Source: Eremomyces bilateralis CBS 781.70
Taxonomy: Eukaryota
Length of the DNA: 64,000 nucleotides
NCBI GenBank assembly: GCA_010015585.1
Contig: ML975153.1
Strand: one strand, 5' to 3'
The notes beneath the pieces are model-generated. The model saw nothing but the letters and a program-made list of their open reading frames with translations. It was not told the origin of the DNA and did no database searches. The position numbers were made by a program, and so were the translations under genes. Positions 1 through 64,000 of this stretch are shown piece by piece (within the stretch, counting starts at the first letter, position 1; each line of letters opens with the position of its first letter).

Positions 1-915
1 CCCGCATCATACTTCATCATCAACCCGATCCCCCATAAGCATGCGTGGCAATGGCGACCCGTCTTGCACCGCGGAGACAACCCCAAATATACCGCGGATA
101 CATTGGCCATCGCAAGGATGACGCGATCTGCGATGTGGGGCTCGTTTTGCCTATGGATGGGCGACGGTGTTGATACGATCGTGAAGAATAAGAAGCGGAG
201 AAGGGCGAAACGCAAGGCACGGCGGGCGGAGAAATGGCGAAAGTTCTGGCACATGAAGCCAAAGCCGCCGAAGGAGCCTTTACAGGACGAGATGGAGGTT
301 GTGGGGAAGGTGTGCAAGATTCACGTGCGGAGAGCTGGGTTTTGGAGCCGGCGAGTGGAATGGGAGTTTGATGGTGTGCGATATCAGTGGTCTGGAACAC
401 GCACATTGTCGAAGAATAAGCTGAAAGGGTGGACTCATGATGTTAAGGTATTAGATACTCATCCCGTCGCTGGAGTCATATCTGGTGGAAGGATGTTCGC
501 TGATCACGATGTTGCACAGTTGATCCGAAAATCCGATCACGCTCTGATCGCTACCTTGAAGAAAGATCGATGGTCAACTTTCCGATCCTCCGAAAAGATC
601 GGACAACCGCCAAATAAGAAACGAGCTTATGTCGGGCAACTATGCATATATCCGGCCGCCTATGAGCAGAGCACCATCCCCGACCAGACCAAGGAATCCA
701 CCCTTGCGAAACATACAGCGAAAATCGACGGAGCCGTGTCCGGCAAAAAGAAGAATCACCATGACGATATCGAGATCCCCGACGGACCGCACGCTGGCAA
801 TATGCTCGAAGAGCTGATCGTGCTGACGGCCTGGATTGTTATCGAGGCGGAACATCGCCTGAGATGGAAGATCGTAGATCTGATTGAAGAGATTGGGGAG
901 AGCGCGGGCGGCTAA
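1..915 (+). CDS. Fungal hypothetical protein, 5'-partial
   Basis: Frame is open from position 1 (PASYFIINPIPHKHAWQWRPVLHRGDNPKY...) to TAA at 915. Probable in-frame 72-nt intron 448-519 (GTATTA...GCTGAT...CACAG). Confidence 0.75.
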   Translation, partial: PASYFIINPIPHKHAWQWRPVLHRGDNPKYTADTLAIARMTRSAMWGSFCLWMGDGVDTIVKNKKRRRAKRKARRAEKWRKFWHMKPKPPKEPLQDEMEVVGKVCKIHVRRAGFWSRRVEWEFDGVRYQWSGTRTLSKNKLKGWTHDVKVLDTHPVAGVISGGRMFADHDVAQLIRKSDHALIATLKKDRWSTFRSSEKIGQPPNKKRAYVGQLCIYPAAYEQSTIPDQTKESTLAKHTAKIDGAVSGKKKNHHDDIEIPDGPHAGNMLEELIVLTAWIVIEAEHRLRWKIVDLIEEIGESAGG

Positions 916-1698
916 TGGAACTCCTGTCTTCAGATAATATCCTTCGCAGCAGTGAAAGGGTCAGCGCATACTACTACCTATCAATCGTTTCCCTTGGGCC
1001 GCTTAATTCGTTCAAATGGATGAAACCCGAGCTCTTATAGTGCCACAATGTGCGACCATCATGATATTGCGCTTCATCTGTCGCGTTTCTCATCCATTGG
1101 TCGCAACTCATACCTTGCCTGTACTGGACCGACCTAAGGGCCATGCTAGGACGTCAAAGTGACGTTCGCTTTTCTTTAACATTTCTCGGTTCAGTACAAT
1201 CCCGTCTACCAAGTTTTGATCATAAGTATTTCGATTCGCTCGTCAAGTTCAAGTTTGCGACCTGTTTTCTCACGCCCAATGATTGGTTTTTGAGGGCTAG
1301 TTTCGTTCCATTCTACGGTTATTGTATATCTTTAATTCGTCCATAATGTGCCATTCCTGCAAGAGTATCTACTATGTATTGTTTCTATTTTATGTTCTTG
1401 GAGGGGTTCTGAAGGCATCGTTGGTACATTTACAGTACGGCCCCAAACTTGACAGTGGAGGCACGACATCATCCCACCCCACAAAAGCCCTGCCAGGGAA
1501 GAGGTGGAAATGTTCACCATCGTCTGATATATGATTCTACATCTTGCAGCGACCACGATAGCTCTTGTGCGAAGACGTCCATTGACTTCTGACCTGCCTC
1601 TCTTTGGCATTTCCTTCTCTCAGCGACCATCGAATGACAATGTCTTCAGCGCTCGGTTCTGCGGACACAGTCCTTGTGTATATGCGTTTTGATACATC

Positions 1699-2949
1699 AT
1701 GGAAGTTCCGAGGATCTCCGAGGATCTTCCACCCGGCGCATCGAAGCTTTCAGAGCAGCGATCGTTAGTGATCGCGACCACAGTTATAGCCGTAGTGTTC
1801 ATCGTGTTGCGGTTGTGGGCACACGCTCGACCGGCATGGATTATTTGGTGGGACGATGTGCTTGTTGCCGCCTCGCTGGTATGAATCCCCGGTCCAACGA
1901 TGTTGCTCTACGGATCAAACTAAACCAGCATGCACAGCCTGTCATGATCACATTGTGCGTTACAGGAGTACTCAGCTTCGAATATGGAAGCGGAACTCGC
2001 ACCAACTACCTTACAGTGGACCAATTCGTCAAGGCTACCAAGCTCCAGGTGATTAGTACGTGGCTTTGGATTTGGACGATTTCTTTCCTAAGAATGTCTA
2101 TCGCCTTCACGATACTACGGGTGAAAAACACCGGCTGGTGGCGCGTTGGGCTGTATGGAGTCATCCTCTTTCAACTGGCGCTGGCACTGGCAAACATCTT
2201 CTGGGACATTGGCCATTGCAAACCCCTAGAGAGTCTTTGGGATCCACGCATCACGGGAAAACCCTGTCTCACTGGGAATATGGCGTTCAGAAAGATCGCG
2301 ACTTTTTCCTGTAAGTCTTGGGATTTCACCCGGACCCATCACACTGCTACGACTCTAGACGCTGATTTGGCTTTCAGCTATCCATGTCGTCCTTGACATC
2401 GGGCTTTCCCTTATACCTATCATATTTATCCGCAAAATCCATCGAGGACGCTACGAAAAGTCCTTGCTTGGTTGCCTAATGGGCTTAGGACTGATCACGT
2501 CAGCGTTTGCCATCACAAAACTTGTCGTCGCAAGTTATGCAGAGGATGCCGAAGATACCAAGTTTGAGGAATATAAATGGGCAATCTGGACATGGCTGGA
2601 GATGATGATGACAACCATCGCGGCCTGTTCTCCCTTCCTCAAACCGCCAGTCGAACGCTTGTTACGCAAATGGGATTTGATCTCCACTCCTGATCATGAG
2701 ACTGCGGAGGGGATCGCGTCCCAGGTGCAGCAGGCGCAGCAACAGAATCAGCAAGGCGAAACCGGAGATGTCGAACAAGGCCGCACCGAGCCAAACATGG
2801 CGGGGACGGCAACAAGAGAAACCGAGCCGACTGAAGGTTCCGAAACTCGGGAGAGTTGGGGGAGTGGGAAGAGTCGCCAACCGCTACTGGGTCGTTCCGA
2901 GGGCCGTTTTCCGTCGAACGAAATGATCAATGAAAAAATAGAGCCGTAA
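1699..2949 (+). CDS. PTH11-like / rhodopsin-domain integral membrane protein
   Basis: Motifs VLRLWAH..WWDD, RMSIAFTILR, CKPLESLWDP, LMGLGLITSAFAITK, WTWLE..IAACSPFLKP. Two introns near 1879-1938 and 2312-2377 join the ORF pieces. Confidence 0.85.
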
Positions 2950-3486
2950 GGCTTATATGAGGTGGCATTTATAGAGGTATTGATCAGAGCGGGTACCCGG
3001 ATTCATTGTACTCCATATTGTCTGAATATGTTTACGAGCGGCTCCAGGCGGGTTGTGTATTTATCTTCTTCATGGCAGTTGATGGTTCGTTTGTCTCGAT
3101 AGCAATAAGCCGGAATAGCGAAAATATATTGATATTCTCATCGCCGTTGTCCCTTGTGTTCTCTACTGTACTTGGGTATGATCTAGATAGCTGTATCAAA
3201 TAAATCTATCAATTGATGAGCATTTGGCTATGTGGGATACAATACCTGAAAGGATCCGTAAGTCACCATTGAACATGACGTCGCTGCGTTGCCTGGAGCC
3301 TATGGTCGCCCAGAAATTTCTTTCACCTACAGCCACAGGCAATCCTATCATCACACGCAGTTTCTGACTAGGAGAATTGCACTGATCAGATTGAACATCT
3401 CTCTTGAGTCCTGACGAGTCCACATAAGGGATGGTAGCTGCCATGTTCGCAGATTGTTATTGAAATATCTGAAGAACTAATGCGCT

Positions 3487-4869
3487 ATGCCAGTGCTTCT
3501 TGCAGCACAAGTCCTCTTCCAGGGGCTCGCATCTATTCCCTATGCATACACAATACTTAAGGCTGCAATATGCCTTACAATCTTATATTATGTGAAGGTG
3601 TTCTTTGGCGGTGCAAAGACGCTCTCGGAGCGAGTGATGCATTCCAAAGTAGTCATGGTGACAGTATGTAACTTCTATCCCATTAGCGGTGAGATCCATT
3701 GGACATGTCAGCTAACATCAATCTCGCAATAGGGTGGAACATCAGGGGTTGGGGCAGCTGTCGTAAGAGATCTGGCTTCACGTGGCGCGCAAATTGTTCT
3801 CCTTACCCAGCAACCGCTGACGGACCCGTTCCTCGTGGACTATATCATGGACCTTCGGATCCGGACTGGCAACGAGCTCATCACTGCGGAGTATATGGAT
3901 CTCGCAGATCTACACAGCATCCGCATCTTCGCGACGAAGTGGATCGACAATACGCCTCCCCGACGATTGGACATGGTCATATTGTGCGGGAATACTTTGA
4001 CGCCAGGAGGATCAAAGATTGAGGCTACAGAGGACGGGGTCGAGATAAACTGGGGGGTAAACTATCTGGCGAACTTCCAGTTGCTGAACATCCTCAGTCC
4101 GGCTCTACGTGCGCAACCTCCGGATCGGGACGTCCGCGTCATCATCGGTGCATGCAGTTCATACATGGGCGGGCGATTGCCTGGAATATCTTACGATGAC
4201 AAGAATACCACAGCTGGCGAGAAGGGCCGAGAGTCAAAGGACACTTCCAAACCAGAGTTATCGAATGCCGGAGCATTCTATGGTACTTCAAAATTGGCCT
4301 TGATGACCTTCGCTTGTGCATATCAAAAGCATCTAGAAGATACTCCTCGCCCAGACAAAAAACCTCTCAATACACGGGTACTGATGGTAGATCCGGGATG
4401 GACGCGGTCACCTGGCATGAGGCGATTCCTCACCAGAGGTACGCTTTGGGGGCTGGGTCTATACTTGGTCACCTATCCTCTATGGTGGCTATTCCTCAAA
4501 AGCACGGAGGAAGGTGCTCAGACATTCTTACACGCTGCCATGGAAGCGGAGTACAGCCTTGAGAAAGGAGGAAAACTGTTGAAGGAATGCCGCGAGGTTC
4601 CAATTGCACGCCCGGAGGTTCTTGATGAAGAAGTCCAAAAGGCCCTGTGGAAAGCCAGCAAAATGACCGTACAGCAACTAGAAAAAGAGGCTGCATCAAG
4701 ACGAGCAAAGGCCAAGCCATCCGGCAATGGAAAGGCGGCGAAACCCACACTGGCTAAGGTTGAGGAGCTGCCCGATGATGCGCCTGCTGAGGCTTCCTCG
4801 AATACGACCAGGTCATCCACATCGGCGAAGAAGACAGGATCGCGTCGAAGTCGCAAAGTGGCGGCCTGA
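3487..4869 (+). CDS. Short-chain dehydrogenase/reductase (resembles yeast YNL181W/Pbr1-type)
   Basis: N-terminal hydrophobic segment. TGGTSGVG Rossmann motif formed across intron 3665-3732. Also VNYLANF and catalytic YGTSK (YxxxK). Confidence 0.85.
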
Positions 4870-5855
4870 TCGAACCGTCGCTGACTCCATTCTGAAGTTG
4901 TGCGGAAGTCGTTCGCAATGGCTAATGCGGCTTTCGAGACGGGCCATATGTACCTATTCCAAGTTTACCGTATGAACTTGACCATTCTGGCGATGTCGAG
5001 GCTCGAAGATGTCGTAGCGACATTACATCGACGGCGAAGACCCAACCTATCTCTTTCACAGGCCACAGATGTGTCAGGGTCACACCACATGCCGATTGTC
5101 TGGTGAATATCTCATGCTATCTTGTTGGATTGGGAGCCTAGGACGATGGATAAGAACTAAGATTCTTACTTTCGGGTAAAGTACCAGGACAATTCATCGT
5201 CGTCCTTAATATGGAGGCCCGGTGGTATCTATCGTTTTTCCCTTGTACAGTACGAGCAAGGTCGTGTCAACGACGGTAAACCTGCCCGGCTACATTTTCT
5301 CCAGAGGCACGGTCCTCCTGGCAATCAGTTCAGCAGCTGGCTGTCCAGGGTGCGGTATCGATTTCATGAACGCTGCCAGGGGCCTCCAAGTTTCATCGAA
5401 TTCAAGCCAATGAGCGAACCCTGGAATCCCAAATTCGTGGGTGCTGGGTTGGACTCTTCAATTTCTCACGGAGATCGGCTACAAAAAGTCATTTTGTTCC
5501 GAACGGCGAATATACCGACCGCAAAGCACAGCCTGTGACTGGCCAGGACGGATCAATGGTCTCTATTAGCTAGATCGCCGCCTTATTGAACCGACTCAGT
5601 CGCGTTCTTGATATGCGGCTAAGCGAAGCTATATGTTAGCTACATGCAAACGAACTTAAATTTACCATCACGCTCCTTCGGGTCTCGACTCGTCTGGAGC
5701 ATCATCGACTCGTGAAGCGATCACTTAAGTACCTCAGTTGTCGTCACCGGTGGTCCGTCACCGGGGAAGACTTCTCTCTCTAGCATTGCCCGTTCTGTCG
5801 CGTTCTTTGCCATTTTCCTTGCCCTGTGACGCCCGCAGTGTCCGCCTCCTCGAGA

Positions 5856-7464
5856 ATGAAGCTCAACAATTTAATATGGGCGGCTATTGCCGCAGCCCTT
5901 AGTGTACAAAGCACACCAACACCGGAGTTCAACACGATAGAAGCACGTCTCGATGAGGCAGCACGGATTGGAATTAGGCTGAACCTAACTCAGGCATGCA
6001 CCCGCTTGCAGCAGCAGTTCAGCACGCGATTGTACCTGCCTGGGTCCGCGGTTTATGACTACGAAACTACCACCCGTAAGGCAACTCAATTTCTGGATGT
6101 TTTCAACTGGTCTGATGTCTGATCTAGGATATTGGACTGCCGTGGATTATTCCACCCCAGCCTGCGTTTTTGTCCCGAAAGAACCGTCCGAAATTAGCCT
6201 ATTCGTTCAGGTTGTGCGTCTGTTGAATGTCAAGTTCGCCATCCGTGGTGGTGGACACATGCCCATCCCCCTTTACAACAATGCGGATTCGAACGGCATC
6301 CTGTTGTCCACTTCCAACCTCACGACACTAAGCATCTCTTCGGATAAAAACACGCTGAGCGTTGGACCTGGTCGGCGTTGGCGAGAGGTTGCTGATTATC
6401 TGGCGTCATATGGAAAGGCCGCGGTCGGTGGACGAGTTGGCAAGGTGGGAGTTCCTGGATTGATTCTCGGAGGCGGCATTTCGTTCTATTCGAGCCAATA
6501 CGGCTGGGGATCGGACAGTGTTGTGAAGTTCCAGTGCGTGCTCGCGAGCGGTCAATTGATCGAGGCGACGGCGACCAACAACTATTCCGACTTGTTCTGG
6601 GCTCTGAAGGCCGGTGGCAACTCGTTCTGCCTGGTCACCCGCTTTGATATCAAAGTTTATAATTCTCCTTCGGTTTGGGTTGGCATTGCGCAATACGATG
6701 CCAGCAATCGGGAAGAGTACCTCAACGCCGTGTATACCTTTGGGGCATTTGGATCGCAGGATCCAAAGTCTGCTATCGTACCTACCATCATCATGGCGCC
6801 AGCGGCCGGCCTCACTCTCTACGCAGCAACGAAGTTTTACGATTCGCCGACCCTCAGTCCCACCGTGTTCCAGAACTTCACGGCTCCAGTTCTGACACCA
6901 CTAATCGACACCATCACATATCAGCCTCTCAACGACTACCTTGCGCAAACGGATCCGCTGCAGCCCGACGCTTTGCGCCAGAAGTTCCGGACGCTCACCT
7001 TCGTCGTCAACAAAGACGCCGTTACATACATCCACGACACGTTCACGACCAGAATAAACGAGCTGGCCGCCATTCCCGGCGTTGGGGCCAGTATGACCTT
7101 CCAGCCGATCACGAAGAACATGCTCCAAGCAGGCGCCAATTCTGGGGGCAATCCGATAGGTCTGGACGCCAACAACGGGCCATACTTCGCGGTGGTGCTG
7201 AATTGGAACTGGCTGAATGCTGCCGACGATGCTGCTGTCTCTACATTTGCGAGTGGGATCACAGCGCAGCTCGAAGCCGGATTGCAGTCCCGTGGGGTTT
7301 CTGTCGGGTTCCGGTACCTGAACGATGCAGACAAGGACCAGCTCGTCTTCCAGAACTACGGAGCAGCCAATCTGGCGAAGTTAAAGTCAGTCAGGTCCAA
7401 ATATGACTCGGCAAGAGTATTCACCGACCTGATGCCAGGTGGTTGGAAGGTCGCTGCCGCGTGA
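5856..7464 (+). CDS. Secreted FAD-binding oxidoreductase (VAO/BBE-like)
   Basis: Signal peptide MKLNNLIWAAIAAAL. RGGGH covalent-FAD motif, VGVPGLILGGG, DLFWALKAGG, YLNDA, LKSVRSKYD. Intron about 6077-6128. Confidence 0.9.
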
Positions 7465-9843
7465 GTAGGGTTTATATACAAAAATATCTGTACATATATA
7501 GGATGATCGGCTTTACCGTGTAATATTTAATGTATCTCATCCCGCTTACTACTTGATCCCTGCCACTAATTGGATCTGCAATGATTGAGTGGCCATTCCC
7601 CCAAGATCTATTTTGGTTCGCTTCGACACCGATTGAGAGGGATGGCCTCCTGGTCCTCAATCTCCCCATGGAAAAGATCATAAGGGGTGGACAGGCACCA
7701 TGCAGCAGGCGCTGGAGCGAACTACAGCTTCACCACATCCATCTTCTTCTAATTCCAGGATTCGAACGGAATACTCCGTACGGATATATTAAATGTACCA
7801 TACATCGATCATGCTCGGCGTAAGTCCAAGTCCATATTCCATTGGTCGATCCGATGCCCCGCGGTGGAGTTCTCCACCCTCAGCGCGACTAATAAGATAA
7901 TGGGCTTTTGCCAACCAGAACTGTTGGAACCTGGAACGGCCCGATAACCCACAATGACGAACCGACGATCGCTGGCGGGACCGTCCACCAGTCGGGCCTC
8001 CTAGGGGGAATCCAATTCGCACTTCAAAGCTCAATCTCTTCCTCTCAATTCTCAACATCCACGGAATCTTTTTTCCTGTACGGTGCTTCCAGATTGTATT
8101 GAGTTCCAAACTTCCAGTCTTTCAGACAATAGATTTGGTCGGATTTCATAAGGTACCTACCAATGGTATCCCATTCCAAAGCTTAACTTCTCCTCGGCGC
8201 AAATTTCTGTCACTTTCCCTTGTCGCGTCAGCCACCAGCAATCACGGGGATGAACGATGCCCAATAGCGACCAAGTGCGGCGCTACCTTTTCGAACTACG
8301 TACCAAACTCTTTTAAATTACCCTGCAACACCTCCATGTTTGAGGAGAAAGAGTCGCCCGCGGCGCTTTGTATGCAGTCTGTGCAGCGGCCTGTGTGAAC
8401 TTGCATCTTGGCCCTTGAGCCATTACTACAGTATAGGCGAAGAATCTCGGTGAGCTGGTCCGCGAGGCTAGACCATGCATGACTTATTCTTATTTCCCAC
8501 TTTCCCAGATGGTGCTCGAACATCCAAGGATCCTGATTTGACCCCGAATTTCCAATTGAGCAGAATGCGATGTGGCTGGATAGATTCCGGTCATCAGATG
8601 CCATTGCGGGTTGTTTCGCCTAGGTAGTGGGTACTTACTCCGACGCTACAGCCTGGGTATCACAGCTCATCGGCTGATTCTACTCATTCTAGACCTTCCA
8701 GCTTTCTGCATCTCAGCTAGATTACGGGTTTTCTAACTTCTATCCAACCCGGACTTAAAGACAAACTAACAAAGCAATTGTCAATACGAGCCTACTTCCT
8801 AGTACATCATACCCAGAAACCAGCAGACAGTCGAACGCAGTACGGAACTCGGTACTCGGTACTTCCGTTATTCTGCGTGCTTGCTACCCTACTCAGGTCC
8901 GTACTTCACTAGTTACCTGGTATGTATGCTCTGGGTGGCTGGACACATCAACCTCTCGGCCTTACCCCCGCTGTTCTCCAGTCTTGACTCCTCACTTCGT
9001 CGCTCTGTTCATCACCAAGTCTGTTCTGACAATCTGCACGCAATGCGTGGAATTTATTTCATACCCTGCTAGGGCGGCTTGTTATACAACGGTTTCAATA
9101 TTGACAGATCCAAGAGGACGGATGTTCCCTGCAATTCCTTTGGCCGGCGGAGAATTACATCGTCTAGTGAATCCACTCCTTGGGAAGTAAGTTAGTTCGA
9201 AGAAACATCCATCTTCGAACCATTTCCGACTCTGCCTTCATTTTTCACCAATGTCACTATTACCAGAGACCTGGCAGCCAGAGCCGGATTCCCGACTTGG
9301 TGGCATGTGGCCACCATCAACTTCTCGAAGCCTCATGGATGTCCTAAGTTCCCAGGGGGCGTGCCGCTGAATATGCACCAGAGTACCAGACCCTTCGATA
9401 GGCACGGACTAAGTATGCAGCTGTGTAATACGGATAGATGGCTGCTATTAGCATCTAGGGCATCTGGTTTTCTCCCCATGCTGACCTTCACGACTGGTCC
9501 CCCGGTCGGCGGAATCAGCCACTGGCAGAACCATAAGTTATCTCCCTTGCGATAATGCGGAAGATCACTCCAGTGTTCCGGTCTCACTGATGACAGTGCC
9601 GGCATTTTGGTAGGTCCAGGGACAGAGTTATGTCAGATGCCCTTGCCTAGCGATTTACCACTCGTATGCACTGCACCCCACGGTTTGCATTCACATAAAT
9701 CGCAAAATCTCCTCCCGCCACCTAAGTCACCCATGTCCTTAATCCTCCCAAGTCTCCTTCATTATATATGTTCGTACAGAGCTGGTATTTAGTGCCTTGG
9801 TTCTCAGGATCGGAGAAATCCTTCTTGGAAGCTCCTCTTGATC

Positions 9844-11750
9844 ATGACTGTGCGCCTTAATATATTGAAGTTCCGCTGCATAGAGCCCTTGTTGCTCTAG
9901 CCAACCGCCCTCCGCAACATTGGAACCTTTCTCCCCACTCTCGTTGATGACGTAGAATTGGATTTCGAGAGCTGGACTCCAGTTTTCGAGTTCCCTAGGG
10001 AGTCCCATCTATCGAATCCTTACAAAGTCGCTATTTGGTCGACCCAGCCATGGCGGTATTGGTGCTTCAATATACAGATCTCTGTGTTGGTGCCCTCTCC
10101 ATTCTTACATATGTCGCAGCGCATCCTGACAGCAACGGAACAGATTCTGATATGGATCATGTGGGGAGCAAGTTTCACCCTGACTCTAGCCCGAGGAATC
10201 ACACGATGGCAGCGGCATAAGAAGTTTGGGGCGGACGATTACTGCGCTTTCATCGCGCTTCTTTGCCTCACGGGTCTTACCGCTGTGATTACGAGAATGA
10301 TGCCGCAATTCTATCTTGCGGGAGAGTTCCTCACAAAGCTCCTGAACAATCCCGCGGACGCTGCTGGAGTTGATATGGGTCAGATGATGGCCGACACTTC
10401 GACGTCCCTGAAGCTCATGTTCAGGCAAGTTGCCGCCATTTCGCAGTGAGGAACGTTTGCTAACCTGTTTGCAGCCAAATGATGCTCTTCTTTTCCGCGC
10501 TGTTCCTCGGTATTGGTTCTTCATTTCTTTGCTCCCTAACAACAAATTCTCAAGAGTGGAGGTTGGGGCTGCGACAACCTCCCTGAAAGTCACTGCCTCT
10601 CCTCAAAAACACCTCAAGCTAACAGACCTCAAGCCAAGCTCTCCCTATTGTTCTTTTTCCGACGCCTCATTATAGGATTGCCTCAATACCTGCGTGTTTG
10701 GTGGGCCATATTCACCATTGTCGTGCTACTGTACATCGGGTGTCTTTTGTCGAATCTTCTGGCGTGCAGACCATTGTCAAAGTACTGGACTGGGTGTAAG
10801 TAGCTTACAACTACCTTTATCAGTGCCATTGAAGAGACTGACATGAGAAGTTGGTTGCTCGGATCCTGATGAGCTACGCGCGTCCGACCAATCGATTCGA
10901 TTTGCAACAGGAGCGGATATCGCCACGGATGGTCTCAGTATGTGAAAACTAATCGCAACCAAGTGTCAGCCGCTAATCTTTTTCAGTAATGGTTCTTCCA
11001 CTCCGCCTTTTACGTAGCCTCAGTATCAATGCTCGACAAAAAATGGGGCTTGGTCTCATGTTTAGCATTGGATTCATTATCATTGCCTTTGCCATCGCAC
11101 GCCTGATCATGGTCACTCAGGCAACCTCCGACGCGTCTGGTAACATGGCTGCTGTTGCGAACAGCCCGAGTCTTCTAAGCACCTGGTCGCATGTCGAAGC
11201 AGCTGTTGCAGTCATCGTTTCAAATCTTCCAGCATTCCGGTTCCTACTTTCTCAAGCCGCAGGACGACGGAAGGCATCGCATGAACCATACGTGGATGCC
11301 AACAGCCCGTACAATCGGGGTTATCGACGAGGTACTCCCGGGGGCAATTCTGGGAGCAAGAAACAGCATGGAGGCAGCGGTCGCAACGGTGGCTCAAATA
11401 ACGGATCCGCTGGCCGCAATATATCGAGTGGGAGACGGTCTGGGAGTACGACATTAGCAACTATGGAAGGCGGTGAATATGGAAGCACCAATGAGTTGCA
11501 TCGCCTCGACGTCATCAAAAAGCACGTGGATTATACTGTCTCGGAGCAGGTCATTGACCCCGAGCCAGATAAAGGGAAAGGGGGAAGAAGGCAAGGGAAC
11601 ATCAGTGGCAACGACACGATTGAAAGTTTCAGGAGAGGCCACGATGGAACGTTGTATTACCCCCGCCACGATCCGGTTCCGCAAGATCCAGAGGATCGAG
11701 CGACAGCTGCTAAAGGGGGCAGCAATAAACGAGGCTTCGAGTTTGTTTGA
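9844..11750 (+). CDS. PTH11-like / rhodopsin-domain integral membrane protein (start uncertain)
   Basis: Spliced exons give ARGITRW..FGADDY, AKLSLLFFFRRL, ACRPLSKYW, TDGLIMVLPL, MFSIGFIIIAFAIARL, WSHVEAAVAVIVSNLP. About 6 introns. Confidence 0.85.
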
Positions 11751-12874
11751 TTAGGCTTCGGTGTTGGTGATTGTACCTGTGTGAGCGTTCATTTTGCTAA
11801 AAGATACGATGTCATGGAAGTGATGAATGGGATGGACGCCATTTACGCTGCGCTGGATTATCCATGCCATGGTCGTGAATAGTCCTTTGATACCTGTGTG
11901 CATATAGTCCCAACTACTTTACCTCGGGACGAGCTTGTCATCTTGCGATAGCCACAAAGAATTCAGATGTCATCCCATTCTGACTTACATATACTTCTCC
12001 AGTCTACTAATCTTTGCCTGAAAATCCCACTTAGCCTTGCGACCTATTATTTTTTAGTATCAGTACGAAACGACTTCAATTATCAAAAGAGAAGATACCA
12101 CTCCCGCCTAAGCCACCAGAAAGAGGGCTTTTACATGGTCAGCACGCCCTATTTCTGATATGTACACCATATTCTTTTTCCATTCATGCTTCCATAAGTA
12201 GCATGACTACTTAGCAGTTAGGGGTTCTGGGCCTCTAGTGCTTTAACTTTGATATGTTTGTGGTTATTGCATTAGAGCGTGGTCCTCTCCAACATACTTC
12301 ATCCCTGTTGACCGTTTGAGGTTCATCGAACGCCATTTCGTACAGATCTCTGTGTTGTTTAAGAATCAAGCCGCCTGCTTATATTAATCTTTTTCGCTAG
12401 GGCTAGACACGAAAAAGGATTAACTATGGCTAGTTATTCGTATTCAACTAAATTTTGGGATGTTTTACTGTAGTTAATGCAAATATTTATTAGTACGAAT
12501 ATTAATACGCGGAAATTCTAAATTTTTAGTCCTATTCGACTACGAATATTCGTGTTCACACCGAGTTCACTTTTCATTTCGTCTATTTAAGGTTTATTGG
12601 ACGATTTGAGATCGCCATGTCGCCAATTTGAAGATCCAAAATGAGATGAGGACGAATTCGGACCGGACACCAAACATTCGTTTCGGCCCCTCTGCATTCC
12701 ACGGACGGTCATCCCCGAACCCCTGAACGGCCCGAATCTATCTGCATCGCCATGTAAGTTTGCACATCCATAGCTCATAAGACCTCGGCCCCCGAGTGGG
12801 GAAGTCTGAAGATATGTGGGAGCCAAATCTGCCCCACCGTCGCATCTCCATCTCCACACCTGCAATCTGATGCC

Positions 12875-15201
12875 ATGCCCGAACCATCGGATCAACCAGT
12901 TCTTACCAAGCGATCAAGGCTGCGCCTTCAATGTTCGGTATGCCATCAAGCGTATAGCAAGAGAGAACATCTACTTGTAAGTATTCGGTTCGACTCCATC
13001 TACATGACATCCAGAGCTAATACAGGTGTCAGCGTCATGAGCGAACTCGTAAGTTGTAATAACTATGAGAAGATTTTCAGCCCATTGATGGTGTGCAAGA
13101 TACGGGTTACAGGCCGTTTGCCTGTGGCGAGTGCGGTCGGAAGTTCGCCCGCCACGATGCCATGAAGCGGCACGCTAAGCTGCATATTCGTTGTGAGAAC
13201 GTCTCTGGCAACTTAACCCCCCAGGGCACGTCAGCACCTCCTCTTGACCTTAACTGTGGCTCCGTGGACGACCATTCTGCGTTGCCATCGCCAGTCGATG
13301 CGGAGGCGTATGGACTTCATCAACCAACAGAGAAAGGCGCCGTTGCACCTCAAAACTGGGAGGAGACTGTGGTGCTAGACTCAAACGCTCAATTGTTCTG
13401 GCCAGACTCAGAGGACCTGCTCCAGAGCATCATTTCATACGATCCCAGCTTCTGGGCGCAGGCATCGACGTACGCACCCTTTCTTCACGGTCCTTTGACC
13501 CCGCTCGTAGGAAACGGAGCGGCCGCAATTCCACCTCTCATACCCGATTCACGGACTGACAGCGGTCAGTCGGCGGTCCAGCAGCTCAGTGGGTTGATTG
13601 CAACCGCCTTCACAGACATCACTACCGCTGTGGATCTCTCGGATCTCACATCCAGCTTTCTTGACGGCTGCCTGCACATGTTCTTCACACAGGTCAACTG
13701 CGTCTTTCCAATCATTCATAGACCGACCTTTGTCTTCCGAGAATGCTCGGCTCCATTGTTGCTAAACGCCATAGCACTGGGCTCGCTATTCCTCGGAGGG
13801 AAGGATGCCATCCTAAAAGGAGAGGCGCTCTGGAGATTGTCTCATGCGGCGATAGCGACGTCCTGGCATACACTAATAGGGCACAAAGGCCCCTACGACA
13901 AATGTGGAGGCGTGCAGCTAGTCCTCACTGCATTGCTGTCACAGGTGTACGCAATATTTTCCCGTGACAAAACGATCAGGATGACGTCTCAGATCTTCCA
14001 CGGTCTCGGATTCTATTGGGCACGACACTGTGGGATGTTCGAACTAGCCAAGATGCCTAAATTGCCCGTCGACGGCTCCAATTCTGAGCACGAGCAGCAG
14101 ATATGGCGATTTTGGGCGGCTCGCGAAACCCAACTCCGAGCCTTGTTAGGCATGTATATCATGGATGGAATCGTCGCACAGTTCTCGGGGAACCCGACTT
14201 TTGCTTCACACATGGGAAATCCTCTCCCTCTACCTGGCAGCGAGGCCGCTTTTGAAGCCACGACGGCCTCTGAATGGGTTCAACAGACACGCGCCTCTGT
14301 ACCGCATAACCCCAAGCTTTCATATTGCAACGTGTTTCGTGGCCTATTTGGCTACGAGAATTCGGTACCTAGTGAGCTTTCGCTGCCATCATGCCTTTCT
14401 CTTCGGGCCGCCCTCGAAGGTATTGCGTCCTTAGTACTCGAATCGCGCCGTGGTTACGCTGCACCACCAGTTGGATGTCCAGGGACACGCGAGATTTATC
14501 TTGCGTTACTCCGACTTCGTGGCTGCATCATCAATAACCCGTCTTTAAACCCGGTCGACTCCCTATCCCTCCTTCTTCGGTGGCATACCAATGCCCTTTC
14601 TATCTCTGCCGATACAGCGCGGGGAACTCGGCGACTTTGTCATCTCCTCGGCATACAACAGCACATTTTTGGCGGTTCGCCTCGACATGAGGATGATCTA
14701 GACCCGGGGGGGTGGGTCGCAAGCCCCAATGCCAGGCAGGCGTTGCTCCATGCGGTCGAAATGCAGAAGATTGTCGAAGAGTTGCCGCGCGGACGATGTC
14801 ACGGGTTCGAAGTTCCGGTTGGCGTCTTCTGTATTGCATCACTGTATGCGGCACACGTTCGAGCAGGCGTTGTGACGGTGGTATTACCTTCAGTGGTTGA
14901 CTGGGAAGTTGCTGGCCTTGCGATTAGCGACCTGAGTTCAAGGGACTTGGATCACGTATTTGTCGATAGGGTATTGAGAGAGGGTGATACCGCAAAACGA
15001 GAGACAGTCGAATTTGTGGCTGGAAGGTTCCATGGCGGACTCGCGGCTGGAATCGGCACAAGCACGATGACAGTCCACACCAAGAACCTCAGTTATGAAT
15101 TGAGTGCTTTGCTGATCTTGCTGAGGGGGCTAAGCGCACAATGGGGCGTCGCTGGGGAGATGGAGCGAGTCCTGAGTATGTGGATCGCAAAATGCGGTTG
15201 A
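12875..15201 (+). CDS. C2H2 zinc-finger transcription factor with fungal-specific TF domain (Adr1/AmdX-like architecture)
   Basis: Spliced fingers CSVC..KREHLLRHERTH-TGYRPF-ACGEC..RHDAMKRHAKLH include a 16-nt microexon (13033-13048). FPIIHRPTF marks the fungal TF middle domain. Confidence 0.9.
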
Positions 15202-15270
15202 TTCATAATAAAATACCAGTAATCCTATCTGTGACAACGAACAGGCCAGCGTGTGTATATCTCTGGGGGG

Positions 15271-17012
15271 CTAGTACCCGTATTTGAACGTATATCGGCG
15301 ATCACCTCGCCTGACGGTGCTGTTTTCTTCGGTTTCGAAATCTGCGTCGGTCCAGGTTGCTATCTTTCTTTCTCTCGATCGATTGATATACACAAATACT
15401 GATCGAATTATCCCAAATCCGACTATTCCGGCAGACATGATACACATCGTTACTGTCAATGGAAATCGATCTAATTGCTGTTAGATTGGCGTCAATTAAA
15501 GACGCTAGTGGCTCACATCTAGGAGAATGTTTCGTCTTGAAGAGCTGCCCTGCTATCACACCGGCCAGGTTAGAGTAGCCGTTGATGCCAATTAAAATCG
15601 AGCGCACACCCTGGCCGTGAATATTAGCCTTGTTCGGTAAAAGACCATGATATACTCCACCTTTTCAGGTGTATTTCCTGCAATCCAAGCAACTATGAGC
15701 GGGCCTCCCGTAAATGCTCCGGCCAGACACACGTGGGTGAATCCATATCTAAGTTTTGAGCTGGTCGAGACGACCATGACGATCAACCCTATAATAGCCA
15801 AAAACATAGCGGACATGACGTGGAGGCTGCGCTCTTTGAAGTAATCACTGCTCGTGACGAAACAGAATAATCCAATTGCTCCGACAATGAATGGAGGCAC
15901 ACTCATCAGGGATGCCTTAACACCTGTATACCCCATTCCCTTGACGAGCAAAGGCATGAAGTAAGAAAAGGCGGACACTGGAAGAGTCGCAGTGATGTTG
16001 AACAATATAACAATGAGTTTCTTCCAATCCGTTAGAGCCTCTTTAAGATCTCGGGATGAGAACCTCCGACTCTCTTTGGTTGTTGCCACCTCTTCTATGT
16101 CTGGAACGTTTTCATCGAGGTCCATTTGCATCCTTCTGACGGCATGAGCGCGCTGCAGCGGGGTAAGAAACCAAGCCGTGTGAAGATCTGCAGGCAGCAT
16201 GACGAATGTTACAATAGCCATCAGCAGTGTGATAGCGCCTTCGAAGATGAACAAGATTTGCCAGTCGTGGAGGACGTCAGACTTGATCTTGAAGAGGCCA
16301 TAGGCTATGAGACCTGCGAAAGCGCCCGCTATAGCGAACATTCCACAAAACAGGCCCAATCGCCTCCCCAGCACGTACTTTGGGTAAAGCGTGCTGAGGT
16401 AGTAGAAAGAGGTGGGAACAAATCCTGCTTCTGCGGCTCCGAGAAGCAAGCGTAATGCAATCAAGGTGGCTCGATTTTTCACCCCGGCATGAGCCATACA
16501 GACTGCCCCCCAAAAGAGCATCATGAGGCAGATCCAGTATTTGGGACGGATATAGCGGCCTATGGCAGCTGAGAATGGTTGCAGAGTCACGAATGTCACA
16601 GATAACTGGAGGATGATTAGCCACATCTATTCTAAAAGGTTAATGATACGCACTAAGGACACAGAGTCGGGAACATCGTCAGGCCTGAGGTTAGCGTCTT
16701 TAACAAAATCTGTCAAGGTTAGATATCGTCTGTCCCGGCCTAGCGCTGTGCATACTTGTTGTTGCGACGAATCCGATATTGGTCTTGTCTATACCACACA
16801 ACTGATAGAGGTCAGTGCAACTACGCCGGAGACAATGCGATAGACAGGCTCACGATGAAGTTGATAGACAGTATCAAGACAACCACCAGGTCCAACTTCA
16901 AGTTAATGGTTCGGTCCAACTCTCGCTCTTCATTGGTGGTGGGCTCATAGTGAGAGTGCTGCTTCCATCGAATCGGGCGTTGCTCTATCGTGACCATATC
17001 GGCTTTCTCCAT
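15271..17012 (-). CDS. MFS transporter, anion:cation symporter (allantoate/nicotinate permease-like) family
   Basis: KLDLVVVLILS, LRLLLGAAEAG, AGAFAGLIAYG, WQILFIFEGAIT, AWFLT and C-terminal RRGDRRYTFKYGY. Several introns. Confidence 0.9.
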
Positions 17013-17515
17013 CTCGATGGATGTGAAAGACCGTAGATATTGGTGTCTGCTAGTGCCTTCGCGAATTGGGAAGGGGATAACCAGTAGCTGGGTTAGGCGT
17101 GGCTTACCTTTGTTATATAGGTTTGGCTGAGCGAAACAGGCGAGATGTAGACGACCCCTCTTCGTTCCACACTAGGGATAGTCCATAATTATTGATTCTG
17201 GACACGCATATGGGAATAATTCCCGGCAAATAGATATGCAGCAGAGGGCATACATCTGCTGTCTTCCGACAGGTAATACAGACCCTGTATTAGATAACGG
17301 CAGGGGCGGAGTCGGTAGCATTTTGATACCTGCTCTGTTGATTCAGCCAATAATCCGAATTCCTTGCCCAAAGTGTCTAGAATTTAGAGGATCACTTTAT
17401 AAATTCGTTCCCGGAAGGAAACGAGGATCGAATTTCCGGCCTTGGTGTTGAACCCTAGCTCTTTTCTTCGCTCTCCACACGCCCCATTCGTTTAAGCTCG
17501 CCTATTCCACATGCA

Positions 17516-17545
17516 TCTCCACAGCTCTCCACAGCTCTCCACAGC
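17516..17545. repeat. Tandem 10-bp repeat (TCTCCACAGC)x3 in the MFS/P450 divergent promoter
   Basis: Read directly. An extra CTCCAC occurs at 17473-17478. Confidence 0.85.
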
Positions 17546-17732
17546 ATCCATGACTGACAGTGACGTTGGAATCCAATGACATCCTGGAGTCGGTACAAGG
17601 AAGTACGAGGATCGGCAGAGTGATGACAAGCCACTTAAGTACCGAAGTAGTTCCATGACGAAGTCAATGCGGAGGACTGAGAAACTTCGATTGCTCCCTT
17701 TCCTCTCATCTCGATTCCAAATAAAGAAGAAA

Positions 17733-19149
17733 ATGGAAAAACTGGGCGTTCCTGGGTCAGTGCTAAGCGGGAATGCTCACGTCAATACCTGCCGGAGGTT
17801 GGATATAGAGCCTCAAAAGGGTTGTCCGGGCGGTGCCAAAGGAAGCTTCCCCGAAAACAGGAAATCCGATTTCCATATTGATCCATCCAACAACCCCGCA
17901 GTTCTGCACGCACAATTCGATCATTTGCGCAGCACTTGTCCTCTCGCATTCACCTTGGATAAGGGCGGTTTTTGGCTCCTAACCAGGTATGCCGACATCA
18001 AGGCATCCGCTGCAGATCATAACACATTCATATCCTCTGTCAAAGCTGTTGTCCCATCCGACCCAAGAGGAACGAGAAGGCCGCCGCTGAACTATGATCC
18101 ACCGAATCATACCCCGTACCGAACCGCATTGGACCGTACACTCCGACCACAAAGACTGGAGAGACTGCGTCCATTGCTCGAAAAGCATGCCGAAGAGGAA
18201 CTGGAAAAACTTCTTCAACGCGGCGGTGGCGACATCTGCACCGAATTTGGAGCGAATTACGCAGCATGGGTTGAAACAGAATGGTTGAACCTTGATCATG
18301 CTTCGGCACCTGTGCTAGCGGAAACAGCAGCGAGGTGGGTGAACGCATGGAGGCAGGAAGATGCTGAAAATGTTATGAAGTACTCGACGAGACTGTACGA
18401 CATTGCGAGAGCGCTGTTTGCAGACAGAAAAGACAATCCACGAGACACGGCATCAGATCCCGCCACTAGCTTACTGGCAGAACAGGACGAGAAAGGGGAG
18501 CCGTTGAAGGAAGAGCATCTAATGTAAGACTGACTATCGGGAGTTTTGAAAACAACAACAATGCTGAGGACTTGATAGCGGTGCACTAAGGCAAAGCTTG
18601 GTGGTCGGCATGGTCGCACCACCACTCATGCTAGGAGGGATATGTAACCATCTCTCGGAGGATCAAGAGCTGCAACAACGGCTGAGAGAAGAACCTGGAC
18701 TGATTGGGCCTGCTGTAGAAGAGTTCATCCGGTTATATGTTCCCTATCGAGGATTCTCGCGAACGGTTTCAAGCAAAGTGGAAATCCACGGTCGCATCAT
18801 CCGACCAGGGCAGCCGGTGACCATGACCTATGCAGCAGGCAACCGGGATCCTCAAGTATTTCCTCGCCCTCATGAGTTCGTCTTAGATCGGCCGAATATC
18901 TCATCCCATCTTGGATTTGGCCGAGGGCGGCACCGTTGTGCGGGAGCGCCTCTCGCGAGGATGTAAGTATCTACACTTCAGTTCAAGTATCTCGCGCTCA
19001 AATGTTATAGGGCCCTTCAAATCGCCGTCTCTGTCATTCTGAAAAGGACGGAGCGTTTCGAAGTGAATGGACCTCTGCAGTTCGTCAGGATGCCGGAAAT
19101 GGGCATCATGAGCTGTCCACTTCGGTTGATCCCCTCTATGGCCGTATGA
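17733..19149 (+). CDS. Cytochrome P450, soluble bacterial-type, 437 aa
   Basis: Exons 17733-18523, 18579-18962 and 19011-19149 total 1314 nt in frame. Motifs DPPNHTPYR, EEFIR (ExxR), AGNRDP, heme ligand FGRGRHRCAG. An upstream in-frame ATG exists at 17655. Confidence 0.92.
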
Positions 19150-19516
19150 TCTTAGCATTTACATTTCATGGAAGAATTGAAGTCCGTTCAGATGAGCAGT
19201 GCGATAATGGCAAGTCTAGACTATGGAGGTTGAGGATTGTAGGTATTTATCATCTGGGTGCGATTCCGGAACTCGCATTGTGCACGGAACAGGTAATCGT
19301 TCATTCCACGTGATAGATTTGAAGTCACGTGCAGATTGTCGACCTATATTAATTACGATGTTTGCCTAACTTAAGTTAGTTAATGTTTACGTTAGTTCAC
19401 TTAGTCAGCAAAATGGTGTTACTGTCTACTGATATGAGACTATCCAACTGTGAACATTCAACCTTATTAAAGCTGTCTTCGTGGCGGATGGTTCCCTACC
19501 CCCCACCCGAATAACG

Positions 19517-20287
19517 ATGTCCGATGATGAAGAGACCTACACTATACCCCTAAAAGACCAACGCATCTTCGGCGCTGGCATCAAACGCAAACGCGTCGCC
19601 TTCGTCCCCGCCAGCGCCCCGACCTCCACCCAACCGCCCCTCCCCCGCTCCTCGGGGACCGACGTCGCCGCCAAATACCTGTCTATCGTCCTCCCAGAAA
19701 CCCCATCCCCCTCATCATCGCCCGCGCTATCGGCTGGCCGAACGACAACCGACGGTACACCACGAGATACACAGAGCGCTCCGCCCGCAGCCCCGACCGT
19801 CCCCGCCTCCAAGCCACCGCACCACGCTCCCGAGCAAATCTGCCCCGCGTGCAACCAGACCGTCTCCTCCACCGCGCCTAACCTGCACGCCGCGAGCATC
19901 ACGCACCAGATCTCCCTCCCGCACTCGCACCCGCCGTCCTCCCTCGACCGCACGCGCAAAGGCCTCCACTACCTCCAATCGTACGGCTGGGACCCCGATT
20001 CGCGCACCGGGCTGGGGTCGCGGGGAGAGGGGATCGTAGCGCCGATTCGGGCGCGGGAGAAGCGGGATACGGCGGGGTTAGGGTTGGTGGAGGCGATGCG
20101 GAAGGAGGGGGAGGGGAGGGCGAGGTTGGAGGAGCGGGTGAGGGAGCGGGTGGAGAAGGGGAGGAAGTTGGGGGCCAGGGAGGTGAGGGAGATGGAAGAG
20201 GGGAAGAAGAGGCGGGGGGAGAGGGTGATGAGGATGTTTCGGGAGGAACGAGATTTGGAACGGTATCTGGGGCCGGATGCGGATTGA
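19517..20287 (+). CDS. G-patch domain protein
   Basis: KGLHYLQSYGWDPDSRTGLGSRGEGIVAPI..DTAGLG G-patch motif, preceded by a C-x2-C..H..H finger-like element. Single exon. Confidence 0.88.
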   Translation: MSDDEETYTIPLKDQRIFGAGIKRKRVAFVPASAPTSTQPPLPRSSGTDVAAKYLSIVLPETPSPSSSPALSAGRTTTDGTPRDTQSAPPAAPTVPASKPPHHAPEQICPACNQTVSSTAPNLHAASITHQISLPHSHPPSSLDRTRKGLHYLQSYGWDPDSRTGLGSRGEGIVAPIRAREKRDTAGLGLVEAMRKEGEGRARLEERVRERVEKGRKLGAREVREMEEGKKRRGERVMRMFREERDLERYLGPDAD

Positions 20288-21204
20288 GTGGTGCAGGCGA
20301 GCACAAGCTTGCTTTATATCAAGGTTTATTCTCCGTGGATTCGGCGGATTCGAGAGCCGGCTTCGGGCGGGCTTCGCGATGAAGAATCCTGAAGATTGCA
20401 CCCGGGTTACGAAGGGACCGAAAATTGCTAAATGCAGCATTTGGCAACCCATCCGGGATCGCCGTTGAAATGGCCGCTGGATTGTCGGTCGTGCCATTTG
20501 GATGGCCTAGGACACTAGCGCGGGCCACACTGGATGTAATTATGTGTCCAGAGAAGGCCCTTTCTAGCGGCACATATCGATGGTTATGGAGCGTAGCTCA
20601 TGCACAGGACGATCAGATGACTGAAATCGAGACACAGTGTAATATCAACAACTCAATAAATAGCCGGAATTACCGTCGCCTGATATTCTGCTGTATGCAC
20701 ATGCAGTGTATCTACACCGACATTAACCCCCTACTTCCGAACTCTGTCCTCATAATTACAGCTCTCTAACAACTGCATATGCAACCCCAATCCGCATTAT
20801 GTATCGTGGCCGCTACCACGCATCAATCCACCTTCCGTTCGTCCCCAGCCGCTCCCGGGCAAGAACTATACAGTGTCGGCCCTCTTCAGAGCGCCGTGAC
20901 TGGACAATGGTATTAAGACATGATCAACAAAAGAAATTCGTCCGAAATGAAGAAACGGCAGGGTTGCCGACGAGAAACGCGTTTGCGGCGGAAAACACCC
21001 CCGTCCGCGGGAGAGGGAGCGGGGGAAGAAGAAGAACCCCGTCAGGAAATGCCCGAGCCACATGAAATCGTGTGAACAAAAAAGGCTGGTCATAAGAACC
21101 CAAGAATGAAAGACAAGCCGAAATCATTGTAGTTGGCTACCGAGACGAGAGAGCGTCGGGATCGACACTCACCCATTGATGTGATGGGCGACAAGACAGT
21201 CAAA

Positions 21205-23528
21205 CTACGGTTCCTCATGCAAAATATGCCAACTCCGCCGCACGAAATCCGACACGCGCATCGCCACTTCGTTCGTGCTACCCCCGCTCGCCTCCTTCTC
21301 GATGAAATCCTTCGCCACCCACAGCCGCATCTCGGTGCCGTCCTCGAGCATCGGGACCTCCTGGTTCGGCTGGTCGGGGCTTCGCAGCTTCCGGATCGGG
21401 TCGGGCATCTCCATGCGCGGGAAGCCGGGGACGCGCGGGCCGAAATGGCGGGTCACCAGGATGCTGTAGATGACGTCGCGGTTCTCCTTGAGGCCGAGGA
21501 TGAGGCGCACGGATTTCAGGGCGCTTTCGACGCGCTTGGATTCCTCGAGGTTGGAGTCGGAGGCGCGGAGGGTCAGGAAGAGGCCCACGAGGCGCCAGAA
21601 CTCGATTTCCCAGGATTTGAGCTCGGGGAGGTGCGGGGGGTAGTCGGCGAGGGAGATGGGGTTGTCGCGGAGTTGTTGGCCGGTGAGGAGGTGTTCGAGG
21701 ACTTCGAGGCGTGGGAGGAGTTCTTTGAGTTGCAGGGTGTCGGCAGGGTGGTTGTCAGGATCGATGTTGGAGACGGGTGGTAATGTGCCGTTGGTGTGGG
21801 GTTGGGTGGCCGGTGCGTAGGATTGGAATGGCCGAATCATGCAGAAGAGCTTCCAGACAAGCTGCATTCCGAGAGACCGGATCGTTTGCATGCCGTCATA
21901 GTCGGATTGGGGGACTTTACGCCATCGATCGATGTAGTGGGCGAAGAGGGTGAGAAGGGGCCGGTTCGTGATGAGACGACTCCAGCCTTTTGTGGTGTAC
22001 CAGGTGGTTTCGAGCATCGCGTCAAGTCCGGGGGCGTAGTCGTTGGTGTACAATAATTTGATCTCAGCTATGGAGCTTTCAGGGATATTGTACCCCAGAT
22101 TGGCTACTGGTGGACTCGTGGGAGACCATCCACCAACATGGTACAGGTCGTCAATCGTTATTCGTTTTGGGGCTTAGGACCGTCAGGTGCATCCTCCATC
22201 TTCATAGGCACATGCTGAACTTACGCTTATAGTCTGCCGTGATCAGGGGAGATTTGTTGCTGTGGTACGCCGGCAGTGTCGGCATCGTCGAGATGAAAGT
22301 AGGGTCGCCGAGGGGTTCACCAATGTGACCAATCGGTTTAACTGGTTGCGGACCTGGTTGTTGTGGTGGATGGGCGGAAGGATAGTAGTGTTGAGCTGCT
22401 GGTGGTGACGCCGACTGGGCGCCTGCTTGTGTATGGTGCGAGTTAGATGGGTGCGCGGGTTGGAGGTTGGCAGGAATGGTGGATTTGAACATAGGATCAT
22501 AACCTAGACAATCTCGTTTGCTTTTCTTGCAGTTGTTGCAGAAGGGGTGGGCTTCGTCACACTGTGAAGAACCAGTTAGTTGTTATGCGCAGCTTCGCAT
22601 GGAGGTTGTTGTGTTTTCCGGACAAAACATGAGAGTGATGTGAACTGTGTATCTTGCTGCATGCGCAAGGGGAAGATGTCTAGCGCCACGCCCGCTTTAT
22701 GACCAGTAGTCCCCCAGGCCCAGCCCTTTAAAAAACCTCACAAGTGATGTAGCGGCTCAGTCATGGCAATACATGGGAACGTTTCAGGAATATGTAGGCT
22801 CGATAATCGATGTCAATGGGTGATAACACTCCGCAGCACTCACCTTTATTCTTCGCTTCCGACAAGTCAAACAACCGGTCTTCGTCCTCCTCTTGATCTC
22901 CTTCTTATGCCTTCCATCCGACATCATCCGCTGCTCCATGCCTTCCTGGTGCGGTAGCGGGTAGCGTAGGTGGTGTGAGCCATCGTAATGCGAATGCGAC
23001 GAGTGTCCTAGAAGGGTCATGTGGTTCCCGGCTTGTGTGAAATAATTGGACACATGCGACGGAGGACTAGGGGAAACGCTGCTTTGCAATGACGGTGGAT
23101 TCGGATGTGGAGGCAGCGGCTGTTGGCCGTCCATGGTGCGAATCGGGGGGAGGTTAATTGAGGGGAGAGTGATGTTTGGTGGGGAGGAAATGGAGGAGTA
23201 GTGGTGAGGATGCGGAGGCGCGATTTGATCTGGAACGTACGTGTATGAGTAAGCGGACTGCATTTTGGCTAAAGGGATCATCGGGCACCAAGATGAGGGG
23301 AAGTTGGAAGGAGAATGGGAGTGGTGAATAGTGGCAGCAAATGGGGAAACGATGGTATTATTTACTTTGACTTTCCGTGCCAGGCTCTTGTTTCGGCTGC
23401 GGCAGTGGTTCCGTCGGCGTCTGCTGAACGTGGGGAGCACCTGCCGGTGGTTCTTCCTGGGGCGGCATCATTTCTTTCTTCTCGTCCTGCTGCCGGTCCT
23501 CGTCGTGGCGTGGCGTCTCGTCGGCCAT
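21205..23528 (-). CDS. Zn(II)2Cys6 transcription factor
   Basis: KRRTKTGCLTCRKRRIK|CDEAHPFCNNCKKSKRDCLGYDP across intron 22562-22843. First exon MADETPRH... (ATG 23528) splices in frame via intron 23269-23365. A further short intron lies near 22174-22226. Confidence 0.9.
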
Positions 23529-26480
23529 GGCAGCTTGGAGGTTCCGAGACGGCGAAGATCAGAAGGGGAGATTCCCGATGCGGTTAGGGCAGGGAACAGC
23601 GCAACGGCTGCAGACCAGGCCAGGCAATTGGGGGAGAAGGAACTGCAAGGAGTGAATAGGTGTGAGCACTTGGGGTTCGCTTAGAGAGGTAGTGCAGGAG
23701 ATGGCGCAATGGGATCGCAGACCACAGAGCCGCCCGGAGGAGTGTGGAATCGAGGTGTTTGACTTTCGATAGGATGAAAGTTGGAGTCGGGTTTGGAGGT
23801 GGAGGTGGGCGAGTGGCTTGTGAAGAGAAGCACGACTCGGTGGATACCAGTCAGGAAGGAAAAATGGAGACAATCTGGGGTGGGGGAGGAAGAAAGCAAG
23901 ATATGACAAGAGGAAGGCAAGACATGCGGATCGGACACGATTCCTGAACTGACTAACTGAGTAATGAGATATGCAGGTTCTTGTAGAACCGCTGCAGGAC
24001 AATGTCAAGATGCTGGCATGGCTGTCCCTTACTCCTCCGTGCTGTCAGGATGTCAGAATAAGTGAGGGTTGAAGCGTGAAGGTTGTGTCGGATTGGTTGC
24101 TTTACTTCCCGGCCACTCAAGCGAGAAAGAGAGCGGCATGGCGAACAGGGTCCTAAAAGCAGGCGCAGACAGGGATGGAAGGAGCAACCCGTCCAAGCGA
24201 GGGAATCGTTGAAAGCTTGAACTTAATGGTTGTTTCCTTCTTGCTTGAGTTACCGCTAGTTACAGGTACTCCGTATGATACTACTACCACCATTCGTGCT
24301 ACCTTCCTGTCTCTGTTACAGTACGGAGTACATAAGACATTATCCAAACGATCGAATGGTTTTCCTGCCTTCATTACCCCTGGTCCTGGCACAGTGTCAT
24401 ACCAAACAAGATACATGAAGCAGTTCATCCAAGCTTAAACTGCCCCTTTTCCAAAGCCCTATTCATTATTGCATCGTGAGCTTGGACTCGGTGACATATT
24501 GGTGTTTGCTGAACTACTGCAAAGTCTAATAATTGGTCCCTGTCGCTGTCAGTCTGTTACTCTTGATAATCGGTAGTCACTCGGTTGTATCCATATCTTG
24601 TCTCGACATGAATAAGCGATGAACTGGTCAAATTGCCCAAGCCACCGACTCCCTTGAGATTGACCAGTACAGTCAATATTACTCCAGGACTGCGAACCCT
24701 CGTTTTCTCCATTCAGCATATCGTTATTCCGTACGTTCTTCCCAATCTCCAGCATTTCGCCCCAAATCCGAAAACGTGTTTGCCCTCCCCCAGAATCCCA
24801 AATCCCAAATCCCAATCACACGTTCCAACCTCCCCATCTCCGGGGCCCATCCGAGGACTGGCTCTCCTTTTCATGAGTTTCAGCATCCAACTCAGTCCAT
24901 AGCCAATGGTTTCCAACATATTCCTCGGCTGTGCCGGGGATAGATGAAGAGGCTACTCGTCGAACCAGGGAATGGCACTGGAGCACACACCCACGACACT
25001 TTTGGGAACTGGGGGGGGCAGAATGCGGAGACGAGCTTTATCGAGCCCTGTTCCCTACCTCCTTGGCACTTTCGACCACCTGCTTCAGTTAATATGAAGG
25101 TGATGGAGTGTGAAGTCCCACTTGGATGTCCCGCCTTCATCCCGTTGCTTTTTGCTATGTATGCAGATTTGGAGGCAATACGAACGCCAGATAGTCAGAC
25201 GCGTAATATAGTTTGCGGAAGTGATTGGACAATTGATGGTGAAATGCTTTTTCGTATATACGCTGGCGTATCAGGCATATCGAACATCCAAGTAAGGTAC
25301 TTACTTGTTTTGCTAATTTCGGTCCAAAGGAGCATGTCAACTGCCACCCACCTTGCATAAATCCTATTTGACAGCTCATCACGCTGCAAATAGACATCGC
25401 CGCAACGGCTGACATGGCAATCCCGCTGGTTCTGTCCCCGAACAGGGTATATCTTCATCGACTTCTCATATCAACTTGCCGACGGCTTTCGTGGCGCTAT
25501 CAGACCACTTTAGAACTCTTCCATTGTTCAACTGTTTGAGCATCGTACCATAAGGGCGCTAATACTCCATTTAATCTTTTGACATTTCACATTTGGGCTT
25601 CAGAGGACTTGGATTACATGAGTGACAGAGTCCACAGGTCCGTTACTAAACCAGGGATCGGCATAATACGTATATAATAAGTCTCAGTAGATGCATGGGT
25701 CGAATCGTGTACTATTTGTCTATTTCCCCTAACTGGCATGGCATTGTCTGGAGAACCCTCTTGTCCCGGATAACTCAAACATCAACAGCCGGCACGTTCG
25801 TCAATCGGACAGTCACTCCCCATCTGGAGGCCGGCGATGTTTCCGTCCATAGCAAGGATGATCCAAGTGGGCAAACCCTCCGATTCCCCAAGTCCAACCC
25901 CTCCCAACCCCAGACCAGATTCCCGTGTCCAATGGTAAAATAAGAAACTGTCAGATTGATGTTACACCATCCACGGCCACGAGCCAGGTTGCGACTGGAT
26001 AGACGCATAAGCGAAGACCGCATGTGCATGAGGCAAGGATGGATGGGCAGCAAGCGAGACTGCGAGCGGCATGAGTGCATGCTTCACAAGCGAGAATGTC
26101 TTTTGCTAACGGCATCTAATAGGTTAACTAGTTATAGGTAATTACCTGTACTGGGACTTCTAGGAGGAGAATACGCGTCGGATGCGTTGTTCGCTTGTGA
26201 AACGTTCATCGCCTCAAAAGGCAGCCTGGATCAGCCAGTTTGCCGGTACACTAACAAGTTAGCAACTATATCCATATGCAGAGGTGCCGATGAGTTGACT
26301 ACGATCGTGACATCCGCTTCCTTTCTATCCTAGGGGCGATATCAAGTTCTTCATGCGATGGATGGATTACCAGACTTCTCATCAGCGTGGTCCATTACTC
26401 GAGAATCTGTTTCAGCTAATTAGGGAGGTATTCTAACGGCGATCGCAGACCGAATCGTTAGACCACTATGGGGGGAGAAC

Positions 26481-26518
26481 ACAGGTGCCAGCAGGGTGCC
26501 AGCAGGGTGCCAGCAGGT
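26481..26518. repeat. Tandem 11-bp repeat (GGTGCCAGCAG)x3
   Basis: Read directly: caggtgccagcagggtgccagcagggtgccagcaggt. Confidence 0.8.
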
Positions 26519-26766
26519 AAATACACATATCCAGCGAGCGGAGGCTGCATACGAGCTCCAGTATAGACAACCGCCTTTAGAAGTCCGCTACTCGGTAGTA
26601 AAGACAATAAACCCTCCTTTTCATATGACAATATGTCTTCTGCCTCTCCATCATCGCGATCCGCATCGCCGACGTCCAACCTCATTACCTCAACCACCTC
26701 AACCGCCTCAACATCTATGCGAAAATTTCCGCGAACTAAGCCCTGTCCCGTACTGATGTAGCCCGT

Positions 26767-27037
26767 GTCTCAGCCCCCTCTCGATTCGCGAGCCGCCCGG
26801 CAACGGATTACGGAACGAGCAACTTACCGAAAGCCACCACGGACCACCGTCGAGGAAAGTCGAAATCGCTTATCATCCCCACCCAGGTTTCATGTGTAGC
26901 AAAAGGGCGGACGAATGCCATGCTCTGGGCACGCGTTAGCCCAGGCGGCCGTCGGGTCGTCTGGCGTGGGTTTCTCGGTAAGCTGTTTCGTCCCGCCGTT
27001 AGCGTGAGTTAGCGAGGCGCGAGAGAGATGGTGAGAT
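26767..27037. ncRNA. Candidate long hairpin RNA (unassigned)
   Basis: Co-linear nested helices: GTCTCA/TGAGAT, CTCTCG/CGAGAG, AACGG/CCGTT, CGGAACGA/TCGTCCCG, CTTACCGA/TCGGTAAG, AAGCC/GGTTT. Internal stem CTGGGC/GCCCAG. Confidence 0.4.
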
Positions 27038-28040
27038 CGGACCCGAAGACAAGCGAGCAGTCGAGCAGGCTGTCACGAAGAAAACGCTAAAGGCGCAGAA
27101 GAACTGGGGAACTCGTTAGGAGACAACAGGGAAAATGGAGAATGGAAAAGGAGAGAGAGCCGATCCGGGACATGGATGGTTGGCGCAGGAAGATCCTGGG
27201 ATGATTGGCTCGCTTGCTCGGGTACCTTTTTCATGTGTCCGAGTTGGAAGATGGTGTCGTTTTTGATATTAGGGATCGTGACGCCATCCGAGGAGTTCAG
27301 AGGAGCGAGATTGATGAGATCGAAAGGATCACATGTAGGCTTGTAGAAGTAAGGTCACGGTTAGCTCGGTGGGATGGAAAGGATGCATTCCGGATTCTCC
27401 GCTTGGAATCATGAACCTACGGTCACTTCACGGCAGATATCCAGGTTCATAATGTTCATGTGCGTGTTCGGGAATAAAGAAGGGGGGAATCTGACGTTCC
27501 GAGACACTAGGATCAAGAAAGTCCGCTGGCATCTGAGGAATCAGGATATGATGCTCAAAATAATCAGGCAATGTAGGTGAGATTGGATACTATTCAAGTC
27601 CTTAGATACGAGGAAGGGACTACTGGTACTCTGTAGTGAGCCTGGAATCTGGAATATTGTCGAGGGCGCTGTGGGAGTACAGATTCCAGTATCTGTTGCA
27701 CAGTCCCCAATTTTTCTCCCTGTTGATGGCCTCGCACGATCGGAACATTCCATAGAGCCTGACATATCAAATCGGAAGTTGAACCTTGAATGTTGAGCGC
27801 ATATCGAATATCTTCGACCATATATCCCAGCAGGTAAAGCAAGGAGAATGTTGCACGAGACTCCGCCATGCATCGCCTTACGGATGAAGAACTTAGCACC
27901 CCGAGCATCGCACAGGAGCATACCTCCCAACAATTCAGTAGCGGACAGGTGGTCGCCTTTCGACCGCCGTGATGCGGTATAAATCCGCCACGACTGCACT
28001 GTAGAAAACCCAATCCCGATTGGGCTGATCGACTCCGGGT

Positions 28041-29294
28041 TCATGGCTCGTCCCTCTCCGCCAGCTCCAGCTGCGCCCTCAATGAATCTGCTCTCGACGA
28101 ATCCACCAACGGCTCCTCTCCCATATCGCGCCGCATCCCGTTCAGGATCTCCCGCATCTTCGGATCGTTCAGCTTCCCTTTCCGCCGCAACTTGTGCTCA
28201 CAGTAATCCAGGTCCTTCTCCATGGCCCGATCCATCAACGCGTCGTTAACGGCCCATTCGTGCTTGCGCTGCAGCAGCATCTGATCCACGTCCTCTTTCA
28301 GCCCTTCGCCGATGTCTTTCGCCCAGTCCAGCTGCTTCTTCAGTAATCGGTACAGCTCGGGTGGAGGGAGCGCCTTCTCTTCGGGAGTAAATTCGATGTC
28401 CTTGGGGAATTCAATGGAATAGTCGAGACCACCCCCAGGGATAGGGGGACCGTAGACAATGTTGTTGTTGTCATCGGCGACGTCGACGGCGCCGAGATGT
28501 GCTGGTGACGCGGGGGTTGAGCGGTCGGCGCCGTTGGAGCCTTTCATGAACAAGCGAATCCGCTGGACTTGTTTCGCCGGGTGGGTAGGTGGCTGCTTTG
28601 GGATAGGGTCGCTTGGTCGCAATGATTCCGTCTCATGGACCGTCCGCATATGTTTCGCCAACGCGTCTGACCGTGTAAATGCCCGATCGCACTCTAAATA
28701 TGATGAGGTTAGCCATCAGTTTTAGTATCTATATCGCGCGAAGTATTGCATACCTGGCAGCGTGCAGTAGAACGGCTTTTCTCTCGTGTGACTCCTCATA
28801 TGCGCTCGAAGCGCATACGCACTAGCATGCGTGATCCCTTTCCTCGGACAATCGGCCCATTCGCATGAATACTTCTTCTGCTTCGCCTGGATATGATCAT
28901 TATGGATGTGTCTGACCAGATTATCCATGTTCCCCAGATCTCCCGCCGGACATCCGTCCCACTTGCACATCGTGACTTGCTCCAGCGGGATTGCATCGTC
29001 GTCTCGATCCGGCGCGACGGCGGAGGCAGAACCGCCCGCTCCGTAATGCATGGGAGATCCAGGGACGCTCCCATCGCTGTCCTCAGAGATTTCGAGCTCG
29101 TCGATCTCGAAGTTCTGCCCGGCTTCGAACGATGGGCCGGTGGTCTTCTGTCGTTTCGCGGGTCGCGCGACGTCCTGGTCAGGTTCGTGCTCCAGCTCGA
29201 CGGAGGGGGACCGTTCGTCGCTTTTCATATCTTCGGCAAATTCGTCGTCGGAGTGGTCGGAAAGAGGCGAACCGGGTGAGTCCATGTTTGCCAT
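28041..29294 (-). CDS. C2H2 zinc-finger protein, INO80 subunit Iec1-like
   Basis: Three fingers: CKWDGC..LVRHIHNDH, CEWADC..ALRAHMRSHTREKPF, CTLP|ECDRAFTRSDALAKHMRTVH. Intron about 28694-28752. Confidence 0.85.
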
Positions 29295-30163
29295 GATAGA
29301 GAGTGTGGCAGTGAATGACGAAAGAGTGGGCGCTGATGGGAAGCAACGAATAGCTCAGGTGGCTCTCTAGAGGAATGAAGGGTCTAGGTTGGATTTGTGT
29401 ATCCTCCAAGATACTCAGTAACCAATGGAGTCGTATATACACTCCAGGCCGACCAATATATGGGAGAGAGTGGATGATTCAGGTCTATTTTCGATAGTAC
29501 ATGATGCGCGAAGAGGTTCCAACTTCCCAGGAGATGGATGCGCGTGTGGACGACGTCTCTGTCAGCCTGAAGCTTTAAGGCATCGATATTTCTGCCTCGC
29601 CAAATGGACTGGACCTGGACTACAAAAGGCTCGAGGTCAGCATCAAATTTTACTTATTCCTATATTCCCACAACATCAACATGAGAGCCGATATTGATTC
29701 CGAAAGAATGTCACTATCAGTCCAAATTCTGCCTTGAGTTTAAAGGGAGAAGACACTTTTCTTCTCCCTGTACTGGTTGTCTCTTTTCCACACTCTGGAT
29801 GCTATGGATGTGCCAGCCTTCGAAACTAACCAGCAGGGAACGGATCTAATGTACGAGATATTAGAATCATTTAATGCTTACTCGTGAAGCTCTTACTGAA
29901 TGCGTTGGACAGATCTGGATGGTTGCCGTTGGATTAAGGTAAGCATATTCGCACTTCCTAACATCACCATCCTACCATGATGACCAAAGAATTCTGCAAT
30001 ACCAACGGTTCACTTGTTGAACCGAATGCGGACTCAAATTTCTACACTTGATCTGAATCTTCCTTCCAAGATGTCTTGCACAACTATATAACGTACATTG
30101 TCCAAGACGCAGCTGACCGGAACATTCTAGTAAACCGCTACCGCCTCATCGAGTTCCCAAAGT

Positions 30164-31265
30164 CTAGCCATTCATCAGTGCCGCTCCAAATCCACCGTAT
30201 CGGCCGCCTGCAGGAACGAAGTTCTTCAAAAGCTCGTCGATTGCGGCCAAGTCTTCCTCCGTCAACGTCACGGCCGTCGTGTTCTCCGCAACCCTCGCCT
30301 CCGTGGTGGCACCGGGGATGGGGATGATGGTGGGCAGACCATTCCGTCCGCTCTGAGCTAATACCCAACCGATGGCGACCTGGCTGATCGCGCAGTTTTT
30401 CCTCTTTGCAATCTCTTCTACCTCTCGCACTAACTTCATGTTGGCAGGGAAGTTCTCCTCGGAGAAGCGAGGGAAGGTCTCCCTGAGGAAGGGCTTAACG
30501 TCATCATAGGTTTTTAGCTGTCCCGTCTGTGGATGTGTCAGCTCTACGTGCCCATAGCCACAGCGTGTCCCGATAACGTACCAAGAAGCCTCTGCTGAGA
30601 GGTGAGTAAGCCACAATCGGAATTCCCAACCCCGCGCAGGTTTCGGCAATTCCATTTGATAGGATATCCAGCGAGAACAAGCTGAACTCCACCTCAACAC
30701 AATCGATCTTGCAAATCTTTGCGGCGCGGCGTATCGTATCCGCGCTCACCTCACTCAAGCTCAGCCCGCCAACCTTCCCAGCGTCGATATACCTCTTGAT
30801 CTCCCCTACCGAGACCTCCACCGGCACATTGGGGTCAACACGCCCGCACTCAAAGATATCCAACTTGCATTTGCCGTCGAATACCTTCAGGCACTCCTCA
30901 ATACTTCGGCTTACGTTGGCGGGAGATCCGTCCAAGGCCATCTGGCCAGGCTTAAGTCCACCCTTGATGCCAATGACGACCTTAGAGGCGTCTTCCGGGT
31001 ATTTCGTGAAGTAGGCGTTGAGGAGGTGGAGGGAGTTCCGCTCAGGCGTGCCATAGAGCTCGCCTCCGTTCCAGAGATTTGCCCCGCGTGCCAGGGCCGC
31101 ACGCATTGTTTTGATGGACTCCTCGAATGGTTGGGATTCCGGGCGCCAAGTCATGCCTATTGTATGTCAGTAAGAAGAACAATTGAGGGCAATCCACGAA
31201 GTAGACAACTAACCCATCAACCCAAAGCCAATCGGCCCAACATTTCTTCCTGCCACTTGGACCAT
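30164..31265 (-). CDS. Aldo-keto reductase, pyridoxal reductase-like
   Basis: MVQVAGRNVGPIGFGLM|GMTWRP, WNGGELYG, GLSLSEV, AYSPLSRGFL, IPIPGATT. Two introns. Confidence 0.9.
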
Positions 31266-34200
31266 GATGACAAGTCTTTTAACAATATTCGTATGGCACG
31301 TAGTTAAATGAAGATATTAACTGGCTTTAGGAATGAATAGAAGTATGTTGACTCTTCTTTCGAATTTTCGCGCGCAGTCGTGGAATTTATATCTTGAGAC
31401 GAAATAGAGCAAAGGCTTCCGGCCTTCGGAGGCGGTGTTGACAAGAAGACATGGCCTTAAGCGGAAACGGACTTGCCTTTGTTGGCTAACTTAAATCCGG
31501 AGCGATTGTTCGGTCGAACTCTCAACTGGAGCTAACAGAATCTATACAAATTACTCCCGTTTCCTTATATCCACCCCGCTGCATGTACTCGGAGACGGAC
31601 TTCTAGATATCCTCGTTCATTAGCGTCTTGTACCGTTCCTTCGATTACTTAATTACATGTAAGTTAGTGAAGGAAATTATAAGTTACCTAATAATAATAA
31701 GTTCCGAATTTACCCAAAGCTACTCCGTGCTTCTAACCGGAATGGTCCGATTGGCCGTTCTCGGTTTACGAAATTTGCTGTCATATACTCATATCACATG
31801 GTGATTAAGTATGGTAATCGAAGGAATATGCGAAACTATTTCAGAAAGCGTGTAAGCCCCCGCCCGCATTTGGGAGGGGGCGGAGATAAGGCAATCGAGA
31901 GTACCCGTTATTATCTACCCCCTATTTGGACCGTTGTCTTCAGCGGAAATAGTCTTTGGGGGGAACAGAATCTCTACAAGCCTACGGAATGTCGATATCT
32001 GCTGTGCTAGATGCAAATGCGTAATTGATTCATGGGTGCATCGGACATAGCGAACATATCCATGTCCGCCCATACCCATTCCCCTTCCTATCGTGAAGCA
32101 GATCGCGACGGAGATATCGTTCAATTAGAGTAGCTTAGCCGTTGCACTCATTGCAGTGCTGTGATCTAAATTATCACTTGCTTTAATCGAACCACATTGT
32201 CTCCCTTCAACCGTATATCGACAGAATGACTCGCAATTGGCGATGACATAGCAGGAGTCGTGGAATATGACGTTCATTGCAGGTCATAAAACTCCAGCCT
32301 CTGGAGAAACGAAGTACAGTCGTCAATCAGCAAAGTTCATGCATGTGGGATTCAGTCATCTGGTGTAGAGCCCAATCGTGCACTACAGCACAACATGAGA
32401 AGGGTATTAATATCGTATGTTTACCTTTGAGGAATGGAATAATCTCGATCATTATCACAGCAATGAGCGACCCAGGACCGACCAGCGAAGCAGAGGCGGA
32501 TATACCACAACTAGGTACGGATACCTATCCTCCCCGAAGCCATTGGCGGGTGAGACTGCTGCAGAGGATATATCGATTGCTACGCAGCTACGGCTCTGAA
32601 GTATAGACCTCGAGCAGGCCCTGCTCTAGTTCCGGCCGATAAACACTTCCGAAAGTAGGCATAGGATGGGCACCCATGTTCTTCACTCTTTTCTTCCATC
32701 GTCTCCGATTAGTCGCTTTCAAACGTCCATGCGAATTATGGTCCTGGGCGACCCCGCCTCCGTCAATTCCATGGTTCAACCTCTCGTCGGTGGGAATGGG
32801 ATAATGCATGGTATCGGCGAAAAGCCATTGACGCGTCCGCCATTCTCATCCCTTGCCGTGTAGAAAGCTAAGACATCAGACTGACGGTCTATGTTTCATT
32901 GGCGCCAGACCCCATATCGCGATCCGCGAGTGTCAACGATCTTACAATCACGAACACCGAGACGGAGGGCGGCCCCCTCCTCATCGAGCACTTTGTGATG
33001 CAGCTGCACGCACAAGTGTCTAGATGTGTATCAGGATACCTTGTTGGGTATATTGACGACCTGTAAATGGCTCAGCGTATATCTTAAATCACCAGTCCGC
33101 TATGTTGTTGAAATCCATGGTTTCAGCGCTTTCAATGTGTTGCCGGAAGATGAAATGAGCTGAGGCCGAACGAGCTCGGAGAATTATAGAGAACGAGTAC
33201 CAGGAAAAAGGATTTCCGCAGGCAGATCCGCCTAGTTCAAGGCCAGTTTTATCTTCCCAACAAATTCTAGCATGTTTTCTACTATGTACATACATAGTAG
33301 TAGCCTGTGTTGGAGGTAAAGCCAGAGCAGGTTCGGCTGGCCGAGGAGTGGGGATAGTGATTTAGGAAGAAGTCGAGAAGCCTTCATCGTCATTCGAAGA
33401 GCGGCCAAGAAATATTGCCCGATTTGTCCTCATTCAGTGCATAGGCACAGTAAGCAACCCCAATAATAACTCCACACATCCTGTAGTGACCTAGCTCCTT
33501 GAATTACTACACTGCAGCAATATGTAGCACAAGCCAACCCTCGGAATCCAGGTCTTCTTCAAGAAATGGGCATGCGACAATGACCATGTTATCGGGCATG
33601 GAGGTTCGCGACTGCGTTCTGGTGGCGTCCCCAAGTGAGACTATTTCCTGCGACACTTTAGGTCGCATGCCCAAAACATGGCGACTTGGAGCATATTCGC
33701 GAGACCGGAAAAATCCGGCATGAATTCGATGTAGACAGGCTTGGGAATTACAGGGCGGACAGAATGCCGAATGAGTGAATAGCAAAGGAACGAAAACATC
33801 GACAGTAACCATTGCACAGCTTTAAATAAAAGATATGTTCAAATAGCGTGGAACGAGGTTCAGTCGGACGAGGAGTCCTATCGAACCCGTGCGGCATGGA
33901 AGAAATAATCGAACCCTCATTAATAGGAAGAATTTCTTGAGCTCATGCATTGTGTACCTGCTGTACGAGGAGAACTGATCGGATTCTGCAGTGCAGCATC
34001 GAAAGCGTAGCTATTGGATTACGATAACAGAAACCGTTCCTGCGCCTTTGCGACAGCACTAGCATATAGTCGCAGTAGCACGAAAGTGTCAACGATAATA
34101 AGAAGGCGAACAAAGAACATGGTAAGGAACGGGGTCAGACTTGAAGCGATCGAATGGCATGAAGGAAAAGCAAGGCAGATGGCGTGTCTGAGGTTGAAGT

Positions 34201-35762
34201 AGGGCTTGTCTCAGGAACACATTTCGGGATAGCCGCGCTCCGCACTTTTTACTCTCAACCCCCCAACCTCATCTTATTTCGCAGTCAGCCCCTCATCCTC
34301 CAGGAACTAACACGAACCGTCTCATATCCCGAATACCTGCTCCTGTATCATCGTTAGAGTTGCGCTGTATTCACCAAGCAGTTCGTTCCCAACACCCTGT
34401 CAGCCGCGCTTCGCCTGAACTTGGCCACAACATCGCTTGACGCACTCGAGGCAACAGCAGTAGCAGCCTCCCTCCGTCGCCTATGTCGCTTGTCTCAACC
34501 CTTTGTTCTGTAACACCCGCTTGGACGCCATTCTTCCTTTCTCGGTCAAGAATGCCGCGTCGTTGCAAAACACGGCATCCGTAGAATGGAAGAATTTGCT
34601 GCCTACCACAAGGGAAAGGAAGAACTTGCGCACTAATCCCGACACAGGTATTGCGACCGGTTTCCAAAGGGAGGGAGAAACATTGGATGTCTGTGATGAC
34701 ACAGGCTTGCCCTCCTAACCTCCTGGCAAATGTTAGAGACATACCAAAGTCCTGGTGTTCGGTTGCGTGGATGTTAATATATCTACTCTCGCCGTCCGCC
34801 TATCTGCCCATCCTTCACCCCATTTTCCGGCCCTGAACCATTTTGGCTCGTCGCTCTCTGTGTTATGTTTTGGACCTTTTTATATACCACAAGCTAATTC
34901 CTGTTAATTGATTCCTACATCATACCTATCCTACTCTCGTTAGCACCAATCCTAAACGAAAGTCGATCCTGCTCATCGGGTGACCTCATTTGCGCTTGCA
35001 GGATCCCCAGGCTGGGATCAGATCATTACCTCATTACCCAGCCGTGCAGCAGGGCGATCATCCTCGACGGGACAATTAATTAATCTGCTTCGAAGTCAGA
35101 AAGTTCCGACTTCATCCTCTCGTTGGCCCTGGCCCTCCTCTCCATTGGGTGAACCATCGGACCTTGTAATCAGGTGCCGTATCTCAATCTACCCGGTGCG
35201 CGACCTGGACAACGCTGCGTGTTTCCTTCAAACATCCAAGACTCGGTAAAATAGATCATCGTGGTGCAATTCGTTGCAAGACAGCCGTGATACCTAAGAA
35301 TTCCAGTGCGACTGAGATCTACGCCAGTCTCCGCGAGCGTTCGGACGAGGAAGCTCGCCTTGATCGTCGAGAACATCAACCGCTGCTTCACAACCTCTCG
35401 ATCCTTCCATTGCGATTCTCGAATAATAAGACTAGGACTCGCCTAGTTTATTTATTTGAAGATCCGGGTAATCTGGGTTGTTGGAATATTCTGAAAAAGA
35501 CATTGGAGTTGCCTGCTATTCCCAGTTTGGTGGTTCCCGCTCCCCCTGGACATTAAAGATATATTGCAAACTACATGTCCTTTTCATTCCACAGTTGAAC
35601 TCAACTGTTTGCAGGAACAAAATCTCACTTTCCGCTCGTTTTCATTTGATTCATCTCTACATCTCTTTCTTAAGAGAGTTTGGGGTTTTCCAGTCTTCGA
35701 AGTTTCCATCTTCTTATTCGGACTCCGTGGACGTCGATCACCCATCCAATCGAACCACCACG

Positions 35763-36386
35763 ATGCGATCTCCATTGTCCCATCCGCTCCGCCGTCTTCG
35801 AACGGCATTCTCCCCTTCACCATCCCACCGCCGCCGCCAAACGGCCTCCCCAGACCCCGTTCGCCACTCCCCCACCTCCTCATCCTCTCCGCTCTCACAC
35901 CCGGGGAGCTCTTCCCCCTCGACCAGTTCCCTCGATATATATCATGATGGCCCACCCCGTCATCCGTCCGCCTCGCACAACATCAACACGATAAACGGCA
36001 CCACAGCCCACCCCTTACCAGTTCCAACCTCCGCGAAAGCCCGCGCAATCCTCCCACCGAGTACCCCCACGGATCTAAGCATGAGTCCAACCGACACCGT
36101 CTCCAACGCATCCTTCTCTCCGGCATCGGCCGTGTCTGTCAGCTCGTTCTCCCCGTCCTCTGCATTTGCGTCGGGCGGATTCCACGTCTCGCAGGGCGCG
36201 AAGTACGCGTCCCATCGGTTGCGGGGGATGCTCGCCATCCGGAGGCAACCTAGCGGTCTGGATCTGGAGCTAGAGGAGGAGAAGAGGGATTTCGGGGGGG
36301 TTTTGGAGAGGGTGATAGAGCCCCGGCCGGATGTGGGGACGAGAGTGGTGGCTGGGTGGGAGATGGTTTTGGAAGGCAAGGCATGA
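35763..36386 (+). CDS. Ser/Pro-rich fungal hypothetical protein
   Basis: Uninterrupted ORF from ATG 35763. Disordered N-terminus and compact C-terminus (RRQPSGLDLELEEEK..IEPRP..GWEMVLEGK). Confidence 0.65.
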   Translation: MRSPLSHPLRRLRTAFSPSPSHRRRQTASPDPVRHSPTSSSSPLSHPGSSSPSTSSLDIYHDGPPRHPSASHNINTINGTTAHPLPVPTSAKARAILPPSTPTDLSMSPTDTVSNASFSPASAVSVSSFSPSSAFASGGFHVSQGAKYASHRLRGMLAIRRQPSGLDLELEEEKRDFGGVLERVIEPRPDVGTRVVAGWEMVLEGKA

Positions 36387-36855
36387 GTGTCGAACTTGAA
36401 GACGGACTTGATCTTTTCTCCGACCAATTGGTGGGGTGGCTCTGATGAGTGATTTGCGCTTACACGGGAGGCATAAATGGTTGGGCTTAATTGGACCGGA
36501 TAGGTCTTTTCTTAAGAGCAGGGCGGCGCACGGCAGCTGTTTCATTATGATGGTCGATGAGTTATGAGAACTCACCTACCTCGACTTCAATTCGGTTGAT
36601 CGCAGGTTCAACGGTTCATATCCGGTTAAGGGATGGGATTCTGGCGTTCTCCGGGAATGAGCCACGATCTCCTCAGATCACGACTTTTAATGACCATTCT
36701 ACTTCTAGGCCATTGCCGCTTGCAAGGTCATTTTGTGCTTTTACTTTCGATACCAAGCAAACAGACTGGACGAGTAGATACCAAACGAATTTCAACTATC
36801 TCTTTCACAACTGCTAGACTTAACATGCTATTTCTGATGACTGACCCAGGTGTTC

Positions 36856-38213
36856 TCACCCAGTATCATGCAATATATTACTCCGGAAGTCCTCTAGAAT
36901 ACTTTCCATGCGTTTCCGTTCACCGTCTCCACCAAACATCATCCCACACGCAGTCCGACAGATTGACCAACAGTCCACCCGACTCAGTGGGTGCCACTGC
37001 CCGTTCGCAGTCTTGCGCCCGAAATGCTGTGACACGATGAGGAACTCGTTTGACAATGGACTTCCGAACACCCCCACGTCGTCCGTGCAAAGCGTCACCT
37101 TCGCCCGTGCCTGCCCCGCATTCAAACTCTCCCCGCCCCCATCCCGTTCCCACCAGTCCTTGAAATGATGGCCTGGAAACCCCCCGTCCGTCAGTTTCGC
37201 CATCACGTTGCACGACAAACACATCTCCACACCTCGCCCTTCGCTGATGATCTGCTCGCGCAGATCTTCCGGCACCCGGCATACGTGGCCCAGCCGCCTG
37301 GCACCCACGTCCTTGCTCAGCAGAAACTCCAGCTCCGGCCTGCTCGCGGACGCCGGCGTCTCAGCGAAGTGGACCGTCACCGCCAGCCCGGCTTCGGCCG
37401 CTCGGCGGAACGCATGGCGGAGGACTTCCTGGTCGATGGGGTGTTGCGGATGTCCGCAGAGGTCGATGCCCACGATGCCCTGGGAGCGGTACTTGATCGC
37501 GTAGCCTATCACTGTTTGAACTCGCAATTCGTCGTAGCGGCGGTCAAGGCTGATGATCAGTTTGGCTCGGATCCGCGGATTGGCGCTGTCCTCGGGCGGC
37601 TGGAAACCCCGGGATAAGTGCCAGTCGGAGATGGCTTGCAGGACGGTCTGGATGTACTCCTCTGCGGACATGGTCTCCGACTTGCGGGGAGTGGTGCGAA
37701 GCTCGATGTAGCGGACTCCATCGGCAAGGAAGTCGCGGAGGACGGAGGTGACGGCGTGGGTGACGGCAGAGGGTGTGCTTAGAAGGGAGTAGATGTAGTC
37801 ATCGAAGATAGGGAAGAATCTAAGTAGGGGTAGAGCGTCAACAGTCAGGAGAAAAGCCCGGATCAAAAGCGCTCTGCGTGGTGATCATGTGCCTGGATAA
37901 GACCTACGATTTCACGTCCATCTCCGTCTTTTCCGGCGGCAGAGCGGTCAGTGGATCTTCCAGTTCGAAGCTGGGATCCGACTCTCTGCGGGTGATCCAT
38001 ATCTGGTGGAGGGTTTTTCGACTGATGCTTCCACTCAGGTGGGCATGTAGCTATACAGATGTGAGCCCTCCATCTCCATGTCTTATTAAAATTCCAACAG
38101 AAAGGTGCCTTGAAACGTTTGGACTTAATGGAAGAGCTAGAATGCTGCAGGAAAAGTACCTCAATTTTCGGAAGCGCCTTTGTGAATTTAAGATCGACTG
38201 CGCCTGACTCCAT
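36856..38213 (-). CDS. Adenosine deaminase-like protein (ADAL/N6-methyl-AMP deaminase type)
   Basis: LPKIE|LHAHLSGS, DGVRYIELRTTPR, VGIDLCG, HFAET, RLGH, CLSCN, CTDDVGVF. Two introns. Confidence 0.88.
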
Positions 38214-38612
38214 TGCTACTGGAAAGGAACGATGTATTGACGATATAGTTTGATGTTTACAGCAGAAGCAAAACAAAGTCTACCCATTGTCCCGTATTGA
38301 AGTGAATGACTTCATTAGTAGGTAGTAACTAGGTAAGAAGTCAGGAACTCGGCTAGCCAAAACGGGCAGGAAGTTCATTCCGGTGGTGTGTCGGTACGAG
38401 AGAGCTGAGTGAGAGGGTCTGATGTACGAGAGTGACGCACCATAGCAGATTGATAGATCTTTGAGTGATTTGAACTCAAAGCACTTAATGAATGGGATAT
38501 ATTCATTCAATCAATCAAGGAGACAAGGACGTCTTTTATTGTATCTCTTTCTGTGGAAAGGATGGATTTGTGACACTGGTATTGAATTGTCAGTCAGGTT
38601 CAGTTGTGCAGT

Positions 38613-38972
38613 GGAGGGTTTCTGCCAGGATTTTCAGCGCTGTTAGCGCGCCAATCCGCGTATTTTTCAGCTGAAAAGTATGAAATGTGTGGCCGTAACT
38701 AGTAAGGCGTGCTTTCGATTAAAATACAGCTGTTAACGATTTACAGCTGTGGTAAATCGTTAACAGCTCAATTTTCCGCCCTCATCGCCTTGTCAACCTT
38801 CCTAATTCCTATCTAAGATTAGTGCCAGGGCAGACAAGAATACGATATAAATCCAATGTTCTGACGCCAAGACGCTTTGACCAAAATGGTTAATAAAATG
38901 CTGCTGAGTAAAGCTGTTAAAATTCACTGGTCGAAATTTTCAGCGCTGAAAATTTCCTGGCAGAAACCCTCC
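38613..38972. mobile_element. Non-autonomous DNA transposon (MITE), 360 bp
   Basis: TIRs GGAGGGTTTCTGCCAGGA(AA)TTTTCAGCGCTG at both ends (18 bp perfect, about 30 bp with a 2-nt indel). Flanked by direct AGT at 38610-38612 and 38973-38975. No ORF. Confidence 0.85.
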
Positions 38973-39371
38973 AGTGGAAATGAAACCTGGCGAGTGGTGA
39001 GTGGTGACGAATCCGCTGAATTGTGCTGTGGCGCCAAGTCGACCTGCGCCACAGGTCCACATCGATATAACAAATCCCAGCCACATCAACATACATCCAC
39101 GTGACTTAAAGTGTGGCGTTAACCTGTTCCTAACCCGTTCCTTAACATTTCGAAATGGAACGCGATCATCACTTCATCGACTTCGATAATCTCACCTGTT
39201 TCTCCATTATCCTACATCCAACATCACCATATCTTCCTTCCGCTTTTCTTTTCTACGTGCAAAATCCACTTACTGTCCCATCCTTACCCTGATACTTGCC
39301 CTGCCGCTATCCTTCACCTATCGTACACGCGTTCGACTGTCATCAGTTGCGTTCCATCACCCACTTCCACC

Positions 39372-42300
39372 ATGGGGTCGAGGAAGCGTGGAAGGGAGGA
39401 GATGGAGGCGGAAGAGCCCCCCAAACTTCCAAGTACTCTAGTCCGACTACGCAACACCTGGGAGTTTGCATCCCTTATGCAGTATCTCTTCACCTTTGGC
39501 AGAGCTGTCAAGGTTGTGGACACCGACATCGAGGTACATCTCCATCCGCTACCCTAGGCTCCTACCATCTTGTTGAGAACTATTTATGCTGATATTCTTT
39601 CTGCTGCAGGATTTCGAAGAGAAATGTCTAGCACCTGATCGATCTTCCAAGCTAGGTGAAATCGGCCTGGCCCTTCTCAAAAATGTTTCATCCCACAAAG
39701 GACTGACGTACGACCTTCTCCTTGGTACTCATGCGCTCTCTGTGCTGACCCAAGCAGCCCCGAGATTTTTGACGAATATACTCGCCGCCAGTACCTTGCT
39801 AAGGCACCCGAGAGGAACCCCTTTGGTGACGAGGAAGAACCCAATAGCTTCGCAGCTTTCGACCTGTTTCAACAGCTTCGCATTCTCCATCAACTGTCGG
39901 TATGGACCTTTGTCAACCCAGACCGGATAAGGGAGAAAATGAATGAACGAGATGCGGATCAAGCAAGCTGGGTACGTTGATCACATCCATAAATACACCG
40001 AGCAAGAACTTACGTCTACGCAGCGTATTGACCCTTTTGGATGGGATGCGGATGATAGAATCTACTTCCTGCTCGACGATGATCGTTTTTACCGCCGTAC
40101 CGACCCAGCTCTTCCCGACCCTGCCCCAAAGAAGAAGTCTACCAAGAAGCCGAAATCTAAATCTAGAGCATCCCGAGCGAGCAAACGACTCCGGTTCTCC
40201 GAAGATCATGCCGAGGACGATGATGAAGAGGACGCCGTCGCAAACGTCGAAACTTCTGAGCAAGCGACGGTTGAGGAAAACACATTGGGGGGCATGAAGT
40301 GGGAATGCATAGCCATCACGCTTGACGAATATTATGGGATCATCGAATCGTTCAAAAAGTCCAAGGACCCTAACGAGAAGGATCTCTACAAGCGATTGAC
40401 GGATTCTGTGCTTCCTATCATTGAGAAACGAGAAGAGGAGCGCCAAAGAAAGGAGGAGAAGCGCATCAAGGACCTAGAAATCATGGAGAAGTTGGCCATG
40501 GCGAAACGGTCTAGCCGCCTTGCTGGCAAGAAAGAGAAACTCAAGGAGGCGGAAGCTGCTGCTGAGGAGGAGAGAAAACGAAGGGTGGAGTTGGATCTTG
40601 TTCGAAAGGAGCAGGAGAAGCAGCGCAAGATGGAGGCCGTATGTGGCATTTTGATTCAAGCGGTCTGTTCACAGCTAACCATTCACAGGAGCGACATAAT
40701 CGCATGATGACACGCGAACAGCGCCTCAAAGAACGAGAGGTCAAACGCATTCTTCACGAACAAGAACTCCGTAGATTAGAAGAGGACAGCAAGCGATTGG
40801 AGCAAGAAGAGTCACGCATATCGGAACGCCACCTCAAAGCGGAAATGGAACGCCGCCAGAAAGAGCTAGAGAGTCTACAGGAAGACGAATGGATCTTCGA
40901 CTGTTCCGTATGCGGCAAGCATGGGGAGAACTACGACGATGGGGAGCATAGCATCGAGTGCGAGACCTGCAAGGTGTGGCAACACAGCGCTTGTCATGGT
41001 ATCAACAAAGAACAGGCGGAGAATGAGAACTTCCACTTCTATTGCAAAGACTGCAAGAAGAGAGAGGAGGAGGCGAAGAAGCCACAGCCTCTCAAAGTTA
41101 AGATGGGACCATCTCCGAAGTCTACCAAGGCCCAAAAGGCGGCGGCTAGTCCACATGGGCTCACAAAGGACGGGAGGCCCAAGAAAAAGCCTGGACGACC
41201 TCGAAAGAATCCGCTCCCTGAGGGGGCTCCAAATGGCACATCTCCTGCTGCCAATGGTGTTCCAAGTGGATCTCCGTCAGCCGCGCCCAAGCCTATGGTT
41301 GTGGTCGATGTCAACGGCCTGTTCAACCAACCCCGTCCAGTCACACATCAATCCGGGCCCGTGCCATATCAATCTCCCGCCTTCTCCCAGACATTCGGCG
41401 CACCGATGCGTCCAGCCTACTTTGGGCCACCGCAAGGCTACAGCGTTGGTGGAGCCACTGCTCAAAAGAACGAGACACCGCGACCGATGCAACCAGCACA
41501 ATCGGTACAACCGCATGGATATTCCAATGGCCATCCCTCCTATACCCCTTATCCTGCCACGGACCAGTCAAGCCCACGGGCCGTACCGATGACGAGTACC
41601 GATCTACCCCGTCCCCCAAGTGCGCATAGCCCGTATCCACCGCCCCAGCAGCCTCCTCAGAAACACATGCCCCCGCAAACCCCATCCCAAGCGAACGGCT
41701 TCCATCCGAAGAGCAGCCCCGCGCCAGTCTTCCCCTCCGAAGGCTCGCTACAGTTTCCCCGCCCCGAAGGCCCCACCGCAAACCCTGTTCCCATCAAACA
41801 TGCGTCTCCGAGTCTTCCGCCGCTCCATCCGCACCATTCTCCGAGTTTATCCCAACCGGCACCGCACTTCTACGGACCGCCCCGCGGGTCGTCCCACTCT
41901 CCTCAGCAGTCGATGCCGATATCTCCAGTGAAACGGTCGCCCCACGGGCCGTCCCACTCTCCTCGGCACCCGCGGCCTATGTCTCCGGTTAACTGGTCGC
42001 CCCGCCCACATCAGCAGCCGATGCCTGTGTCTCCGATTAAACGGTCGTCGCAATTCCGACCCTCGAGCACACCGGAGCCGCGACCAGTGGATCCGAATCA
42101 AGGTCATGGTGCATACTCTCCAGTGGAGCCGAGGCAAGGTGCATATTCTCCGACTGCGTCCGCGATGCACACATCCCCGTTGCTTCCTCCAGCAGCCGGA
42201 GGCATGTCACCTAGGAAGCGGCCCAGTCCTCCCCACTCCTTCGGAAGTCCGCCTCCAGGCTCGCTCCACAATCCTACCGGCCAAGCTCCCGGGATCGCTC

Positions 42301-42623
42301 CATTCACTGCGCTGAACGGTGCCTCTTGGAACCACTCCAATCGACTTACTTCTGCAGGCGCCACGGCGATGAATGTGAGCGATGGTAGCAAAGGCGGACT
42401 ACCTGGCATCCTAAGCTCGAGCCCGAGGGGTTACAGTCCGATCAAGCACATGCCTGGTACGCAGCCAGATGGGAACCTAGAGGCGCTCCCTGAAGCTGCG
42501 CATGATCATATTTCAGGACTAGGAAGTCCGATCAAAATGAATACGAACCCGCTGCCCGTTGGCGAGCAGAGCGGCTCGTCCTTTGAGAGCAAGATGGATG
42601 TTGACGAACCACGCGACGCTTAG
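39372..42623 (+). CDS. PHD-finger chromatin protein with AT-hook and Pro-rich C-terminus
   Basis: LRNTWEFASLMQY N-terminus, PFGWDADDRIYFLLDD, KWECIAITL, PHD CSVC..CETCKVWQHSAC..CKDC, AT-hook KKPGRPRK. Four introns. Confidence 0.88.
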
Positions 42624-43273
42624 TTTACGTCATGTGTTTGGGCTTTAGGGAGGTTCGGAGACGAATATTTGTACGATACCATGGCCAGGGAAGTTGGTTA
42701 GAAAAGCATTGAGAAGGGTATTGCACTCAACCATAGCGTTCTTGGGTCTCCCCTTAGACATATCACTGCACGACTGGCTTGGCCAGCTCGAAAAGACCGG
42801 GCTGCGGTCAACTTTGCAATACCATATACACGATTAGAATCACGCTCTTCATTCCAGTGCACTTAGGTTCCGTATGACATGACTGAATTTGGAGAGTTCG
42901 TTCTGGGGGTCGACATTATCAAACGTGGAATAAAATTTATCTGCTAACTACCTATCTGAAAGGAAATTTCGGTGAGTATTTGCACTGTCGATTGGGGCCA
43001 AGTCCTCCAAGTACCTGCTCCTTCATTTCTTGCAATCCCTCACAAGTCAGTCGAGCTGGATTCACGCACCGATGACGCTTACTCACAGGATCCCTTTGAT
43101 ATACGTTCACTTCGAAGAACTTGTCGTGTTCCTCACACTTGAAGTTCTTATATCTATTCCAATCAATCAACGTCTTCCCGACAATTGGATCGGCTAGTGA
43201 GCAACGCACGCGTTCAACTTCTGGAAGTTAGCCTAGATCAAGTCGTTCTTCGAGGCCTCCCTCGACTTGCTGA

Positions 43274-43531
43274 ATGAGCGGTGTGGTTGATATATTTTAC
43301 AGTACGTACCGCATGAAGCACTCCCCACCTTTTATCTGCGAAGCGGAAGCTTGTGGGAAGGCATTTCGATACAGAAAGGATCTTGACCGGCACCGCAAAA
43401 CCAAGCATTTAGAGCTGTTTCAGGAGCCTGTGATATATCATAGTCCTTATGAAGGATGCAAGTTTTCTTTGGTGGGAGTGGCTGGCATCTCAAGAGGAGA
43501 TAACCTCAACAGGCATATCTAGCCTCAGCAC
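43274..43531 (+). pseudogene. Degenerate C2H2 zinc-finger gene fragment
   Basis: Intact finger CEAEACGKAFRYRKDLDRHRKTKH, followed by a broken finger YHSPYEGC...DNLNRHI*PQH. Confidence 0.6.
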
Positions 43532-44130
43532 GAAAGGCTAAATTCGGTCTAGCAGTAGAAAATATACTAGAGACATTAATGAAGCAGTCATGCCATCAAA
43601 TTGAACGATACTAGGCGCCGGCGCGTAGTATAAAATTTCGGGGTAAGTTAGTTGTTGTATAAGTAAACTTAGCGGAGTCTCATATGTCACTTCACCACGA
43701 GGCATTTTTCGGCTTTTGCACAACTGGCTTCTGTATGAAGCCGAAGGTTAGGCTCAAATGTGGACGTATTGCCCCTAATACGTGTCATGAGCTAATTGTG
43801 GCGGAAGGTCTGAGTAACGCAGCGATACAGATATGGTAGGGTCTGATCATTTCTCTGACCATTCAATCATGAACTATCGAATTCAAGGGCATATATTGGG
43901 GAGGTATGTAGTAAAACACCAAGCTTGCCAACAGCTTGTACAGAATATATAATTTAGAAAATAAAGCCTTTTCATCTCGCAATGCGGTTGGTATCAATAG
44001 TAGGGAAGGTTGTACTTCTGTCATAAAACGTCCTTAGAAACGAAACTCGCGCCTCATGCTGAGTAAACTGAGATCAATCAATGATATCAAAATTAACCGA
44101 CCATCTAGTAATGACTCGAACTACGAAAGG

Positions 44131-45614
44131 TCATATCGCCATCCCCGGTCTTGGATGCCCATACTTCTCATATCCCGACTCGTCAACAACGCTCTGTAGA
44201 TACCTATCAGCAAATTCCTTAACCAAACCCTGGTGGATAGGGCCACTTACGAAATCTTGTACAACATGAATCCGATCCTTCGGAATGATCCGCTCCTCAC
44301 TCCCGTCCGAGTTCGTGCGATTCACGTTGCCGTTTGCGTTTCTCGCCATATTGTTGGACCACGCTGGGCCAGGGGACTTCGAAGAGCTAGTGCTGAGATT
44401 GGCGAACTCAACGGCAGGTTCTTTAATGATGCGAGCAGAGCGGGGACCGGAGCCGGCGGAATTATTGTGGTAGTAGTTCTGGTACTGGCCGCGGCGGCTG
44501 GCTTCAACGGATTTAGAGACGAGGAATTTGAGGGTGGGGAGGCAAGAGACGACGATTGCTAGATTCATCAGTCAGAATTTGAGGGCTCCGAGGGAAATAG
44601 AGAGTTAGAAGTGGGAATTGGGAGCTTACCGACAGCGGACTCGAGAATCGACCAGAAAGCCAACCAGATGGGATCGGCTTGGTGCGTCAAGGGATTGGTC
44701 ATAACGATGCGGACGATTGCGAAAGCTATGATAAAGAAACTGATGGAGAAAACTCCAGCGAGTGCGAGTTTCTGTTGTCGGCTGACTTGGAGGTTTCTTA
44801 AGAGAGCAAGAGGCACAGACATGACTGGATTGGGTTAGATATGCAGGTGGCATAGACTTCCACATACTTACTCAGAATGTCTGTCCCAATATCGGTCCCT
44901 GCAGCAAAGCGTAATGACAAGTTGGATATACGGATATCGCGCTCCTTTTCGCATTGACCTTGATCAAACGTCAGTGGATATCTTGCAAGAAGAACAATAG
45001 CTACTCACCAAGGATGAAATAATGACTGATCGGTTGGCATGATCCTAGTTGAAGGCCAATGTTGACAATATATGTAGAAATAATAAGAACAAGGACGGTC
45101 CACCACCACCAGATCAGTCGATTCTTTGTCTTGGGAAGAAGGCGCCTGAAGAAGAGCATGAAGCTAACCTTAACCGCCCAAAGATTGGTCCAGAACAGAA
45201 TTATCATGCCGAATTGGAACCGGAGAAACAGTTGGACACCAATGATCGATTCGGGGGTGATGTCCAACGTGTACCATAGAATGCCCACGTGGTAGAGCTG
45301 TGGCATGCAAATTTGATACAAGATGCAGTATGTCAGGAAGCATGCCATGGCAAATATAACTGCATAGTCGTCGTCGAATAGCTTTCTTGCCATGATTGTC
45401 CTGATCGATAGGCGCAATACGGTGAAGACAATCGAGACGGTAATGCAAACCCACATCGTGGTCTGTGACGACGGATTAGTCTCATATTTCGACGGCTATT
45501 CATTCTCGGATTGGAACATACCTGCAAAGCCGGTCTCGTTATCTTCACTAGCTCGTCTTCTGCCTTATCCTGCGCGCGAATGACATGCTTCGCGAAATGA
45601 ACGAGAGCATCCAT
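44131..45614 (-). CDS. PTH11-like / rhodopsin-domain integral membrane protein
   Basis: LRLSIR..LFDDDY, LWAVKVSFMLFFRRL, SCQPISHYF, DIGTDILIMSVPL, WSILESAV|AIVVSCLP. About 4-5 introns. Confidence 0.88.
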
Positions 45615-45928
45615 CTTGTCTTTGTTTCCTTCACACACACTTGGTGTTAATCCGTCCCGTCCGGATCATGCGGATTTTGAAGTCGCTACCATAAATGGTA
45701 AGGAATGTCCACGGCACCGTTCGCGATTCGCAGTAGCTAAATAATCCAGAGGCAAGTTCACACGAAGGCTTTTTTTCCAGACCCTAAGCCTTGTAGATAA
45801 TATTCGTGCGTATCAAACGCGACGACCATCCAAGGTAAATGAGACAGAAATCTATCAGTACGACTTGTGTCCCCGATACGACGTCCAGCGGCATCTCACG
45901 CTAAAGGAATGTCCGGTTTTGAGCCGTT

Positions 45929-45959
45929 GCGAGGAGATGCGAGGAGCTGCGAGGAGCTG
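45929..45959. repeat. Tandem 10-bp repeat (GCGAGGAGMT)x3 upstream of the PTH11-like gene
   Basis: Read directly: gcgaggagatgcgaggagctgcgaggagctg. Confidence 0.75.
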
Positions 45960-47657
45960 TTGGGTATATGTCAACGGTCCAGCGACAGGATTATCCAGGA
46001 AAGTTGACATGGCAGTATCAAGGGCTCATAGAGACGCCAATGATGGAATTTATGAGATAGTATATGAACGTAATTAGCGGGAGCCGCAAAGCCAAGCCCT
46101 GCGTCGTAGACCCAACTGATGTGAGAGGTTCAGGCATATGACAAACAGGGACATCGCGGACAAGACATTCCATAATAAATTCTGACTTACTGTATAATGC
46201 TGGGAATGTTTACTCGAGGCGGGACGGAAACTGGAGCTGTGCCAGCACACCCGACCCGACTATGGGCGTAGAACGTTTCTAGAATGAGCGCATTTCCAAA
46301 GGACCCTCACATGGAGTATTCTCTGAGCAACATTGTCGTATAGAGCTCGATGAGACCAGTATCCGGCACCCGCCGTCCAATTGAAGAGGAGCCATATATG
46401 ATGCTGCAGAGAACCCAGCCCAGGATTCCATGTCCCATCCTGAATTCTTCGTTGGCAGGTGGGGTAAAGAATACGTCTTGCTAGGTACCACGACGACGCC
46501 GAGGGATCCGAATTGGTTTAATATAGAAGCCTGTTACCCGTATAACGGCCGATAAAGATCGCTGCCGTCGTGACCCACTGGAACTGGAACCAACAACGGC
46601 CGCTCATACCTATTGATGGGATGGGATAAGGATTCCGTATATCACCCACGGCCGCCCGCATTGACACCGTCGTCCATATTCCTAAGCTCTTCTAGCGTTC
46701 TGATCACCGCCGAGGACCATGTCATGTTTCGAATACATCGATGCACCAGGAGAGTTGGGATGGGACCGTGATCAGCGATGCCATATTGTGATGAGATGAG
46801 GACGGCCCTAGGCTATCGGAACCCGGAAGATAACGTCAAGAGTCCGAGAACAGACCTATTCTACGACTAGGAATCTCAACCAACATGCATGATAAAGTAA
46901 ATGAGAAAATTCTTGTCGTTGGAGGCTGGCTTTCATTCGTTCGGAGTGTACCCGTACAGGGAGAGTCATGCCCTCGCTGATCCAAAGGGAAGAGGTACCG
47001 AATACTGATTCTCCACCAAAGCTGTATGTTTCTGACAGGAAAACGCGTCCACGCAGTAAGGATTTCCATGTACACCGCTAGAGGATTAGCTACATGGCTT
47101 CTTATTACTGTCATGAAGACGGTCCATGGCACTTCGGCTGGAGAACACCAACCTGCGTCTCCGGTTGCTTCGAGAATGGCTACCCACGTCCCTCGATCGT
47201 TCGCGTCATCTCACCTGAGCAGGATTATGGGATGGCCCGTATACAGCGCGGTTGCAGATAAATTGGATAGGAATATGCCGGAGCGCAATTTTCTGCCCTG
47301 ATATGTTGTTTCGAAGTCCTGGGAGGAATGTCAGATAAATCGATTGTTTGCCTGAGGCATGAATCCAGCTTCACCATAACCCCTTTTGATCACAGCACGG
47401 CGCTCCACTCTCCAGATCTGTACAATGTTTTCCCAGGGGCTTTGCGATAGGAATGATTTCCATCTGTATGTATACGACACGCTGCGTAACGGTAGCAATT
47501 ATCATTATATGGTATATCTCGAGACACGCTCTATTGCCGTCTTTGGAGCGAATGTCGCTCCAGTAGATGGAAATCCCCTAAAAGGTTCGAAGCATAGCGA
47601 AAAAGATTCCGCTCCGGTGCTAAAACATTGCCAATTTCCATCTTGTCACCCCCCCAC

Positions 47658-50088
47658 CTACCATCCACCAAATAGTCCATCAAAAAAGCCGCCGATGAAT
47701 CCCCAGAGTCCTCCCCTAGAAGTAGATGTTGGCTGGCTTGGAGTGGGGACTATAATTTTCGTAGGCTCTGGTGCGAGCGACGTCGTATCCACTAGGACAG
47801 TAGAAATTGGCGTACTCCCTGGGAGAGATGGTGACGACGGAGCGAAGCTGGTGGGTGCGGACGATCCAAGGCCCGAAGACCCGCTAGGACTAGGTGAGGA
47901 CGGTGAAAGGATGCTCGACGAAGAGTTTGTGTAGCTTGGTGATGATACTGGAGGATTTGGCGACGATGCAGGCGGTTGCCCAGACGGTTGCCCAGACGGC
48001 TGTCCAGATGGTCGCCCAGTCGGTTGTCCAGATGCGGATGACCCCGGTGGTCCAGGCTGTCCAGCTCGACACAATTTGCCCGTATCAAGGTCGGAGGTCC
48101 AACTCTCACTCCCAACACCCTCCATAACATACAAGCTCTCGCTCGGGTCGTACCGCCTCTTCACATTCCGGAGCGTCGGATAATTGCTCTCGCCAAAGAA
48201 ATCTTTCTGCCACGTCGACAGGAACGCGTTCGCCTCGTGCATGTACGCGCCAGTGTTGGGTTCCCATTTCTGCCACTCGGGCTCCGTGTTCTCGTTGATC
48301 CACGCTGCGCACTCCTTGAGCTTCTTGCTCGGGACCAGCTCGCCCGGGCTGACGATCGCCGTGTTCGCGACCGCGTGGATGTACGTCTGGCGCCACGCGG
48401 GATTCAGGCCGCCGCGACGCTCGCGGGGGACGTTTGCGGGCCCTTTGCCGGAGACCATCGTTAGGACGATGACGGCGCCGACGAGGTCGACCTGCGGTTT
48501 CGCGATCGCTCGAATCTGGTTCTCGAGTTGTGGGGTGGGGATTTCTAGGCTGGATTTCCGAACCAGACGACCGGACTGCATCGCCTCGTATGCTACAGGC
48601 AATTCATTCTCGTGTGTCGAAGACCAGGAGTAGTAATCGGGGTATTCCGTACGCGGCGCGTAGGTAATCTTAAGGGTGCTGTTGTATATGGTCGTGAGCT
48701 GATCGACCACGGGCTGAACGATGGAGTCCAGGTATGCCGTATCGTGATCGAAGGTGAATAGATCGACGTAGGTGACGGGGCCATGGGCGGTGTCATTCCA
48801 TCCAGGAACGAACTGCCCGACCAGAAACCCTTGCGCAGAGTAATAGGTTCCTCCAATACCTTTGTCCATCCAAGTCGGCAACTTGCCAGCAATGATTGCT
48901 GTTGCCTTCCAAGCAGCAGCGATACTGGAGTTGGTATCCGCGGTTGCTTTGACCATGAGCGAAGAAGTGGTCACTCGAGGCGTGGGATAGGTCTTGATCA
49001 CATATTCAGTGACAACACCGTAAACACCAGGCCCACCCTGTTCCATGTTAGCAGTCATATCTGGGAACGGCACTGCAAGTCTTACCCCTCGAATTGCGAA
49101 GAACAAATCAGTGTTCTTGTGATCGTTGCAGATATAGACTTTTCCGGTAGTCGTCACGACGGTTGCTTGCAGGACGTTGTCGGAAGCCATCCCATGGGAG
49201 GAACTGAGAGGGCCATGGCCTCCGCCGCCTAGATGACCACCTAAACCGACTGACGCCGTACCACCACCCACAGTTACGCGCCCGACGCGATGCGCTGCCT
49301 GATAGACTTCGCCCCACGTCAGCCCTGTGCCGACGATCATGGCATTGTAGGACTCCTGGTTCCGACCACCGCCACGGGGCGTCCAGGTGGCATCGTAGCG
49401 AATGCTTTTGAAATTCCTCGTGATGATAGAGAGGGCGTATGCACCGACGGAACTGTAGAACTACTCAGCATGTGTTCGAAGATCAGAGGTCGTCTACATA
49501 CCGTCCGTATAAGTCATGTCCCGTGCCCTTGACGACGATGCGGATGTTCCGGTCGGCGGCCCATTTCATGGCCGTTGCGATCTGTTCCTCCGACCATGCA
49601 TCGACGATGAACCGCGGATATCCTCCGTACGTGCATCCTCGATCTTCCGAGTAACCGGTGCTGTCAGGCGGAATACAGCTGTTGTTGGCCCAGATCGGAA
49701 ACGCGACGCTCTCCGGTTGAGACCGGTGGAAGTGGGAGTCCGTCCATCCGGATTTGACGGCGGTGCAGTCCACGTTCGAATTCAGGGGGTTGCCAGGCCA
49801 GCAGGTTGATGCAGCCGGGGCGGATTTGATCAGGACCCCGTTGATACTCCTATTCAACGCGGCCCAATCTTGCTCGGACGGCCATTGACGATCGTACGGC
49901 GTCACCTTGCATTGAGCGACCGCCGCCTTCATCTGTATACCCTGGACCTCTATCTGCTCATCAGGAGCCATCTGCTCCGCGGTCTCGGTGTAGTTCACCT
50001 CGCGTCTAAGTTTCCATGATGAAGGAGAGGACGTCGCGAACGCGACCTGAAATAGCAACGAAACAAGAAACAACAACATCTTCTGCAT
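47658..50088 (-). CDS. Secreted FAD-binding oxidoreductase (BBE-like) with Ser/Pro/Thr-rich C-terminal tail
   Basis: Signal peptide MQKMLLFLVSLLFQVAFA. KGTGHDLYGR|S FAD motif, GGGHGPLS, DLFFAIRG|GGPG, GAYMHEA, LRNVKRRYDP. Two introns. Confidence 0.9.
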
Positions 50089-51076
50089 CTTCAACCCTTC
50101 ACCGGTGTTCGATACGGAAAGATTCAAAAAGTGAGCGGACGGCTCTTCATAGATCCTTAAACGAGCGGAGGATCACGAAGAGGCTTTGTACTGGTACAAA
50201 CGAGAGACAGTGAAATATTGAACGACACGAATAGAACGGAATGGTAAGCAACCGTAAGAGATGGGCGATCACCTGTCAAATAAGTGGTGTATAGGACGCA
50301 TATTAACCAACATTGGCTCATCTTAAGCTCTCCTCCCTTGGGAGAACGCTGCACGTCGCTACCGTACTGCTGGGCAGGCGAGCGTCTGGCGGACGAATCT
50401 GGATCAAGTGAATACAATCCTAGTATGAGATCCAGGATGTATTGATTATCAGAACCTGCACGCGTTGGTCGACGAGAGAGGTGTGTCCCTGCAGGAATTG
50501 ATGAAGTTTAGATGGGCTGGCATTTCAGCCATGTGGCCGAGATTGGGATACCGCATCTGACAAGGATCAGCATCACCGTTTCGAGTGCATCCCAGGGATT
50601 CCCAGTCCTTTCCAGCTGCTGCTGTGCCGCTGTCATTTTAGTCGTATCCGAAGATAAACCAGAGGGTGGATGAGACACGCTCAGGCCCTTCAAGGATACT
50701 TTCTTGTTGCTCTTGGCTCGATTCGGAGTTTTTGAAATACCACGCAATATATTTGCGGGAAGAGCCTCTAAAGCTTGATCAATGGGCGGCTTCCGATTCA
50801 TCGCTGCACGACGATCAGGAGTGGGATCAAAGGATTGCATTGTTGTCCTGTCAGTAGCGATGTGGCGAACATCAAATGAAAGAGTACTTGCATCAATCCC
50901 ACCGCAGTGGGTCACCGCAACGCAGGATTCATGTGAACGTAGCGGAGAATTGAACGGAAGTAACTGAAATGGCAGAATAATTGCCTTTTGCCGTCTATCT
51001 ACACAAACAGACAGAATGCTGAACACCGATGATGTCGCCAAGCCGTGCTCTATTCAAATGCCAAAGAAAATCCACC

Positions 51077-52289
51077 CTACTCCGCGCGAGTCTTTCTGAA
51101 GAAGTCCATGACGCCGGTGAAGACCACAAGCAAGATCCCTCCTCCAGGACCAAGTCGAAGGACCTTGGGAAGGAATCCTTTGTAGAGTGCACTGAAACCC
51201 TCCTCACGCATGACGACGCCGAGCGATGGCCAGGCCCAGTTGTACTTCATCACACCGCCCGGAACCTTGGGTGTATTCTGGATCCGCGACTTCACGACGT
51301 CCATCGGGGTATTCAACATGGTGCCGACCGTACCGCCAATGGAACCGGAGATCAGGTCATTGATCATCTGCTTGCCCTTATCCTTCGACTGCGGCATCAA
51401 GGCCCGAACTTGGAAGATACAGCCGAAGTATCCTGAATTCCATAGAACGTGTCTCCACATGGTGCTCTCCAGGCCTTGGTAGAGGGTCAACACTCCTTCT
51501 TGGGCGATGATCTTTCGTACGCAATCTATCATGCCGTTGTATTTGGCCGCCTGGGCCTTGTCTTGGAGGCGGATCTTGACGAGTTCGAATGGAACGACGA
51601 CGAACGACTCGGTCGCACCGGCTGAAGCACCAGTAAGTATAGAGAGGGATTGGTTCATCTGCGGCATTCCGAACACCTTTCGCCAGACTTTGCCCCATTC
51701 GTCGTTCGCGGCGAATTTGGTAGCACTGGATTTGGATTAGATAATACATAACAAATCGGGCTGCACTCGGCTTCCTACCGCTTGGGTGCTTCCATCATAA
51801 TCGGAGCGGAAATGCCTCGATATAATCTCGAAAACCTGCCTGGGTTTAGCTGGGTCCTAAAAGAGTAGATGGCTGCGTTCGTACCCCTCATTCCTGATGA
51901 TCTTCCTGAAGCAGTCTACCATGCCACTGTATGCTTCTTCTCCGACTTCTTTCCCCGTTTGTATCTGACTATGTATCCGTGAGCGACATCGTGGAGGTTA
52001 GGTTGTAGAGAACATACACTCTTGTTTTGACCACATCGAGCGGGTACCTGGTAACATGTTAATTCGGCACGGTGATTGCTGTCAGATGATAGCTTACATA
52101 ACAAGAATCTATCCATTCATATCATTAGTATGAGTCCCAAAGAACTTGTGATTGTTGGTGCATACCTCAGAAACACCAGCAACCGCACCTGTCAGGGGCT
52201 GAGGTTAGACTGTGCGACCATTGCGAAGGATTGCGAAGCTTACCGGCGGCGAACTGGTATATGAATGGCAATGGCTTCTCGGTCGACAT
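51077..52289 (-). CDS. ODC1: Mitochondrial 2-oxodicarboxylate carrier
   Basis: Spliced MSTEKPLPFIYQFAAGAVAGVSEILVMYPLDVVKTR. Carrier signatures PFELVKIR and PMDVVKSR, and PKVLRLGPGGGILL. About 6 introns. Confidence 0.9.
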
Positions 52290-53038
52290 GATGGCTGGAT
52301 GTCTTGATGGCCTGTCTATGTGATATGCGATCTAGAGATACGCCGAGAACAACCAGCGGTCAAGGACTCGGATGGAGGAGAGAAGAAGGGAGGAGAATAT
52401 AAACGTGGTAGTCTATTGGCCTGAATGAAAGCAGGATACCTTTGCTAACCAACAATCTCGACAAGAAAGCCGAAAAGTGAAGCTTCACGGCAAAGATTTC
52501 AACGATTCAATGGCGTCCAGCTACTATCGCGAATGCGCGACTGGAGAAAGTCCAAGCGTTCGTCATGGAATCTGCCGAAGGGTGAGGGAGCTCGGCTGCG
52601 TTCCGATTTTGTTGTGGAGTTAGGAGTTTAGGAGAACCCCTGACTCGGGGCACGTGCCCTGGTCAGGAGCCCCAATGGCCAATCGCTTGGAGAAGCGAGA
52701 TCGGAGATGGAGAGATGCGATAAGATAAGATTTTGGGCTCTCAGTCCAGGTCTCGGATGTTAGGTGTCAAGGCGTTAAGGAGGGAGGGAGGGACATGGAG
52801 CCTCTGAGTAAATTAGTAAGGCAGCAATCCAACAAAGACACCAAGGCACCAAGGCACCAATACACGAGCTCTCCACGACGCGTCTGTCCAACGTCACGTC
52901 TTTTTGTTGCTCCGACGCGTCCATAGTTTGTCCACAGTTTCAATACCAGCTGGAGAGGCCATGTCCCTCTGCTAACCGCCAGCGCTACTACCACGACACC
53001 TACCGATGTAACTGCTATTATCATCCCTCTCGCCTACC

Positions 53039-56000
53039 ATGGCGTCTCGCCAAAGATCTTTCTTTGATCAAGACCGCAAGAAGGTCCGTCGTCCTTCTCC
53101 CCCCATCCCGTCTCGATAGTTATACTGACCTCATTCCCAAGGCCCGCACCAATTTCAATCGTGCTCGAAGTGTGAACGATGCGTACTCGAAGCCGATGAC
53201 CACGGGCCCGAGCAAACCTGCAGGGAATGCCATGCCGATAGCTCCGGCATCACAGACCAAGAGGAAGCTTAAGAACTTCCAGTTCATTCCTGGAGGACCG
53301 GCTGGCGAGGCAGGTCTGCCTGAAGACGCGGATAAAGAGAACATGAATCCTTCTGACGACCCTCCGAAACGAGGGAAGGTCGACTATACGAAGCGGACAA
53401 GGCTAGATGAACCCGTCGAGCATCCTGTAGATCGGCAACCAGCAGCGGTGACTCGTATTTCCTCGCAGCCGAACAATGCCCTCTTCCCATCGACGCCCGT
53501 TCCTCGGCTTCCGTTGTCCGACCTGGTTGGCCAAGATGGAGACGATGATCTAACAGAGGACCGAGATGACTCTCCGGAGGAACACGTTCAATGGAAGCAC
53601 CATACGCCTGCACGAAGCCGTGGAAAGAAGCGAGCACGAAGTTCGTCCCCGTTGTCGTCCCACCTAGACACTATTCAGGAGCACAGTTCATTCGATATGC
53701 AAAGATTGTCCCATACATTGAAGACCCCGCAGGCCGACCCCGCGGCTGATCTGCTGTCCCGCTATGGGATCAATCTAGAGAGCATGGTCACTCCTGATAC
53801 CGCTGGGAATGTGGCGCATGCTGAAGCGCCTCACCCAGGATCGAGCCCCCGTTCATCCAGCCAAGGAGGCAATGTCAACGGTTTACGTCGTTGGCTCAGC
53901 TGCGGCAACCAGTTCCCAGAAAGCCGATCCCCCAAACGAAGACGAGTGGCCGACCCCTCTCGAGACGTGCTCGACCGCCTAGTCGAATCTCCAAGTCGCG
54001 CTGCCTTGGCGCATGTCGAGATGCATCGGAACCAACGACAAAAGACGGAGATTGAGACCCTAATAGGGAAGATAACCGATCTTTCCAACGTCCGATATGA
54101 GCTGCAGAAACCACCATCAAGCTCGGGTCCGCTACCTGAGACCCGCGTTCCCGAAGTTGAGGCAGAACATGGGAACCGCATTTCAAACACGGCTCCAGAA
54201 CCTGCTCGAACTAAAGATAGATGTCCCTTTTCGTCCCAAGAAACCCTTGCCGGAGAAGCCGATCCTGCGCCCCAGCTGTTTGATGGTCCCAATCCACCCC
54301 TCCCTAAGAATGTCCAAATGACCCCTGTGCGACGTAACTCTCCGAAACAACCAACCTCAAGTTCCACCGACTATGGCTCTTTGGATTTGGACTCCGATGA
54401 CTACGATATACTTGACGCAATCACAGCGCACTCTACGCAAGCTGCCATTGCTGGATCAAGATCCCAGTTGTCAACTGCTCCAGCAGGGTCACAAACCAAT
54501 TCTAGGATGAATACCGCTGCTGTGAAATCTGCCAGTCCGCCTCTGGCCAACGGAGAACCCACCCGGACAGACGACGATTACGATTTTGACGATGATCTAG
54601 ATCTTGACGATCTTGTTCCAGTCGCCGACTTTGTTCAGACCAAACCTTTCCTTCAAACCCAGCAACCGCTTCCACTCCCTACTGTTCAAGTGCAGACAGT
54701 CTACCAGGAGACCAGGGCGGCCAAGCCTAATACCCTGAACGAAGACGAGTATGGCGACTTTGACGATGTGGATTTCGACGATCTTGTCCCACTCGATCAG
54801 GTCGATGTACAAGGTGCCTCAGCGAAGAATCAGCAACCAGCAGCTGGAAGCGTAGCGAGTGTAGGTTCAAGCCATGTCATCTCAATTTATTGGAAGCAAA
54901 ACTGAGGAAAGAAAGAGTCAGAATGAGGGTATCATACAGCGATACCGAATATCTAGCGTTGTCGAATCGACTTATGAAAACCGACTGGCCCAAGTGTGTC
55001 CGGAGAAGGTATACGAACCCGATGACTAACGTTCTTTCAGCGCTGACGTCGATTAGGTTCTGGTGGTCACTGACGACAAGACAAAGAAGAATCATGTCAT
55101 CCGTCTGCAACAGTCATGGTACGATAGCACCGTCTCGATCAACAGCCATGTCTCTCTCATTGGGGATTTTGACAACGACAACACCTGCATCGTCGACAAT
55201 GCCGAGAATTTGTTGATCCTCCATCCGGATTACCTCGTCAGCACCACCCACGTCGCCGATGCATTCAGCTGCCTGCGACGCGCCGTTCTTCAAAGTCGGG
55301 TTCGGAGTACCAATCTAACCAATCAATACATCATGTATGGCCACATGATCCACGAACTCCTCCAACGATCCCTGGAAGAGAACAAATGGGACACGGAATG
55401 GTTGAGCGCCTGTGTCGAGCTGATGTTGCCGCGCTATCTTGAAGATATTGCAGAAATCAACCTCAGTCTTGAACAAGTTCGAGAGCATCTGCGAAACAAG
55501 TATCCCGAATTGCAAACCTGGGCGGCGAAGTTCGTTGGAAATTGGCAGAAGGTATTTTCCCGTCATGTTATCTTGCTATCAACCACTCACCTGTTCGCAG
55601 CCTATCTCGTCCGTTGGGGACCGAGGCGGGAAAAAGATTCCATTGGCCATCACAAAGCTTCTTGATGTCGAGGAACACATTTGGTCGCCAAAATATGGTC
55701 TTAAAGGCAATGTGGACGCGACGGTCGAGGCCTTCATGGACGACTATGAAGGCCAACGGAGACTAGTTGCTCCTCTAGAACTGAAGACAGGCAGGAAATA
55801 CGGACATCACAGAGCTCAGACAGCGCTGTACACCCTGCTATTATCTGATCGTTACGGTAAGGTTCCCGATTAAACGTGATTTAAGCATGCTTACGCCGAT
55901 TCAGATGTGGATACTAAATATGGTCTCTTATATTATCTGGAAGACTCCGAGATGATGCGCATCCCTGCCTTACGCCATGAGCTCATCCATATGATCATCA

Positions 56001-58549
56001 AGCGCAACGAGATCGCTTGCTATGTCAGCGAGAAGACTTCTCTGCCGCCTATGCTCAATCACAACCGAATGTGCGATAACTGCTACACGCGATCCAGCTG
56101 TTTCGCATACCACCGCCTCCTTGAAGATGGGGCCGGGGAGACCCTGGAGCCGAAAGCTAAAGCGGCCTTTGACAAATTCATCCGGTACCTCACCCCGAAA
56201 CACGCGGAATTCTTCAAGAAGTGGGATGACCTTCTCACCAAGGAGGAGAAGGACTCCTTCCAAGCGCGGGAGCTGTGGACGATGACCAGTAAGGAGCGCG
56301 AGAAAATCGGACGGTGCTATGCCCATGTCACCATCCAACCCGGCTCCTTCCAGGCGCTCAGCGACGTATCCAAGATTAATCGCTACGAGTACACGTTGCT
56401 TCGGCCAGACGCCAAGCCATCGGCGTCGCAATCGAGTGAAACGGAGCTGGCCGTGGCCGAACCGATTGTCATCTCTGATGAAAAGGGTCATTTTTACCTC
56501 GCGAAAGGGTTTGTGAAGCATGCCGATAAACGGAAAATCACCGTGCTCCTGGATCGTCGACTTCATAACGCGAGAGTCAAGCAGCCGGGGTTTGATCCTG
56601 ACCGAAACCAGTCCTTCTCAGCCTTCATGGATGTCTCAAAGTCGAAATCCCAGCTTAACGATTCTGCGACTCAAGGCAAGGGAGAGCCGGTGCTGTATCG
56701 GTTGGATAAAGATGAGTACGCCACCGGCATGGCGACACTAAGGAACAATATTGTCCAGATCATGGACGATGCGGTATTCAAAGCCAGCGACTTGCGGTCC
56801 CTCATCATCGATCTACGTGCCCCGACATTCAAGCCGCACTCAAGTCACGTAATAACCTCAACCCAAGGCGCGAGCATGAACGTTGATCAAATCGCTGCAA
56901 TCGAGAAGGTCATGTCCGCCCAAGAATATGCGCTGGTTCTGGGTATGCCCGGGACGGGAAAGACGACAACGATCGCATATATCATCAAAGCCTTGGTGGC
57001 CAAGGGCAAGTCCGTGCTGCTAACCTCGTACACACACACCGCGGTCGATAACATTCTCCTGAAGATTCGCGACGGCGGCTTCAAAATCCTTCGTGTCGGC
57101 GTTAAAGCCAAGATCCACCACCAGGTCCAACAGTTCGCGATCCTCGCAGACGAGCAAAAGGCGTCCCTCGAGGAGTTGCAGGACTCGTGGCACTCACCGC
57201 CCGTGGTCGCCGCGACGGCCTTGAGCGTCAATAGCCGGTTGTTCAACCAGCGAACTTTCGACTACTGCATTGTCGACGAGGCGTCGCAGATTACGTTGCC
57301 GGCATGCGTCGGGCCGATTCGGATGGCGAAGACCTTCATTCTCGTGGGCGATCATCATCAGCTGCCGCCGCTCGTGAAGAACAGAAAGGCGGCTGACGGG
57401 GGGTTGGATGTTTCGTTGTTCAAGCACCTTTGCGAAGCACATCCGCAAGCGACGGTCTGTCTGGAACATCAGTACCGCATGTGCGCCGAAATCATGTCGC
57501 TGCCGAATAAGCTTATCTACTCCGGCCGTCTGAAATGCGGCAACGATGCGACGACAAACCTCTCGCTTCGGATTCCCTTCCCAGAAGTTCTCTCCAGATA
57601 TCATTTCCCAGATACCCCCAGCCATAGCGGCCAACCCTTAGCGACGAACCCTAGCCCACCGTGGCTATGCCCAGGAACAAACCCGCGGACCTGCCATCTC
57701 GTCAGGCTCTTCCAACCCTCCACGAAAGTATTATTCCTCAACACCGATCCCCTCGGCCCCACCGCCCTCGAGCTCCCCACAACCGGCGACCGTCGCCAGA
57801 ACCCGTTCGAAGCGCGTCTCTGCAGCCAAATCATCTCCTCCCTCCTGGACGGCGGCGTCCCCCCCTCGGAAATCGGCCTCGTCACCTTCTACCGCGCTCA
57901 ACTCGCGCTCCTGCGCAGCACCTTTAAAGGCACCTCGTCCGCGCTCGAGATGTCCACCGCCGACAAATTCCAGGGCCGCGACAAAGACGTCGTCATCGTC
58001 AGTTTCGTGCGCAGCAACGAGAACGGGCACGTAGGCGAGTTGTTGCTCGATAAGCGACGTGTGAACGTCGCCATCACCCGCGCCAAGTCGAAGCTCGTCC
58101 TCGTCGGCAGCAAGAAGACCCTCCTTTCCGCGAAGCGCAGAGCGCCGGTGGAACAGGACGATGGCATGCGTGTGGAGCGAAACGACGGCAGCGAACTGCT
58201 TCGCGATCTCGTTCGGCAGTGCGAGGCGAATGGATGGGTGTTTGACTTGCACCCGCAGGCGATCGACGCGCACTCGTACTTGCCCCCTGGATCCGCTTCT
58301 ACATCGACGCCGGGTGAAAGCCCCGAGAGGTCGCGGCACTCGTCTGCTCCGCGCAGGATGCCAGGGGGTGCAGCGGGCTCTTCTCAGAGGAGGCCGCTGG
58401 GGGTGGCGGGAGGCAATATGAATGGGGCACCGATTCGCCGACACGGCGCGCTGAAGGGCGCGGAAAAAGTTGGGGTTGTCGATCAGGATGTTCTTTTGAA
58501 GTCCAGGCCACTTGCGAGAGATATTTTTAACGAGATGAATGGGTTTTAG
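53039..58549 (+). CDS. DNA2: DNA replication helicase/nuclease Dna2
   Basis: Disordered N-terminus, LILHPD, Fe-S cysteines (SCLRRAVL; CDNC..SSC), EEHIWSPKYGLKGNVDAT, ELKTG, GMPGTGKTT, DEASQ, VGDHHQLPP, DKFQGRD, RVNVAITRAK. Confidence 0.96.
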
Positions 58550-60012
58550 TGGCGTTGCTCCGGTCTTGGTGCTCTGTATGTTGGACCAAGGGGTGGGCCA
58601 ATGTTGAAGTGCATTAGATTTGGGGTGTTAGCACTGGATAGCCGATGCTGTGGTATCCTGATAACGAATTGGGAATTTTATGATCATGCTGAGAGCCAAA
58701 CATCTGTAGATAGTGGTTCGTGTTTATATGTCCTTATTGTATACCGATATCATGCGGAATTAAGGTCCACCAGTCCCTCCCGTCCCCAAAATGCGGTTGT
58801 GGGCCTGGTAATGCCTCCAGACTGGACTGTCTGCCCAAACGCATGTCACACCATATATCAGGTCCATCACCTCATTTTCAAGTACATACGGCCACATCGA
58901 CTTGAAATCTGGGCATCCCGTCCGATCTGCCATACATAAGCCGGTCAGAGGCGAAGTAGTACTATGGTGGGTGACCACATGGGAACGTTCGCTGCTGTAT
59001 GTTTTTGTTTTTAGACTTAAGAGACCTTTTCTTTTGCTGTTGGGACTATTGGCAGAGGCATAAATTCATGTGTGTTGAAAAGCCGCGAAGTTCCAAACCT
59101 TGTATGATCCTGCTGCTGGCTCCGAGGTATATGGTACCACACGGGGCGGTTGCTACGGGACTGCTGCGCGCTTCATCCCAAGAAGGTCTCTGGGAGAACG
59201 ATGAAGTTATATCTAGACATATTAGAACTATCATTAAAGATGATATGCCGTCGGGCTAGGGAAATAGAGAAGTCGTAATAGCATTGTCCACCAGCCTGTG
59301 AATGGAAAACAATTCTACCTTCGGGCTGCACCATTGTGATTCTACGTCGTGCTGCAGCGTAAGGAGGACAAGCATCAAGTATGCTATTTGCAATGTGATA
59401 ATATAATGATTTGCTAATGCGAATGCAAGATGCTAGTACCGTCAAAATACTTGATAACGGTCTCGTTTATCACAACTCGATTCGCTCTCGCGCCATGTCG
59501 TCATCCTAAGCTCCCCTCTGACCATGAGCGTGACCTCTAGCTGCGTAACACAAGATGAACACCTCTCCCATCTCAACCACCCGATATTTCCTTTGCAGAA
59601 GCTTCTGAAGCTAAGGATCAATCGTCTTCATTCCACCCACGTTGAAAATCGGCGATTGCTTACTCATCCTCGCTATCTGCAGCTCGAATCTGTTATGGTG
59701 GTGATTGCGCCACCTGAGAACGAGCGACGCTGTAACTCCGGTCAAGAGTAACTTGAGAGCTCCGAACAGTATTAGTGGTTGCTGCTCCAGTGGACCTTGT
59801 GTTACCTAGAGGTAAAGGACAGCCGTTCATTATTCACCTTCCAACCGGCTCAGTTCATAAAACTTTGTGGACTGGAGGTGTGTCACAGGCATAGTGCTCT
59901 GAATAGTGAATACATGGCATTAATGACATCCTAACCATTTTATAGACGTCCATTTGCGAAAAATATCTTCGGAATCCGAGGCAAACACAACACAAATCTA
60001 ATCCCAATAGAT

Positions 60013-61890
60013 ATGGCTTCCTCAACAGGCTTTAAGATTCTTAACCTGCCCAGCGAGCTCGTCGTCCACATCCTGAGCTTCCTCGATCCCGAAGAGCTCG
60101 TCCAAGCAGCTAAGACCTGCCGACCGATGAACACCATTTCCAAAGACGACACCCTTTGGCTCCGCTTCCTCCGAAGCGACGCCCCCGACCTCGACCTCTC
60201 CACACCCACACCCGAAGCGACGTACCGCGACCTCTACCTCTCCCACCTCGGCCACTGGCACATCGCCCGCAACAAGATCTGGATATCCTCCAGCGAGCCG
60301 ACCGGAAAAGTCCTGCTCTCGCGCTACTCGCGCAGCCGCAATGTGATCGAGGCCTACGGGCTCAGCGCGGAGCAAGGGCCGCACGACGTGGTCTTCTGGC
60401 AAGGAAACACGCCCAACGTGATAATGCACAGCTTCAACCCGACCGTGTCGCTGGACGTGAGCACGCCGATTATGAAGTTGGATCCGTGGATGCGGTGGAG
60501 GCCGCCGAAGACGCCGCCTGTAATCGCGGAGACGGAGGAGGGGGAGTTGGATCGGACGCAATGGGAGCCGTTTTGGCAGAAGGAGCTGCGCATGGATATC
60601 CCGTCGTTGATCGGGGCCGGGGGTACGGTGAACCATACGCTGCTTTTGACAAGTCGGTACCCAACCGATATTATTACGAACGTCTGGCCACCTAATTTGA
60701 TTCCGGCGCCGAAAGCGCAGCGAGTGCGGGTTTTTAGTCCCTCGAAGTTTAAGGATAAAGGTCACCGGCCGAAGAGACTAGCTGACCTATGCGAAAGTTC
60801 GTTCAGAGTCCGGAAATGGGCGGAGTTTGGAGGCAGACGGGATAGGGAGGGTGGAGGCACTTTCTCGTGGTTCCGGAATACTCACGGTATGCGAGTCCGA
60901 ACATGCATATCGCATGTCATTTGCTAACTGTGACTGCGCACGACTATCGAATCCTATCCCTGCTGAGCGACTGACGCATGAGTCAAGGAGATCTCTAGGA
61001 GTGCAAAGCTTGTTGGTCATAGTATACATGGCCATGGAGTCTCCTTTGTGACGTCGCCCATCGCCATTTTTGAATGCGTGCTGGCTTGAAATGTACGTCA
61101 CAAGCCATGACCGTCGGTCTTGCACTCCCAGCTACGTCACTCAGCAGACGTGGATTTGATATCGAGCGCGGCTTCTGCTACAGGCTCGTTTCCCGCAAAT
61201 CTCTACTCATCAGTATCGCTCCAGGGGTTCTCCCCGAACAACCGAATCGGCGAAGACGTCCACACCTTCGCAACGATGACTGAAGACACATATCTTCCGA
61301 CTGCCGCTAAACCGTATCAAGGCGTCTGGGTCGGAGATTACTCCGGCCACGGCTGCGAATTTTTGTTGATTATGCAATGGACGGAGGACGAGCTGGCCGA
61401 CGGTTCACGCCCGCTGCCGGAGAGGGCGCTGGAGGTCCTCGAAGAGGGCTCGACGATATCGGAAAATGAGGACTGGACAATAACCGAAAATGGGGATTCG
61501 ACGACATCGGGAAATGAGGACGCGGTCGATGACTCGCCGGAATTTCGCGTTCCCCCTTATCTGGGCTCCGATAGATCTCCCGTTGCCGGCCGCCTGGAAG
61601 CGGTGAAGCTCACCGGCGACGCCAATGTGCCGCGCGGCGAGTACACGTTCATCGCCCCGGACATCGGCGAGCACGGGACGATTCGGATTGCGGACGAGGA
61701 ACTGTTTCAAGGGGCGAGGTTCGTGAAGAGTGTCGGACACATTGCGTCGCATGGATTCCGAGAGGAGAAGTTCGTGGCGTCGCAGCTCATCTTGATCTCA
61801 GAAAACTTGCTGGCACAATATTGGGAATGCCTTGGGCATATTAGTCACTATAAACGGGTCGATATTGGGCGGTTCTCGGAGGCCGATTGA
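60013..61890 (+). CDS. F-box protein
   Basis: N-terminal F-box ILNLPSELVVHILSFL..AKTCR..DDTLW. C-terminal KPYQGVWVGDYSGHGCEFL and LEAVKLTGDANVPRGE. A 297-nt intron 60887-61183 restores the frame. Confidence 0.88.
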
Positions 61891-61931
61891 GAGAACGGAT
61901 GAATGCCATGGGAGACTCATCCCGCTGCTCT

Positions 61932-63638
61932 TTAGGTCGCGATCCAGGCTTTGACTTCCTTCACACTCGCCATAAGCAGTGGAACGGCGACTGGGCCGAG
62001 CAGTGGCATGTACACTGCAACCTTGTGTTCATCCGGGAAGTAAACCTGGCCCACCATGCTTCGCTCAAAGAACGCTTTTTCAGCCTCAAACTCTGCTGTT
62101 CGAGAGTGCTCCAGTGCCTTGTGGAACCGTCCGGCGCGCAGCTCGTTGCAGGCAGAATCGAGGTGCTTGAGGGTGAGGGTGACGGAATGGAGTACACTAT
62201 TCGGTATCGCGATGGATTGCAAGGTGTCGGTTAGACGCGCGAGCGAGCCAAGGGTAGAGGATGCGGAGAAGATGAGCGATGCAGCATGGATGCGGGTAAG
62301 CGTGGAGATGCGAAGCGGAAGAGAGTGGGGAGACTCGGGCAGGCCTAGCAGCGACAGTAAATGCGATGAAAACGTTGCCATGGCGGATTCTAGGTCGGGC
62401 ATTGAGAGCATCGATGACCGTGATTCATGACCGTCCTGAGCTGAATGGTCTGTGTTAAGGATGAGTACGCTTCCCCATTGAGGTATAAGCCAGCTTGAGG
62501 CACCACTGCCTTCGACCACCAACGGCTGTTTACCCGCTTCGGGCACGTATACAACGAAGTTGATGGTCGGTCCAGCTCCGATACTAGGACTGAGGGGCCA
62601 TTCAGCGGCATTAATGAACCCACTCAAGTCCTCATTTCGAAGGATCCAGGCGCCCTTTTCTACGTCAAACTGGGGTTCGCGGATTGAGCGTGCCAACGTT
62701 GCGTAGAGTTGCACTTGAGTGTCGACCGTGAAATTACTAATGGATGAGAGTGTAGCAAGCAAAGGTGAAATGTACTCCTCCAAAGCTTTCTCGATCTCCC
62801 AAGAGGATGGAGTGGCCGTCGGTGTGAAGAGGGAAAAGGTGAGATGGTATGTCGGAGCATACTTGAATGCTCGATTATTGCGACGAGCAATGAGCTCTGC
62901 TGACTGCTGTGAGATTGCCTTCCTTTGCATATTCTCAAGAGCAGGCTGAGATGCGAAAAGAGCAGAAAGCATGGTTTGCTCGGCCTCGAAAGTCTTTTGC
63001 AATTCATGGGCTATAAATGTAGCCAAGGGGGAGGAGGTAGATGTTGTCGATGGCATTTGGGCCGATGAAAAGTATACCTCGAGTGTCGGCTCATGCTGGA
63101 GAAGGACCGCTCGCGGAGAAGCCGCTTCATCTTCAGGTTTCAATCGGAGTATCATTGTCTCACGATTCTCGTCCTGGGTAATCGAAGCCGAGCCAGGGGG
63201 TTGCGAGTCTTGGGCGAGTCGGAGATGGTGAGCGGCGAATTCGTTCATGTCATCCAAGTAATGCTGAGTTGTTCGAATCAGGTGTTCGACGTCCGATGCA
63301 GGCAGATTAGGAGCCTCCACGGATATGCTGAGAGGGAACACTGGCTTGCAGATCTATTTATCGATTTAGGGTCAACAGTGTCCTTCGATGATCTGGCTAT
63401 GAAGGATTACCTTGCCGTCTGCCCAGTCGTGCATCTCCCTCAGCGGAAGGCTCGCACGGTATATATTCGTCGTTTTCCACCATGCTGGAAGCCCGAAGAG
63501 GATCACAATGGCCCAGAATGACGCGACAACCGCCCTTCGGACATTAATAGAAGATGTGGCTTCTGGAGGAGGCTTCTTCGTTCCGCTTGGGTACGCCTCG
63601 GCGGCCGCTAACTTTGAGGATTCCGAGCCCGTCGGCAT
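61932..63638 (-). CDS. GPI17: GPI transamidase subunit PIG-S
   Basis: N-terminal TM FWAIVILFGLPAWWKTTNIYRASLP, FINAAEWPL, LIPQWG, AEKAFFERSMVGQVYFPDEHKVAVYMPLLGP. One intron. Confidence 0.93.
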
Positions 63639-64000
63639 GACTAGCTGAAGGAAGGATATTTGTTTTGAGGATGGAGAGTTCCACCCACATTCAGGTCCCG
63701 TTATCGTTTCCGGAGACGGAGATGTGTCGTTTTGAAGCTTGAACTTTGTAAACAGGGAAAGTCTGGGATTGGACGGATGGAGCGCCGACAGCTTGATGGA
63801 CCCCTGGCAGACAGAGGTGCGGCACAGCCACTCCTGAGAAATTCTTTAGCCACAAATACCTCTATAGGACTGTGGAGATCCACGCGTCAGCACATCCGGA
63901 ATTCCAGATGCATCAATAACACAATAGGTGATGATTTAACTCTGTTATTCAGTATATAAATTCGCACATGGTCAGGGAAAGGTGATTATATTATAAGCGT

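Follow-up and report, generated by a model that had tools for sequence, protein, structure and literature searches.

Soluble P450s of bacterial type are few in fungi, and P450nor (CYP55), which works there without the bacterial ferredoxin system, is to our knowledge the only well-studied case. The I-helix motif (A/G)Gx(D/E)(T/S) is typical of P450s, although it is not universal. In Rhodopseudomonas, the 4-methoxybenzoate O-demethylase CYP199A4/A2 belongs to aromatic acid catabolism; CYP199A4 retains the acid-alcohol pair Asp251-Thr252 and has dedicated ferredoxin partners. The pair is missing from CYP152 (P450BSbeta, OleT), in which carboxylate substrates are held by an arginine, as well as from CYP255 (GcoA, SyoA), whose members are O-demethylases of lignin-derived aromatics. 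In the SyoA study, the Gln-Glu of CYP255 is described as an acid-base pair needed for activity, and SyoA as an enzyme that runs on H2O2 (PMC11842817). Published work also proposes a bacterial ancestry for P450nor (PMC4122930) and names Arg92, Ser95, Ser244, and Arg243 as the residues of CYP199A4 that hold the benzoate carboxylate (PMC11854964).

The window, a stretch of 64,000 nt from Eremomyces bilateralis CBS 781.70, contains one P450 locus, no second one having been found within it. The gene occupies 17733-19149 on the + strand, and its three-exon splice structure, read from the sequence, gives a product of 437 residues that is 100% identical to the NCBI model P0004 of the same strain, named at source 'putative cytochrome P450 [Eremomyces bilateralis CBS 781.70]'. 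Exon 1 (17733..18523, +) encodes residues 1-263 and two bases of codon 264, covering the B-C loop PSDPRGTRRPPLNYDPPNHTPYR; exon 2 (18579..18962, +; residues 264-392) encodes the I-helix, the ExxR motif, and the heme-binding loop; exon 3 (19011..19149, +) supplies residues 393-437, comprising the end of the L-helix and the C-terminal sheets, and the stop codon TGA. Intron 1 (18524..18578, +; 55 nt) and intron 2 (18963..19010, +; 48 nt, read from the sequence) both have GT..AG boundaries. The sole RNA-type contig spanning the gene (run X1) is continuous from 17532, covers 17532-18523, and joins 18523 to 18579, skipping the 55-nt GT..AG segment; that this run is RNA is our guess, as its record carries no RNA label, although the contig does skip intron 1. 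On this evidence intron 1 is real, exon 2 alone encodes the I-helix, and no further exon is spliced on upstream. The P450 gene is genuine, is transcribed, and has three exons.

The same contig retains intron 2 unspliced. With this intron kept, an in-frame TAA (18964-18966) follows, the protein would stop at ...PLARM, just after the heme loop, and the product would probably be inactive; moreover, this junction is where 10 of the 20 named fungal gene models stop. These observations could be taken to indicate a decaying relic or unproductive expression, a reading that we consider very unlikely for several reasons: (i) the protein sequence of exon 3 is kept in full-length fungal orthologues and is colinear with the bacterial homologues; (ii) the catalytic motifs are all intact; (iii) the fungal orthologues remain 55-67% identical across classes; (iv) the pairing with a transporter gene of the major facilitator superfamily (MFS), described below, is kept in every testable locus; and (v) contigs, which drop rarer isoforms, indicate the presence of an isoform and not its absence.

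The protein has the P450 motifs DPPNHTPYR, EEFIR (ExxR), and HLGFGRGRHRCAG, and the FxxGxxxCxG heme-thiolate loop is present as FGRGRHRCAG (codons at 18916..18945, +), with Cys384 (18937-18939) as the ligand; Cys384, Phe377, Gly378, Gly380, His382, Glu312, and Arg315 do not vary across an alignment of 24 sequences. Exon 2 matches Pfam PF00067 with an E value of 2.1e-14, the AlphaFold model has a pLDDT of 91.6 with residues 1-36 disordered, and Foldseek returned a probability of 1.00 against many P450 structures. Bacterial class-I P450s account for all of the best Foldseek and HMMER matches (CYP125, CYP108, P450cin, CYP153A, CYP109, and CYP199A4), and the best PDB sequence match, 22yx_A (E 1.4e-37; recorded just as 'Cytochrome P450'), has the I-helix AGFEVP. 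The ESM Atlas matches are solely generic bacterial 'cytochrome P450' clusters, and nine NCBIfam families were matched, all so far under their own cut-offs that no family name was assigned. An N-terminal membrane anchor was not found, the highest 19-residue Kyte-Doolittle mean being 0.61 even with the frame opened upstream to 17580, and the orthologues likewise lack one. The gene encodes a soluble heme-thiolate cytochrome P450 of class I (bacterial type).

Its I-helix reads RQSLVVGMVAPP and departs from the oxygen-activation motif (A/G)Gx(D/E)(T/S): V273-G274-M275-V276-A277 is followed by Pro-Pro (codons R268-Q269-S-L-V-V-G274-M-V276-A277-P-P279 at 18589..18624, +, placed from the sequence and alignments). 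HMMER aligned 'slvvGMVAPP' to 'llvvAGNETT' of CYP125MRCA, which makes Gly274 the conserved glycine and puts Val276 and Ala277 where the acid and the Thr, respectively, would stand. All 28 alignment rows from P0004 to P0126, which comprise the fungal and type C group, have (V/I)-A at these two positions, type C being our own label for an uncharacterised actinobacterial P450 subfamily. The bacterial paralogues of type C also have hydrophobic residues at both positions, and the close canonical relatives retain AGH(N/D/E)(S/T)T. The initial annotation had described a soluble, bacterial-type P450 of 437 residues without the acid-Thr pair of the I-helix. The first part of this description is upheld by the missing anchor, the disordered N terminus, and the bacterial closest relatives, and the second by the HMMER register and the alignment rows. 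The two gene models that it had named as contrary to its view can be set aside: an upstream exon encoding a transmembrane segment is absent, given the unbroken RNA-type contig from 17532 and the low hydropathy maximum, and different splicing at 18524-18578 to restore AGxET is excluded by the removal of intron 1 in that contig.

Compared with the systems introduced above, the protein resembles P450nor in being soluble, about 400 residues long, and without an anchor. It belongs to a different family, no nitric-oxide-reductase chain appearing in the top 60 PDB matches by sequence (all E <=1.4e-27); its I-helix is VGMVAPP where that of P450nor is AGNAT, as quoted in the initial annotation; and in place of nitrogen-oxide genes it has a transporter and a regulator as neighbours. 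With CYP199A4/A2 it shares the class-I fold (TM ~0.75/0.82), but the identity of 26-27% is under the family level (>40%), and Val-Ala stands in place of Asp251-Thr252, the acid being D251 according to the PDB title. HMMER aligned query 30-102 to chain 230-302 of the CYP199A4 construct, as judged from the equal start and end offsets. In this register, set by the offsets, Arg268 lies eight residues before Val276, as Arg243 does before Asp251, so that Arg268/Gln269 may correspond to Arg243/Ser244, with an arginine eight positions before the acid position and a small polar residue next to it in both enzymes. CYP152 also lacks the acid-Thr pair and also has a proline in the I-helix; there, however, Arg-Pro occupies the acid-Thr positions next to the heme, whereas here Val-Ala is followed by Pro-Pro and the arginine is 8 residues (two helical turns) upstream, and CYP152 is not represented in the top matches by sequence or fold. 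CYP255 is likewise bacterial in type, soluble, and without the acid-alcohol pair, but it has Gln-Glu where Val276-Ala277 offers no acid-base group, and it too is absent from the best sequence or fold matches.

The closest relatives of the fungal protein are bacterial. Five bacterial ORFs (L001, L021, L060, L063, and L064) are 55-58% identical to P0004 over ~375-410 residues and have the I-helix RQSLVVG(M/L)VAPP; as P450s that share >40% identity are named as one family, the fungal protein would belong to the CYP family of bacterial type C. Type C was found in many named genera of Actinomycetota, among others Microbacterium, Amycolatopsis, Nocardia, Nonomuraea, Pseudonocardia, and Blastococcus. 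In 401 genomes sampled from the class around the Microbacterium genome G001, a type C match (E <=1e-120) was seen in G001 only, which, with 4 candidates scored per genome, indicates at most patchiness and not absence. In the maximum-likelihood (ML) tree of 59 rows, the fungi were supported at 100/100, the fungi with seven type C sequences at 99/92, and type C with the fungi at 100/100; type C was monophyletic in 0 of 200 bootstrap trees, and the deeper sister groups are all bacterial. In 17 fungal metagenome loci the coding sequence is interrupted at residues 264/265 and 392/393, and the bacterial loci are colinear. The fungal copies have a GC content of 0.49-0.52, like their flanks.

The fungal P450 is like type C in its I-helix, length, lack of an anchor, and tree position inside the clade. 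It differs in having two introns and a fungal MFS partner, whereas the bacterial genes are without introns, have a GC content of 0.65-0.75, and adjoin ABC transporters, PaaX/MarR regulators, and a second P450 paralogue with an odd helix. The sequence comparisons strongly support horizontal transfer from actinobacterial type C to fungi: the donor lay in the Actinomycetota, and the recipient was ancestral to several Pezizomycotina lineages. Branching inside the fungal clade of the ML tree departs from the species tree, and the grouping of Periconia with Sordariales (100/89) makes one ancient transfer with vertical descent too simple a history. After the transfer, the gene gained two introns, took on a base composition like that of the host, and came to lie head to head with a fungal MFS gene of the anion type.

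Because the protein resembles bacterial P450s far more than the usual fungal ones, its bacterial look might be ascribed to contamination of the assembly; alternatively, the gene might belong to a vertically inherited eukaryotic clan. The present data refute both, and we regard their remaining probability as negligible: a spliceosomal intron is removed in RNA, the GC content is fungal, fungal neighbours flank the gene on both sides, the contig is 1.5 Mb long, the same gene with the same introns and synteny recurs in many fungi, and the fungal clade is nested with strong support among bacterial sequences. The earlier proposal of a horizontally acquired, now intron-bearing P450 accordingly agrees with the tree nesting, the 55-58% identity, and the shared intron positions. 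Nesting in a eukaryotic CYP clan, which would have spoken against it, is not seen, since the bacterial closest relatives place the P450 outside such clans. The proposal was right that the I-helix is odd, but the oddity is not a fungal peculiarity, being common to a whole bacterial clade of paralogues. As the type C orthologues have the same I-helix and the fungi are nested among them, the helix was inherited from the donor and is no fungal innovation.

The P450 gene is no orphan and is half of a conserved fungal MFS-P450 pair. Upstream and divergent lies the MFS transporter gene P0411 (15274..17012, -; 499 aa, with introns), which was identified by PF07690 and by synteny and is of the anion:cation-symporter type, with the source names allantoate permease, HxnP, and NMN permease. 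Where a fungal locus has >1500 bp upstream, a divergent MFS gene always precedes the P450 gene (25 of 25), and where it has >600 bp this is so in 29 of 30, counts that include the window itself and some near-duplicate contigs; the locus tags of the two genes are also adjacent in Penicillium riverlandense and Neopestalotiopsis clavispora. Beyond the MFS gene, a transcription factor gene extends over approximately 12758..15201 (+), with a match to PF04082 (Fungal_trans; E 1.2e-11) and C2H2-type fingers recognised by eye. Such a factor is near the P450 in 7 fungal loci in addition to the window, as well as in the fused Aspergillus unguis model P0124, and a carboxylesterase is near it in 6 fungal loci.

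The gene context of type C was surveyed at 32 bacterial loci. A PaaX-like regulator was present at 13 of these, and parts of ABC transporters were also recurrent (ATPase, 11/32; permease, 8/32; binding protein, 6/32), alongside MarR, CoA ligase, esterases, and PGA_cap. Several neighbours are unspecific for methoxy-aromatics, namely, PGA_cap, MmgE/PrpD, CoA-transferase III, HGD-D-like proteins, and ABC transporters of the peptide type. Three of the 32 loci (L060, L096, and L107) have nearby a vanillate/3-O-methylgallate O-demethylase LigM, called by an NCBIfam equivalog at 869-896 bits against a cut-off of 580, together with PurU, 4-oxalomesaconate tautomerase, an extradiol dioxygenase, and a MetE-like methyltransferase. 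Next to the paralogues of types A and B are gentisate-dioxygenase-like and FAA-hydrolase genes. Judged by gene content, the bacterial neighbourhoods of type C are those of aromatic-acid catabolism, which agrees with the catabolic role of CYP199A4. The HxnP and nicotinate-permease-like names of MFS genes had also brought up demethylation of trigonelline or another N-methyl compound; this candidate was set aside, the folate enzyme beside type C being of the LigM type.

These surroundings bear on the question of whether the P450 is instead a tailoring enzyme of a secondary-metabolite pathway, in biosynthesis or self-resistance, which we think distinctly unlikely. Many of the bacterial-type PDB matches are indeed biosynthetic (CftA, MycG, CYP113A1, and P450sky), one type C group member carries the source-given UniRef name '5-methyl-1-naphthoate 3-hydroxylase', and a CYP55 phylogenomics paper ties bacterial-derived fungal P450s to secondary metabolism. 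However, conservation over the fungal loci is limited to three partners, namely, a transporter, a regulator, and an esterase; no polyketide synthase, nonribosomal peptide synthetase, or terpene synthase was found among the recurrent families of the fungal contigs, to which the Pfam scan was applied; the neighbouring genes in the window (at 9-28 kb) encode an MFS protein, transcription factors, and a G-patch protein; and the bacterial neighbourhoods are catabolic.

The reading that we favour, with somewhat better than even confidence for the whole, is that the P450 is an MFS-paired xenologue of actinobacterial type C that would oxidise an imported aromatic acid, as an O-demethylase or a hydroxylase, with a non-canonical delivery of protons. 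The transfer in this reading is established by the data above, and the function is suggested by gene neighbourhood and one helix register. The route could run as follows: (i) the MFS transporter would bring in an organic acid, most likely an aromatic (methoxy)carboxylate of plant or lignin origin, which the neighbouring esterase may have freed; (ii) the P450 may grip the carboxylate through Arg268/Gln269 of the I-helix and arginines of the B-C loop; (iii) the far end of the substrate would be oxidised by O-demethylation or hydroxylation, the product then entering ordinary ring-cleavage pathways; and (iv) with neither acid nor Thr at hand, the protons for activation of O2 (or H2O2) may be supplied by way of ordered water or of a polar group on the substrate.

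A scan of 43 small ORFs (of 78 candidates) next to type C revealed no gene for a ferredoxin or a reductase that could supply electrons for turnover as a monooxygenase. A rival reading is that O2 is not activated at all and that the heme-thiolate serves for peroxide rearrangement or cleavage, for a reductive reaction, for direct use of NAD(P)H, or for obligate H2O2-driven peroxygenation. P450s cited as examples without O2 activation include CYP74, prostacyclin synthase, P450nor, and XplA. Such chemistry would explain how a class-I P450 works in the fungal cytosol without ferredoxin, and it would suit the hydrophobic residues found at both proton-relay positions in all fungal and type C members and in the paralogues. 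We nevertheless hold it to be unlikely. The missing partner genes count for little, because bacterial P450 genes often have no redox partner gene next to them; the close canonical relatives keep AGH(N/D/E)(S/T)T, and the fold matches ordinary monooxygenases. The comparison with CYP255 cuts both ways: these demethylases of lignin aromatics also lack the acid-alcohol pair, and SyoA is reported to work through the peroxide shunt only (PMC11842817), yet Val-Ala lacks an acid-base group such as CYP255 (Gln-Glu), SscaCYP, and CYP152 (Arg plus the substrate carboxylate) use for H2O2.

The oxidation of an imported aromatic acid can also be framed more specifically. In this bolder form, to which we attach a low probability, the MFS-P450(-regulator-esterase) module would give fungi a horizontally acquired route by which methoxy-aromatic acids from lignin, e.g., syringate, veratrate, or a relative, are demethylated or hydroxylated. 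The P450 family running it would make its oxidant with no acid-alcohol pair and, on the fungal side, with no ferredoxin to assist. Were this true, the clade as a whole, bacterial and fungal (types A-E, none with the pair and often in tandem), would constitute a new mechanistic class of P450, and the module would supply a missing enzyme of fungal aromatic catabolism.

We found no literature on CHGG_08480, and searches on soluble fungal P450s, horizontal gene transfer, CYP55, acid-alcohol-lacking P450s in fungi, the bacterial origin of fungal P450s, and P450 with veratrate, syringate, or LigM returned no description of this family. The gene represents a second, independent lineage of soluble bacterial-type P450s in fungi, and the evidence for its transfer (55-58% identity, tree nesting, shared introns, and a new fungal gene pairing) is unusually clean. 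It also draws attention to a sizeable uncharacterised P450 clade in which both O2-activation residues are hydrophobic, making every member a test case for the formation of Compound I without them. The usual oxygen-activating residues being missing and a transporter being always paired, the substrate, perhaps a plant aromatic acid, and the chemistry merit testing, for which the conserved transporter-P450-regulator module gives a direct experimental handle. Should the aromatic-acid reading be true, the family would be of interest for lignin valorisation, in which a demethylase that needs no partner would be an asset; should it be false, a well-documented interdomain transfer would still stand, of an enzyme without an assigned function.

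The divergent MFS/P450 intergenic region (17013..17732, between the two start codons) contains in-frame upstream ATGs at 17655 and 17667 as well as short uORFs. The ATG at 17655 would add a possible 26-residue N-terminal extension, and mitochondrial targeting through it was considered and dropped, since the N termini of the orthologues are unlike each other. RNA contigs cover 17300-17549 and the region from 17532 on, and a 10-nt repeat, CTCCACAGCT-like, occurs three times at ~17511-17545.

The product of the gene at 17733..19149 is an intact heme-thiolate P450 with a class-I fold. Its second exon matches Pfam PF00067 (E 2.1e-14), and the protein carries the heme loop FGRGRHRCAG, the ExxR motif (EEFIR) and a DPPxHTxYR stretch, whose key residues are invariant in an alignment of 24 sequences. 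The AlphaFold model has a pLDDT of 91.6, with the first 36 residues disordered, and its closest fold matches are CYP125, CYP108, P450cin, CYP153A, CYP109 and CYP199A4 (TM of about 0.75-0.8 by query). No hydrophobic N-terminal anchor was found, the top 19-residue hydropathy mean being 0.61 even when the frame opened upstream to 17580 is included, which bears out the soluble 437-aa enzyme proposed earlier. In the HMMER alignment, 'slvvGMVAPP' falls on 'llvvAGNETT' of the CYP125 structure, which places Val276 at the acid position and Ala277 at the Thr position, directly followed by Pro278-Pro279; the lack of the acid-Thr pair in the I-helix is thus confirmed, and the initial observation as a whole proves correct in each detail. 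The best solved-structure match by sequence, PDB 22yx_A (E 1.4e-37), is named only 'Cytochrome P450' and has the I-helix AGFEVP, in which the acid is kept and Thr is replaced by Val, followed by Pro.

The gene, read from window 17300-19600 on the + strand, consists of three exons (17733-18523, 18579-18962 and 19011-19149, the last closing with TGA) separated by two GT..AG introns (18524-18578 and 18963-19010). The joined exon translations match letter for letter the database protein P0004, 'putative cytochrome P450 [Eremomyces bilateralis CBS 781.70]', which is encoded on a 1.5-Mb contig of this dothideomycete. Transcript evidence comes from one public run, X1, whose RNA label is only guessed; its contig maps continuously from 17532 to 18523, jumps over exactly 18524-18578 and continues to 19242, and intron 1 is therefore real and X1 contains spliced RNA. 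Two alternatives that would have undone the first reading can be judged from the same contig: (i) an upstream exon encoding a transmembrane segment, against which the contig is unbroken from 17532, with no upstream exon joined to the P450 and nothing hydrophobic encoded in the 200 nt before the ATG, and (ii) different splicing at 18524-18578 restoring AGxET, which no alternative splice at intron 1 could achieve, as the I-helix is coded entirely within exon 2. Intron 2 is kept in this contig, the sole one of RNA type, and readthrough would meet a TAA at 18964-18966, giving a product that ends in ...PLARM and is devoid of the end of the L-helix and the C-terminal sheets. Contigs lose rarer isoforms, so that a form spliced at intron 2 is compatible with the X1 contig, and the conservation of exon 3 among fungi, together with its colinearity with bacterial proteins, speaks for the spliced form being the functional one. 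The junction is also where 10 of 20 named fungal gene models end, and retention of intron 2, or trouble in calling it, hence seems common; splicing here may be regulated or inefficient, or annotation may systematically overlook the 45-aa last exon.

Fungal orthologues, 55-67% identical, occur in Dothideomycetes, Sordariomycetes and Eurotiomycetes, and all are about 400 aa long and lack an anchor. An exhaustive profile-free search returned 30,332 proteins at E <=0.001 and 667 at <=1e-30, in which the nearest non-fungal representatives (34-41% identical) include proteins of Amycolatopsis, Solirubrobacteraceae and 'Microbacter sp. GSS18'. These bacterial relatives share the odd helix (RQxxxAGH(V/G/I)AP and similar), more distant ones have the canonical AGH(D/E/N)(S/T)T, and (V/I)-A occupies the acid and Thr positions in all 28 alignment rows from P0004 to P0126. 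Two relatives of 35-36% identity, P0150 and P0160, carry a fused C-terminal part of reductase type, with a 2Fe-2S Fer2 domain in both and NAD-binding domains only in P0160, and self-sufficient forms thus exist near the odd-helix clade. We fetched 78 bacterial genome loci around relatives and read the I-helix in all 175 P450-like ORFs there, which revealed several paralogous types, often in tandem. Five of these are without the acid-Thr pair: type A (AAHVAP or AGHVAP), type B (VVGM(V/I)AP(C/S/I)), type D (found in Microbacterium), a proteobacterial type (VVGIIAP) and type C, our label for an actinobacterial subfamily with the helix RQSLVVG(M/L)VAPP, as in fungi. Identity to the fungal protein reaches 55-58% in the five type C ORFs, of which one comes from an Amycolatopsis metagenome-assembled genome (MAG), two come from actinobacterial MAGs and two from Microbacterium genomes. 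A search with one type C ORF extended the group to Microbacterium, Paramicrobacterium, Blastococcus, Geodermatophilus, Amycolatopsis, Nonomuraea, Pseudonocardia, Nocardia, Saccharothrix, Streptomyces and others; its distribution looks patchy, since among 401 genomes of the class sampled (four candidates scored per genome) a match at E <=1e-120 was present only in the centre genome.

A careful maximum-likelihood tree (59 rows, LG+C20+F+G4, preceded by quick trees) took 7 canonical relatives as outgroup to the other types, 19 type C sequences and 10 fungal proteins from named species. In it, all fungi fall into a single clade (100/100), which joins seven type C sequences from Nocardia, Amycolatopsis, Saccharothrix, Microbacterium, Paramicrobacterium and a MAG (99/92) within a group of type C and fungi (100/100); type C alone was monophyletic in none of 200 bootstrap trees, and all deeper sister groups are bacterial. 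This nesting indicates that the gene passed from Actinomycetota to fungi and that the helix without the acid-Thr pair was inherited from the donor, so that the horizontal acquisition suggested initially is upheld and extended to a donor clade that already had the odd helix. The tree spans the fungal clade and its bacterial relatives, and an origin within one of the other eukaryotic CYP clans is excluded by searches on sequence and fold, whose close matches were without exception bacterial. Taken together, we consider the P450 identity and the transfer highly probable. Within the fungal clade, Periconia digitata (Dothideomycetes) groups with Sordariales sequences (100/89) apart from other Dothideomycetes, and later fungus-to-fungus movement or hidden paralogy is therefore possible.

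Domestication of the gene is seen in environmental sequences. A metagenome contig scan returned 80 loci, of which those with a GC of 0.65-0.75 are colinear with the protein and bacterial, and those with a GC of 0.47-0.58 are broken relative to it. Seventeen broken loci are interrupted at both residues 264/265 and residues 392/393, the exact intron sites of the window gene; three have the 392/393 break alone, and several have that at 264/265 alone. The intron-bearing state claimed for the gene is accordingly shared by other fungal contigs. The window gene itself, the single locus of odd-helix kind there, has a GC of 0.49-0.52, similar to its flanks.

In bacteria, type C genes (32 loci counted) are accompanied by a PaaX-like regulator in 13, by components of an ABC system (fused permease in 8, TOBE-type ATPase in 11, SBP_bac_1-type binding protein in 6) and by PGA_cap in 6; MarR, AMP-forming CoA ligase, carboxylesterase, Abhydrolase_10 and MmgE/PrpD proteins are also frequent, and a second odd-helix P450 is almost always among the neighbours. 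LigM, the folate-dependent vanillate/3-O-methylgallate O-demethylase, lies near type C in three loci (L060, L096 and L107; 869-896 bits against an NCBIfam equivalog cut-off of 580), in L060 after PurU and in L107 with 4-oxalomesaconate tautomerase (446.6 bits; cut-off 440), an extradiol dioxygenase and a MetE-like methyltransferase. Types A and B are adjoined by gentisate 1,2-dioxygenase-like (below cut-off), FAA-hydrolase, thiolase and tannase/feruloyl-esterase proteins. The 43 small ORFs scanned beside type C, out of 78 candidates, included no ferredoxin. The overall picture is one of catabolism of aromatic acids and their esters, although it is not uniform and the LigM linkage is a minority. 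In Gaiellaceae/Solirubrobacterales MAGs (L002-L052; e.g., L012:6842-9152 and L006:3209-9206), two to four P450 genes with overlapping ends stand in a row, in the order canonical, canonical, MarR, type B, type A, with a tannase-family gene adjoining. The proteobacterial VVGIIAP members (L053, L056, L058, L059, L072 and L074-L076) have LacI, PGA_cap (CapA-like), MmgE/PrpD and a peptide-type ABC transporter as neighbours, unlike the actinobacterial context.

In fungi, the P450 belongs to a conserved MFS-P450-regulator module, which the initial annotation had not described. The MFS_1 transporter gene (Pfam; product P0411, 499 aa) lies upstream at 15274-17012 on the - strand, and its relatives are exclusively fungal, with names (allantoate transport protein, HxnP, NMN permease) that belong to the organic-anion branch of the MFS but are source-assigned labels only. 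Counting the window and the near-duplicate contigs L093/L095, L130/L134 and L163/L164, all 25 fungal loci with >1500 bp of upstream sequence have the transporter ahead of the P450 in divergent orientation, as do 29 of 30 with >600 bp; the sole exception (L157) still has a tblastn match to the first MFS exon. Adjacent locus tags show the pair in Penicillium riverlandense (N7474_000212/213) and Neopestalotiopsis clavispora (G7054_g8140/8141). The regulator gene (~12758-15201; Fungal_trans by Pfam, C2H2-type fingers by eye) is also found close to the pair in seven metagenome loci besides the window and is fused to the P450 in one Aspergillus unguis gene model. Six fungal loci have a carboxylesterase gene as well, and no further family was recurrent across the fungal loci examined; the downstream neighbours in the window, a G-patch protein (Pfam) and minus-strand ORFs that look Zn2Cys6-type regulator-like by eye (19520-20287 and 21205-23467), did not recur. 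In the shared MFS/P450 intergenic region, a 10-nt unit (CTCCACAGCT-like) is directly repeated three times (~17511-17545); two RNA-type contigs overlap and break there, and the repeat could be a regulator site or a mere assembly break point. Short uORFs begin at 17511, 17550, 17576 and 17623 (window 17511-17732), and in-frame ATGs at 17655 and 17667 are candidate alternative starts adding up to 26 basic residues (MTKSMRRTEKLRLLPFLSSRFQIKKK).

As to the substrate, PMC11854964 describes benzoate carboxylate held in CYP199A4 by Arg92, Ser95, Ser244 and Arg243, and the acid of that enzyme is Asp251 (PDB title). HMMER places query segment 30-102 onto residues 230-302 of the CYP199A4 construct chain with equal offsets at start and end; from this register, Arg268/Gln269 would stand eight residues before Val276 as Arg243/Ser244 do before Asp251, and both Arg268 and Gln269 are invariant in the fungal alignment and the whole odd-helix clade. 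The register, together with the anion-type transporter beside the P450 and the neighbourhoods in bacteria, suggests a carboxylate that would be anchored away from the heme and oxidized at its far end, a tentative assignment as an aromatic-acid oxidase to which we give somewhat less than an even chance. With neither an acid nor an alcohol side chain at these positions, the enzyme would have to draw protons from a group of the substrate or through ordered water; it may instead use peroxide, or perform another heme-thiolate reaction with no O2 activation at all. Lignin-aromatic P450 demethylases of CYP255 can do without the canonical pair, having instead Gln-Glu, which is essential for activity (PMC11842817), whereas the hydrophobic Val-Ala of the fungal P450 offers nothing comparable. 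Of the initial interpretation, the transfer and the introns are upheld, and the non-canonical chemistry is a hypothesis. Since P450s without the acid-alcohol pair and one bacterial-derived soluble fungal P450 are already known, the present protein is a variant that adds a further case to these kinds, with a well-supported evolutionary history and a putative mechanism. In the openly accessible literature searched, we found no published description of the fungal or bacterial type C family. The fungal P450 is not CYP55, CYP199, CYP255 or CYP152 but a member of the unnamed actinobacterial type C group, and, as CYP naming follows a 40% identity rule, it would take a bacterial CYP family number.
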